Below are positions 1 through 64,000 of a stretch of 64,000 nucleotides of DNA, piece after piece. Under the pieces are notes generated by a model. The model worked only from the letters and a program-made list of their open reading frames with translations, did not search any database and had not been told where the DNA came from. Source of the DNA: Anthoceros angustus (lineage: Eukaryota > Plantae > Anthocerotophyta). The stretch covers positions 434,001 to 498,000 of the forward strand of contig MU008174.1 in the NCBI GenBank assembly GCA_010909165.1, written 5' to 3'. Position 1 is the stretch's first letter. Each line of letters starts with the position of its first letter. The position numbers were made by a program, and so were the translations under genes.

Positions 1-631
1 CGAACTATGCCACAGGCCCTCAGTCATTGCCGGGGGCTGGGCCTGGAAGTGTGACTGGACCTGGGAATTTCCCATCACCGTGGGCCCAACCAAATAATTT
101 CCAGCCGCAGCATGCATCTTATCCACCTGGAGGATCTCTTGGTATTATTTGCTGGTCACTTGATCTTCTCATTTGTTTTGAGACTGGTTCTGTTATGTAT
201 GAACTCGGGGATGCAAGCCTTGATCCGGCATCTTTTTGGTGATGCATTGAGGCCAATCTGTGTAAATTTCCTTCTACTCATTGTAACGTCATGTCCACAT
301 GCAGGGATCAACTTGCAGGCCCCAACGATCCCAACGTATGTTTGTGGTTTTGATGCTCTCCTGTTTGTCATGTCAATTCCTTTAAGTAACATCCGTTGGG
401 CTATTGGAACTGTGCAGTGATCGCATCGGTAATCCAGGATCTTTCCCACTGGGATCATTTGGCCAAGAAAATGCTTTTTTCAGTCATCGGCCCTCATTAT
501 TGACCACGCAGCATTCCTTGCCTCCCCTCGGTGGTCAAAGTCCCTTCCCCACTCTCACTTCACAGAACTCCCTTCCTTCTCTTTCCCCGCAAGGTTCGGT
601 TTCCTCGTTTGGCAGTAATCCATTTGGCTGA
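1..631 (+). CDS. 3' end of a spliced gene with a P/Q/G/S-rich tail ending GSNPFG*; possibly an AGD14/NIG-like (AGFG) ArfGAP or another NPF-motif trafficking protein
   Basis: Phase-consistent exons <1-141, 305-335 and 418-631 with GT-AG introns give ...PWAQPNNFQPQHASYPPGGSLG-INLQAPTIPT-DRIGNPGSF...GSNPFG*. A terminal NPFG is typical of plant AGD14-type ArfGAPs, but no catalytic domain lies inside the window. Confidence 0.5.
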
Positions 632-1330
632 GAGATTTCCAATTGGACTACTGGCACAGCCAGTGGAGGATACAGGTGTGGTGGATGAGTGCCGCTCTAC
701 TTTCGAGACACCTGCTCAGGCAGATCAGCTTGAAGCAGTCATCTGGATGAAGGCCAAGTTTGCTAGTATCCTATAGCCAGTGTTAGCTCTATTGTCCGGG
801 AGCGCGTATGATTGACGTGCTGTCAATGAGGAATCTGGTTGTGGTGTGAAGCCCAAGAGAGTGTAAGCCTCCAGGATGAGTGAGTAGCCTTCGCTCGTCT
901 TTCTTCCTAGCTCTCTCAAGATGCTATCCTTCCTTTCAAGTAAGTTGTCATTCTGTTGCATTTGATCGAATGACATCCATGAGTGAGCTGATCTGATTTG
1001 TAATGTTTATAGGCCCGGAGTTGGCCTTATCACTGTGGCCAGTGTGTACTGTAGGTGCTGTTTGTTATGATTATTACCGGACCCCGACCTCTCATTTTTT
1101 GTGCTCCGGACTCCTTCCGTCTGCTGTGTCTAATTCCCTATAGTGTCGTCTCTGGTTTATATTCCAAGGAAACTCAACAAATCCAGAACGGGCAAAAGAG
1201 GGTGGCCATGGAGCTGAGCATGCGCTCCTCCTTTCCAAAGTTTGGAAGAGAGCTACATATTTTTTAAACGAAATAAAACGGTCGCGAGTTATACACATGC
1301 CTGTTTGGTCCACTTTGTATGTATTCTGCT

Positions 1331-1828
1331 TCACGGAAGACGCAAAACTTCCCGTCTTCCCGGCCCAGCCTTGCGATTACTCTCCGAAGACGAAATCTGG
1401 TGCATAGTGCTGATGATGGACGAGATGGTTGCATCCAGAGAAGGCTTGCTGCTGCCTCCTCTGCTGCTCGCCATGTGGACCCGTTGCTTTTGGCCTCGCC
1501 GCTCCTTCCCCTTGGCCCTGGAGGTGTCGGATGGGCTCCCTCCATCCCCCGAGCTCTCACTGCTGGCACTGAACACGAAGCCTGAAAAGGGCTCGGCGCC
1601 ATGTCCAACATCGCCGTGTAGTTCTCCGGCTGAGCTGCTGCTGATTGCAGCTGCATCGGGCTCAAGTTGCTCTGAAATCGTCACAGTATCCAGCTCACCA
1701 GTGAGACTTTCGGACACGGGCTCTAGCTCCTTCGCATCATCGTGGTTGCTTTCAGTAGATTGGGCTGCCGCAGTTGCGCACTGCCTGGATTTGGCTTTTG
1801 CTTTGCTCTTGTGCTTCTTGGTTGCCAT
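1331..1828 (-). CDS. Hypothetical 165 aa intronless protein (basic N-terminus, acidic/Ser-rich body), head-to-head with the PrmA-like gene
   Basis: ATG-initiated ORF MATKKHKSKAKAKSRQ..., about 300 bp from the PrmA ATG on the opposite strand; no recognisable domain. Confidence 0.3.
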   Translation of the reverse strand: MATKKHKSKAKAKSRQCATAAAQSTESNHDDAKELEPVSESLTGELDTVTISEQLEPDAAAISSSSAGELHGDVGHGAEPFSGFVFSASSESSGDGGSPSDTSRAKGKERRGQKQRVHMASSRGGSSKPSLDATISSIISTMHQISSSESNRKAGPGRREVLRLP

Positions 1829-2130
1829 AAGGCCTCAAGATCCTGCTGGAAATACCGAGTAGTCTCCAACTTGTGTCACAAATTCTCTTCAAAACACGCT
1901 TCAGAGCATTCAAGACGTGTCTTACCTAGAATCAAGGAAATCCGGATTGCCGAGGACCGGCCCCCACATCTTCAGATCCGGCACAGATTAGATGCAGAAA
2001 CGCAAGCTCTTACGAATCCTGTGCATAGACATCGGTAGTGGCCTGCTGAAAGCCCCCAAATCGTCGTCCTCAAACCTATCTGGTTTTCCAAAGTGTCGGC
2101 CTTAGGTTTCAGGACGAGAGACGGGGTGTC

Positions 2131-4242
2131 ATGCTGACCTCGGTTGTGTGCAGACATTCTCATCCGGCCACCAAGGGGTTGATAGCTCCTGTCCTGTGCA
2201 CAGCTGTTCAGCGAAGGTTGGGACAATTCGCCACGCAAGTCGCTGTGCCCTGCAATGCGGGGCGGAGTTTTCGCGCAATCGCCGCTGAGCTACGGAGGTC
2301 GCTGTTTCCAGTTGGGAGCTTGAACGGGAGGCAGGTGAAGTGGTGGGATGGGGCGTGTAACAGCAGAGGACAGGTTTCTCACAAGCCTAAGGAGCTGACT
2401 ATGGCTTTGCCGAGTCGTGCTCCAGTCAGCTACAGTAGTGCATCGATCGAACCGCAAACTGTGGAAATGCAAGCAGCTCGGATCCTCTGTGCTGGAAAAA
2501 TAGCTGTAAGTTTTGTTTGCAGAAGTTTCTTCCTGTTCCTCAAGTTGTTGAACTTGCATCTTTGAAGGCCGACAGACATCTCTGCGCGGGGATTCGCCTG
2601 ATTGTGTCTTCATTGTTCACAGGACGAGTTGGTGGAGGGACTCCTGAGCTTTGGTGCCACAAGTTGCACTATTGAGGACGCTAACTTGAATACGTCAGAT
2701 GAGCAGGAAGTAGGGCCCGTGTTAGCTGTGAATTATGCTGTCTGCCGTATGTTGTCCGAGTGCATTGTAGTGAAGGGATATGTGGTCAGATTTCTGTGCT
2801 GCCATCTGCATCTAACAGGAGTGTTGTTTCCGGATCAGATTTACTCAAAAGGCCCTTTACCATGGCAATCGGGGCAGCGGCAGTTGTGGGAACAGGTAGC
2901 TGGGTTTGAGCTCATTTTGATGGGTGTCTACCAAGATCCATGCACGTTCAGTTTCTAGAAATGTGTCTTGCTGGGTGCAGAGCTGTCTAGTTGCTTACTT
3001 CCCAGCGGATCAAGACGTGGGTGAGGCTCTGGCAATGGCAGCAGACTCTGTAGGGCTTACCACCATGCCAGACTATCGTGTTGAGAAAGTTGAGGACAAT
3101 GACAATTGGGTTCAGCAGGTTCAGGTGTGACACCGATCTCTTTTTTTGAGGATATTCCTGCTCCGTATGTGCGTCCGAAGCTGAGCTGGCTGTCATCTCA
3201 GGATATGTTCAGGCCAATGGAAGTTGCCGAAGGCCTTTTCATCATCCCCAAGTGGTGTACTCCTCCAGTATGTCAGCAACTTGTCTTCAACCTCTTTTCC
3301 ACATCCTATTTCTGAGGTAGCACTGAACAGTTTTCTAGGAGCTTTTACAGCTTGACCATACTGTAGATAACTCTGCGTTGTATAAAATGTTTGTGCTTGT
3401 TCGAAAGGCTGATTGAAGCGAGTTGCAATTGTAGAGTGGCGGCACAGTTAATGTAATTTTGGATCCGGGGCTCGCCTTTGGAACTGGTGAGCACCCTACA
3501 ACACGGTTGTGTCTTCGATGGCTATACGAAGTCATTCAGGGCGGAGAGCGAGTGCTCGATTACGGGACAGGTTCTGGGATTCTTGCGGTGGCAGCCCTCA
3601 AGGTGGGGTGTTGCAGTGACCAGTGAAGTCTGTGCCTGGTCATGCGCTCCTCGTTGCATAAGAAGAGTCATTGATGTGCCAGTGTTTTCCTGTTGTCACA
3701 GATGGGTGCAAATCGAGCAATTGGTGTTGACACTGATCCAGTTGCTGTATCGTCCGCCATGTACAATGCATCATTGAACAATCTGCCCCACAACTCAATC
3801 GAGGTGTTTGTTTGCGACCCAGGTGGAAATGTCGCCGAATCAAGCCTGGACAATCAAAGTTCCTGGAAAAGTATCATAGAACCTGGCGAGATGGATGTTG
3901 TTGTGGCAAATATTCTGCTCAACCCTTTGCTAGCGTTAGCAGACCAGCTTGCCGGATATGCTAGGCCTGGAGGGCTTGTGGGGTTGTCTGGGATTCTGGA
4001 GAGTCAGGTGAGAAGCAAGTTTCTCTCTTACGAAGTTATCTGTGCAGTGCTATGAATTCATGTTTGCTTCAAGTCTTCTAAGACTACATGTACTCATGAT
4101 GCAGGTTGAGCAATTGAAGGATGCGTACTCCGAGTTCTTGGACGATATTGTGGTGTCCGTGGACACAGGTTGGGCCCAGTTGAGTGGCAGGAGAAAAGCG
4201 AAAGCGGGAAGAAGAGATTCGGAGGTTTTGACGAGGGACTGA
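2131..4242 (+). CDS. PrmA: Ribosomal protein L11 methyltransferase (PrmA-like), organelle-targeted, 8 exons
   Basis: Exons 2131-2505, 2623-2709, 2839-2895, 2981-3124, 3202-3267, 3435-3602, 3702-4007, 4105-4242, all GT-AG and in phase. Hallmarks [45 protein letters not shown] and LSGIL; N-terminus resembles a transit peptide. Confidence 0.93.
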
Positions 4243-6703
4243 ACTGCTCATACGCTGGATACACCTGTTTAGTACTTGTTTAGTACTTTCCTCATCATCT
4301 GCTGGTGGCGGTGAGCCAATCACATCAGCAGATGACGCCTTGTGCAATTGCCCAATTCTGTATACCTTGTCACGCCATGTTGTATCTTCGCCGATTGTCG
4401 TGATGCCGAAGTACAAACCTTTGGTGGGAAGGAAACGATAAGGGATATCGAAGGGATGTGGACTTGTTAGCATTATAAATGGCGTTAGCCTGTGACTGTG
4501 TCAGACATCCAGTGATGTTCTCTGACGGCTTGACCACTCTCACCAGCATATGGCCACCATGGTTGAAATTGTATTGTACAGGAAGTGCTCATGCTGACAG
4601 GAATGGAGTGAGTGGGCAGTGAGTGCCTCCCATCAGACTCAGCTTTGGATCCGGTGGGGATCAGGGTGGAGTATGATGGAAAGAGGAGAGGAAAATCACA
4701 CACAGGATGTTGGATGTGGACTCCAGCAGGCAGATCCTCGCTTAGAAAGCACCGACGTGCCTAAACAAGGCAATGTCCTGTACACCGCACTGACTCCGGG
4801 TATCAACTGTTTGGCTGGGCAGTGGGCTGGGCAGGGCAGGGGCCCGGGCAGGGCGAATCAAGCTGCTGCCTTCGGCCTGCCCTTTGCGCTGCCCACTCAT
4901 CTTTGGTTGGCTTCACAGAGTGGGCGTTGGGGCCTCGTCGGCATGCATTTCTGCCAGATGCCTGTCAGCTTTCACACGCGTGTCGTGTGCCAAGCAGTTT
5001 TAATATTATTCAATGCCACCGACTGCTGCCGAGCTTGCTTTGTCCCGACCTCGCGAGCAAGGCCCCTGCATTCTTATCCCTCCTCTTTCCCTCCTCTTTA
5101 CATCATGGGGAAAGGTCATCAGGTTGCTTCCATGTCTCACCTTCATTGGTGCTCTTGCAGGGCTTTACCGCATGCTTCCGGGTCCCCTCGCCCGCAAGGG
5201 AGTGAATGCCCTCCACACACTCTCCAATCAGATTCAGGTAACTTTGGTGTCAAGCTTTATACAGTAGCAACTGTCGGTCACAAGCACCAGAAACACAGTC
5301 CTGCCTGGCCTGCCTTGCCTTGCCCTGTCTCCCGTACCCAAATCCAGGCTAGCCTTTGTGCAATCATTCATATCGCAAATCCATGTGGAAGCGCTAATCC
5401 CAATCAATCGGTGTGCTTGTGTGCTGCTCCTCCTCCTGCTTTTCTGGCTTTCTGCTTTTTGCCCCACCAGCCTGGTGCCAGCAGCACAGGAACCCACATA
5501 ACTGCCACATCCGGTCACGTCCAGCTCGCTCTGCCCTGTTCAGTGACCTACCTGGGAAGGTGGGATCTGGGAGCTCTAGATGTAGAATGTTATCTTTGAA
5601 TTTTGTGGATGGCAGGACGAAAGCCAAGCTCCTTTAACCCTCCTGCTGTTGCCTGTTGCTGTGGCTTAGGCAGTCGGGAGGAGACATGCAGCCCAACAGA
5701 GCAGGGCACATGGACAGCAACTGCAAACCGTTGTGATGTGCTGTTCTGACTGCCTGCTCCCATTAGTCCCTCCCCTCCAATCAGTGGGAGCAGGTAGCAG
5801 CCGAGAGCGACGCCCTGGCCTCTGCCATGTGCAACATGGGCATCAGCTCACAGTGCAGACCAGACCGTTCCGTTGTGCCGTCGGATGGAATCCTAGGAAT
5901 CCTATGCTCCCCACAATTGCTATGCTGTCTACGTGAGCGCCCCGTTGGTGGGGCGTGACGACAAGATGTTGGTGGTATTGGTGTGACGTGTAAGAAGCAA
6001 AGGCTGGCAGAAGTGGCCCACACCACACTGCCTTGCTTTTGCGAAAGTGGAGCCCATGGATCACCAGATGGGCCCCCAAATGTGTCCTGGGCTTCCAACT
6101 TCCAAGCCAAGCAAGCCCAGCAAGCTGCAAGCTGCAAGCTGCAGCCTGGACGCACACAAACATTTACATAATTTTGTTGTGGGTCTTTCCCTCTTATTGA
6201 ATACACATACATCGCCCAGTCTGCCATCCTCATAGCCCGGGTCCCTCGGTAGGGACGCTCCGGGACAGGAAACGGGTAAAAAGGTACACCCAGTACAACG
6301 GGGTCGTGTCTTGCAGATCCCTAGTACCACCACTTCCGGGTCCTTGCATCCTTGTTGGAATATTAAAAAACATAATTATGTGCACAGTGCGCAGCGGAAC
6401 CTCGGTGGCCCGCGCCATGCTCAACCTCAACCGCGTTCCGGCCATCCACGTGTTGCCGTCAAGAGCCAGCTACCGAGACAGCTTCCACATGTCTGTCGCC
6501 AACTGTGACCAAAAATGGTGGAAGAGAGAAGAGAGAAGAGAGGAGAAGAGAAGAGAAGAGAAGAGGCCCCACATGCAACCCAACATAGATCTCGGACAAG
6601 GGTCACGAGGCTGATGGAGAGGCGGCCCCATGCCCATCAGCTCATCCAACCATGGAGTTGGTGGGGGGCCATGTGAGGTGCTAGCCTGGCTAGCAACCAT
6701 GTC

Positions 6704-9700
6704 CCTATCTCTGTCCACCATGGTAACCAAATCTGCTGAATCCCACCCAAGCATAAGCATGGGCAAGTATTTACAGCACCAGCAAGTATTAATGGCAACG
6801 GCTATGGCAGCGGCCACCGGATCTGCCACAGGAGAAATCGTCCTCACACACAGTCGTCCATCCCTGTCGCCCACTTGCAGAATATGCGCTCTTGGGCCAT
6901 ATGGAGATATGTTGCCTTGCAAGGAAAGGGGGCCATCTTCCGGCATGCCTGCTTTTCTCCCCGGAGCTGTACCATAGTACCCGCCTTGCCAGGAAAGGGG
7001 TAAAAAAAGGCTCCCAGGCTCTGGCATCCACTGGCTTTGCCTCTGCCTGCTATGAATGCAAAAAAGCTATGGCACTGGGCCAGCCCCATGGCAGGCCCGT
7101 CCTGCATCATAGGCCCGCCGAGGCCCGCCGAGGCCACCCTGGGACTGCCAATTCAATGTCTTAGGTCCATCCCAGCAAGTACACTCACACGCGTGTGGGC
7201 CGGCCATGGCCATGCTATAAGGAGCACCAGCGGTTAACGTGTGACCTGCCAACCTTCCTGCACGGGACGGCCGAGCCTGTGCAGTAAAGGATCCACCAGC
7301 CGATCCCTGTCACTCCATGGGAAGCCGAAGCCCATCTCGATCCCATCCTGCCTGCCACTGCCTCCACGATGCCCATCCAGCCGTGAGACAGACGGAAACC
7401 TACGGCTTGTCTTCTGCCAGAAACCTGCAGCTGCAGTCCTGCACTGCAGTCTGCACTGGGGCCTGCACTGGACTGAACTGGACTGGACCCGGCTGCTCTG
7501 TGTTGGTACCAGTGTACATCTGGCGTGGCCGTACGTGCCTTTTCGGAAGCCACCTCCACCTCCATCTCCACTCCCCTGTCCGCTTTCCTTCACAGACAAG
7601 ATGCATCCCAAGCTTCCAAACCCTAACCTGTTCTTTCACACTTGGAAGCAGCCTGCAGGATGGTGGCAGACTGCAATGCATTTTCTGATAAATTCTGTGC
7701 AGTCCCAGTGCAGATCCAGCCTCCCCTCTTTGAACACGGTGCCACACACATGTTACCAGTGTCAGCCGCACGGGTCTTCCAGCGTGGAAATCAGTGCTGT
7801 AGACCTCGGAAACCCCAATCAGCTCACAGATCCACGGACCATGCTTAGCAGACCGTCTACGCCCCGAATTCCAATCAATCCGGTCTAGTCTACATACAGT
7901 ACAGTACACCCATGTGTATAACGTCCAGATCCGAGTCCGGCTCCTGTTCCGGCTCTGGCATGGCCACAGACGCATAGGAGCAAGAAGATGCTCCCCATGA
8001 CCGGCCTGCCCCTTGCTATTCTGAGAGTCCCCGACGAGGAGTTCGGGAGACCTGATTCTTCCCTCCCGCCCAACGCACTCCCAGTGCCGTGATTCGAATT
8101 ATCCCATACTCTTCTTCCAGCCTGTGCTCCCCTTCCCGCCCTTTACTGGGGCCGGCTGATTAGTCTCCATAGAACGTAAAGTGTAACAACTAGCTGAACC
8201 AACCACGATTTGTACAGCAAAGCAGGACAAAGGCAAAGGCAAAGGGCTTTCAAACGCGAAGGCAGGCCCGCGTTTGCTGGCATCATGCTCGCATGACAGT
8301 GTCATGCTCCCCATGGCAGCATGGCAGGCCTGGCTGGCCTGGCCTCTTGGCCTGCCTCTCTACCTGCACGCCAGCCGGGCCCTCCAGCCAGTTACAGCTG
8401 CTCTCATCAATCTGCTGCTCCTTTCTTTTAATCTTAACAGTCTTGGGGCTCGCATTTCGTTGTGTGATTTGTTTTGTGATTGCGTGATTTGTTACATGTG
8501 ATTGTTGTGAGATGTTGGGCGATCGTTGTGAGATGTTGGGTGATTGTCGTGTGATAATCCGGGTCCGGAGCTGACATGATCAACGCGGCTGCGGCTTCTG
8601 CCACACGGATTTTAGTGTGCCTGGCTGTGAGTGAGTTGCGATGTGAGGTCTTATTATTAGGAGGGCGGGGGCCTCCCATCCCGGCCAGTACATGCACTCC
8701 CGCGGGGAGGAAGGTTCCGCGAAGGAGGAGGGGTGGCAACAATGCTCGGGGCTCGACCTATCTCTGTCCACCATGGTAACCAAATCTGCTGAATCCCACC
8801 CAAGCATAAGCATGGGCAAGTATTTACAGCACCAGCAAGTATTAATGGCAACGGCTATAGCGGCACCGGATCTGCCACAGGAGAAATCGTCCTCACACAC
8901 AGTCGTCCATCCCTGTCGCCACTTGCAGAATATGCGCTCTTGGGCCATATGGAGATATGTTGCCTTGCAAGGAAGGGGCCATCTTCCGGCATGCCTGCTT
9001 TTCTCCCCGGAGCTGTACCATAGTACCCGCCTTGCCAGGAAAGGGGTAAAAAGGCTCCCAGGCTCTGGCATCCACTGGCTTTGCCTCTGCCTGCTATGAA
9101 TGCAAAAGCTATGGCACTGGGGCCAGCCCATGGCAGGCCGTCCTGCATCATAGGCCCGCCGAGGCCCGCCGAGGCCACCCTGGGACTGCCAATTCAATGT
9201 CTTAGGTCCATCCCAGCAAGTACACTCACACGCGTGTGGGCCGGCCATGGCCATGCTATAAGGAGCACCAGCGGTTAACGTGTGACCTCCTTCCACGGGA
9301 CGGCCGAGCCTGTGCAGTAAAGGATCCACCAGCCGATCCCTGTCACTCCATGGGAAGCCGAAGCCCATCTCGATCCCATCCGATTCCTGCCACTGCTCCC
9401 TCTCCACGATGCCCATCCAGCCGTGAGACAGACGGAAACCTACGGCTTGTCTTCTGCCAGAAACCTGCAGCTGCAGTCCTGCACTGCAGTCTGCACTGGG
9501 GCCTGCACTGGACTGAACTGGACTGGACCCGGCTGCTCTGTGTTGGTACCAGTGTACACATCTGGCGTGGCCGTACGTGCCTTTTCGGAAGCCACCTCCA
9601 CCTCCATCTCCACTCCCCTGTCCGCTTTCCTTCACAGACAAGATGCATCCCAAGCTTCCAAACCCTAACCCGTTCTTTCACACTTGGAAGCAGCCTGCAG

Positions 9701-10832
9701 GATGGTGGCAGACTCGCAATGCATTTTCTGATAAATTCTGTGCAGTCCCAGTGCAGATCCAGCCTCCCCTCTTTGAACACGGTGCCACACACATGTTACC
9801 AGTGTCAGCCGCACGGGTCTTCCAGCGTGGAAATCAGTGCTGTAGACCTCGGAAACCCCAATCAGCTCACAGATCCACGGACCATGCTTAGCAGACCGTC
9901 TACGCCCCGAATTCCAATCAATCCGGTCTAGTCTACATACAGTACAGTACACCCATGTGTATAACGTCCAGATCCGAGTCCGGCTCCTGTTCCGGCTCCG
10001 GCTGGCATGGCCACACAGACGCATAGGAGCAAGAAGATGCTCCCCATGACCGGCCCGCCCCTTGCTATTCTGAGAGTCCCCGACGAGGAGTTCGGGAGAC
10101 CCTGATTCTTCCCTCCCCGCCCAACGCACTCCCAGTGCCGTGATTCGAATTATCCCATACTCTTCTTCCAGCCTGTGCTCCCCTTCCCGCCCTTCCTTTA
10201 CTGGGGCCGGCTGATTAGTCTCCATAGAACGTAAAGTGTAACAACTAGCTGAACCAACCACCCGATTTGTACAGCAAAGCAGGACAAAGGCAAAGGCAAA
10301 GGCAAAGGGCTTTCAAACGCGAAGGCAGGCCCGCGTTTGCTGGCATCATGCTCGCATGACAGTGTCATGCTCCCCCATGGCAGCATGGCAGGCCCCGGCT
10401 GGCCTGGCCTCTTGGCCCGCCTCTCTCTACCTGCACGCCAGCCGGGCCCTCCAGCCAGTTACAGCTGCTCTCATCAATCTGCTGCTCCTTTCTTTTAATC
10501 TTAACAGTCTTGGGGCTCGCATTTCGTTGTGTGATTTGTTTTGTGATTGCGTGATTTGTTACATGTGATTGTTGTGAGATGTTGGGCGATCGTTGTGAGA
10601 TGTTGGGTGATTGTCGTGTGATAATCCGGGTCCGGAGCTGACATGATCAACGCGGCTGCGGCTTCTGCCACACGGATTTTAGTGTGCCTGGCTGTGAGTG
10701 AGTTGCGATGTGAGGTCTTATTATTAGGAGGGCGGGGGCCTCCCATCCCGGCCAGTACATGCACTAAGCTAATCCCGCGGGGAGGAAGGTTCCGCGAAGG
10801 AGGAGGGGGTGGCAACAATGCTCGGGGCTCGA
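6704..10832. repeat. Tandem near-duplication of ~2.05 kb non-coding sequence (6704-8756 / 8757-10832)
   Basis: cctatctctgtccaccatggtaacc starts both copies and aatgctcggggctcga ends both; differences are mostly 1-10 bp indels. Confidence 0.9.
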
Positions 10833-11883
10833 GAGTCGGGGCGGGAGCAGCCCTGCTGCGTCTCTCTCTCTGCCTCTTCATCTGGCCCTCCGGCTGGCCT
10901 GGCCTGCCTGCCTCTCTCTGCCTCTGCCTCTGCCGGTGTGATTTAAGGAGGGTGGCAGCCAGGCGGTGGCTCTGCTAGCCTGCCTGCCTTCTGTCGCCCG
11001 CCAGTTGACAAGCGAAGAGGAGAAAGAGCAAGGAGCAGCCAGCAGCTGCAGGTGGTGGGAAATCAGGGGGGTCGCTGACCCATCTCGCCCAAGCCTCGGC
11101 ACGCATCTGCCTCGCCTGCCTGCTGCTGCTGTTGCTGCTGCCGCTGCTGTGTCCTGTGGCAGATCCGCTGGTTCAGGCCTCTTCTGCCTCATTCTATCGC
11201 CAGCCAAGCCATTTTGTGTTGCTTGCTCGCTTGTTGGCGAACTGGGTTTGTGGATTCCGGGCGCTTGCTTGCCTGCTTGCTTGCTTGGTGGGTTGTGTTG
11301 GTTTGTTTTTTTCTCGTGGTGGGTTGACAGCCTCTGGCTCTGCCGCTGCGGGGCATTGTATTGCACTGCATTGCTGCGTGCTGCATCGCATTGCATCGCC
11401 ACTTGTCTCCAGAAAAAGCAACAAAAACAGGTTGCGAGTTGTGGGTTTGTCGGGTGCTTGGCTTCGTTGTGGGATTCCCGGGCCCAGCAGGTAGCCCCAA
11501 GAAGAACTGTATGGTTGGAGATTTGTGGATTGGCGTACAAATATAAGCTCTGCGTGCCGGGTGTTAAGAACCGCCTGAAATCACCTCGGTGGGCGACTTG
11601 CGTGCGGATTCGTGGGAGGAGAGCGGGAGGAGGGCGGAACGGAGGAGATGGCGGCAGAGTATGCGGGAAGTGGGCGCTTGTGACTGGATGGAGAGCTGCA
11701 GCTGGCGGGCTGGGAGGAAGGAATCCACGGAAGCTGCAGCTTGCATGGCGAGCCGCTGAGGCGGGCATTCTCCCGTTCCCGCTGGATCGCATCCCGCGCC
11801 AAGAAATTAGTTGGAGGCGGCTGCTGCTGTCCGATCAGCTGGACAGGAAGACGGTGCGGAAGACTAGGAGGTTCTGGGCAGGC

Positions 11884-14346
11884 ATGGCGTCGGGGAAGGC
11901 AGGTGTGCTGCCCACGCAGCTGGTGAAGCTGCTGGACTCGGACGGGAACCAGAAGGTGCGGGCCAGCAGCTACTACTATTTCAGCAGGGCGGTGTGGCGG
12001 GACATGGGTCTGATTAGGACCTGCTGCCTCTTCACGTTTCTGCTCATCACGTGAGTATCTCTGCCGCTCTCTGCCCTGTTGCTGTAGCCTGCTGGATGGG
12101 TGCTTGGCTTTTGGGCTGAGGCTAATTGACGTGCTTCTTGTGGGACAGGGCTGTGGGATTCCTGCTGCGAACTCCGGGTGGTGTTGGGTCCAGGAGCTTC
12201 TCGGACCTCAGTAGCTGCCATGGCCTGTCCTGGGAGAAGGACGTGAGAAGGTCTGCGCAACGTGAGGTGTGTTCGCAGCGCAACCCTGCTTTCCTCTCTT
12301 TGCTGCTCTTGATGCCGGCGATTTGCCTTCTACTGTGGGGATTCGCTCATGGCTTCTGTTTGCAGGAGACTGGCAAGTTAGTGGTTCTCGTTACCGGGGC
12401 TGCGGGCTTCGTCGGGTCGCATGTCTCCCTGGCTCTCAAGAAGCGGGGCGATGGAGTTGTGGGCTTGGACAACTTCAATGACTACTACCCCGTCGCTCTC
12501 AAGAGAGCTCGTGCTGCGAATCTTGAAAAGGCTGGAGTGTGAGTCCTCCTTCTTTGGTGCCAAAAGGACCCTCTTTATGCGCAGCGGTTCTGGTGTAATT
12601 CCGAGTCCTTGTGTTGCGGTCGCTCATCTTGCCGTGCGGGTGACAGGTTCATTGCAGAGGGCGACCTGAATGACGAGGAACTGCTTGCCAAGCTTTTCGA
12701 TATCGTGACCTTCACACATGTTCTGCATCTTGCCGCTCAGGTATTGTGAGGAGTGCCAGCAGCTTCTACGTCTCGTCCCTCCGGCTTTTTGGCTGGGCTC
12801 GTCGTGACGATGTTCTATGGCACGCAGGCTGGAGTACGGTATGCTACGAAGAACCCGATGGCTTATGTTGCCAGCAATGTTGCTGGGTTTGTCACGCTTC
12901 TTGAACAGTGCAAGGTGAGTTCAGCAGCCTGTACTTCCTTCTCAGTTGGGCATTTCTGTTGAAGTCCCTGCGTTTATGGGATCAGCCCTGAGCTCAGCTT
13001 CGTTTGCCTTCTGCTGCAGAAAGCCAATCCCCAGCCTGCAATTGTCTATGCTTCTTCCAGCAGCGTGTATGGGCTAAATAGCAAGGTATTTCGACTGTGA
13101 TGTCTCGTCATTGTTCTTAGCCTTAATTAAATACATCAGTGCATTCCGTGAATCCATGCAAGTGTCCCCTGCCTCACGAACGGTCGTATGCTCTGTAGAT
13201 TCCTTTCTCTGAAGACGATCGAACTGATCAACCCGCCAGCCTTTACGCTGCAACCAAGGCAAGCATCCCGGCATGTTTGAATGTTGGCGGCACGTGGAAC
13301 CGGTGGATGGATGACTGTAGACTAATGTGCTTTTTATGGTTCTGCTGTGCTCATGCAGAAAGCAGATGAAGCCATAGGTCACACCTACAACCACATTTAT
13401 GGTCTCTCCATCACTGCCCTAAGGTAGACATTCTTTATCGAGACTGGTTGCAGAACTTCACCTGTCTGTTTTGGGAGTACCGGATGTTGGACTTCTCCAG
13501 TCCAAAAGGCTGTACTGTCGTGTTTAATAACCTGCCATTCGTTGCCCGGCAGGTTTTTCACTGTATATGGCCCTTGGGGACGACCAGACATGGCGTATTT
13601 TTCTTTCACGCGGAACATCAACGAAGGAAGGGTATGTTCGAGTCAGCAGTCCAACATGTTCTCTAAGGTTACACACTGTGGCTGTGTCTGTCAACTGACC
13701 CGGCTGTTTCCTCACACAGCCTGTTAAAATCTTTCAAGGACACAATGGAGAGGAGTTGGCCCGGGATTTCACGTTCATTGACGATGTGGTGAAAGGCTGT
13801 GTGGGATCGTTGGACACAGCCTTGCCCAGTACTGGAAGCGGTGGGAAGAAAAAAGGGAAGGCACAGTTCAGAGTTTTCAACCTCGGGAACACACAACCTG
13901 TCACAGTTGGAAACTTTGTCGGTATCCTGGAGAAGCACCTGAAGAAGAAGGCTATCAGGAAGTAAGAGTCTGCTGAACACGAGATTGTGAGTTTCTCTTG
14001 TACACAGACACCCAGGTCACAGCGTTTCTGATCCTGTATGCACTGCTCTCCCGCAGTATTGTTCCGATGCCAAGTACAGGGGATGTGATGTTCACACACG
14101 CTAATATCACAAGAGCAAGAAAGGCACTTGGGTAAGTCAATTTTGTGTTTGCCACCTTTTGCAGACCTGCTTACATTCCTTCACTTGCATTTGTTTGTTC
14201 CCTTCTAACATTGCTTTTTTCCTCGCAGGTATCACCCTACAACGGACCTGGAAACTGGGTTGAAGCATTTCGTGAAGTGGTACTTGTCATACTATGCAGA
14301 AGGAAGTGGCAATGAAAACAGCCTCAATGGTTACACGGCTTACTAG
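11884..14346 (+). CDS. GAE: UDP-D-glucuronate 4-epimerase (Golgi type II membrane SDR), 12 exons
   Basis: Exons 11884-12050, 12149-12266, 12366-12538, 12647-12740, 12828-12914, 13020-13085, 13199-13258, 13359-13423, 13553-13631, 13720-13961, 14057-14131, 14229-14346. Motifs: N-terminal hydrophobic anchor, [70 protein letters not shown]. Confidence 0.93.
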
Positions 14347-14471
14347 TCCAAGAGCACTACCGTATCCTGGTGGCCAGCTGTGTTGCAGTTGACCTCAGCA
14401 AAGCTCCAACATCTTTCCTGCAACCGGAATGGTTTGATCTATGGGCAGGTTTCAGGCTGGCATTGCAGAAG

Positions 14472-15910
14472 GCCAATCCCAGCCTGCAATTGTCTATGCT
14501 TCTTCCAGCAGCGTGTATGGGCTAAATAGCAAGGTATTTCGACTGTGATGTCTCGTCATTGTTCTTAGCCTTAATTAAATACATCAGTGCATTCCGTGAA
14601 TCCATGCAAGTGTCCCCTGCCTCACGAACGGTCGTATGCTCTGTAGATTCCTTTCTCTGAAGACGATCGAACTGATCAACCCGCCAGCCTTTACGCTGCA
14701 ACCAAGGCAAGCATCCCGGCATGTTTGAATGTTGGCGGCACGTGGAACCGGTGGATGGATGACTGTAGACTAATGTGCTTTTTATGGTTCTGCTGTGCTC
14801 ATGCAGAAAGCAGATGAAGCCATAGGTCACCTACAACCACATTTATGGTCTCCATCACTGCCCTAAGGTAGACATTCTTTATCGAGACTGGTTGCAGAAC
14901 TTCACCTGTCTGTTTTGGGAGTACCGGATGTTGGACTTCTCCAGTCCAAAAGGCTGTACTGTCGTGTTTAATAACCTGCCATTCGTTGCCCGGCAGGTTT
15001 TTCACTATGGCCCTTGGGACGACCAGACATGGCGTATTTTTCTTTCACGCGGAACATCAACGAAGGAAGGGTATGTTCAGTCAGCAGTCCAACATGTTCT
15101 CTAAGGTTACACACTGTGGCTGTGTCTGTCAACTGACCCGGCTGTTTCCTCACACAGCCTGTTAAAATCTTTCAAGGACACAATGGAGAGGAGTTGGCCC
15201 GGGATTTCACGTTCATTGACGATGTGGTGAAAGGCTGTGTGGGATCGTTGGACACAGCCTTGCCCAGTACTGAAGCGGTGGGAAGAAAAAGGGAAGGCAC
15301 AGTTCAGAGTTTTCAACCTCAGGGAACACACAACCTGTCACAGTTGGAAACTTTGTCGGTATCCTGGAGAAGCACCTGAAGAAGAAGGCTATCAGGAAGT
15401 AAGAGTCTGCTGAACACGAGATTGTGAGTTTCTCTTGTACACAGACACCCAGGTCACAGCGTTTCTGATCCTGTATGCACTGCTCTCCCGCAGTATTGTT
15501 CCGATGCCAAGTACAGGGGATGTGATGTTCACACACGCTAATATCACAAGAGCAAGAAAGGCACTTGGGTAAGTCAATTTTGTGTTTGCCACCTTTTGCA
15601 GACCTGCTTACATTCCCTTCACTTGCATTTGTTTGTTCCCTTCTAACATTGCTTTTTTCCTCGCAGGTATCACCCTACAACGGACCTGGAAACTGGGTTG
15701 AAGCATTTCGTGAAGTGGTACTTGTCATACTATGCAGAAGGAAGTGGCAATGAAAACAGCCTCAATGGTTACACGGCTTACTAGTCCAAGAGCACTACCG
15801 TATCCTGGTGGCCAGCTGTGTTGCAGTTGACCTCAGCAAAGCTCCAACATCTTTCCTGCAACCGGAATGGTTTGATCTATGGGCAGGTTTCAGGCTGGCA
15901 TTGCAGAAGG
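14472..15910 (+). repeat. Frameshifted tandem copy of GAE exons 6-12 and 3' UTR (copy of 13023-14471); probable assembly artefact
   Basis: Near-identical, introns included, with several 1-4 bp indels in exons; the junction shows tgcagaa(a/g)gcc microhomology. Confidence 0.85.
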
Positions 15911-17569
15911 CCGTGGAAAGAGTGGACATCCCAATGAACCATTCTGATTCACGGTACCCAGTCCATCTGGGAAGGTGGTTGGATGCAATAATGGGGCTGG
16001 TCGGATGTATAAATACGCAAGAGCATGTATGGATGTGGGGCATCCAGATGCAGTACTAGCCTTACATCTGTGGATTTGAGGTCGAACTGGAACTTTCGAA
16101 GTCTCATCAGATGCAAGATTAGCCTTGCATCTACAAATGTAGGAAACAGGTGGGTGAGGAAGGCAGGGAACGGCTGTGCATATTGGCTTGATAATTCATT
16201 CTTTAATACCATTTGACAGTGACACTTAGATCTGTAAGTAATTTGATGAACTCGAAGTCTTGAACATGCCCATTAATTGCATTCATAAGACCTCCAGTGA
16301 GAACTTTTTTAGGACCTTCTGGACATTACCATGTTTTTGTTTTTCCATCTTGAATAACGCCTGCAAGAAGATTCTGCTCCCGAGCAGAAAAAAGTTGTGC
16401 AAAATTGTTTTGAAAGGTTTGCTTGTGTGCACTGACCGAGATTTCCCTTCACTGATGGTGTGACTCTGCTGAGACGTGATTGTGTCGTTCATGACGTAGC
16501 CAGCCTTTCTTTTACCTTTTTGCGTTACCAAACTCTGAAAATGTTTTGATCTCTCTTCTCCGCCAGGATTCCGGATTGGGGATACACTCTCACCTCTGTG
16601 GAAGCCAAGCTTCCTAAGTCAAGCAAGCATGATTTGATCTGATCCAGGATTTGAGAAAGTAGTCGGCTTAAGGCAACCTTGCAGGCAAGTTGCTATACCG
16701 TTTCACCTTCTATAATGTAAAACGGACTGTAGTGCGCTAAGTGCCCACTTTAGGGTAGTAGATCTTATCAATCGCAATCTTCCGACAGGCTCTTAGTCTC
16801 GCCGTTTTCTAGTTCCAGGATTTGCCACCCTAAACCCCCTCAGTCTTGAATCTCTGGATGGGGTGCCGCTCTTTCAAATATGCTGAAGTAAGACTCACAG
16901 ATCAGTGCCAATATGTGACAGAATCTCCACTTGACATTGCATCAAATACCTGTTGTGCATCCTGCATGTTGGAACAGTTGCTGTGAAAATAATCCTATCA
17001 CTCATGAAGCAGTCTGGATGCAATCGGCCCTGACTGTAGGAACTGGAAATGGACTTCCTAACCCTTCTGCAGTCTTCCTTGCTGAGGAGAAAAGGATGAA
17101 GCAGGCTGAAGAGATGATGAAGACAGGGCCATAGGTCGATGCAGAGAACGAAGATCCCTTCGCTCTCTTCATGGCAAGTCCAAGCATTCGCTACTGCTCT
17201 TATGCTGACACCCACAATATCCTCCTTCAAACGCTCGGCATGTTGTTCTACAGGTCAGAGTTCATCCCTGTGTCTTCGTCCCATTTTGTATATTATTTCT
17301 TCCTGTTGCAGTATTGCCCCTTTTGGAACGCAACCCTTGCGCAGACCCGGCCCTAGCACCAGCCTCCATGGCGGCCACTGCAGGGTGTTCCGTCCCCTCC
17401 ACCACTGACCTGGTCCCTTCGCCACGGTCGTCCGTCGTCCTTTCCTCCATCTTTTCTCTATCCTTTCTCCATCCTTTCTCTTCAGTGGATGATAAAAACT
17501 TCTTCCTCCTGAAACCGTGGCCACCTGTGGGCCCGAATTTGCCCTCACTTCCCTCCATATCACACTCAA

Positions 17570-18240
17570 TTTCTCCCAACCCGGAATCACTGCGCAACCT
17601 AGGTCAGTGTCAGGATCCGGTTGATAACCCAGCCCGAGCTGACGCAGCAAAACCACAGCTTCCGGCTCATCTTCACCCACTGCAAACCCCTGCGACGTGG
17701 TGTTTCTGTTCAGGGCCTGCCCGATCAATCTCGCCCCTGTCAGATCCAACCCAACACCCACAATTCTCAAGTCATGCAGAGATGGGCATACTTTCGGATT
17801 CAGCAGCTCCGCCACTAGATCGGCCCCGCCTGCTACGCACACGTCCCCTCCGCCCACCTTGTTCTGCGACAGGTCCAGGAAGCGATTCGTGTTTGGGTTG
17901 GCCTTCAGCGAGCTGCAAATGTAAAACAACCAGTTCTTCCGCTCAGCTCGGTCCCCGATCTCGTACCACGGCCTCAGCCGGATAGTTTTGAGTGTGACAT
18001 TGTCCGATGGCGCTGAAGGCCAACCGCCAATTCTGCTCTGCAACAGTCAGTGGCCCGGGATTGTACCGCTTGAAGCAGTGCCCGTAATCGGACACATTCA
18101 AATTCAGCTCAGTGACCGGGGTGTGAGTGTCGGATGAGGAAGGCTGCAGCCTCTCCTTCAAGGCCGCAGGAAGGGGTTCCGGATCCTGGTGGCAGCCGCT
18201 GCTACAACTTGCTACGATCCTCACAATTGTGTACAGAAAC
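17570..18240 (-). pseudogene. Fragment of an RNI-like LRR protein resembling the N-terminus of TORNADO1/ROCO-type proteins
   Basis: Frameshift-joined ORFs give VTELNLNV...LKTIRLR...ICSSLKANPNTNRFLDLSQNKVGG...GADLVAELL...SLHDLRIVGVGLDLTGARLIGQALNRNTT. No Roc/COR domain follows. Confidence 0.45.
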
Positions 18241-19016
18241 CAGCCTAGCCGGCCAATCCCACACCTTGTGATAATCCACACATCCCGTGCCCAAACCACT
18301 CGGCCATGTTGAATTACATGTCAGCGCTTGTCGTATAAAAATTACATTCTCTTTTGCAAGACTTGTATGGGAAAAATCGTTTGAACGGGGGGATGGCAGG
18401 GCCAATGGGCCAAGGAAAGATAGGCAACATAGCCAAGGAGAGAAGCAGTCATGGTCTACATCATGGTTTAGATCCTTACCGTAGGTCTAGGTTTATTTTT
18501 AATTAAAAATATTTTATTGAAAATATTCTTTTATTTAGATGTTGATGTACAAACCATGTACAATTTATGAATTTACCTTGTTATCCTCAAATTTCTAAGA
18601 CACCACCATCCATAATGGTGCAAGTTTTAGGATTGTTGATCCTAATTCTGTAGGGCAAGGCATATCGTGAAAATCAGTTATTGCCGACCACGAAAACATT
18701 CGATTTCCTTTCTTCATATAACTCAGGATGACCAGAATTGCAATCAAGGAATGTATTTCAAGGTTTTTTTTCTAAATAATTCAATTATTTATATGAATGA
18801 AGATCTATTAATATTACCTAAAAAGGTATTATGAGATATTAAGTCTTTAGACACTTAGTAATCTTTGTAGTTTTAAGTTATACAAGAATCTTGTTTTTTC
18901 CTCACTTCCATGGAGGTACTCTCATCCTTATCAATTAAAGTACTATTAAGGTGTCGAGGACACTAGCATTGAAGATGATAGATTGCGGTGTGATGGTGAG
19001 TCTAAGTGGTAGGTAT

Positions 19017-19477
19017 CCACAACTCTCAGAGTTACAATTTTTCAGCGGGTCCAAAACATACTTTCTAGTTTGGACGGATGCCATCTTATGCGAAGCAATT
19101 TCTACTATATGTGGGATGCATGGGCGTGAGGGTGACCCATAAGTTTCTTCACATAGGTTCCACAACTCTTCGAGTTACAATTTTTCAGCGAGTCTAAAAC
19201 ATACTTTCTAGTTTGGACGGATGCCATCTTATGCTAAGCAATTTCTACTATATGTGGGATGCATGGGCGTGAGGGTAACCCATAAGTTTCTTCACATAGG
19301 TTCCACAACTCTTAGAGTTACAATTTTTCAGCTAGTCCAAAATATACTTTCTAGTTTGGATGGACGTTTGTGTTGTCAGCTTTGCTTTTGGAAAGATGTC
19401 ATCTTATGCTAAGCAATTTCTACTATTTGTGGGATGCATGGGTGTGAGGGTGACCCATAAGGTTCTCCACATAGGTT
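19017..19477. repeat. Tandem repeat, three copies of a 143-bp unit
   Basis: Units start ccacaactct at 19017, 19160 and 19303; the third has an ~33-bp insertion; copies differ by substitutions. Confidence 0.9.
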
Positions 19478-19662
19478 GGTAAAGCCGGTTTCAAATTTGT
19501 TGTTTCCACTATAATTATTCGAGGGAAAGCATCATTTTCCATAACATTACATAACATTTTTCAACTCAAATGCGGGCACTTGCATCTTATTAAAATTATG
19601 TTCTGTTTTTTAGGAAAAAGTTTGGTGGTGATAGAATAGGAAGGCAACGCGAACACACTAAA

Positions 19663-21456
19663 TAAGATAAGCAACATGGTGCAAGCCACAAGCCAGGCAG
19701 AGAACCATTCATGGTTCATGTTATGTTTGGTAATCTGTATATTTTTAAGTTATAAAAAAATTATATTTCAAATACTATTATAAAGATACTCACTTCCTCA
19801 ACTATTGAAATATCAAATGAGACATTTATGGACTCAAACACCCCTAACCTTGCGGATGGTTCAGGTTTTGTTCAAGGTTTCCATAATCTTACGACTACAA
19901 AGCATACACTTATGCCCACAATTTTGACCTACACTTTCCGTTAACAGAAGGGCCGAATGATGGATAGACTACCCTGCGTAGTTGTGATAGATAAATCCCC
20001 TCAAGCTGATGGGCTCAATTGCAGCAAGTTAAAAATTAATCTTCAGCTTCGTGTGCAAATCCGCCTCGAGGAATGACATGCAGGTAGACAGTATCCGGGT
20101 GTTATGGATCTGGCGCCAGGAAGGCGCATCACAGACGAAAGGGAAGGAGAAAACGGAGCACAAAAAGCTTCGATCGATGAATCGATAACGCATTGCATTG
20201 CAGGTGGTGCTTCTGCTTCTGTTTCTTGCAACCACGGGTTCAGGTCAGCCCATGGCTGTGTGGAGCTTTGCAATGGAGTCAGGCAAAGGGCAACAGGACC
20301 TGTGGTGGGGGCAGTTTTCTGGGACCCAGAAAATTGGTGGCTTAACAGGCGTTGTAGGAAGAGGTCCCGCTCGCTTGAATTCAAGGTGCGCCAGCGTTGC
20401 AAGAAATCCGGTCCGTGTAGGAGAATGTCGGACTGGAGAAGGTCCTGGATCCAATAGGGGCGTGACGGCTGAAGATGTCAGAGAGCTTTGTCATCAGGGG
20501 AATGTTGCTGAGGCTGTTGAGGCTCTGGGAGTTCTGGTGCAGACACAGGCTAGTGTTTCCAAGACTGATTTCTATACAGTTCTGAGGAGATGTTTGGTGA
20601 GGGATCTCGTTCTGGGTCGCCGGGTGCATGCTTTCACGGTGAAAGTCGGGTCTGAGTCGGATACGTTCCTGTGCAACCACATGCTGCGGATGTATGCTTC
20701 GCATGGCAGGTTAGAGGAAGCGATGGATGTGTTCACCATGGTTGCAGAACCAGATGTCTTCATGTGGTCTTCCATCATTTCTGCACACGTTAAACACGGT
20801 CGAGACAAGCAGGCCATACAGCTGTACCGTGAAATGCGTGGGTCAAGTGTGAAGCCAGATGGGCATGTCTTTGTGGCTGCCCTTCAGGCTTGTGCAAGGG
20901 CAGCAGACTTGGAAGCTGGGCAGCAGGTGCATGCTGATGTGATGGCCACTGGTGAGGAGCCTGATTTATTTGTGTCTAGTTCCTTGGTGGACATGTATGC
21001 AAAGTGTGGCAGCTTGGAAGACGCTCGGAGAGTGTTCAATGGACTCAGTCGAAAGGATGCGGTGACATGGAATGCGATGATAGCAGGACATTCCCAGCAG
21101 GGCATGGGCCAGGAAGCGCTTCGTCTCTACAGTGCCATGAAAGAAGAGGCACGGAGGTACCTACGTCTGTGACATTTGTGTGCCTTCTGCAGGCATGTGC
21201 AAATGCGGCAGCGTTACAGCTGGGGAGCTGCATGCACAGATTGAAGAACAACGGCTTCATGCTGATGTGTTTGTGGCCAGCAGCATGTATGTGAAGTGTG
21301 GCAGCCTGCAGGAGGCTCGGAGAGTTTTGATGGACTTAGTTCGAAGAATGTGGTGACATGGAGTGCCATGGTGGCAGGATATTCTCAGCAGGGAAGGGGC
21401 AGGAAGCCCTTGATCTGTACAAGTCTATGCAAGAGGAAGGGGTAGCTGCACCTGAT
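19663..21456 (+). repeat. Truncated tandem copy of the PPR gene promoter and 5' half (duplicate of 21457-23248)
   Basis: Same sequence as the next copy. The ORF is open from ATG 20252 to ~21148 and then accumulates indels, whereas the second copy is broken in its 5' part and open afterwards. Confidence 0.85.
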
Positions 21457-22030
21457 TAAGATAAGCAACATGGTGCAAGCCACAAGCCGTGAGAGAACCA
21501 TTCATGGTTCATGTTATATTTAGTAATCTGTATATTTTTAAGTTATAAAAAATTATATTTCAAATACTATTATAAAGATACTCACTTCCTCAACTATTGA
21601 AATATCAAATGAGACATTTATGGACTCAAACACTAACCTTGCGGATGGTTCAGGTTTTGTTCAAGGTTTCCATAATCTTTACAAAGCATACACTTATGCC
21701 CACAATTTTGACCTACACTTTCCGTTAACAGAAGGGCCGAATGATGGATAGACTACCCTGCGTAGTTGTGATAGATAAATCCTCAAGCTGATGGGCTCAA
21801 TTGCAGCAAGTTAAAATTAATCTTCAACTTCGTGTGCAAATCCGCCTCGAGGAATGACATGCAGGTAGACAGTATCCGGTGTTATGGATCTGGCGCCAGG
21901 AAGGCGCATCACAGACGAAAGGGAAGGAGAAAACGGAGCACAAAAGCTTCGATCGATGAATCGATAACGCATTGCATTGCAGGTGGTGCTTCTGCTTCTG
22001 TTTCTTGCAACCACGGGTTCAGGTCAGCCC

Positions 22031-24666
22031 ATGGCTGTGTGGAGCTTTGCAATGGAGTCAGGCAAAGGGCAACAGGACCTGTGGTGGGGGCAGTTTTCTG
22101 GGACCCAGAAAATTGGTGGCTTAACAGGCGTTGTAGGAAGAGGTCCCGCTCGCTTGAATTCAAGGTGCGCCAGCGTTGCAAGAAATCCGGTCCGTGTAGG
22201 AGAATGTCGGACTGGAGAAGGTCCTGGATCAATAGGGGCGTGACGGCTGAAGATGTCAGAGAGCTTTGTCATCAGGGGAATGTTGCTGAGGCTGTTGAGG
22301 CTCTGGGAGTTCTGGTGCAGACACAGGCTAGTGTTTCAAGACTGATTTCTATACAGTTCTGAGGAGATGTTTGGTGAGGATCTCGTTCTGGGTCGCCAGG
22401 TGCATGCTTTCACGGTGAAAGTCAGGTCTGAGTCGGATACGTTCCTGTGCAACCACATGCTGCGGATGTATGCTTCGCATGGCAGGTTAGAGGAAGCGAT
22501 GGATGTGTTCACCATGGTTGCAGAACCAGATGTCTTCATGTGGTCTTCCATCATTTCTGCACACGTTAAACACGGTCGAGACAAGCAGGCCATACAGCTG
22601 TACCGTGAAATGCGTGGGTCAAGTGTGAAGCCAGATGGGCATGTCTTTGTGGCTGCCCTTCAGGCTTGTGCAAGGCAGCAGACTTGGAAGCTGGGCAGCA
22701 GGTGCATGCTGATGTGATGGCCACTGGTGAGGAGCCTGATTTATTTGTGTCTAGTTCCTTGGTGGACATGTATGCAAAGTGTGGCAGCTTGGAAGACGCT
22801 CGGAGAGTGTTCAATGGACTCAGTCGAAAGGATGCGGTGACATGGAATGCGATGATAGCAGGACATTCCCAGCAGGGCATGGGCCAGGAAGCGCTTCGTC
22901 TCTACAGTGCCATGAAAGAAGAGGGCACGGAGGTACCTACGTCTGTGACATTTGTGTGCCTTCTGCAGGCATGTGCAAATGCGGCAGCGTTACAGCTGGG
23001 AAGGGAGCTGCATGCACAGATTGAAGAACAACGGCTTCATGCTGATGTGTTTGTGGCCAGCAGTTTGTTGAGCATGTATGTGAAGTGTGGCAGCCTGCAG
23101 GAGGCTCGGAGAGTTTTTGATGGACTTAGTTCGAAGAATGTGGTGACATGGAGTGCCATGGTGGCAGGATATTCTCAGCAGGGGAAGGGGCAGGAAGCCC
23201 TTGATCTGTACAAGTCTATGCAAGAGGAAGGGGTAGCTGCACCTGATTCTGTGACATTTTTGTCCCTCCTGCAGGCATGTGCAAGTGTGGGCACCCCAGC
23301 ATTGGAGAAGGGGAGGCAGATTCATGCACAAATTAGAGAACAAGGGCTTCAGGCTGATGTCTTTGTAGCCAACAGCTTGGTAAGCATGTATGCAAAGTGT
23401 GGCAACTTGGAAGAAGCTCAGAGAGTGTTTGACGGTCTTGGAAAGAGAGATGTTGTGACATGGAATGCCATGATAGCAGGGTATTCACAGCAGGGCAAGG
23501 GAGAGGAAGCCCTTCGCCTTTATAGCACTATGCAAGAAGAAGACATGGCTACACCCGATTCTATGACATTTGTATCCCTTCTGCAGGCATGTGCAAGTCT
23601 GGGCACCCTGGCTTTGGAGGATGGACAGCAGCTTCATGCACAAATTAGAGAACAAGGGCTGGAGCATGATGTTTTTGTAGCCAACAGTTTGGTAAGCATG
23701 TATGCAAAGTGCTCAAGCCTGGAGGATGCCAAGGCCGTATTTGACGGACTTGCTCAGAGAGATGTGGTGACATGGAATGCCATGATAGCAGGGTATTCCC
23801 AGCAGGGCATGGGGCAGGAAGCCCTCGATCTGTACAAGGCTATGCAAGAAGAAGGCATGGCTGCACCTGATTCAGTGACATTTGTGTGTCTCCTGCAGGC
23901 TTGTGCAAACGTGGCAGCTTTGCCTCTAGGAAGGCAGCTCCATGCTCAGATCAAAGACGAAGGGCTGCAAGCGGACATGCTTGTAGCCGGCAGTTTGATA
24001 AACATGTATGGGAAGTGCGGTAGCATGGTTGATGCGCAGCAGGTGTTTGAGGCATTGCCCGAAAGAGATGCTTCTGCTTGGAACGCACTGATAGCAGGCT
24101 ACACTCGCCAAGGAGACAGTGAACTAGTCTTCAACTTGTTGGGCAAAATGGGAGACGATGGGGCCCAGCCAGATGGCATCACGTTTCTCAGTGTGCTAAC
24201 AGTATGCAGTCATGCTGGTCTTGTGAGCGAAGGCCGACAGGTCTTCGAGGCTATGAGCAGGCAGCATGGCATCGCTCCCACCGTGGACCATTACACTTGC
24301 ATGGTGGATATTCTGGGTCGTGCAGGACAGCTGGATGAGGCTCTAGCTTTAATACAGAGAATGTCAGTGCCTCCTGATGCTGCAGTTTGGGACACTCTGT
24401 TGGGTGCTTGTCAAAAGTGGAGCAATGTGGAGATTGGACGCTATGCTTTTAATAAATCAGTGAAGCTAGACAAGAAACATGCTGCATCATACGTTTTGAT
24501 GTCTAACATATATACCAGTGCTCACATGTGGCAGCAAGCACAGGAGATGCAGGCTACGAGAAAGCGAATCGGGGCCTGGAAGCAGCCTGGCCAAAGCCGG
24601 TGGACAGACATGGATGGACTGGTGCATACTTTTTCCGTTGGAGGTAAGACGCATTCTTTGGTTTGA
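22031..24666 (+). CDS. PLS-class pentatricopeptide repeat protein with E domains and a WW-type PG box, lacking the DYW deaminase (organellar RNA-editing specificity factor); 5' part frameshifted in this assembly
   Basis: 666 aa open frame 22666-24666 with repeated P-L-S motifs (VFVANSLVSMYAKCGxLEEAxRVFD, DVVTWNAMIAGYSQQG, PDSVTFLSLLQACA), E-region HYTCMVDILGRAG/VWDTLLGAC, and C-terminal WKQPGQSRWTDMDGLVHTFSVGG. The N-terminus can be rebuilt from the upstream duplicate. Confidence 0.88.
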
Positions 24667-25542
24667 TACCGTCATGTGATCGCCCCGTGCTCGCTGCAAG
24701 CCTAGCGGCGGTGAGTGAGAATCAGCGACCAAGCACGCAGGCGCAGGCTTGCCAAAGACTGGTCGCCTCCATCCGCCGGCCAACGCGTAGCTATGAGGTC
24801 ATTGAGCATGCTGAGAAATCAAGTCCACTGTTGGCGGGTTCGGCCAAGGCCTAAGCAGTAGTAAGCAAGTACATTCGGCCATACTCTAAATAGGACTCTA
24901 TGGGCGAGAGGTTGTTCAGCCCATCAGCGCAGCGTGCAAGCGATTCTCCATTTGAAGGAGAGAAAACATGATCCGTGTTTACTTCAGCTATCTGCAGCCC
25001 AAAATATCACAACAACAACAAAATGACTTACTTTGCACACCATTTCGCCCTGAAAGCCCCCCAGCAAAAAGAAGGTTGCGCTTGACACACATGGTGGTGA
25101 TCTGCACACGTCCTGGCCCTGACCGACAAACCAGGACAAATCATCCACTCATATAAGTAGTAAAAAACAAATTCATCAGGTTAAAAAGAAATCGAGACTC
25201 ATATTCAACGCCCATAAATAGCTGCCGTGATAGAGCAATGTTTCAAGTAGCCTAATCAAATGGCAAAGAGCATCTCCTAGCACATCATACCAATCACAAA
25301 TACCTTGAGAGCCTCATGTGCCTTTGCGTCCGGAACTTTTGTGACCTTCCTCTAATTACAGACCAATAAACAACCGCACTGGAGTACTTCACATATACAT
25401 CATGCTTTGTTGTTGTCCAAGCCAGGTTCTCCAGCTGTAAATCATCGCTTCCACAAATGAGCCAATTTGGTCTGATAGTGCATGTGTAGGTAACCAGCAA
25501 GTAGTTCATCTCGTGCAACGACAACTTCATCACTACTATGGA

Positions 25543-26410
25543 CCAAGCCAACCCTTTACTCACCTAGAAGTCGAGAATGTGTGATCTCAATTGCAACTTG
25601 TATATCTGATACAAGTTAGCACCGCGCCAAGACGAGAGAGCTTCAAAGCAGGAGAAAGCGCAAGAGAGTGAGAGGAAACAAGACGAATTGCATGGAACTG
25701 AGCCACGTCGCGCTGGGGGAGATAGCCAAGCGCAAGGGTCGTGTCCTTTTGCGCCCAACGCATCCCGTACTACCCCTACTTACGTTCGCATGCTTCTCTG
25801 CACTTCGACGCATGTCCACAAGTCGTGAACCCCCGCCCCTCAAAGGCCGTGAACTTCATGTTCCTTGCCGGTTCTGGTTCGACCACCTACATAAGGTCAA
25901 ACCATAAGGGCGCCTGCCTAACCGTCCTTTGCCCAATACATTCAGACCTTGCCCGGACTCACCTCTTGCTCCCCCTTCGGACTTCCTCCATAGGAATCTG
26001 CGTCCGCCGGCCACCTGTCCGCCACCACCTGTCCGCCGGCCACCATTTTTCGGATGGGCTGCTACCCATGCCCCAACTCCGTGGCCCCACAGCCTCTCTT
26101 CAAAGAGTGACATCCGAACTTGGGTTCATTGGAAGTCCACAGTCAAGAGTCGTTGGGATGCATCGGTACTCGGATAGGGTGCCATCCATTCCCTAGCTCC
26201 ATGGCCCTGTGGGGCCACCTGATTATAAATCATGCCCTCCTTTCCGCATTGTGTGGGGCCACTAGTTGTTAGTGGGGCCACCCGTCATAAATGATGCCCT
26301 CGACTTCGCCCTTTATGCACCAAGCCAACCCTTTACTCACCTGAAAGTGGAGAATGTGCGATCTCACTTGCAGCTAGTATATAGATCTAATACAAGTTAG
26401 TGCCACACCA
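25543..26410. repeat. Pair of diverged ~90-bp direct repeats (25543-25630, 26320-26410) bracketing a repeat-family segment also seen at 47735-47980
   Basis: ccaagccaaccctttactcacct...gagaatgtg.gatctca.ttgca occurs twice; 26070-26210 (gtgacatcc...gggttcattggaagtccaca...ggatagggtgc) matches 47735-47980. Confidence 0.6.
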
Positions 26411-26486
26411 AGCCTAGCCGAGCCGCATTGTGAGCTATCGCAGATGCACACAAAACATAGTCTAGCCCTCCAACAACAACTAACAG

Positions 26487-28007
26487 GCTGAATACTGGTT
26501 GGAGAAGCATGTAATGGTGCACCAGCTTCCTCTCCAGGCTGTGCTTCTTATGGGTTTGGCATCTTCACACATTCATGCCCTGTTTGAGCTCAACTCAGGA
26601 CTTTTACAATTCATATCATAAATATTATTAGGTATATGATGTCAAGGCATTGTATAATTTATTGAGTAATTAAATATTCTATTTATATTTTACTTAATTT
26701 AGAGGACCTCAAGGCTCTTACAACTATAATGGAGCAAACCGACAGGGAGGTCTTGGAGAACGAACAACACAATGGTTCTTTGTGAGTAGAGATCATATAT
26801 ATGTAGACAGCTTATAAGAGCCTTAGAACAGGCATGTCGAGCCGCAAACAGGCGACATAGCTGTCATGGGTGCTATCTACATGCATATCCACTTTGGTCC
26901 ATCAGCCTAAGACTATATCCGCCTGACATACACCTACCTAGCCTAAGGCTACAGCCGTGAACACAAAAATCGATTGTCAGAATCACATTTGCGGCATCGC
27001 CACAAGCTTTGATCAGTTCAGAGTACTCCTCTAAGACGTTGGCAGACGGGAAGCTATATGCACACACTATGCACTTTACTTAGCTTGTGCAAATATAACA
27101 ATACGTGGAGCACCACGCGCCGCCACATGGTTTTATCCTCTATTAGTGATGTATGACGCCACCTTCAACCCACAAGCGTGGTGCCTACATCCTTATCCGG
27201 CGGGCGCACTTTGCAGCCAGCCCACGAGATGCATAATAGACACCACCTAGGCCCGGAGTTTGGGCGAACAGTGGCGGATTAGTACCCGCATGGAGTACCC
27301 TCCTTTTGGTGGTTTGAAAAATTTGTAAATCATCCATGTATCTAAGCTAAGCTCTAAAGTACGAGATTTCCTTCTTGATTATGGTGTAATAAATATAGTG
27401 CCTCTCTAAACTTCCAGGCCTCGGCACTCCAACAACAACAAGGCGCGTCGTGATTACTCCACATAAGCAGCAGCCACGATACCTACGCACTGTTGCGAGA
27501 GATCTTCCTCTGTTTCTCACTGATGTGAGCACATAACCATGCTTGCACCTGAATGTTCAGTTGTGCATTGTGGAGGATCTTGGTCTCAATGCCTTCATTG
27601 AAGTCGCTTAGGGCCCCGTGCCGGTACGGTGGTTCAAAGTGTTATACCATCCTTGTCTACCTTGACCTCCACTAGTCGTGGATTTCAAAAAGCATTGATT
27701 TGCCCTCAATAAAAACTTTGAAATATTAACAAAGATCGTCTCGTTTCCATGGTCTTTGACAATTGTTTTTGATATACTTTGCTTTATGAAGAAATTTTAA
27801 ACACAGGAAAATTGTTCGAAAGTTTTTTCTAACCATTGGTTTACATGAGCTGTCTTAGAAATTACTTTTCTAATCTTTGCTTTGTCATGGATTTCAAATG
27901 CATTGCCCTTGGTTGAAGTGGAGTCCAATTTTGACACTCTTTTAAGTTGGATGAGAGGTTCATAATGTTCTCTCTCTGCATCAAACAAAATACTTAAAAC
28001 CGCCTGT
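26487..28007. mobile_element. Diverged copy of the OTU cassette: fossil spliced gene X (+) and the 3' part of the OTU ORF (-)
   Basis: Collinear with 45025-46680; minus strand LSILFDAEREHYEPLIQL; plus-strand exons 26488-26631 and 26702 onward join in phase. Confidence 0.7.
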
Positions 28008-29900
28008 GTATGTCGTTTGCACACTGCTGCCAATATCTTCAGTTCTAATTCTCTTTAGAAGTATTAGAGTTTCCTCCACGGTAGAGTTGGACGGTACGAC
28101 CTAATTCTTGGGCGCAGCGCAAACATCATAAAATGAGAAGCAGCAAATATCATAAAATGAGAAGCAGGATTTGGGAAAAGACAAGTTCATTGACATGAGA
28201 AACATGAGAATTCTTAGATCCCTACTTCTCTACTGCCAATCTTATGACACTGGATGCATATCATAGCCACATCAATGCTTCCGTGACGAGCTGAAGGACT
28301 TCAATACCTATTCTTTGACACAGCAGCAGAAAATTCAAAATGGACCAGCTCCTTTGCCTCTACTCTGCACTTTGAAGACACTTCTACTAGACTGGCTTGG
28401 GAATAGGTTGAACCTGCCAAAGGGACATTGCCATGCAGGGTCTGTTTCTTGGTCTCAACAGTGCTGGCAATGGTCTCCAGGTCTTGCATACTCGTCTACA
28501 TCATGGTGTGACAGGTCAACATGCTCCAAGACTAAATCGAGTATGTCCTTTCTCCCTGCAACCAAATACATATGCTTATAAGGGTATTGTTGAAATCTCA
28601 TTTGTATAGATGAACTCCTTCTAAAAGCTTCATTACTCTTGGTTCATGTCATGTGATGAGTTTAGTGCCTCTCTAAACTTCCGGGCCTCGGCACTCCAAC
28701 AACAACAAGTAGCGTCGTGATTACTCCATAAGCGTGACCCGATACCTCGCCGTGCAGAGATCTTCCCTCATTTCTCAGTGTGAGCACATAACCATGCTTG
28801 CACAGATATTCGATTGTGCATTGTGGAGGATCTTGGTCTCAATGCCTTCATTGAAGAGTAGCTTAGGGCCCGTCTTGCGATGCGGTGGTTCAAAGTGTTA
28901 TACCATCCTTGTCTACCTTGACCTCCACTAGTCGTGGATTTCAAAAAGCATTGATTTGCCTCAATAAAAACTTTGAAATATTAACAAAGATCGTCTCGTT
29001 TCCATGGTCTTTGACAATTGTTTTTGATATACTTTGCTTTATGAAGAAATTTTAAACACGGAAAATTGTTCGAAGTTTTTCTAACCATTGGTTAGTTTGA
29101 CATCTTAGAAATTACTTTTCTAATCTTTGCTTTGTCATGGATTTCAAATGCATTGTATTGGTTGAAGTGGAGTCAATTTTGACACTCTTTTAAGTTGGAT
29201 GAGAGGTTCATAATGTTCTCTCTGCATCAAACAAAATACTTAAAACCTTTGTGTATATCGTTTGCTGCTAGCATAATATCTTGATTCTAATTCTCTTTAG
29301 AAGTATTAGAGTTTCCTCCGCGTAGAGTTGACCAGATGCGACCTAATTCTTGGGCGCACAAACATCATAAAATGAGAAGCGACAAATATCATAAAATGAA
29401 GCGATTTGGGAAAAGACAAGTTCATTGACATGAGAAACATGAGAATTCTTAGATCCCTACTTCTCTACTGCCAATCTTATGACACTGGATGCATATCATA
29501 GCCACATCAATGCTTCCGTGACGAGCTGAAGGACTTCAATACCTATTCTTTGACATGACGAGAAAATTCAAATGGACCAGCTCTTTGCCTCTACTCGCAC
29601 TTTGAAGACACTTCTACTAGGCTTGGGAATAGGTTGAACACAAAGGACATTGCCATGCGGTGCATTTCTTGGTCTCAGGTCTTGGCAATGGTCTCCAGGT
29701 CTTGCATACTCGTCTACATCATGGTGTGACAGGTCAACATGCTCCAAGACTCTGCCCCATAAATCGAGTATGTGCCCTTTCTCCCTGGCAACCAAATACA
29801 TATGCTTATAAGGGTATGTGCTTGCTGAAATCTCATTTGTATAGATGAACTCCTTCTAAAAGCTTCATTGCTACTGGTTCATGTCATGTGATGAGTTTAG
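27396..29900. repeat. Tandem near-duplication of ~1.25 kb (27396-28662 / 28663-29900)
   Basis: Both copies start tagtgcctctctaaacttcc and end gtcatgtgatgagtttag, with many small indels. Confidence 0.88.
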
Positions 29901-30595
29901 GCTTGGGGCCCTAAAATGTACCAAGACACAATTACGATGTTTCGTCGTCGTCTGTCAAATGCTCATCACCTCACGATAGTTGCTTGTAGGAACCCAGTTT
30001 CCTCCTCCCGATGGTCCTCCTTGCCCTTTTGCTACAAGTCCTTGGAAAATATTGCCGCCCACGTTTCCAATATGTCCAGGTGAACAAAACTGTCATAGGC
30101 CCCCCTTTCGACAAGTTCCGTTCTTGATATTGGAAGTTAGTCCTCTCCACAACACAACAACAAATTAAACATCTTAATTATCTTCAAGTAAGTAAGCAAC
30201 ATTGATTAAGTATTGATTAGTGTTAATTAAACATGGTTAGCAATAGCTAAGTGGATCAGCACAAGTAATATGCTTCAGCATATCCCCTGCATATTATAGT
30301 GTATTCTTAGGATATTTCCGGCATATGCTTGTGCCAATAAGATATCTTAGGAATATATAAACCCTTTCACAGAGGACAAGCTCATATCATAGCTTGTCCT
30401 CTACATATGCAATGCAAAAGTATTGTGAGGAGGCCAAAGCTATGACTCCGAGAGCGGTGTGTGAAAAATTTGCGAGTTGTTCTTGTGAGAGAGTGTGTTT
30501 GTGTCACGACATGCGAGCTACTCTCTCCTATTGTTTGTCTGTTGAGGAAGTGCTCATATGAACGCAAGTGCTTACTTCGTGCGATAGGTGTGACA

Positions 30596-33500
30596 CCCTA
30601 CTTGGGTACCTTGGGCAGCAACCTTTCCAGATTAGGCAGATACCAGCCTAGGAAGTTGCTAAAAAGGAATGTACGTGTAAGGTTGTGGATAAATAGGATA
30701 TATTAAAAATAAAAGAACATAAATATGTAGGGTAGGTAGTGTAGGGCGCTTTTAGCAAGTAGGGCTGCTAAACAGAAGATGGTGAAAATGGTGCCACATG
30801 GCAAGGAATCAACGGTCCACATCAAGTTTGATTCAACATGAGTGGCCATGCAAGCCATGCAGTGGAGGAAGCTTGTGACGAATCGCGAGGAAGAGCTTGT
30901 GCATGCAAGGGAGAGCTAGGGCAAGTACTTGTTGAGGTCGTGGTGCCCATGTGTGTGCAAGAAGAAGGAGGTGTGCGTGCGTAGGAGTTGTGGGTGAAGG
31001 AATTTGAAGCACAGCTGTGAAGAGGGTGGCGGCGCTGAATTTTGTACTAAGCACCTTGCAAGTGAGGGATTTGGGCGCACAAGGAGCTATGTGCTATGAG
31101 GGCATCAAGGTTGAGCTAGGTAGAACTGTGGAGTGGGAAGGCAATAAGTGGGAAAGGGGTTTTTGTATGGCAAGTGAAGAAATCTTGCACTTGTATGTAG
31201 AAACTGAGGTGACACTCGCGTAGAAGAGAGCAAGTGCGTGTGCCCAAGCTTGTCTTATTTGTGCAATTATCTTGAGGAGTGCAAGATGGTCAAGGAGCCT
31301 GCACCTAAGAAGAGCAAGATGGTGGCTAGGGAGCCAGAAGAAGAGGTACAAATGCCCGAATTTAATTGCTTCCCCGTGGGTGGAGTCTAGGCGAGCCCAA
31401 CAGCCCAACATACAATTGCGGAGGGTATATGGCCGTCGAGCCTATGTCAACTTGGAAGTGATAGAGAATGCTTTATAATTTCACTATCTACGGCAGAACT
31501 TGAGAAGGTGGAAAATAGGGATACAGGGGCCGATCTAGGGTGGTGGACACACCAACACATTTGACAAGGAAAGGCCGAGGAGGCTCAAGAGGGGATCGCA
31601 ATCATGGAGCTTGAGAGGAAGGTCGAGGAGGAAGGAGAAGAGGAAAAGGAGGATAGAAAGTGTCATGAGCTGCTTAAGAAGGCTATGGACGTGCTGCAGC
31701 GCGAGTACAAGTCTAGAGGGAAAGGTGGTTGGTGCATTGACAAACTCAAGGAAGAGAAATGAACAATGTTTGCTAAGATTCTCCTTGGATTTGTGAGTGC
31801 TCAGTGGGAAGACGCATCTTAGTGATAATTGTATTTCATTTGGAGGTTGTCTAGGGGTTTATTTCGGATAGGGAATGGTAATGTGATGTCTATGCTACAT
31901 CAGCGCAAGGTTGTATGCCCAATGCAAGGAATTCAAGAGCATGCGAGAATACTTACCTCTCCACGTGATCCATATCTATGACCTCCAAGGGTTATTGAAA
32001 CAGGGAGAATTAAAATTTTCTAGGATGGATTTCCAAGTGGTGCCATTGGATAAAGGCCCACCCGTCGAGAAGTCCCAACAACAAGAGACGGGAAGAAAAG
32101 GAAAGTGGAGGAGGAGCTTACACGTCCATGCGCACGAGGAAGAAGAAGAGGAAGAGGTTCATATGGTGAGAGGACTAAGAAAGATATTAGTGAGAAGAGG
32201 TGAGTTGGAGCCATCCCGCCAGTGAAGAAGCTCTCATGGAGAGAGTTAAGGCCTCCATTGCATAGCTACAAGAAGAGTTGGCACGGGTAGAAGAGAAGAA
32301 ACTAGCTCGGGCGAACTCGGGCAGCTAGGAAGGGCTGGAAGGATGGGCGTGGACACTTGCACCCCTTCACTACATTGGGTGCCACAGCTTATCGATGGGA
32401 CTCGAGAGAGGCCCACTGTCCCTATGATAGAGGGCAACACAAGATGATCGAGGGTGAGAATCCTGTCGCCACGCTGGCACCCAACATAGTGAAGGGGTGG
32501 AAGTCTCCGCCCCGCACTTCTAGCCCTTCCTAGCTGCCCAAGTTCCCGCTAGCTTCTCCTCTACTTCTATCCATACTCAGCTTCTTGCGCCTCCAATGGA
32601 AGCGCCTTAACTCTCCATGAGAGCTTCTTCACCTCGACGCCAGATGGCTCCAACTCACCTCTCTCACTAATATCTTCTTAGTCCTCTCACCATATGAACT
32701 CTCTTCCTCTTCTTCTTCCTCGCTCATAGGGACACCGTGGTAAGCTCCTCCTCCACTTTCCTTTCTTCCTGCCTCTTGTTGTTGGGACTTCTCGACAGCG
32801 AGGGATCTTTATCCAATGGCACCACTTGGAAATCCATCCTAGAAAATTTTAATTCTCCTGCTTCAATAACCCTTGAGGTCATAGATATGGATCACGTGGA
32901 GAGGTACGATTCTCGCATGCTCTTGAATTCCTTGCATTGGGCATAAGCAACCTTGCACGATGTGTAGCATAGACATCATACATTACCATTCCCTATCCGA
33001 AGTAAACCCCCTAGACAACCTCCAAATGAAATACAATTGCGCATCGCTAAGATGCGTCTTCCCACTGAGCACTCACAAATCCAAGGAGAATCTTAGCAAA
33101 CATTGTTCATTTCTCTTGAGTTTGTCAATGCCAACCACCTTCCCTTTAGACTTGTACACCGCAAGACGTCCATAGCCTTCTCCTCATGACACTTTCTATC
33201 CTCCTTTCTCTTCTCCTTCCTCCTCGACCTTCCTCTCAAGCTCCATGATTGCGATCCCTCTTGAGCCTCCCTCGGCCTTTCATATACTTGTCAAATGTGT
33301 TGGGCTGTCCAGCACCCTAGATCAGTCCTTGCATCCCTATTTTCCAGCTTCTCAAGTTCCTGCCGTAGCATAGTGAAATTATAAAGCATTCCTCTATCAC
33401 TTCCAAGTTGACATAGGCTCAGTGACGGCCATATACCCTCTGCAATTGTATGTTGGGCTCACTAGCAAACCGCCTGAACGCCTCCAAGTGCCTAGACTCC

Positions 33501-36500
33501 ACCTGCGCATGGAAGCAATAAATTCGAGCATTTGTACCACTTATGCTGGCTCCCTAGCCACCATCTTGCTCTTCTTAGGCGCAATCACCTTCACCATCTT
33601 GCACTCCACAAGATAATGCACAAATAAGACAGGCTTGGGCACAGGCACTTGCTCTCTTCTACTTAGTTGTCACCTCTACACACAAGTGCGAGATTTTTTC
33701 ACTTACCACACAGAAACCCTTTTCCACTTACTTCCTTCCCACTCCATAGTCCTACCTAGCTCAACCTTGATGCCCCTCATAGCACCATGCGCCCAAATCC
33801 CTCACTTGCAAGGTGCTTGGTACAAAATTCAGCGCCACCACCCTCTTCACAGTTATGCTTCAAATTTCTTCACACACAACTCTCTACGCACGCACACCTC
33901 CTTCTTCTTGCACACACATGGACACCACGTCCTCACAAGTCCTTGCCCTAGCTCTCCCTTGCATGCATAAGGTCTTCCTCGCAATTCCTCACAAGCCTGC
34001 CAAGGTGCCACTCCCACACACTAAGCTTGCATGGCCCTTGGCGTGACAAAACTTGTGGACGTTGATTCCTCAGGGTAGGTAGTAGGGCTTTTAGCAAGTA
34101 GGGCTGCTAAACAGAAGATGGTGAAAATGGTGCCACATGGCAAGGAATCAACGGTCCACATCAAGTTTCAGTGTCACTGCCAAGTGGCCATGCAAGCTTG
34201 GTGTGTAGGGAGTGGCACCTTGGCAAGCTTGTGACGAATCGCGAGGAAGAGCTTGTGCATGCAAGGGAGAGCTAGGGCAAGTACTTGTTGAGGTCGTGGT
34301 GCCCATGTGTGTGCAAGAAGAAGGAGGTGTGCGTGCGTAGGAGTTGTGGGTGAAGGAATTTGAAGCACAGCTGTGAAGAGGGTGGCGGCGCTGAATTTTG
34401 TACTAAGCACCTTGCAAGTGAGGGATTTGGGCGCACAAGGAGCTATGTGCTATGAGGGCATCAAGGTTGAGCTAGGTAATGTGGAGGGAAGGCAATAAGT
34501 GGGAAAGGGGTTTTGTATGGCAAGTGAAGAAATCTTGCACTTATGTAGAACCGAGGTGACACTCACAGAAGAGAGCAAGTGCGCCCAAGCTTGTCTTATT
34601 TGTGCAATTATCTTGAGGAGTGCAAGATGGTCAAGGAGCCTGCACCTAAGAAGAGCAAGATGGTGGCTAGGGAGCCAGAAGAAGAGGTACAAATGCCCGA
34701 ATTTAATTGCTTCCCTGCGTAGGTGGAGTCTAGGCGGTTTGCTAGTGAGCCCAACATACAATTGCAGAGGGTATATGGCCGTCACTGAGCCTATGTCAAC
34801 TTGGAAGTGATAGAGGAATGCTTTATAATTTCACTATGCTACGGCAGGAACTTGAGAAGCTGGAAAATAGGGATGCAAGGACTGATCTAGGGTGGTGGAC
34901 AGCCCAACACATTTGACAAGTATATGAAAGGCCAGAGGAGGAGGCTCAAGAGGGGATCGCAATCATGGAGCTTGAGAGGAAGGTCGAGGAGGAAGGAGAA
35001 GAGAAAAAGGAGGATAGAAAGTGTCATGAGCTGCTTAAGAAGGCTATGGACGTGCTGCAGCGCGGGTACAAGTCTAGAGGGAAAGGTGGTTGGTGCATTG
35101 ACAAACTCAAGGAAGAGAAATGAACAATGTTTGCTAAGATTCTCCTTGGATTTGTGAGTGCTCAGTGGGAAGACGCATCTTAGTGATGCGCAATTGTATT
35201 TCATTTGGAGGTTGTCTAGGGGGTTTATTTCGGATAGGGAATGGTAATGTATGATGTCTATGCTACACATCGCGCAAGGTTGCTTATGCCCAATGCAAGG
35301 AATTCAAGAGCATGCAGGAATACGTACCTCTCCACGTGATCCATATCTATGACCTCCAAGGGTTATTGAAACAGGGAGAATTAAAATTTTCTAGGATGGA
35401 TTTCCAAGTGGTGCCATTGGATAAAGGAATCCCTACGCCTGTCAGAGAAGTCCCAACAACAAGAGACGGGAAGAAAAGGAAAGTGGAGGAGGAGCTTACC
35501 ACGGTGTCCTATGCACGAGGAAGAAGAAGAGGAAGAGGTTCATATGGTGAGAGGACTAAGAAAGATATTAGTGAGAAGAGGTGAGTTGGAGCCATCCCCT
35601 ACAGCAGTCGAGAGTGAAGAAGCTCTCATGGAGAGAGTTAAGGCAGCTTCCATTGCAGAAGAAGCTACAAGAAGAGTTGGCACGGGTAGAAGAGTAGAAA
35701 CTAGCAAGTCGGCGAACTCGGGCAGCTAGGAAGGGCTGGAAGGATGGGCGTGACACTTGCACCCCTTCACTACATTGGGTGCCACAGCTTATCGTATGGG
35801 ACTCGAGAGAGGCCCACTGTCCCTATGATAGAGGCAACACAAGATGATCAGGGGTGAGAATCCCTACCAAGTCGGCCACGAAGGGGTGGAAGTCTCCGCC
35901 CCGCACTCTAGCCCTTCCTAGCTGCCCAAGTTCCCGACTGCTAGCTTCTCCTTCTACTTATCCATACCAGCTCGCCTCCAAATGGAAGCCTTAACTCTCC
36001 ATGAGAGCTTCTTCACTCTCGACGCGAGGGATGGCTCCAACTCACCTCTTCCTCACTAATATCTTTCTTAGTCCTCTCACCATATGAACCTCTTCCTCTT
36101 CTTCCTCGCTCATGGGACACCGTGGTAAGCTCCTCCTCCACTTTCCTTTCTTCCGCCTCTTGTTGTTGGGACTCCGACAGCGAGGGATTCCTTTATCCAA
36201 TGGCACCACTTGGAAATCCATCCTAGAAAATTTTAATTCTCCCCTGCTTTCAATAACCCTTGGAGGTCATAGATATGGATCACGTGGAGAGGTAATGATT
36301 CTCGCATGCCTTGAATTCCTTGCATTGGGCATAAGCAACCTTGCACGATGTGTAGCATAGACATCATACATTACCATTCTATCCAAGTAAACCCCTAGAC
36401 AACCTCCAAATGAAATACAATTGCGCATCGCTAAGATGCGTTCTTCCAATCGAGCACTCACAAATCCAAGGAGAATCTTGTAGCAAACATTGTTCATTTC

Positions 36501-39378
36501 TCTTCTTGAGTTTGTCAATGCACCAACCACCTTCCCTTTAGACTTGTACCAGACCGCAAGACGTCCATAGCCTTCTTAGAATGACACTTTCTATCCTCCT
36601 TTCTCTTCTCCTTCCTCCTCACCTTCCTCTCAAGCTCCATGATTGCGATCCCCTCTTGAGCCTCCTCCGCCTTCATATACTTGTCAAATGTTGGGCTGTC
36701 CAAAGACCCTAGATCGCCTTGCATCCCTATTTTCCAGCCAAGTTCTCGCCTGTAGCATAGTGAAATTATAAAGCATTCCTCTATCACTTCCAAGTTGACA
36801 TAGGCTGGCGGCCATATACCCTGCAATTGTATGTTGGGCTCACTAGCAAACCACCGAACGCCTCAAGTGCCTAGACTCCACCGCGCATGGAAGCAATAAA
36901 TTCGGCATTTGTACCACTTATGCGGCTCCTAGCCATCTTGCTTCTTAGGCGCAATCACCTTCACCATCTTGCACTCCACAAGATAATGCACAAATAAGCT
37001 GTGCTTGGGCTGTGCACTTGCTCTCTACTTAGTTGTCACCTCTACACACAAGTAGATTTTTTCACTTACCACATGTAAACCCTTTTCCACTTACTCTTCC
37101 CACTCCATAGTCCTACCTAGCTCAACCTTGATGCCCTCATAGCACATGCGCCCCAAATCCTCACTCTGCAAGGTGCTTGGCACAAAATTCAAGCCACCAC
37201 CCTCTTCACGCAGTGCTCAAATTTCTTCGGTGAGTTGGAGCCATCCCCTACAGCAGTCGAGAGTGAAGAAGCTCTCATGGAGAGAGTTAAGGCAGCTTCC
37301 ATTGCAGAAGAAGCTACAAGAAGAGTTGGCACGGGTAGAAGAGAAGTAGAAACTAGCAAGTCGGCGGAACTCGGGCAGCTAGGAAGGGCTGGAAGGATGG
37401 GCGTGGACACTTGCACCCCCTTCACTACATTGGGTGCCACAGTTATCGTATGGGACTCGATAGAGAGGCCCACTGTTGTCCCTATGATAGAGGCAACACA
37501 AGATGATCGTAGGGTGAGAATCCCTACCAAGTCGCCACGTTGTGGCACCCAACATAGTGAAGGGGTGGAAGTCTCCGCCCCCGCACTTCTAGCCCTTCCT
37601 AGCTGCCCAAGTTCCGTCGACTTGCTAGCTTCTCCTTCTACTTCTATCCATACCAGCTCTTCTTGCAGCTTCCTCCGCAATGGAAGCTGCCTTAACTCTC
37701 TCCATGAGAGCTTCTTCACTCTCGACTGCCGTAGGGGATGGCTCCAACTCACCTCTTCTCACTAATATCTTTCTTAGTCCTCTCACCATATGAACCTCTT
37801 CCTCTTCTTCTTCCTCGCTCATAGGGACACCGTGGTAAGCTCCTCCTCACTTTTCTTCCCGTCTCTTGTTGTTGGGACTCTCGACAGCGAGGGATCTTTA
37901 TCCAATGGCACCACTTGGAAATCCATCCTAGAAAATTTTAATTCTCCTGCTTCAATAACCCTTGGAGGTCATAGATATGGATCACGTGGAGAGGTAACGT
38001 ATTCCCCGCATGTTTGAATTCCTTGCATTGGGCATAAGCAACCTTGCACGATGTGTAGCATAGACATCATACATTACCATTCCCTATCCGAAGTAAACCC
38101 CCTAGACAACCTCCAAATGAAATACAATTGCGCATCGCTAAGATGCGTCTTCCCACTGAGCACTCACAAATCCAAGGAGAATCTTAGCAAACATTGTTCA
38201 TTTCTCTTCCTTGAGTTTGTCAATGCACCAACCACCTTTCCCTTTAGACTTGTACGTGACCGCAGACGTCCATAGCCTTCTGGCTACCATGACACTTTCT
38301 ATCCTCCTTTCTCTTCTCCTTCCTCCTCACCTTCCTCTCAAGCTCCATGATTGCGATCCCTCTTGAGCCTCCTCCTCGGCCTTCATATACTTGTCAAATG
38401 TTGGGCTGTCCAAAGACCCTAGATCGCCCCTTGCATCCCTATTTCCAGCTTCTGCCAGTAGCATAGTGAAATTATAAAGCATTCCTCTATCACTTCCAAG
38501 TTGACATAGGCTCGTTGATGGCCATATACCCTGCAATTGTATGTTGGGCTCACTAGCAAACCGCCTGAACGCCTCCAAGTGCCTAGACTCCACCTGCGCA
38601 TGGAAGCAATAAATTCGAGCATTTGTACCACTTATGCTGGCTCCCTAGCCACCATCTTGCTCTTCTTAGGCGCAATCACCTTCACCATCTTGCACTCCAC
38701 AAGATAATGCACAAATAAGACAGGCTTGGGCACAGGCACTTGCTCTCTTCTACTTAGTTGTCACCTCTACACACAAGTGCGAGATTTTTTCACTTACCAC
38801 ACAGAAACCCTTTTCCACTTACTTCCTTCCCACTCCATAGTCCTACCTAGCTCAACCTTGATGCCCTCATAGCACACAGCTCCTTGCGCGCCCAAATCCC
38901 TCACTTGCAAGGTGCTTGGTACAAAATTCAGCGCCACCACCCTCTTGCTACTTCAAAATTTCTTCACACAACTCTACGCACGCACACCTCCTTCTTCTTG
39001 CACACACATGGACACCACGTCCTCACAAGTCCTTGCCCTAGCTCTCCCTTGCATGCATAAGGTCTTCCTCGCAATTCCTCACAAGCCTGCCAAGGTGCCA
39101 CTCCCTACACACTAAGCTTGCATGGCCCCTTGGCAGTGACACTGAAACTTGATGTGGGACGTTGATTCCTTGCCATATGGCACCATTTCCACTATCTTCT
39201 TTTTAGGAGCTCTACCTGCTAAAAGCCACCTACACTACTTACCCTTCATATTTATGTTTTATTATTCCTAATATATCTTATTTATCCATAACCTTGCATA
39301 TACAGTCCTTTTTAACAACTTCCTAGGTTGGAACCTGCCTAATCTGGAAAGCTTGCTGCCCAAGATACCCAAGTAGGG
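30596..39378. repeat. Long inverted repeat (arms ~1.8 kb, loop ~100 bp) present as about 2.5 tandem assembled copies
   Basis: Forward arms 30596-32386, 34072-35786, 37229-37441; reverse arms 32475-34070, 35881-37228, 37541-39378. Outer ends ccctacttgggta / tacccaagtaggg; centre tgggtgccaca...tgtggcaccca. Confidence 0.9.
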
Positions 39379-39500
39379 CATCCAACCCCACTTCCGCTGC
39401 CCACTTAAGGAGTCCTCACCACTCCCTACACATGTAGAGAGACCCTCATGCCACTAGGGTGGTTCAAAGTGTTATGGCGTCCTTATCTACCTTGACCTCC

Positions 39501-40257
39501 ACTAGTCATGGATTTCAAAATTGATTTGCCCCTGATAGAAACTTTGAGATATCGATGAAGATTGTCTGTTTCCATGATCTTTGATTTTTTTGTTTTATAC
39601 TTTGCTTTTTATAAAAATTTTAAATATAGGAAATTTATACGGAAGTTTTTTCTAACCATTGGTTTACATGAACACTTTAAATATAAAGATGTCTTAGAAA
39701 TTACTTTTCTAATCTTTCCTTGGTTGAATTGGAGTCCAACTTTGGCACTCTTTGAAGCTGAATGAGAGGTTCATAATGTTCTCTCTCTGCATCAAACAAA
39801 ATACTTAAAGGACTTGACATTGAAGAGACACATGTATCATATTTGCATATCAACTTCTTGTTTTGCATTGACCACACGAAGATCCTTCTCCTCAAGGCTA
39901 TACTTAACCATTGGATGGCGGTCGCATCACCCCATAAGCTCGTTGACTTTGCTGGCAGTTTCATATCATCGATATATTATTTGATGTTTTTGATATTTGG
40001 TCCATGTATGCTAATCAAGACCTCACGCGAATATATTTCCAGAGTCGCCATTGCGTTGGGATCTTTTTCTTCTATGCTTCTTTCCAATTGCAACATTGCT
40101 TCGATTCGCAATTCCGCTGACGTTACTATTCCCTTCAATAAATATGCAATGGAGTCAAATAAACAGTCACCTACAATGTATTGAAAATCTTCACTTGTTT
40201 CAAGTCTATGATGTCGTAAAACGGTGTGGATATCCGGTAGTTATGCACTCTATCCAT
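39501..40257 (-). pseudogene. OTU-like cysteine protease pseudogene (second copy)
   Basis: Collinear with 46340-47131; carries a 1-bp deletion just after the ATG, a CAA>TAA stop and an internal deletion; WGDATAIQWLS and HYEPL are retained. Confidence 0.8.
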
Positions 40258-41164
40258 TTGTTATGAGTCCTTAATAATCTATTGTTTCTTGAAGAAAACT
40301 TTATGTAGCTATAGGGACATATATAGACAGTACGTTATTTCTTGAAGAAATGTTGAATCCTAGGCATCTCAAGTCTTTCCCATAAAAGTGTCGCATAGTG
40401 CTAGGAAATAACTTTTTAGGGCTAGCCTCATCCCAAAGATACGGAGGCCTACTTAATCTTTAACTAATTGCCTTAAACATATTAGTTTGCTTAAAGTCTA
40501 AGAAAAGCCTTGCTACCACTAACCTCTTAAGTTACTAACTTAGATAAACAATAATTCCCACATGCATGGCTTTGTACTTATATATAGAGGCTTATGTGTG
40601 TCCAAATGGACACACATTTATAAGAATTAAGCATCCTGCACTTGGATCGGTACTTAGATGGGGTGCCTAAAGGGAATGGATGCCCTTGGTGCAAGTAGCT
40701 TAAGCATACCATGATACAAGTTGTTAACTACCAAGTCCCATGACGGAAATCCGTCCTTAGTGGACTTAAATAAAATTCTTCTTCTTCTTCTTATTTCTCC
40801 TATAGGTGACTACCTTAAGTCTGATTAGTTTGCTTAGAATTCAACCAAAAGCATGCAGAATAAAATACTACGAAGCTAGAGGACATATAGCCAATATGCT
40901 GCTCGTTAACAAAACTTAAAATAATAATAATGTAGTGCAGAATATAATATATATGTACTTACTTCAGTATCATATCCCTCACCAAGAAGAGCATCAAAAA
41001 TGGTACAATGGCTTGGCTCAGTGCGCACGTAGGCAGCAGAATGCTATTTAAAATTCCCAGGAGAAGCGTTGGAGATTTGTATCTGCATATGTACAATCAG
41101 TGGACAAGAAGTTGGCAAGTGCGGGTATTGCTCTGGTAGGTTGCCAGTGGTGGTCTGCATCCCC

Positions 41165-44100
41165 TCTAGGCGGGGCCTTTTTGCCGGTCTCTTGGGGTTT
41201 GGCATACGGAGCTTAAACTTTGTATGTTCGGTAAGGGTCGGGGACTCGTTGTCCTCGGTCCCCGGTGCCTCCTTGGCCCTATCAACCCCAGGCTAGTGTC
41301 CGCATTTTTCTCTCTCTCTATGAATTCTTCTCTCTGCAAAAACTTCTCTCTGCGATAGGGCGGTCCACACCTTCTGCGACAGTCAAGGACACTCACTGTC
41401 CAGTTTGTGCTCTGCTCAATTGTGGCGTTAAAGGGGTGAAAATCCACATTGGGCACATGCATAAGGACTTTGTCCAGACTACTTGGGCTGCCCAAGTACA
41501 TCTTGGGACCTCCACCAGCTTCGTGGCACAGGTTTCAGCGTCTGGTGTCGTCCTTCTAGGGGTGCCTCTATCATCATGGGATTGGTTGCGTGCTCAGCAG
41601 GATCACATCCTTGGGTTGTTTGAAACCCGCTTTCCATGCCCGCGCATTTTTCGCAGGATTCCCAGGCACCTCCATGATGATGCCCGCTTAGCATTTCATC
41701 TTCCTCTGGATCGCTCGACTCCTAGGACGAGATGGCTTGGTATCTTCTTCTGATTCTATCGCGATGGTGTCTGCGTTGTACTAGGGGCGGGGCTTCTAGT
41801 CATCAGGAGGTCGCCATCTGCCTCCGTCGCTGTTGGGCCGGCAATTGGGCATCTCTTCAAGAGGAGGCATTGCGGGCTTCCACGGTTCGGGCAGAATCCG
41901 CACTATAGATGGAGCAAGGCCCAGGGGTGGCAGGAAACTTGCGGCACTGCAATTAAGTTGTTAGGTCGAGCACGTGAATATGCCCGAGCTACCAGGGCTC
42001 TCCGCCCCCTTCCTTTGGCCTCTGCTTCTGAGGAGACCATTGCGGCCTTTCGTGCCCTCCATCCAGCCCCGAAAAATGCCATCCCCCCGGACATACTCGA
42101 ATATGTCCCTGAGAACTCCTTCTCCCTGAAGGGCACAACTTTTTCTCTGGGCGTCTCTATGGCCCCACGTCTTTCTTGCGCCGGGCTATCTGGGATGGTG
42201 CTTGAGCATCTTTGGGATCTTTTTGTCCCTAAAGACCCATCCAGCGGCTTTCCGCTGCTCTTTCCCTGGCTGCTACCATGGCACGGGGGGAAACACTTCA
42301 TTGGATCTCTCAGCTAGCAGGCTCGTCGCTATGGACAAGCCTTCTCCGGGCTCTGGCGTGCGTCCACTCGCGGTTGGGGAAGCCTTTATGCGGCTCCTTA
42401 TCCGTGCTATTACCTTTCGATTACGCTCCCTCCTCCAAGAAGACCTTATCCCCTACAATTTAGCATTGCTACTCCGGGGACTCGGGAGGGTGGTGCGAGT
42501 CCGTGGTGTTTGGCGTGCAGGCATGCCTTGACACCCACCCGGATTGGGTTGTTTTACAGGTGGATGTTGAAAATGCCTTCAATACCATTTCCAGGAGCGT
42601 CATCTTCGAGGAGCTCAGGGACATTGGTGGTGTCCTAGGGAGCCTTATAAATGAAGATAGCAATTAGTAGTGATTGAATCCCTTCTATGGTTCCACATTT
42701 TGTCCGATGCTTCTACGAGATGTCTTCCAATCTCTACTATCAGCACAAGAACATCTCTTTGGGATTTCTTTGTTTGCCTTGAATCACCATGTGTGCACTG
42801 TAATGTGACCCTCTAGGTGGTGCCCTCTTTGCCATCGCCCACTATAGGGTCCTTTCCAGGGCTGCTTCCTCTGCGCGTGACTGTGTCTTCCCGTCGCCGG
42901 CAGACAACTCTCACATCCTTGGGCCTTGGGACAAGGTTCAGGAGGCCTTCCAGCTCTTCTCCCATGAGCTTTCTTTGGTTGGCTTAAAAGTCAAGCCCTC
43001 TAAGTGCCGCACCTGGTCCCAGTCAGGTATCCTCCCCACTTTGCAGTTCCCTGCTGAGGAGATTGCTCCGGCCTTGGATCTACGGATTTTGGGGGTCCCC
43101 TTCGACTCCCCTGACTTCATTGGGAGCGCGGAGAACCTATCCTATGTCGAGGACCTCCCCCTGTTGGGGGATGCTCAGGTGGCCTTTGGAATTCTTTCCT
43201 CCTGCTTTGTTAGGCGCCCTGGTTACCTCATTTGCACGCTCCCCCCGACTCCGGTTTTCATGTCTCGACTTCAAGGGTTTGACAGGAAGATAATGGATAC
43301 TCTTGGTGAAATCATGTAAAGCGAGGGGGTGCAATTGCATTAGGAGGAAGTGAGAAGTGTATGGGGTGTCAGGGTCAAGCGTGAACAGCCCATAGTGTAT
43401 CTATTAGCTTGAACCCGAGGATACTATGCATCCTTTTCAAGGAAGACTTTCTTTGTCACATATCGACATGTTTGACAAGAGGACATGCCAGTCTTTGGAT
43501 AGATGCGATGTTGTCTCTCAGGCTATGCCATGGATCCATGCAGTTTGGGCCCGGCCCTCTCTCGGGAGGTTTCTTGCTGGCGGTTTTAGTTAGGGGGGCC
43601 TACTGTCGCTCACTGCAGCCTCTCTTTATCCTCCAGGACAGGCTCTTTCTGGAGGATCTTGTGTCTAGTATGGAGGAGGGAACCTTCTCTCTCCAAATTT
43701 CCTTGAGGCAGGCCAGGGAAATTCTTTCTGTGGATGCTCGGTGGGATTTTCCTTCTTTCTCGAGGTTTATCTCCGATGGTTTCAGGGGGTTGCAGGCGTT
43801 GTTGCTTGAGAAGCAGCTCAGCCAAGCTTTCCTGTCCGTCCTCTTGGACTCCTCCATCCCTAGGTCCACGACAGCTCGGGTTCACTCTTGTTCTGGTAAG
43901 GGCGCAGGCGCTTGGCTTCTGGCTCTTCCATGTATATGGGGTTTTGTCATCGCACCAGCCACCTTCACCACTGCGATGCGATTCCGTCTTGGCCTGCTTC
44001 AGCCTGTGGCGTCTTCCCTTCTTACCTGCGAGTGCGGCTCTGCCCTCGATGACTTTGGGCTACATCTTGCTCGTTGTCCCCATGGGGGTCATCATCACCA

Positions 44101-44771
44101 CCCACGATGCTATCCGCGTTGTCATGTTTGCCATAGCTCGTGAAAGCGGCTACATGGCCTGGAGGGAGTGAGGGTACATTCTTCGAACAGGTCGCTCAAT
44201 CAGGGCTTACTTGTACTTTGTCTGCAGTGACCAGGTTTCAGTGGCGGACGTGGTGGTTACTGACCCTGCTCGAGACACCATCTCCTCGAGTTATCACTAA
44301 CCGTCTGGTTGGAGTGCCGCGGTCTGACTTCAAGGTCAGAAAGTATAGCAGGATGTAAACAGGCCACTTCTTTATTCCGCTCGCACTCAAAATGTATGGG
44401 GCAATGGCTACGAACTTTGATCAATTTCTCAAGTCCTGTGCCAAATCCTACCACGCTCTCAGGCATGGCGCGGGGTTGTCCCTTTCTTATTTCACAACTT
44501 ACTTCAGACAGCGAGTCTTCATTGCCCTTCAAAGGGCCATCTCGACGGCAATCCTTCACAAGGCGGCGATGGCAAGTAACGCTTCTTCCTCTTCTTCCGT
44601 CATTTGCAGGCCATTTGTTCTTCCTGCATATGATATTCTAGGAGCCGTAGGTAACTATAGGTAAGCGCTTAGTCGCTATTTTTCACCTTGATCCCCGAGA
44701 AATGAGTTCGTGTTTTATTGCGGGAAAAAACGATGGGGAAAAACCTTTCCACCAAGGGACAATGAAGGTGT
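41165..44771 (+). mobile_element. Degenerate non-LTR retrotransposon with restriction-like endonuclease (CRE/Cnl1/MoTeR-like)
   Basis: In order: C2H2 finger CPVC...HIGHMH (~41400); RT motifs SCAGLSG, ASRLVAMDK...VRPLAVGEAFMRL, DVENAFN (42563), DPLGGALF, ADNSHILG, GLKVKPSKC, LRILGVP; AGAWLLALP, AMRFRLG; CCHC knuckle CECG...HLARC...HDAIR; RLE ADVVVTDP...K..KY...FIPLALKMYG; stop at 44664. Frameshifts and two internal insertions. Confidence 0.85.
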
Positions 44772-44800
44772 GGAGACATATATTATCAATACATTTTTTG

Positions 44801-44960
44801 AAGTTCCAAGTTCCAAGGTCCAAGGTCCAAGTTCCAAGTTCCAAGGTCCAAGGTCCAAGGTCCAAGGTCCAAGGTCCAAGGTCCAAGGTCCAAGGTCCAA
44901 GGTCCAAGGTCCAGGGTCCAAGGTCCAAGGTCCAAGGTCCAAGGTCCAAGGTCCAAGGTT
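44801..44960. repeat. Heptamer minisatellite (CCAAGGT)n, about 22 units
   Basis: Read directly; variants CCAAGTT and CCAGGGT. The homologous site at ~47650 has only about 3 units. Confidence 0.95.
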
Positions 44961-45021
44961 TTATAATTATTTCAAAAAAGCTTGCAATAAGGCGATTTTA
45001 TTGCAGTCAAAAAGCCGAGTT

Positions 45022-45353
45022 CATCCTCTCTAGCCTATGCTTCTTATGGGTTTGGTGGTACCTTCACACATTCATGCCTTGTTTGGGCTCAACTCAGGAC
45101 TTTCACAATTCACATCATTAATATTATTATGTATATGTAAGTCGATGCATTGTATAATTTATTGAGTAATTAAATATTCTACTTATACATCCTCTCTAGC
45201 CTATGCTTCTTATGGGTTTGGTGGTACCTTCACACATTCATGCCTTGTTTGGGCTCAACTCAGGACTTTCACAATTCACATCATTAATATTATTATGTAT
45301 ATGTAAGTCGATGCATTGTATAATTTATTGAGTAATTAAATATTCTACTTATA
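45022..45353. repeat. Apparently perfect 166-bp tandem duplication
   Basis: catcctctctagcc...tattctacttata starts at 45022 and 45188; it is single-copy in the homologue at ~26530. Confidence 0.9.
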
Positions 45354-46339
45354 TTTCATTTAATTTAGAGGACCTCAAGACTTTTACATGGAGCGAACCG
45401 ACAGGGAGGTCTTGGAGAAAGAACAACACGATGGCTCTTTGCGAGTAGAGATCATATATCTCCAGGCAGCTTTTAGGAGCCTTGGAATAGGCATGTCGTA
45501 CCGCAAATAGGCGACATAGCTGTCATGGGTGCTATCTACATGCATATCCACTTCGGTCCATCAGCCTAAGACTATATCCGCCTAACGTACACCTACCTAG
45601 CCTAAGGCTACAGCCATGAACACAAAAACCAATTGTCAGAATCACATTTGCAGTATCACCACAAGCTCCGATCAATTCAAAGTACTCCTCCAAGACGTTG
45701 GCGAACGGGAAGCTATATGCACACACTATGTGCTTTACTTAGCTTGTGCAAACAAAAAAATCCGTGCGCGCGGAGCACCACGTGCTGCCATGGTTTTATC
45801 CTCTATCAGCGATGTGTGACACCACCTTCAACCCACAGGCGTGATGCATCCTTATCGGGCACTACCCACCCGAGATGCAAGTAGACACATAGGCCCAGAG
45901 TTTGGGCGAATCAGTGGCGAATTAGTACCCGTATGGAGTACCCTCCTTTTGTTGGTTTGAAAATTTTGTAAATCATCCAAGTATCTAGGCATGCCCGACC
46001 TCCCTCGAGCGAGGTCTAAAGTGCGAGATTACCTTCTTGATTATGGTGTTATGCTCTATCATATGGTTCCTCTCCAAACTTCCGGGCCCCGACACTCCAA
46101 CAACAACAAAGCGCATCTAGATTACTCCACATTAGCAGCAGCCACAACACCTTTGCACTGCTCCGTGAGATCTTCCTCTGTTTTTCACTGATGTGAGCAC
46201 CTAATCATGCTTGCACCCGAATGTCCAGTTGTGCATTGTGGAGGATCTTGGTCTCATTGCCTTTATTGAAGTCGCTTGGGCCCCCGTGCCGCTACGGTGG
46301 TTCAAAGTGTTATGCTGTCCTTGTCTACCTTGACCTTCA

Positions 46340-47131
46340 CTAGTCGTGGATTTCAAAATGCATTGATTTGCCCCTTATCGAAACTTTGAGATATTGACGA
46401 AGATTGTCTCGTTTCCATGCTATTTGGCAATTGTTTTTGATATACTTTGCTTTATATAAAAATTTTAAATATAGAAAATTTATACGGAAGTTTTTTCTAA
46501 CCATTGGTTTACATGAGCACTTCAAATATAAAGATGTCTTAGAAATTACTTTTCTAATCTTTGCTTTGTCGTGGATTTCAAATGCATTGCCCTTGGTTGA
46601 AGTGGAGTCCAACTTTGGCACTCTTTGAAGCTGGATGAGAGGTTCATAATGTTCTCTCTCTGCATCAAACAAAATACTTAAAGGTCTTGACATTGAAGAG
46701 ACAGATGTATCATATTTGCATATCAACTTCTTGTTTTGCATCGACCACACGAAGATCCTTCTCCTCAAGGCTATACTTAACCATTGGATGGCAGTGGCAT
46801 CACCCCATAAGCCCTTTGACTTTGCTGGCAGTTTCATATTATCGATATATTGTTTGATGTTTTTGATATTTGGTCCATGGATGCTAACCAAGACTTCATG
46901 TGAATAGATTTCCACAGTCGCCATTGCATTGGGATCTTTTTCTTCTATGCTTCTTTCCAATTGCAACATTGCTTTGATTCGCAATTCCGCTGACGTTACT
47001 ATTCCATTCAATAAATATGCAATAGAGTCATATAAACAGTCGCCTACAATGTATTGAAAATCTTCACTTGTTTCAAGTCCGTGATGTCGTAAAACGGTGT
47101 GAATATCCGGTAATAGTGCGCTCGTATCCAT
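46340..47131 (-). CDS. OTU-family cysteine protease/deubiquitinase-like ORF (263 aa) carried by a repeated element
   Basis: Cys box VGDCLYDSIA, WG motif LWGDATAIQWLS, His box HYEPL; open frame, AT-rich. Confidence 0.8.
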   Translation of the reverse strand: MDTSALLPDIHTVLRHHGLETSEDFQYIVGDCLYDSIAYLLNGIVTSAELRIKAMLQLERSIEEKDPNAMATVEIYSHEVLVSIHGPNIKNIKQYIDNMKLPAKSKGLWGDATAIQWLSIALRRRIFVWSMQNKKLICKYDTSVSSMSRPLSILFDAEREHYEPLIQLQRVPKLDSTSTKGNAFEIHDKAKIRKVISKTSLYLKCSCKPMVRKNFRINFLYLKFLYKAKYIKNNCQIAWKRDNLRQYLKVSIRGKSMHFEIHD

Positions 47132-48389
47132 TTGTTATGAATCCTCAATAATCTATTGTTTCTTGAAGAAAACTTTATGTAGCTATAGGGACATATATAG
47201 GCAGCACGTTATTTCTTGAAGGCATCTCAAGTCTTTCCCATAAAAGTGTCGCATAGTGCTAGGAAATAACTTTTTAGGGCTAGCCTCATCCCAAAGATAC
47301 GGAGGCCTACTTAATCTTTAACTAACTGCCTTAAACATATTAGTTTGCTTAAAGTCTAAGCAAAGCCTTGCTACCACTAACCTCTTAAGTTACTAACTTA
47401 GATAAACAATAATTCCCACATGCATGGCTTTGTACTTATATATAGAGGCTTATTTCACCTATAAGTGACTACCTTAAATCAGATTAGTTTGCTTAGAATT
47501 CAACCAAAAGCATGCAGAATAAAATGCATACAAAGCTAGATGACATATATAGTCAATATGCTGCTGGTTAACAAAACTTAATATAATAATAATGTATTAC
47601 AGATATATATGTTCTTACGGGGAGATATATTATCAATACATTTTTTGAAGTTCCAAGGTCTAAGGTCCAAGGTTTTAGAATTATTTCAAAAAGCCTTATA
47701 ATAAGATGATCTTATTGCAGTAAAAAAGCCCAATCTATCCTCCCTTCAAGCTGTGACATCTTGGGTCCATTGGAACTCCATAATCAAGCATCCTTGGGAA
47801 GGATCGATACTTGGATAGGGTGCTATGCATTCCCCAGCTGTAGGCGGATGGGTTGGCACTGTTCCCTAGCTCCATGGCCCCCACAACCTTCCTTCCGTCT
47901 CCCTTTAAGGAGTGACATCCAGATAGACATGGGTTCATTAGAAGTCCACAATCAAGTGTCCTTGGGACAGATCGGTATTAAGGGCAAATCGTTTTATTAA
48001 CCGATACAAGAAAACAGCCGGGAGCCGAGGTCCCAAGTGGTGCGTGACTACAATAATTGTCCATTGTTTAGGACAGGACTGTCACAGGACCCTTTCGACA
48101 AGCTCCATTCCTTCTACTAGAAGTTAGTCCTCTCCACAACACAACGACGAATATGAGCCCGACCGCTGCGCTTGCTGGGGGTATGTCACAGGAACTTGAA
48201 CTCAGAGCCTCAAAATCCGCATGGGTTGGAAAACGCTCTGAACTTGAGCGAAAGATACGGAGAATCTTCCGCCAAAAACGTTGAAGCATGTGGTAAGCAA
48301 TAGGAAAATAGTCCCCTATGCAGTCAGGCCTGACTGACCCCAATACCATCGGGGAAGCAGTACAACCTTCTACGGTACTCTGCCCAAAG

Positions 48390-49670
48390 CTCTGACCAGC
48401 CGTCCGTCGGTAGGGCATCTCTCTTGTGGAGATGTACTTCAAGCATAGAAAGTTTGAGCATGCCCAACGTGTGTTTGATAGGTTGTGCTTGAAGAGCGTG
48501 GCTACTTGGAATGCAATGATCACAGGATTTCTTCAGCATGGGTTCGACGAGGAAGTCCTCAATCTTTATACGAGAATGCAAGACGAGGCTATCACCGCAC
48601 CCGATCATGTTAGCATGTTCCAGAACTGGAAATTTGCGGCAGGGTCAGCAACTTCACTCGCAACTTCAGCACAAGGGTTTTGAAGCCGATCTTGCTATAG
48701 GCAGTAGCCTGGTGGACATGTATGCCAAATGTGGCAGTGTAGAGGATGCTCGCAGGGTGTTTGACAGATTGCCCACAAGAGATGCAGTGACGTGGAGTTC
48801 CTTGATCGCAGGATATGCTCAGCAAGGACTTGGTCAGGAAGCTCTAGCGCTTTACAAAATGATGCAACAGGAGGACTTGCCTCCAGCAGATGCTGTTACA
48901 TATGTGTCCCTCCTAAGAGCGTGTGCCAGTATTGGGGCTTTGCATCTGGGAATGCATCTTCACGCCGAGATTCGGGAAAGAGGGCACAAAGTTGATGCCT
49001 TGGTCGGCAACAGCCTCGTGGACATGCATGCAAAATGTGGCAGCTTACAGGATGCTCGTAGAGTGTTCGACAGATCGCCCAGACCAGATGTAGTGACATG
49101 GACTGCGCTTATAACTGGTTGTGCCCAACACTGTGGCAGCCACATGGCAATCCAATGCTCGAAGAGATGGTGAGTTCACTCATGTGACTTTTATCTGTCT
49201 TCTCGTAGCATGCAGTCATGGGAGCCTAGTGAATCCTGCCCAGCAGTACTTCAACACGATGGTGGAGGACAATGGCATCAGCCCCAGTGTTCAACATTAT
49301 AGTTGCATGGTCGACATTCTTGGGCGATCAGGCCACCTGGACGAGGCTGAAATGATGCTGACACATCTGCCTCTAAAAAATCCTGTGGGGTGGAGAACTT
49401 TGCTAAGTGCTTGCAAAATCCATGGTGACGTTCTGATGCACAGAGGATACAAGACTTGAGAATGGCGGCAGGTGCTTTTAAGAAGCCTGCAAGGGCATGG
49501 ATTGGGGTGAACAAAAGACTTCAAACATTCATTGTCGGGGGAGAAAGGGATGACATCTCTTCCAAGCTCAAGAGTATGAATCTGAAGTTGGTGCAACAAG
49601 GGGGCCACGCTCCACACACAGGACTGGTACTCAAGCCAGTGTGAGAAACAGAAAAAGAAGGCGCCTTGGC
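48390..49670 (+). pseudogene. PLS-PPR pseudogene with a truncated DYW:KP-type C-terminal domain
   Basis: PPR motifs spread over several frames; C-terminal FKKPARAWIGVNKRLQTFIVG-ERDDISSKLKSMNLKLVQQGGHAPHTGLVLKPV*ETEKEGAL, after which similarity stops before the HxE zinc site. Confidence 0.82.
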
Positions 49671-50664
49671 TCACTTAAGCTCATCTCTGTCCCCGGAGGC
49701 GGACTGCTGCGGCTGCACATGCGTGTAGTATTGTCCTTTTTGTGCGACTTTTTGTCCCTCTCGCCGAGACCCCGGTGGTCTACATCCTTAACCCCAGATT
49801 GACTAATTAACCGGAATTTCGGAAATTCGGGCTAATTCGTTTTTATTTTTTATGGGTGGATGAAGCATCTGATAATTCAGGATAAATAAAGAGGAATCCT
49901 TGGCTGTCGACCAAGCTCAATGTTGTCGAAAACGGATGTATGTAATACCAAATGGTTTGATTGCAACCTCTTGAAGTTTTCTCCACGAGACGCAATTAAA
50001 ATGCGAATCTTCTAAGATGAAGAAGAATGCACTTTTCTCGTGTACTTTGAATAGATTGTCACACATTGATCCTTGAGGCAGAGTTTCAATCACCATCACA
50101 AAACTGCATGTATCCATTGATGCAGCCAGTTTAAATAAAGAGCTATAACTCTTTGTTGATTTGTAAAATTATTGGATAATGTTTTCCAATCTACAAACGT
50201 TTCCAAGTGACTAGGCAAAATGTAGTAACAACGACCACATTGTCCATTATTGGATAATGTCGTACCATGTTGTAACACCATGTAAAGGTGTTTATAATAG
50301 ACAACAATCTTAGATCCTATACCAAGAACATTTAGGGTTCTAGTCAGTAGGATCCAAGATTTAAACCATTATACTCCCTGAAAACTTTAGTTCCTTCAAA
50401 TTGTCAGATTTAGAGCGCTTTGAAATAAGGAACTCAATGGATTATTTATTCTTATATAACATAACTTAGGAATAATGTTGATCAACTGTTTTTATAATAT
50501 CATATGAACTAATTTCATAAACACTTACACACTTTTGATATATTAGATGATATTAATTAGATGCAATACTCATACCTATGTAGACGCCGAAGAACTAATT
50601 ACAATTTAAATAAAATAATTTCTTATTATAATGCAAAGTACATATGTATGGTCTTTAAATAGAC

Positions 50665-51804
50665 ATGGGTGCAAATCGTGGGGCGTGGGAGAGAATTCAA
50701 TCTATTTTTTCAAAGAGCAAAAAAGTTATTAGCTCAAAAAGTTTAAGTACAATAAATGAAATTACACTAGCATCAAAAGGATCTATAAAATCAGACCAAG
50801 AACTATTGAAATCTGCTTGTAAACATATCTTTCTTGAAAATCCACAAGTTTTTAAAACAAAGGTAGCTTTCAAGAAAAGATACAATGTGTATAAAGATCA
50901 TGCACTAGGTATAGGTAGTTATTCTCTTGTATTCAAATGTGTAGATAAATCCAATAAAAAAGAGTTAGCTTGTAAAGTGGTTGACAAATCCATAGTTTTG
51001 CCAAGTTGGGATTTTGTCCGAGGTCTTCAACTTGAAGTCAAAATATTGCAAGAAATTCTCCCTCCACATCCGTATATAATAGGTATAAATGGACTATTTG
51101 AAGATAAAAAAAAAGTGCACATTGTAATGGAACTATGTAAAGGTGGACAATTGTTTGAACGTGCTTTTAAATTTAATGAACAAAATGCGCGTAGAGTGTT
51201 TAGACAAATTATAGAGGCTGTGGAATTTTTTCATAGCCACGGTGTTGTGCATCGAGATTTGAAACCAGAAAATGTGTTATTTGTAAATGACTCGGATGAA
51301 TCTCCTGTAAAGATTATTGACTTTGGATTAGCCGCATACGATCCTAAAAAGTCTGTCAAGAATTTTGTTATGACTGATGTAGTAGGTACTCGAAAATATA
51401 TGGCTCCAGAACTTTTTAGAGTACGAGATAAAGGGCTCTCACATGGTAATCATGGTTCTAGTGTTGATATTTGGGCTTTGGGTGTAATATTATATGAACT
51501 ACTGTGTGGCTATATGAGTACTCCCTTTGATACTTATGAAGAAGCTATGGAAAGCTCTAGTATATCGCCTTCTAAATTAAGATTTGTTAGAGAAATGTTT
51601 CCAAAATCTGCCTCGGATTTACTAGTTAAAATATTCATTCAAGATAGTAGGCAACGTATAACAGCTCAAGGAATGTTGAAACATCCTTGGTTAATAGAAC
51701 AAGAAGAAATTTTAGATGAGAAGAATGCTAAAGATAGTACATTAGAAATCGAAAACAATAAAACCTCAAAAAAACAACCAAAATCTTGCATTATACATGA
51801 ATGA
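50665..51804 (+). CDS. Intronless Ser/Thr protein kinase, CAMK group (CDPK/PEPC-kinase-like catalytic domain, no EF hands)
   Basis: 379 aa with LGIGSYSLV, ACK, alphaC Glu (LEVKIL), MELCKGGQLF, HRDLKPEN, DFG, GTRKYMAPE and DIWALGV all intact; starts MG. Confidence 0.9.
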   Translation: MGANRGAWERIQSIFSKSKKVISSKSLSTINEITLASKGSIKSDQELLKSACKHIFLENPQVFKTKVAFKKRYNVYKDHALGIGSYSLVFKCVDKSNKKELACKVVDKSIVLPSWDFVRGLQLEVKILQEILPPHPYIIGINGLFEDKKKVHIVMELCKGGQLFERAFKFNEQNARRVFRQIIEAVEFFHSHGVVHRDLKPENVLFVNDSDESPVKIIDFGLAAYDPKKSVKNFVMTDVVGTRKYMAPELFRVRDKGLSHGNHGSSVDIWALGVILYELLCGYMSTPFDTYEEAMESSSISPSKLRFVREMFPKSASDLLVKIFIQDSRQRITAQGMLKHPWLIEQEEILDEKNAKDSTLEIENNKTSKKQPKSCIIHE

Positions 51805-52117
51805 TAACTCAAGTTCTCTTTCTTATGAAAAGATAACCATGTGGGAAAGATATGTAATAAACTGGACCAAGTTTAAGATAAATAATATCGTAATCTTAAT
51901 TCGTAACGTTTTATGGATTTTTATTTACAGTTTAATTTTATTTAAAAGTATTTTCACAACTCAAACTCATACTTACCAACCTATTTATCCTTCCTATTTA
52001 ATTTTACTTCCTTCTTTCACACATATCTATTGCCCTCTAAAGGGCACTATTGGGTGCAATGATAAAATACAACATCATAGCAGGTGATGCATCCTCAATA
52101 ACCCTCAGTGGTATGTC

Positions 52118-52392
52118 TGCCCTCGAGGTCTAAAGCGCAACATTCTCCCCCATTGATAACCTCCCTCGCATGAGGTCTGAAGCGAGGTCTAAAGCGTGAC
52201 ATTCTCCCCCGTAGATAGCCTCCCTCGTGCGAGGTCTAAAGTGCAAGATCCTTCCTCGTGCGAGGTCTAAAGTGCAAGATCCTCCGTCGTGCAAGGTCTA
52301 AAGTGCAAGATCCTCCCTCGTGGGAGCTCTAAAGCGCGGTATTCTCCCACGTTGATAGCACCGGCCTCGGACGTGGGAGGTTTAAGGCGCAA
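52118..52392. repeat. Minisatellite of 31-bp and ~50-bp related units (cctccctcgtgcgaggtctaaagtgcaagat)
   Basis: About 7-8 gaggtctaaag cores; one copy of the same unit lies at ~45999-46029 inside the OTU cassette. Confidence 0.85.
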
Positions 52393-53109
52393 GATGTTGG
52401 TACGATGTCAATCGACTTGTGGTATCTCACGGCCTCCCACTGGTTCTGTCTTCCTATAATTGCAGGGTCCTCAGCTCATGCAAACGTGTTGAATTGGAGC
52501 TTCAAATGTGACAACCAAAAGTTTGGAATACATACCAAACATAGAAATTTGATGGATCTAGAATCTTTATCCAAAAAATGGATTGTGTATACACATTTTT
52601 TGAGTACCAGTAAGTGTTTTGTCTAATTGTGAAGAAAGATGCAAATGCTATTATTGTAAATTGATTCTTTCAAATTCTTGTGAAATCAAGAAGACTAGTA
52701 GGTTTATTCTAATTTGTTTGACTACTTTTCGTCCTATATTCACGCTTGGACACACGAATGCAGCAAAGATGAAGTTAAACAAGTTAGGCACTTGATGAAT
52801 AAGTAGAGATAAAATAAATAGATAGAAGATAACTATATTATATACGATAAAATAAATAAAATAAATAAATATTATATGCAATGTTATTTTTAAGATATAT
52901 TCTAGATGTGGTGCCTTGGCTACTTCCCTACCACATAGCGTCATCCTTGAAAACACATCCGTTGCCGTTTCTCATTTGCCACCCATGAACAGAAGCGTTG
53001 AACGTCTGGTGGTCGTTGGGGTGCGGGACGGGGTGCTAGCTGACACGTCTGCTCTATGTTCCTTGGCACACTACTGTATGTATATACTGTTGTTTCTTGC
53101 TCTGACATT

Positions 53110-53375
53110 GAATTTGGACACCGTCCTACTGGTGTACGAGTGCATGCCTAGCCTCAGCCTGGATCGTCGCCTCTACCAGGACCAGAGGTGCTATCCTGGA
53201 CGCAGAGAGTTCATGTGCTCTCCACTGACTGGAAGACGGGCATTCTGCACCAGGACATCAAGCCGGGCAACATGCTGCTCGATTCCAAACTGGAAGCCTG
53301 GTTGGGAGAATTCGGCCCCTCCCACCTGGTGGAGGAGACTACCACCGCGGACGTCACGATGACAGAGTTAGCTTT
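53110..53375 (+). pseudogene. Receptor-like kinase (LecRK-like) kinase-domain fragment
   Basis: LLVYECMPSLSLDRRLY and DWKTGILHQDIKPGNMLLDSKLEAWLGEFGPSHLV (degenerate HRD and DFG) in different frames. Confidence 0.65.
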
Positions 53376-53633
53376 CTTCCTCTCTGTGAGGTGTATGTAG
53401 TGCGATTTCCCCAAAGAACAAATTCTTCTTGTATAATCAATCAGATTCAGGTACAAGAAAACCACAATGACAGGCTAATGAGGACCGACGTACCAGGCGC
53501 TTGTGGTGAAGCAGCACACTCTCTTCGTAGTACTATTTACAACACGCCTCTCATGGGTTCTACAAAATTGGGCTCTTTTGAGGTGGGATTCGCCTCATGA
53601 TGAATGTGAATCTTTGTTACAACCTTGTCCTGT

Positions 53634-56600
53634 CTACTTTGCCCGCTTCTTCTCTTCCGCCTTCTTTTTCCGCTCCTTAAGGACATCAATTGCTGCTTTC
53701 TTCCTAGCTTTCCCCATCTGAGGACATGTGCATTTGACTTGAGGTTAGAAACGTGAGAAGGTGGCGATTGCTGTAATTTACACACAGAAGCAGCGGATTG
53801 ACAAAAGTACCTGCATGGCCTCATAAAGCTTCCGCTTCTTCCGAGGCATCATGACCTGAGCCATAGACAGCTCTTCGTTGGCGGGTGCTGGAGCTGTGGC
53901 AGCCACTTGGGGCTTCAAAGGCGCTTCATCATCCTCTTCCAAGGAGGTGTCATCACCTTGCTCTTTGCGAACTCGGAGTGACTCAGAATAAGACACCCCA
54001 GCTATCTCCGTCTTCAGGTCCTCGAGATGGGCTGCTTCCGTCGCAGCAGCCTGCTCCAGCACAGGACCCCCACGTCAGTGCTATGCATGACACCAGGTAA
54101 TGCTGAGAGGGAAAGAGGCAACCAGAGGCTCCCTCGGTTAGTCAGGAAGCTGATATCGAGAAGGAAGTGCAAGCGGAAGGGCAAACCTCCAGCTGCTTTG
54201 CCGCTTCATCCAGCTCACTCCGGTGCAACGCAGCTGCTACTTCAATATGATTAGAATCATCATCTTCCATTCCAGGAAGTGGCAAAACGTGATTTGATCC
54301 AGCCTTCATCCGCTTGATGGTTTCTGCATACTCAGGCATGTAACCTTCAGCTTCATTGTCGACAAAAGGTGAAAGATGGGGAGGAGGAATCCTGCAGTCC
54401 AGATGCATTGAACTTGTAAGTCCAGAAACTAAACTACCCAGCTGTGGCTCAGCTGAACGGTAACTTGGTTGGTTGGTTGGTGCACTCACTTGCCAAGGAG
54501 GTATTCATCAGTAGGTAGCAGCAGCCGAAAATTTGCTGAGTCATACACCCATTGCGGCTGGACATAAACTCTTGACAGAAACTTGTGACCTTGGACTGGG
54601 CGGTCAACAACCTATACAGTAAACCAAAGTAAAGCCAAATGAGACAGCAACAACTTTCACATAGGAGATGAGCAAGAAGTAACAGAACCGTCAGAATTCC
54701 CTGCCTGATAATCAATGTCTTCATCAGTCTCAGGGAAAGGTGCAGCACGGCCATTCCATGAGACATCCCCTCCAAAAGCTCGGATAACGAATAGCAATGA
54801 CTCCCTGGGAACCTGTTCAGACCACCGTGGAGTGAGTGGGCAGTTCTTATCAAGAATGGGTGGGCAGTTTTTATTACACAACAGCTGTCTGCAGCTTGTG
54901 CATGCAGCATATGCATTACAGTTACCTCTCGACCAAGGAAAAACTTCAGTCCCTTGAACAGTTTACGGCATGTCTGGGTCTCAGAATCCTCCATATCCTC
55001 GTCTTCATTTGTCTTGGCTTCGTCAGCATCCCTTGCCATTTTACCATTCACTCCATTCTCTGAGTTAGACGCCTTATCGCCAGCCAACAGCTTGCTCTGC
55101 AAAGAAGCAAGCCTCTCCTGCGACTCCAGTATCTGTTTTTCTGTTTGCTCTGCCTGGGATTCTGGCATAGCAGCAGTAACATTCTCTTCCCCAGCAACTG
55201 GAGGTGGGGGCAAATCTGTAGCCAGATCCTTCATTACACCATAAAGTTCTGCAGCAAACAACTCAACTGAGAGAGAACAGCCACACAGAGATAGTAGAAG
55301 CCCAGAAGGAAAGAAGGATTCCATAACATTACCTGCAGCTTCAGCCTCCAGTTGATTGTTGAGAAGGGGAGGATATTGCAGACCAAAATCATGGTACAAC
55401 TTGAAGTTGACAAAACCAACAAGGGTCTGCATGACGGAGCAGAGTTTCAGTAAAGAGGACTAAATATAGTGCCACCAACCACACAACTACTACAAATGAG
55501 GGTACTGCCCCTTGACACATATGTATGCTCATACCTCATAAAACTCCACAAATGTAAGCATCACACGAAAGTCGACATCATCTGGAAGAACTTGGCTCAG
55601 CACATGTGGGGTAAGCCAGGTGATTTTTTGACCAGCTACTTCAGCCTGCATCCAGGTAAGTGCTTCACAGTTAGCCAAGGTGAGAATCAGATCACACCGT
55701 TGGCCGTGGAGGCAGGGCAGTGAAAATGCTCCACCAGGCTGATCATCACCTGATAATAAATGCCTTTCACAGCCACAAAAACTTTGCGCAATGCATATGA
55801 CCTTATGACGAAGGCTTGAAACTCAAGGGTAAGCCTGAAGGCAAGCAAACACAGTCAGTATAGCTGAGGCCCCGAATCCATACCATGAGCTGGAAGGAAT
55901 CATTCATGATGTAGTAAAACCACAAAGGGAATGACCGCTGCTTAGGACGTACCGCCGTGCAGACTGCACAACTTTGACTGGAATCTTGTGGGTTTTGTCA
56001 GCAGGGAGCACCGCAAAGAGATGTAACAGCGTCAATGGGTCATCCATGTCCCGAAGCGCATCAATAAATGAAGGGTATCTGTACAAAACCAACCAGCAAT
56101 GAGATCCCTGACGAAGCTTCACCATGACACGTGCCCAAGCTCTGACTGTCATCCAGGTGCCACATGGTGGCTAGACACAAACCTTTCCTTCACCAAATGA
56201 TCCAAGGAATAATCTGGCCTGCGGGCTACCAGGCGCTCAGCCAAGCTTTGGTTCTTCTTTGCCTTTGCCTTCCTCACCTTCTTTTCATAAGCCTTCAGAG
56301 CCCTGTACAATGACGAAATGTATCAGAAATCCGGGACACAAGGGGAGGAAACCTACACATTCATCCAGTACTCTTCACACCCAAACTCTTCTTCAGCAGA
56401 CTCGTGCAGATTCTCACCTTCCTTTCTCAAGCAAGGGCTCGTGCAGCAAAAAATTAATATCCTTAACATGATAGTAGGTCTTGCTGTGACCCTCAAACTT
56501 CTTCTTAGGCTCTCGAGGATGAATTCCCTTCAGGATACATAGCCGCCTGCAAATAACAAAAAACGATAAATCTTCCTATCCAGAATCACGACAGCAGATG

Positions 56601-56890
56601 CCAACGAAAACCGCAAAGCTACACCACGATCAATTCACCTGAAATCCGGCAGCTTAATCTGCAACTTATTGATCGCTTTATTCCTAGTAATGTACTTGGC
56701 AACATTTCCCTCCTTCCTCTTCCCCTGCTCGTCAGAAGCAGTCGAATTCCAGTTAGAACCACCCAGACCAACACAACGTCTCCGTCATCCCCGAATTCCA
56801 TCGCAATTCAACCTTAGTCCGTGAATCGCACGCCTAGCGAAACTGCACACAAATTTCATCACTCACCGGAGGCCGGTAATGCTTCGGCAT
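53634..56890 (-). CDS. PES: Pescadillo homolog (PES1/Nop7, 60S ribosome biogenesis, BRCT domain), 14 exons
   Basis: Exons 56890-56867, 56724-56639, 56546-56418, 56302-56183, 56078-55953, 55834-55750, 55645-55535, 55426-55333, 55248-54926, 54812-54705, 54611-54490, 54391-54187, 54050-53811, 53717-53634. Motifs [81 protein letters not shown]. Confidence 0.95.
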
Positions 56891-56958
56891 TGCGGATTTC
56901 CACTGCCACGAAGCTCCTCGCGCAGCGATCCCAGCTGCAACATCAACAACGAGTTAAG

Positions 56959-56971
56959 GGGTTTAGGGTTT
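56959..56971 (-). promoter_or_regulatory. Telo-box (AAACCCTA) upstream of Pescadillo
   Basis: gggtttagggttt about 75 bp upstream of the ATG; telo-boxes are established features of plant ribosome-biogenesis gene promoters. Confidence 0.6.
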
Positions 56972-57227
56972 TTGAGGTGATATTGTGAAACCTCAGCTGG
57001 GGTGACCCGCGTCCCGGGAGTCTTAGCCCTGTTGCCCGGGACTCTTAATAGACTTTACTATTTAAGAATTTATTACTATTTTCTAAATAGTCTAGTTATT
57101 ATTTATTCGAATTTATTATATATGTCTGCTTGCTTAGTGCTAATGATACATTTTTCAGCTTGATTAGTTATCGATACCTAAGTCAACTAGCTGTAGATTA
57201 AGGTTGACTCTAGGTGCTGGTGTGTAT

Positions 57228-58517
57228 ACCCATCACGGCTGGGCAAGGGAGCTGCTATTCAACGTGGAAGCAATTGACATGTTGGGGAGCGTGGGCAAGT
57301 TCATCATGATCCGAAGGCCTAATGTAATGGGCGGCCAGCGTCCTCTTTATGGATGCGTATTTTGAAATTCGTAGGGTTTAGTGTTTAGGGTGGCCGCCCA
57401 TTACGCTGGCCAGCGGCCAATGGCTGGAGCTCATTGAAGGCTTCGACCATTGTATTGCAAAGGTCATAGCTCCTGGGCATGTGTTTCAGTCCTGGATACC
57501 ATCTTTGCGATCGACCAAAGCTGTACATTGTGATTTGACATGTGAAAGATGTCATATTTTTTTGCTCATTCAATTTGAAACATACATTCAAATGATTGAG
57601 GGGATGGGTTACTTGTTTGATAAATGCAATGATTCAAACCCGTGAAAACCAAAACCCAAACAGACGTGAACGTCCTCGTAAACCAAAACGGCAAAGGAAT
57701 GATGCATAGGCTACGACCACAGCTGCCACACGCTTACGCAACTGCTTGATGAGGCAGGAGTTGGGGAGAAAGAAGACGCCAAGTCCATGGGCAAGAACAA
57801 TGGTTTTGACGACTCAGAAGTGGAGCGCATGTGGAACTTAGAAGTGGTCATACATTCAGTGTTGGCTCAAGGCCCGGATGAGTTACAGATTCTTCCCCAT
57901 GACCATTCTCGGCGTAGCCACTTGCATGTGCTCGTTTTAAAGTTTACCGTTTTGTCCCAGTCGTTGTGGACGCCGCCATGTTGACATTCACACACAACAT
58001 TCGGTTTTGTTTCTTTCCAAAGTATAACCATGTTTAGTTTTGATATGAATTTATTGAATGGTGTCCTTGAACACATCACAGAGGGCGCTGGCGGGCCGGC
58101 GCCTTAGACAAGCTCTCTATCATGTAAATGGAAAGAATGCAGACTTTGTGTTTGTAGACGGAATAAAGAGGCTAATGTCATTTTCAAGACCTAGGGTTTA
58201 AATCCTTTTAAGGATTGTGTCAATTTTGTGAAGGGGATCTTCCATAATTATGGTGTTGGTGGAACAAATGCGTAATTTAGCAATGGTGTTGGATTTAGTT
58301 TCCCTTAGGCACCGGATGAGTTACAACGTAGCCCCCGTCACATTCCTCCATTCTAAAGTAGACAGACTCAAAACATTGGATTGACGGTGAAAGGTCCATT
58401 TTTTTTGTGGTATAGGAAGTCCACCAGTAGTTCCCCACAATGTAGTACAAGGCTTGAGTGTTGTGATAAACCCGTCAGGGCACCGGCCGGCCGGCACCGT
58501 GATGGGTCATTGTAGTG
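57228..58517. mobile_element. Non-autonomous CACTA-like remnant related to the element at 61081
   Basis: Right end ccgtgatgggtcattGTAGTG (reverse complement CACTACaatgacccatcacgg); left side has acccatcacgg but no terminal CACTA; the internal peptide at 57770-57860 aligns with the last exon at 63600-63690. Confidence 0.5.
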
Positions 58518-58619
58518 GAGGCAACTAGTAAACATTTGGTGTGTAAGTGTATATGTACCCTAGGAATGGGGGTGATATTTTGAACCTGACGTAAAAGGCT
58601 ATTTTCGAACTTGGCAGTG

Positions 58620-61080
58620 TCTGGTCAAGAGGGTCCAACCCCAGAAGAAGAGGGTTTGTATATTGTTAATCATGTTAATGTTGGAACTCTTTGGCGGACT
58701 CTACACCGGTCTTGAGGCATTTCTCCAGAATGGGCTGGTGATCACTCGCTATGTTTATCGTGATACCGTCCCATAGCCCGCGTATTCGAGTAATCGACTT
58801 TAAGGATCGCAACGCTTCCCAATGCTGTGGTGCACGCGACCTTCGCCGATTTCAAGATATTCGCCCCACACATCCAACTCCTAGCGCACATTGATGTGGT
58901 GGTTGCCGGATGGGAATGCCAGGGCTTCTCTCAAGCCGGCACATAAGCGGATTGCAAGATCTCAAGATGCACTTTTTGGGATTTGCGTGTCCTCACTGGA
59001 TTCAGAGTTCGATCACCGCACCTATGTCTTGAAGAACACCTCGGTAGCAGTGGATAATCCAGTTTGCGGCGCCAAGACATGATAGTGGTTCAGCACCATG
59101 TGGGCACACCTCTATTGCTGGATGCTGCACAAGTGGGTAGTTTCGCTCATCGGCTGCGAAATTATTGGATCAATTTGGCCCCCCAGCCTTTTGCTAGACT
59201 TGGTGCTGTCCCAGACTTCTCGGGACCCCACTCTTTGCATTGCCACAGTCTTGGAATCTTATCACCAGACCAGGCCTGTGTGAGAAGCCGCCTTGGTATC
59301 CTACCAATGCCTGGGACAGCTCGGCAGACTTTGCTTACCTTGGTGAGCTTTCCCAGATCCTATGTGTATAGGAGACAAGGGACAGGCTTGCTTCTCAACA
59401 TGGATACTCAGGAGTGGGAGGAGCCCACTGTGGAAGAGCGGGAGCGCGTGATGGGATTCCACACCCACGCCATTGCAGCTCCACACGTCACTGCTCGTCA
59501 GCGCTGTGCAGCCTTATGCAGAGCCATGGATCTCACCGCCTATTCTGCCTCGTCCTTGTTTTGCCTTACAAATTTTTGTCCCGATCTAGGACATTCACTG
59601 CTTTATGGTCCCCAAGACATGTGTGTCATTGATGTTGTACCTTCCTTTCCCAAACACACCACCGTCCTACTAGTTGGATGCGGAGGGGACGGGGAGGCGG
59701 CGGGAGGAGGAGGGGGAAGGTGGGGGAGCACGAGGCATGGACGCCCATGCTTGCTTTTTCATCATCCAGTCCTGGTGGTGGCTGAAGGCCTGATAGCAAG
59801 TACAATCCCGAGAGTCCCAAGACTAGGGACAAGTCACCAGATGTGAAGGCCAAGCTATGTGCTGAGAATTTCCCTTGGACTATGGGGCCCAAGCTCAACG
59901 CTGAATAGCAAGCAGCATTGCTTGATACTTCGGTATAAAGATTGCTTCGCCTTCTCCATGAAGGAGCTGAAGCGCTGCAATGTGGCCGTCTTCCACATCA
60001 ACCTGACCAACAAGGAGCCCATCTACCAGAGGCGCTATCGGCTCAGCAATATGGAGTGGGATATGGTGGATGCGCGCTGTCAAGAACTCCTGGAGGCCGG
60101 GCTGATTTGCCCTTCTCACTCGGACTATGCCGCTGCCATGGTCATGCCACATAAGAAGGATAGCAATGGCCTATGGACAGAGAAGCGAATGTGTGGGGAC
60201 TACCGCCCCATCAATGTTGTCACCGCCCAGGACCGGAACCCAATGCCGACTCCCGAGGAGATTTTCGATAGCATTGGCAACTCCACTTTGTTCTCCATAC
60301 TCGACCTTTGGCAAGGCTTCAACCAGGTCCCAATGGCTAAGAGGACATTTAGAAAACCGCTTTCCATGGGTTCCAGCAGCTGTGGGAATGGCTAGTGATG
60401 CCTTTCGGCTTCAAGAATGCACCGGTCACTTTTCAGTGCGTCATGGACATAGTGCTTGCCGGGTCCGCCAACCTGGTATGCTATATTGACGATGTGCTTG
60501 TCCACAGCGTGGACTTTGAGTCACATCTGGTCCATTTGGAGGACCTATTTCAGCGCTTGAGGAAGGCATAGCTGACTTGCCACTTGGCTAAGTGCGAGTT
60601 TGGGAGTGACACAGTGGCCTACCTTGGACATTGCATTGTGCCCAATGGAGTGATGCCACACTATCCCACAATTTAGGCCATCCTACAGGTCAAGGAGCCT
60701 ACCAATGTTTCGGCGCTGCGAGCTTTCTTGGGTCTATTTAACGACTACCGAGTATACATCCAAAACTTCAGCCGAATAGCCAAGCCCCTCAACGACCTGC
60801 TGTGCAAGGATGTCAATTGGGAATGGACATAGGCGGTTCAGCAAGCCTTCGAATCCTTGAAGGTGAGGCTGACCGAGGCACCCATCACGGCCAGGCCAGA
60901 TTTTGGGAAGCCCTCTGTGGTCCACATCGACTGGAGCATCTTGGGACTTGGAGTAGTGTTGGCCCAGCTAGATGAGAAAGGGCAGGAGTGAGTGATCGCC
61001 TATGCCTCTCGCAGCAACAATAGGGCTGAAGCGAACTACAGTAGCTTGGTAGCACTGTCTTGGAGCCGTGTGGGACGTTT
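58620..61080 (+). mobile_element. Degenerate Ty3/Gypsy pol fragment with domain order C5-DNA methyltransferase, RT, RNase H (cut by a CACTA insertion)
   Basis: RT: EPIYQRRYRLS, KKD...RMCGDYRPIN, FSILDLWQGFNQ, MPFGFKNAP, YIDDVLVHS, KCEF, YLGH. RNase H: DWSILGLGVVLAQ, VIAYASRSNNRAEANYSS, AVW. In-frame stops and frameshifts; no LTR seen. Confidence 0.9.
58670..59540 (+). pseudogene. C5-cytosine DNA methyltransferase domain within the Gypsy element
   Basis: Motif I LELFGGLYTGLEA (58681); IV DVVVAGWECQGFSQAG (Cys codon 58917); V-like GLQD...LF; VI YVLKNT (59023); VIII DAAQVGSFAHRLRNYWINL (59121); IX EERERVMGF (59433); X QRCAALCRAMD. The motifs are in canonical order. Confidence 0.85.
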
Positions 61081-61729
61081 CACTACTAGGAACCAGGTGG
61101 GTATGTCACGTTTTTTTGTAACATATATACGTCCTATTGTTACATTATAATGTCCATTGTAACGGTTCTGGTTCGGTCCCCCGAGCCAGCGAAAACGTTA
61201 CAATTAAATTGTTAGAAGGCGATTCGTTGTAACGGTTCTGGTTTGGGGCAGGGTTGGGCCTCGGGTTGGTGAGCATGGATTAAGCGGGGATTGGTTTGCC
61301 CGCTTCTGACATGAAGGGGGCGTGCGCACACATTTATGTGCACAAGCCACATTCATGTGCCCGCACGCCACCCCCGATGATGCGGGCGGACTGTGGACCA
61401 TGGATGCCCCTTTATGGATGCCACACATCGCCTTACGATTTCTTCCTGGTGTGTTCGGCTTCTCGACAAATGTCATTTTGGCATAGGGTATTGCCAGCCT
61501 GCCACTTATTTTTCGCCCATCCGTACACCTGCCGTATTTATCGTGAAAACATATTGGCGTATTTGTATGTATGAGGATTGTATGTACGACGATTGTATGT
61601 ATTGTTCTGCATATTTGGCATACACCATCTAGAATAAAAGCATTAATTCCAGAGCATTTGTAAATCGTTGTATCGTGTTTTATGGCCAGCACTGAAGGCC
61701 AATGCACCATAAGCCATATGCATATGGCT

Positions 61730-62486
61730 ATCTAATCGCACTCGAAATGGGTATTTGACTGAGCCTCGGATGCGTTTGCGGCCTTTGGCCTTTTCGCTCG
61801 CGACCTTCTACACGATCGGTGCCTTGCATGCGTTCGCCCGCCGCCTTTCTTAGGTGCATGATCCCCGGCTTTGCGAAGGAGGGTTCTCCCTGCATACAGA
61901 CACCAAACAGTGACGATGATGCAGCATACCGAAACAAGAAAGTGACCAATATTGAACACCAATCTTACACAAGAAACCGAGGACCGCGCTTCCAGACGCC
62001 TTTTCCTTCGGAGGAAGCTGCCACAGCCTCTCAGACTTCCATATGTGGGGCCACCCCTTTCGTGGAATTTCCTTCCCTTGCGGTTTTGGGTCGCCACCGA
62101 ACCTCGGTTCTTCCCGGAATTGTGCTCATCTCAATCACTCCCATCATCAACCGACCTACCTCCATCTCTCACGTGCAGCTTAGCATGACCCTCCTCTTCC
62201 TCGGTCTCGGCTACAGATTCTCATCCTCCTCGTCCTCTTCCCCATTGTCCTCTTCCTCATCCTCTTCTTCCCCTTCTCTTTCCCCGTCTTGCCCACCTTC
62301 CCCCTCGGCATCCCCATTCTCGTCATCGGCATTGTCGTCCTCATAGCGTACTTTGTCACTTGACATATGGTCCTCAAACACACCATTACCTCCTACTTGA
62401 TCCTCCTCCCCGCTATCATCGTCATCTTCGTCTGCCACATGCCCTCCACCAGGCACGACTGATAGAGGGCGCCTCTTTCTGTCCAT
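61730..62486 (-). pseudogene. Degenerate D/E-rich coding segment inside the CACTA element
   Basis: MDRKRRPLSVV...DEDDDDSGEED...EEEDEEEDNGEEDEEDENL, continuing in the same frame through several stops. Confidence 0.35.
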
Positions 62487-62523
62487 GGGGCACTTACAAC
62501 GTGGTTTTGTTTTTAACTTGCAG

Positions 62524-63736
62524 CAACTAAAGGACGTCGAGGTTTTACGGTCGCCGATGACTTCCGCCATTTCATATTTGAAGTCAACAACTGGAAAGGT
62601 CTTGAAAACGAGCAAAGGGCTTTGGCTGATAAGGACCTGGAAGAAGGTCTTAACATATTTAACGTGCCTTCCAGTGACAAACAGGTTCAATACCAGGTGG
62701 AGGCAAGAAATATTCTTGACATGCGGGGTTTCTGAGGACGAGGGGGTACACGCTTCTAGTGATGGACGTTCCACGTGGGTTTGACATTGGCCCTATGGAT
62801 AAGCGGGTGGACATGGCAATGATGCGAACAGTGTTTCAGAGCTTTGAGGAAAAGACAACAAGTGAAGACTTGCGCATTATAGTCATGCATGGGGTCGAAG
62901 AAGCCCACACCGTCAGGGAATCCATGCAGACATGGACAGGGAAAGGCGGATTGGTATCCTTCATATGGGATAAGACCAACATGCATAATGATAGAGGCGG
63001 GTTTGAGACTGTGGAGTACATCACCGTCGGATGGTGTCTGAAAGACACAAGCACAAAGGATAGAGCTCCTATGTTGCCGAATGCTATGCACGGGACGTTC
63101 AACAATGGGAGGTCGGTTATAGGACACGCCACTGTGGTGAAGAAACAGGTCTACCTGTCCAATGACAAACTGGTGGTATGCCCTTATCAACGCCCACTTG
63201 GTCTTCTGATGAAACTTATAAGGACCTTCTCAAAGGAAGGGGACTGGGTTCTTGATGCATGTTCGGGCAGTGGACCACCACACTTGCTGCAGTCCTCAGT
63301 GGACGCAACTGCATTGCAGTTGAGGCAGATTTGAGATGTGCAGGGTACATTCCTCAACGAATACATGGTTATGAGGTCCTTCCAGATGCAGAGGAAGAGC
63401 TTACATTTCAACCGCATCGCAGAGGACCATCAGCCTGGGCAAAGGAGGTATGTATCGTGAAAAGATAGTCCAAGGCACAAGTTGTTTCATTGAGTGCCGG
63501 AGGTTGCGATTTACAACAGTGAACTTTTGGAAGATGGGCAGCAAGCGTTGGATGATGTGGCACCGCCTCCACAGGACGACCCCAAGTGTGATGTGAACGA
63601 AGACGAGAAGGCCTTGGAAGAAAACGACGAATTTGAAGACGAAGAAGTAGAGCGCATTAGAAACCTAGCGGTTGTCTTAGACTCTGTGACAGGATGCGAT
63701 TTAGTCGCAGATGAGCCTCCCAATGATCCATTGTAG
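62524..63736 (+). CDS. Beta-class N4-cytosine/N6-adenine DNA methyltransferase-like gene (N6_N4_Mtase fold), spliced, with single-base frameshifts
   Basis: Motif IV-like YTLLVMDVPRG (62765), IWDKTN, VEYITVGW, then CPYQRPLGLLMKLIRTFSKEGDWVLDACSGSG/TTTLAAVLSGRNCIAVEAD (motifs X-I-II). Acceptor ttttaacttgcag at 62523; GT-AG intron 63448-63519; acidic last exon; frameshifts near 62730, 63274 and 63406. Confidence 0.75.
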
Positions 63737-63769
63737 ACGCCTTATATTCTTCGACGATTTAACGATAAG

Positions 63770-64000
63770 TTTTGTGGTCTGGATAGAGGTATACAGTTCA
63801 AGGTTGGCCACTCGCATAGTTTGCAGTAAAAAAACCGTCTTCAAGTGGTGGAATTTTAATTTTCCTTCCTACATTGTGGACCATTGCTTTGACGAGGGTC
63901 CAGCTATCGCCGGCCAGCCGGCGTCCGTTTATTACATGCACACATGGAACCGCGTAAATCGTTGTTTCCAACTTGGGATCCATCGGACAAGGGTGGACAT
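63770..64000 (-). CDS. C-terminal end of a convergent gene, possibly a Tnp1/En/Spm-like (TnpA) domain
   Basis: VHVINGRRLAGDSWTLVKAMVHNV...KIPPLEDGFFTANYASGQP*TVYLYP loosely resembles the TnpA C-terminal pattern; partial. Confidence 0.3.

Follow-up and report, generated by a model that had tools for sequence, protein, structure and literature searches.

A transposon end with an altered, probably dead methyltransferase-like gene in Anthoceros angustus

Transposons with DNA-modifying genes of their own are, to our knowledge, rare. Such genes could be of use to an element in several ways, including the escape from silencing, the timing of transposition and the marking of the element's own DNA. 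A stretch of 64 kb from Anthoceros angustus, analysed here over its whole length (hereafter the window), ends in the first part of an inserted element which carries a methyltransferase-like gene of prokaryotic type, and raises two questions, namely what kind of element this is and whether the product of the gene would still act as a methyltransferase. Transposon-borne cargo of the Pfam family PF01555 is already known from red algae (bioRxiv 10.1101/2025.02.11.637652), and a lineage of this kind in land plants would add to these recent reports.

On balance, we favour an explanation that combines a transposon end, an altered methyltransferase accessory gene, an affiliation with the lineage of DUF7869 transposases and a copy that is probably dead. 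Positions 61081-64000 would then form the left end (2.9 kb) of a DNA transposon of the cut-and-paste kind, the remainder of which runs past the edge of the window, and this transposon would have landed in the RNase H domain of a Ty3/gypsy element that was already decaying. The visible gene would be an accessory gene and not the transposase, and its product would be a beta-class, SAM-dependent amino-methyltransferase-like protein with the PF01555 fold of the CcrM/RsrI type.

The insertion and the structure of the element end can be read directly from the DNA (Table 1). The upstream Ty3/gypsy match to RT_RNaseH, a profile of 105 positions, breaks off near the 49th of these, exactly at position 61081, in a recipient that has accumulated four in-frame stops in 228 codons. 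The terminus at this position, CACTACTAGGAACC, occurs a single time in the whole 64-kb window, and neither its inverted copy (...GGTTCCTAGTAGTG) nor second copies of the terminus, the element or the gypsy were found within these 64 kb. The adjoining 61081-61250 contain five TGTAAC/GTTACA cores, compared with 0.08 expected (Poisson P 2e-8), together with a 20-nt direct repeat at 61157-61176 and 61227-61246. The terminus with subterminal repeats that an earlier note on this DNA had described from the letters alone is thereby confirmed, being unique and coinciding with the RNase H break. As the word CACTAC is present 21 times in the window, the five-base match to CACTA carries little weight on its own. 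A reverse-oriented CACTA-like word at 58517 might have marked where an older copy ends, but DNA homology gave no support for this.

Table 1. Features of the insertion site, the element end and the methyltransferase-like gene (positions in the 64-kb window)
Feature	Position	Strand	Basis
Diverged remnant of a tail exon that belonged to an earlier copy of a related gene	57768..57914	+	DNA and protein similarity
Truncated RNase H domain of the decayed recipient Ty3/gypsy	60833..61080	+	RT_RNaseH_2 E 7e-11; RT_RNaseH cut mid-domain
Left terminus of the inserted DNA transposon (CACTACTAGGAACC)	61081..61094	+	unique in window; coincides with RNase H break
Subterminal repeat zone, TGTAAC/GTTACA cores in both orientations and 20-nt direct repeat	61081..61250	.	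motif count, P 2e-8
Small acidic ORF, start MDRKRRPL (ATG), 277 nt, divergent from the methyltransferase exon	62211..62487	-	read from sequence
Putative 3' splice site (T-rich tract, ttaac, cag)	62501..62523	+	read from sequence
Main exon of the methyltransferase-like gene	62524..63447	+	profile collinear over 12-289; relatives align across both frameshifts
Motif IV, D-V-P-R-G (canonical D-P-P-Y-x)	62765..62779	+	aligned with family and CcrM DPPY
P-Y-Q-R-P, counterpart of family NPYQKP / bacterial HPTQKP	63182..63196	+	alignment and profile
SAM-binding motifs, D-A-C-S-G-S-G(T)T (motif I) to C-I-A-V-E-A-D	63254..63330	+	alignment, profile, PF01555
Putative intron, donor GAG|GTATGT, 127 nt	63448..63574	+	pyrimidine-rich CAG at 63574, the best acceptor that keeps the frame
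Acidic C-terminal tail exon, stop TAG	63575..63736	+	ORF listing

The gene itself (62524-63736) comprises 361 codons in four collinear pieces without any in-frame stop. In all homology searches these pieces were queried separately, rather than as one joined or spliced protein. The family profile matches three of them, in collinear order, at profile positions 12-64 (piece 62517-62732, E 0.06), 66-245 (62720-63331, E 2e-44) and 245-289 (63256-63465, E 3e-11), and a phmmer search against 1.8 billion proteins gave an E of 4e-18. Against PF01555 the largest piece alone scores 24.7 bits (cut-off 26.7), the match covering 151-193 at the SAM motifs, and the relatives of its clade pass with 30-66 bits. 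A word-indexed search for close relatives of the largest piece and an exact-match look-up of three window ORFs returned none. The circularly permuted, beta-class order of motifs that the earlier note had recognised is borne out by the profile and by the alignment with CcrM, with which DVPRG (62765), PYQRP (63182) and DACSGSG (63254) are collinear; both the SAM-binding loop of the FxGxG type and the acidic residue after the next strand are present.

The tree places the gene in a small eukaryotic branch of PF01555, within a clade of 99/98 support whose members, except for the window gene, all come from one sequencing run (SRR33208241), which weighs against the favoured explanation. Motif IV is covered by five members, and in each of them it reads D-[L/V]-P-R-G, with D-L-P-R in P0001, P0002, P0003 and P0016 and D-V-P-R in the window gene, and because this motif is common to them the DVPR of the window does not represent random decay. 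The separate lineage of D type that the earlier note had proposed can therefore be recognised as a supported clade with a common motif, and the departure of DVPR from the consensus (D/N/S)-P-P-(Y/F/W), which the window gene does not match, extends clade-wide among these five. The aromatic residue of motif IV is a defining feature of active amino-methyltransferases, in which the tyrosine stacks on the base. In the clade, some members of which are intact elsewhere, the SAM-binding motifs are kept while this tyrosine is replaced by arginine. A sub-clade with the SAM pocket kept and the catalytic tyrosine replaced provides a natural active-versus-altered pair for experiments.

Several known systems resemble the gene, among them enzymes that methylate adenine. 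The predicted structure of P0003, a clade member modelled in place of the broken window protein (pLDDT 82, pTM 0.83), has its best match in CcrM (3e-14), followed by M.BceJIV, RsrI, HpyAVI and MboIIA, and the family profile aligns the DPPY of CcrM with motif IV of the family; at the level of a structural model, this member of the clade folds like CcrM and RsrI. The bacterial and phage N6-adenine enzymes (CcrM 6pbd, M.RsrI 1eg2, M1.HpyAVI/DpnA 5hek, M.MboIIA 1g60 and M.BceJIV 8urk) are the best profile and fold matches and share with the family both the fold and the identical order of motifs (IV, HPTQKP-like, I). However, they carry D-P-P-Y/F where the clade has D-[L/V]-P-R and, unlike them, the window gene is eukaryotic and transposon-borne, has an acidic tail and apparently contains introns. 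The bdelloid N4CMT (8s9m; PMC8885841, PMC10406627) and MpDN4MT1a/b of Marchantia (bioRxiv 10.1101/2021.02.12.428880), which are host genes with demonstrated 4mC activity, are comparable as prokaryote-derived enzymes of the PF01555 type resident in eukaryotic genomes, Marchantia also being a land plant. Their motif IV is of the S-P-P-Y type, whereas the window gene reads D-V-P-R, has no aromatic catalytic residue and is transposon-borne. The family profile scores N4CMT at 1e-7 versus 4e-15 for the N6-adenine enzymes, and in the fold search N4CMT ranks 26 or lower; by profile and fold, the family is nearer to the N6-adenine enzymes (CcrM, DpnA, RsrI) than to the bdelloid N4C enzyme or PvuII.

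Which transposase moved the element is best approached through the relatives of the gene. In three related contigs (L004, L005 and L006) the methyltransferase gene adjoins a DUF7869 transposase gene, and in a fourth, L008, the D-L-P-R-G member adjoins the N-terminal half of this type of transposase (E 1e-28). In the neighbouring transposase genes of the relatives no other Pfam family was found at E up to 10, models of the CACTA type included. For DUF7869, the predicted structure (pLDDT 95) resembles the RNase H-like cores of integrase and of the IstA/TnsB type, and each of the residues D44, D127 and D169 is present in at least 99% of 104 proteins. The only similarity to DUF7869 in the window is one low-complexity match inside a host gene. 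Since the window stops short of the transposase, the second end and the target duplication, the superfamily of the element has to be judged from relatives that are only 30-35% identical, and these make the DUF7869 ('Sola-like') lineage more likely than true CACTA. Of the CACTA-borne methyltransferase gene announced in the earlier note, the mobile-element end with a prokaryote-type gene is thus retained, while the assignment to the CACTA superfamily is not, as the relatives adjoin DUF7869.

The terminus, however, does read CACTA and is followed by subterminal repeats in CACTA style, in both orientations, which points against the DUF7869 lineage. A genuine CACTA/EnSpm transposon, possibly of the Plavaka type, with a methyltransferase cargo and a CMC-type transposase farther downstream is the alternative to be taken most seriously, even if we consider it unlikely. 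A true CACTA element would be expected to close with an end of the form ...CCTAGTAGTG and a 3-bp duplication. For Sola2, the reported duplication is AT-rich and 4 bp long (PMC3627910). In red algae, the Plavaka (EnSpm/CACTA) giant transposons of Bostrychia moritziana carry PAG2, an accessory gene in which PF01555 is joined to a SET domain, and genes with PF01555 and SET are also found in red-algal Mutator, Zisupton and Fanzor-bearing elements (bioRxiv 10.1101/2025.02.11.637652). PAG2 resembles the present case in being a PF01555 DNA-methylase domain in an accessory gene of a cut-and-paste transposon, in having ParB-like partners in the same system and in the degenerate state of most copies. 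It is set apart, by its description, through the fusion to SET, for which no piece of the window gene nor its tail gave a Pfam match, and through its host; the window gene resides in a land plant, its motif IV reads D-V-P-R and its relatives pair with DUF7869, not with Plavaka. Against a CACTA origin stand this missing SET domain, the frequency of CACTAC in the window and, above all, the neighbourhood of the relatives, none of which lies beside a CACTA-type transposase whereas four contigs pair the gene with DUF7869.

A further alternative separates the end from the gene. Between the terminus and the main exon lie some 1.4 kb without recognisable content, apart from a small ORF that forms part of the minus-strand ORF 62211-62774 and for which no homologue was found, so that terminus and gene may stem from separate, nested elements, with a CACTA-like end at 61081 and a nested or rearranged methyltransferase/DUF7869 fragment inside. 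Several elements are nested at this locus, where an older relic of the tail exon (65% identical in 150 nt of DNA, E 5e-12, and 45% identical in 38 aa of protein) lies upstream of the insertion, and the gene has no 5' part. We nevertheless judge this arrangement quite improbable, as a second boundary, a repeat or a step in composition was looked for between 61081 and 62524 and none was seen, and the otherwise nearly intact gene fits a single young insertion.

The favoured explanation, a single insertion of the DUF7869 lineage, includes a copy that has probably lost its function. Two frameshifts of one base each were located, the first in the T3/C run at 62729-62732, directly after a G4 run, and the second between 63273 and 63274 after GG, within motif I; both lie beside short runs, as the earlier note had stated. 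Neither a start codon nor a 5' exon of the gene was found in the window, and the main exon has no ATG and is preceded by an in-frame stop. Because of the two frameshifts and the missing 5' part, the copy is probably dead. The acceptor at 62523 and the GT-AG intron are putative, being sequence signals. From the donor at 63448, the frame would also be kept by intron ends at 63502, 63541 and 63586, while the simplest intron (63448-63519) was rejected because it leaves an in-frame TGA. The acidic tail noted previously is present (63575-63733). By eye, the linker and the tail resembled relatives in places, among them a stretch similar to 'VPDSVGCD' and possible coding across the putative intron, but these resemblances were no stronger than in shuffled controls and were dropped for this reason. 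That the gene is instead intact and expressed and writes 4mC or 6mA, with both frameshifts due to assembly errors, would accord with their single-base nature beside homopolymers, the 361 codons free of stops, the intact SAM motifs and the intact clade members elsewhere, but is very unlikely given a motif IV that has lost the aromatic residue of active enzymes, the absence of a start codon and 5' exon in the window, and the real damage that the flanking gypsy carries too. The window copy contributes a single dated insertion together with a defined end of the element and a motif variant; a function is not demonstrable from this copy alone.

For the intact members of the clade, a role can nevertheless be proposed. 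In related elements, genes of the family are neighbours of a DUF7869 transposase, for which an RNase H-like fold is predicted and in which three Asp hardly vary. We infer that the intact members have retained binding to SAM and to DNA, the DNA of the element itself being the most likely target. METTL14 has a methyltransferase fold without canonical catalytic residues (EPPL motif) and is the partner of METTL3; like the domain of DIRS1, it presumably serves as a module for binding or as a scaffold. By analogy, members of the clade may act as non-catalytic partners or regulators, or else they may be methyltransferases with an unusual catalytic loop, and either role would serve the control of the element over its chromatin or its transposition. 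The methyltransferase domain of the DIRS1 retrotransposon has kept its structure and lost the canonical catalytic residues (PMC4738411). As METTL14 and DIRS1 belong to other methyltransferase groups with other partners, the parallel would be a functional one only.

More tentatively still, the D-x-P-R clade might be a selected functional module of plant-lineage transposons, with either a new chemistry or a part as non-catalytic partner of D-I-P-Y/ParB-fused paralogues. We regard this as rather doubtful; if true, a SAM-binding fold with Tyr replaced by Arg would act on the DNA of the element itself, and these transposons would have their own epigenetic device, composed of two parts. The ParB-fused methyltransferase genes, for example Ginkgo Gb_37443, fall into the same PF01555 sub-family on the tree and have the same DUF7869 partner. 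They keep D-I-P-Y/H and a ParB-like N-terminal half, whereas no ParB-like half was detected within the 64-kb window. In the clade relative L002, an ORF of the ParB region lies upstream of the methyltransferase gene.

The gene carried by the element belongs to the beta-class amino-methyltransferases, as the earlier note had proposed, although the largest gene piece alone, at 24.7 bits, stays short of the PF01555 (N6_N4_Mtase) cut-off of 26.7. All ten relatives tested pass PF01555, and protein-language features indicate the same family. A phmmer search with the gene against 1.84 billion representatives recovered only 32 proteins, the best of them at 31-38% identity (E 4e-18). A family profile, built from 17 relatives, matches CcrM (4e-15), DpnA, MboIIA and RsrI, placing the D-P-P-Y of CcrM opposite the catalytic motif IV of the family, while the bdelloid N4C enzyme and PvuII give weaker matches. 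Furthermore, a structure model of P0003, a member of the window protein's own clade (pLDDT 82, pTM 0.83), finds its best matches in CcrM, M.BceJIV, RsrI, HpyAVI and MboIIA, whereas PvuII and N4CMT rank lower. On the basis of this profile kinship and these fold matches the gene is beta-class amino-methyltransferase-like, and its affinity leans towards N6-adenine enzymes.

Motif IV reads D-I-P-Y-G in most family members and D-I-P-H-G in Ginkgo. In a maximum-likelihood tree, the window protein falls within a clade of seven (support 99/98), whose other members all derive from the single run SRR33208241, and D-[L/V]-P-R-G is found in each of the five members whose sequence spans motif IV, in agreement with the separate D-type lineage suggested by the earlier note, where DVPR was already seen to depart from the canonical motif. 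The motifs W-x-K-x-N, PYQ(K/R)P, motif I and V-E/D-x-D are kept, and the clade includes intact ORFs of 288-446 residues. The arginine is therefore an ancient trait that the clade has kept, and not a product of decay in this copy.

In beta-class enzymes, the aromatic residue of motif IV stacks on the flipped base, so that an arginine in this motif would be expected to impair or alter amino-group methylation. The gene is an accessory one: its SAM-binding signature is intact, the Tyr-to-Arg change extends through its clade, and in its relatives it is linked to a transposase. We slightly favour the view that the clade proteins bind SAM and DNA and serve as regulators or partners, not as efficient writers; that they still methylate DNA seems rather unlikely.

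The family profile was matched to the six-frame translation of the window, and each gene piece was searched separately. Three collinear pieces were obtained (see table), and since no profile position is lost between them, the breaks correspond to two single-base deletions, situated near short homopolymers as had been noticed before; the alignments of the relatives run uninterrupted through both sites. Including its acidic tail, the gene comprises 361 codons with no in-frame stop. The coding exon begins behind the splice signal listed in the table; it lacks an ATG and is closely preceded by a stop, so that a 5' exon is either missing or undetected. With two frameshifts and no start, this copy is most likely non-functional, unless both frameshifts are assembly errors. 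For the intron acceptor, the nearest CAG (63519) was ruled out, as it leaves an in-frame TGA. Frame-keeping candidates end at 63502, 63541, 63574 and 63586. The pyrimidine tract is best at 63574, and directly behind this site the alignment with an old tail-exon relic begins. Divergent from the methyltransferase exon, a small minus-strand ORF (62211-62487) begins MDRKRRPL and continues into a long acidic run; no homologue of it was found, and it could be a real small element gene or merely the reverse of a Ser/Pro-rich tract.

Features of the methyltransferase-like gene and of its relics (window coordinates)
Feature	Position	Strand	Details
Profile piece 1	62517-62732	+	profile 12-64, E 0.06
Profile piece 2	62720-63331	+	profile 66-245, E 2e-44
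Profile piece 3	63256-63465	+	profile 245-289, E 3e-11
Frameshift 1	62729-62732		T3/C run, directly after G4 run
Frameshift 2	between 63273 and 63274		after GG
Putative 3' splice signal, good	cag ending 62523	+	T-rich tract, ttaac, cag
Putative intron donor, strong	63448	+	GAG/GTATGT, after ...WAKE
Diverged relic of acidic tail exon	57768-57914		upstream of gypsy; 65% DNA identity over 150 nt, E 5e-12
Second tail-exon echo	58259-58303		15 residues (VEQMRNLAMVLDLV), 400 nt beyond first relic

Upstream of 61081 lies a decayed Ty3/gypsy pol on the plus strand, which matches RVT_1, RT_RNaseH_2 and RT_RNaseH and contains 4 in-frame stops in 228 codons. Its RT_RNaseH match breaks off near profile position 49 of 105, at 61081, where CACTACTAGGAACC, occurring once in the window, opens new sequence. 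Within the first 170 bases of the element, TGTAAC/GTTACA cores occur five times, in both orientations (0.08 expected, P 2e-8), and there is also a 20-nt direct repeat. As CACTAC alone occurs 21 times across the window, the case for a transposon end rests on the coincidence of terminal word, RNase H break and subterminal repeats, which bears out the clean terminus described earlier. The element is young and has inserted into a gypsy element that is older. Because it extends past the window, the visible part shows neither an inverted partner nor a second copy nor a target duplication. A second CACTACTA-type word (CACTACTATGGACC) lies on the plus strand at 25531-25544.

The identity of the transposon is suggested by its relatives. 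In three environmental contigs (L004, L005 and L006), the methyltransferase gene adjoins a PF25273 DUF7869 gene (E about 1e-50), and in L008 the N-terminal half of a DUF7869-type gene (E 1e-28) lies 3.5 kb from a D-L-P-R-G methyltransferase gene. The two genes converge in L004 and L006 and diverge in L005 and L008. Inverted repeats at least 28 nt long (96%) bound L005 and apparently continue up to the contig edge. Chara braunii and many marine invertebrates have multiple copies of DUF7869 proteins. Residues D44, D127 and D169 (the last in G-H-T-H-E-D-I-D) are retained by at least 99% of 104 such proteins, and a model (pLDDT 95) gives weak but consistent matches to retroviral integrase cores, IstA and TnsB-type transposases, so that DUF7869 is an RNase H-like D-D-D transposase core. 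Taken together, these observations make the DUF7869 lineage the likelier vehicle of the window gene. Of the CACTA transposon proposed before, the CACTA-type end with its subterminal repeats stands, but the superfamily does not follow: even with E raised to 10, DUF7869 hit none of the other Pfam families, among them the CACTA-type models, and the CACTA label, founded on five bases and the repeat architecture, is a possibility. Element-specific palindromes are scattered in the intergenic spacers of the methyltransferase/DUF7869 elements (CGATACCGGTATCG in L004, GCCGATGTTTTGATCGGC in L006), and a protein encoded by the element might bind to them. L008, a 16-kb contig from run SRR33208241, also carries a ULP1-like (Peptidase_C48) gene and a RecQ-like gene in several called pieces (L008:11918-12964, 13500-15961), and the source of this run therefore looks like a eukaryote.

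Transposon-borne PF01555 genes are known from red algae, where the Plavaka accessory gene PAG2 combines PF01555 with SET and is also present in Mutator, Zisupton and Fanzor-bearing elements, with a ParB-like PAG3 alongside (bioRxiv 10.1101/2025.02.11.637652). Iyer et al. (PMC4738411) list several cases in which eukaryotes acquired such methyltransferases independently, in part with a link to ParB, and Mariner elements with methyltransferase genes were noted in giant viruses in 2013 (PMC3627910). The window copy has no ParB-like half. A limited literature search found nothing on a land-plant element of this kind, on DUF7869 or on the D-x-P-R motif. The window element is a partial, damaged specimen, and what it adds is a defined element end together with evidence for an altered motif IV as a clade trait.

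The two tail-exon relics, neither with a methyltransferase domain beside it, suggest that members of the same family had already inserted at this locus in earlier times. In the upstream part of the gypsy element, a 260-residue ORF (59064-59846) contains an ERERVMGF-like stretch that resembles motif IX/X of C5-methyltransferases; the ORF matched no Pfam family at E up to 0.1. Directly adjoining the mobile-element nest, exon-like ORFs with a basic C-terminal stretch on the minus strand (54449-56310) look like an ordinary host gene.
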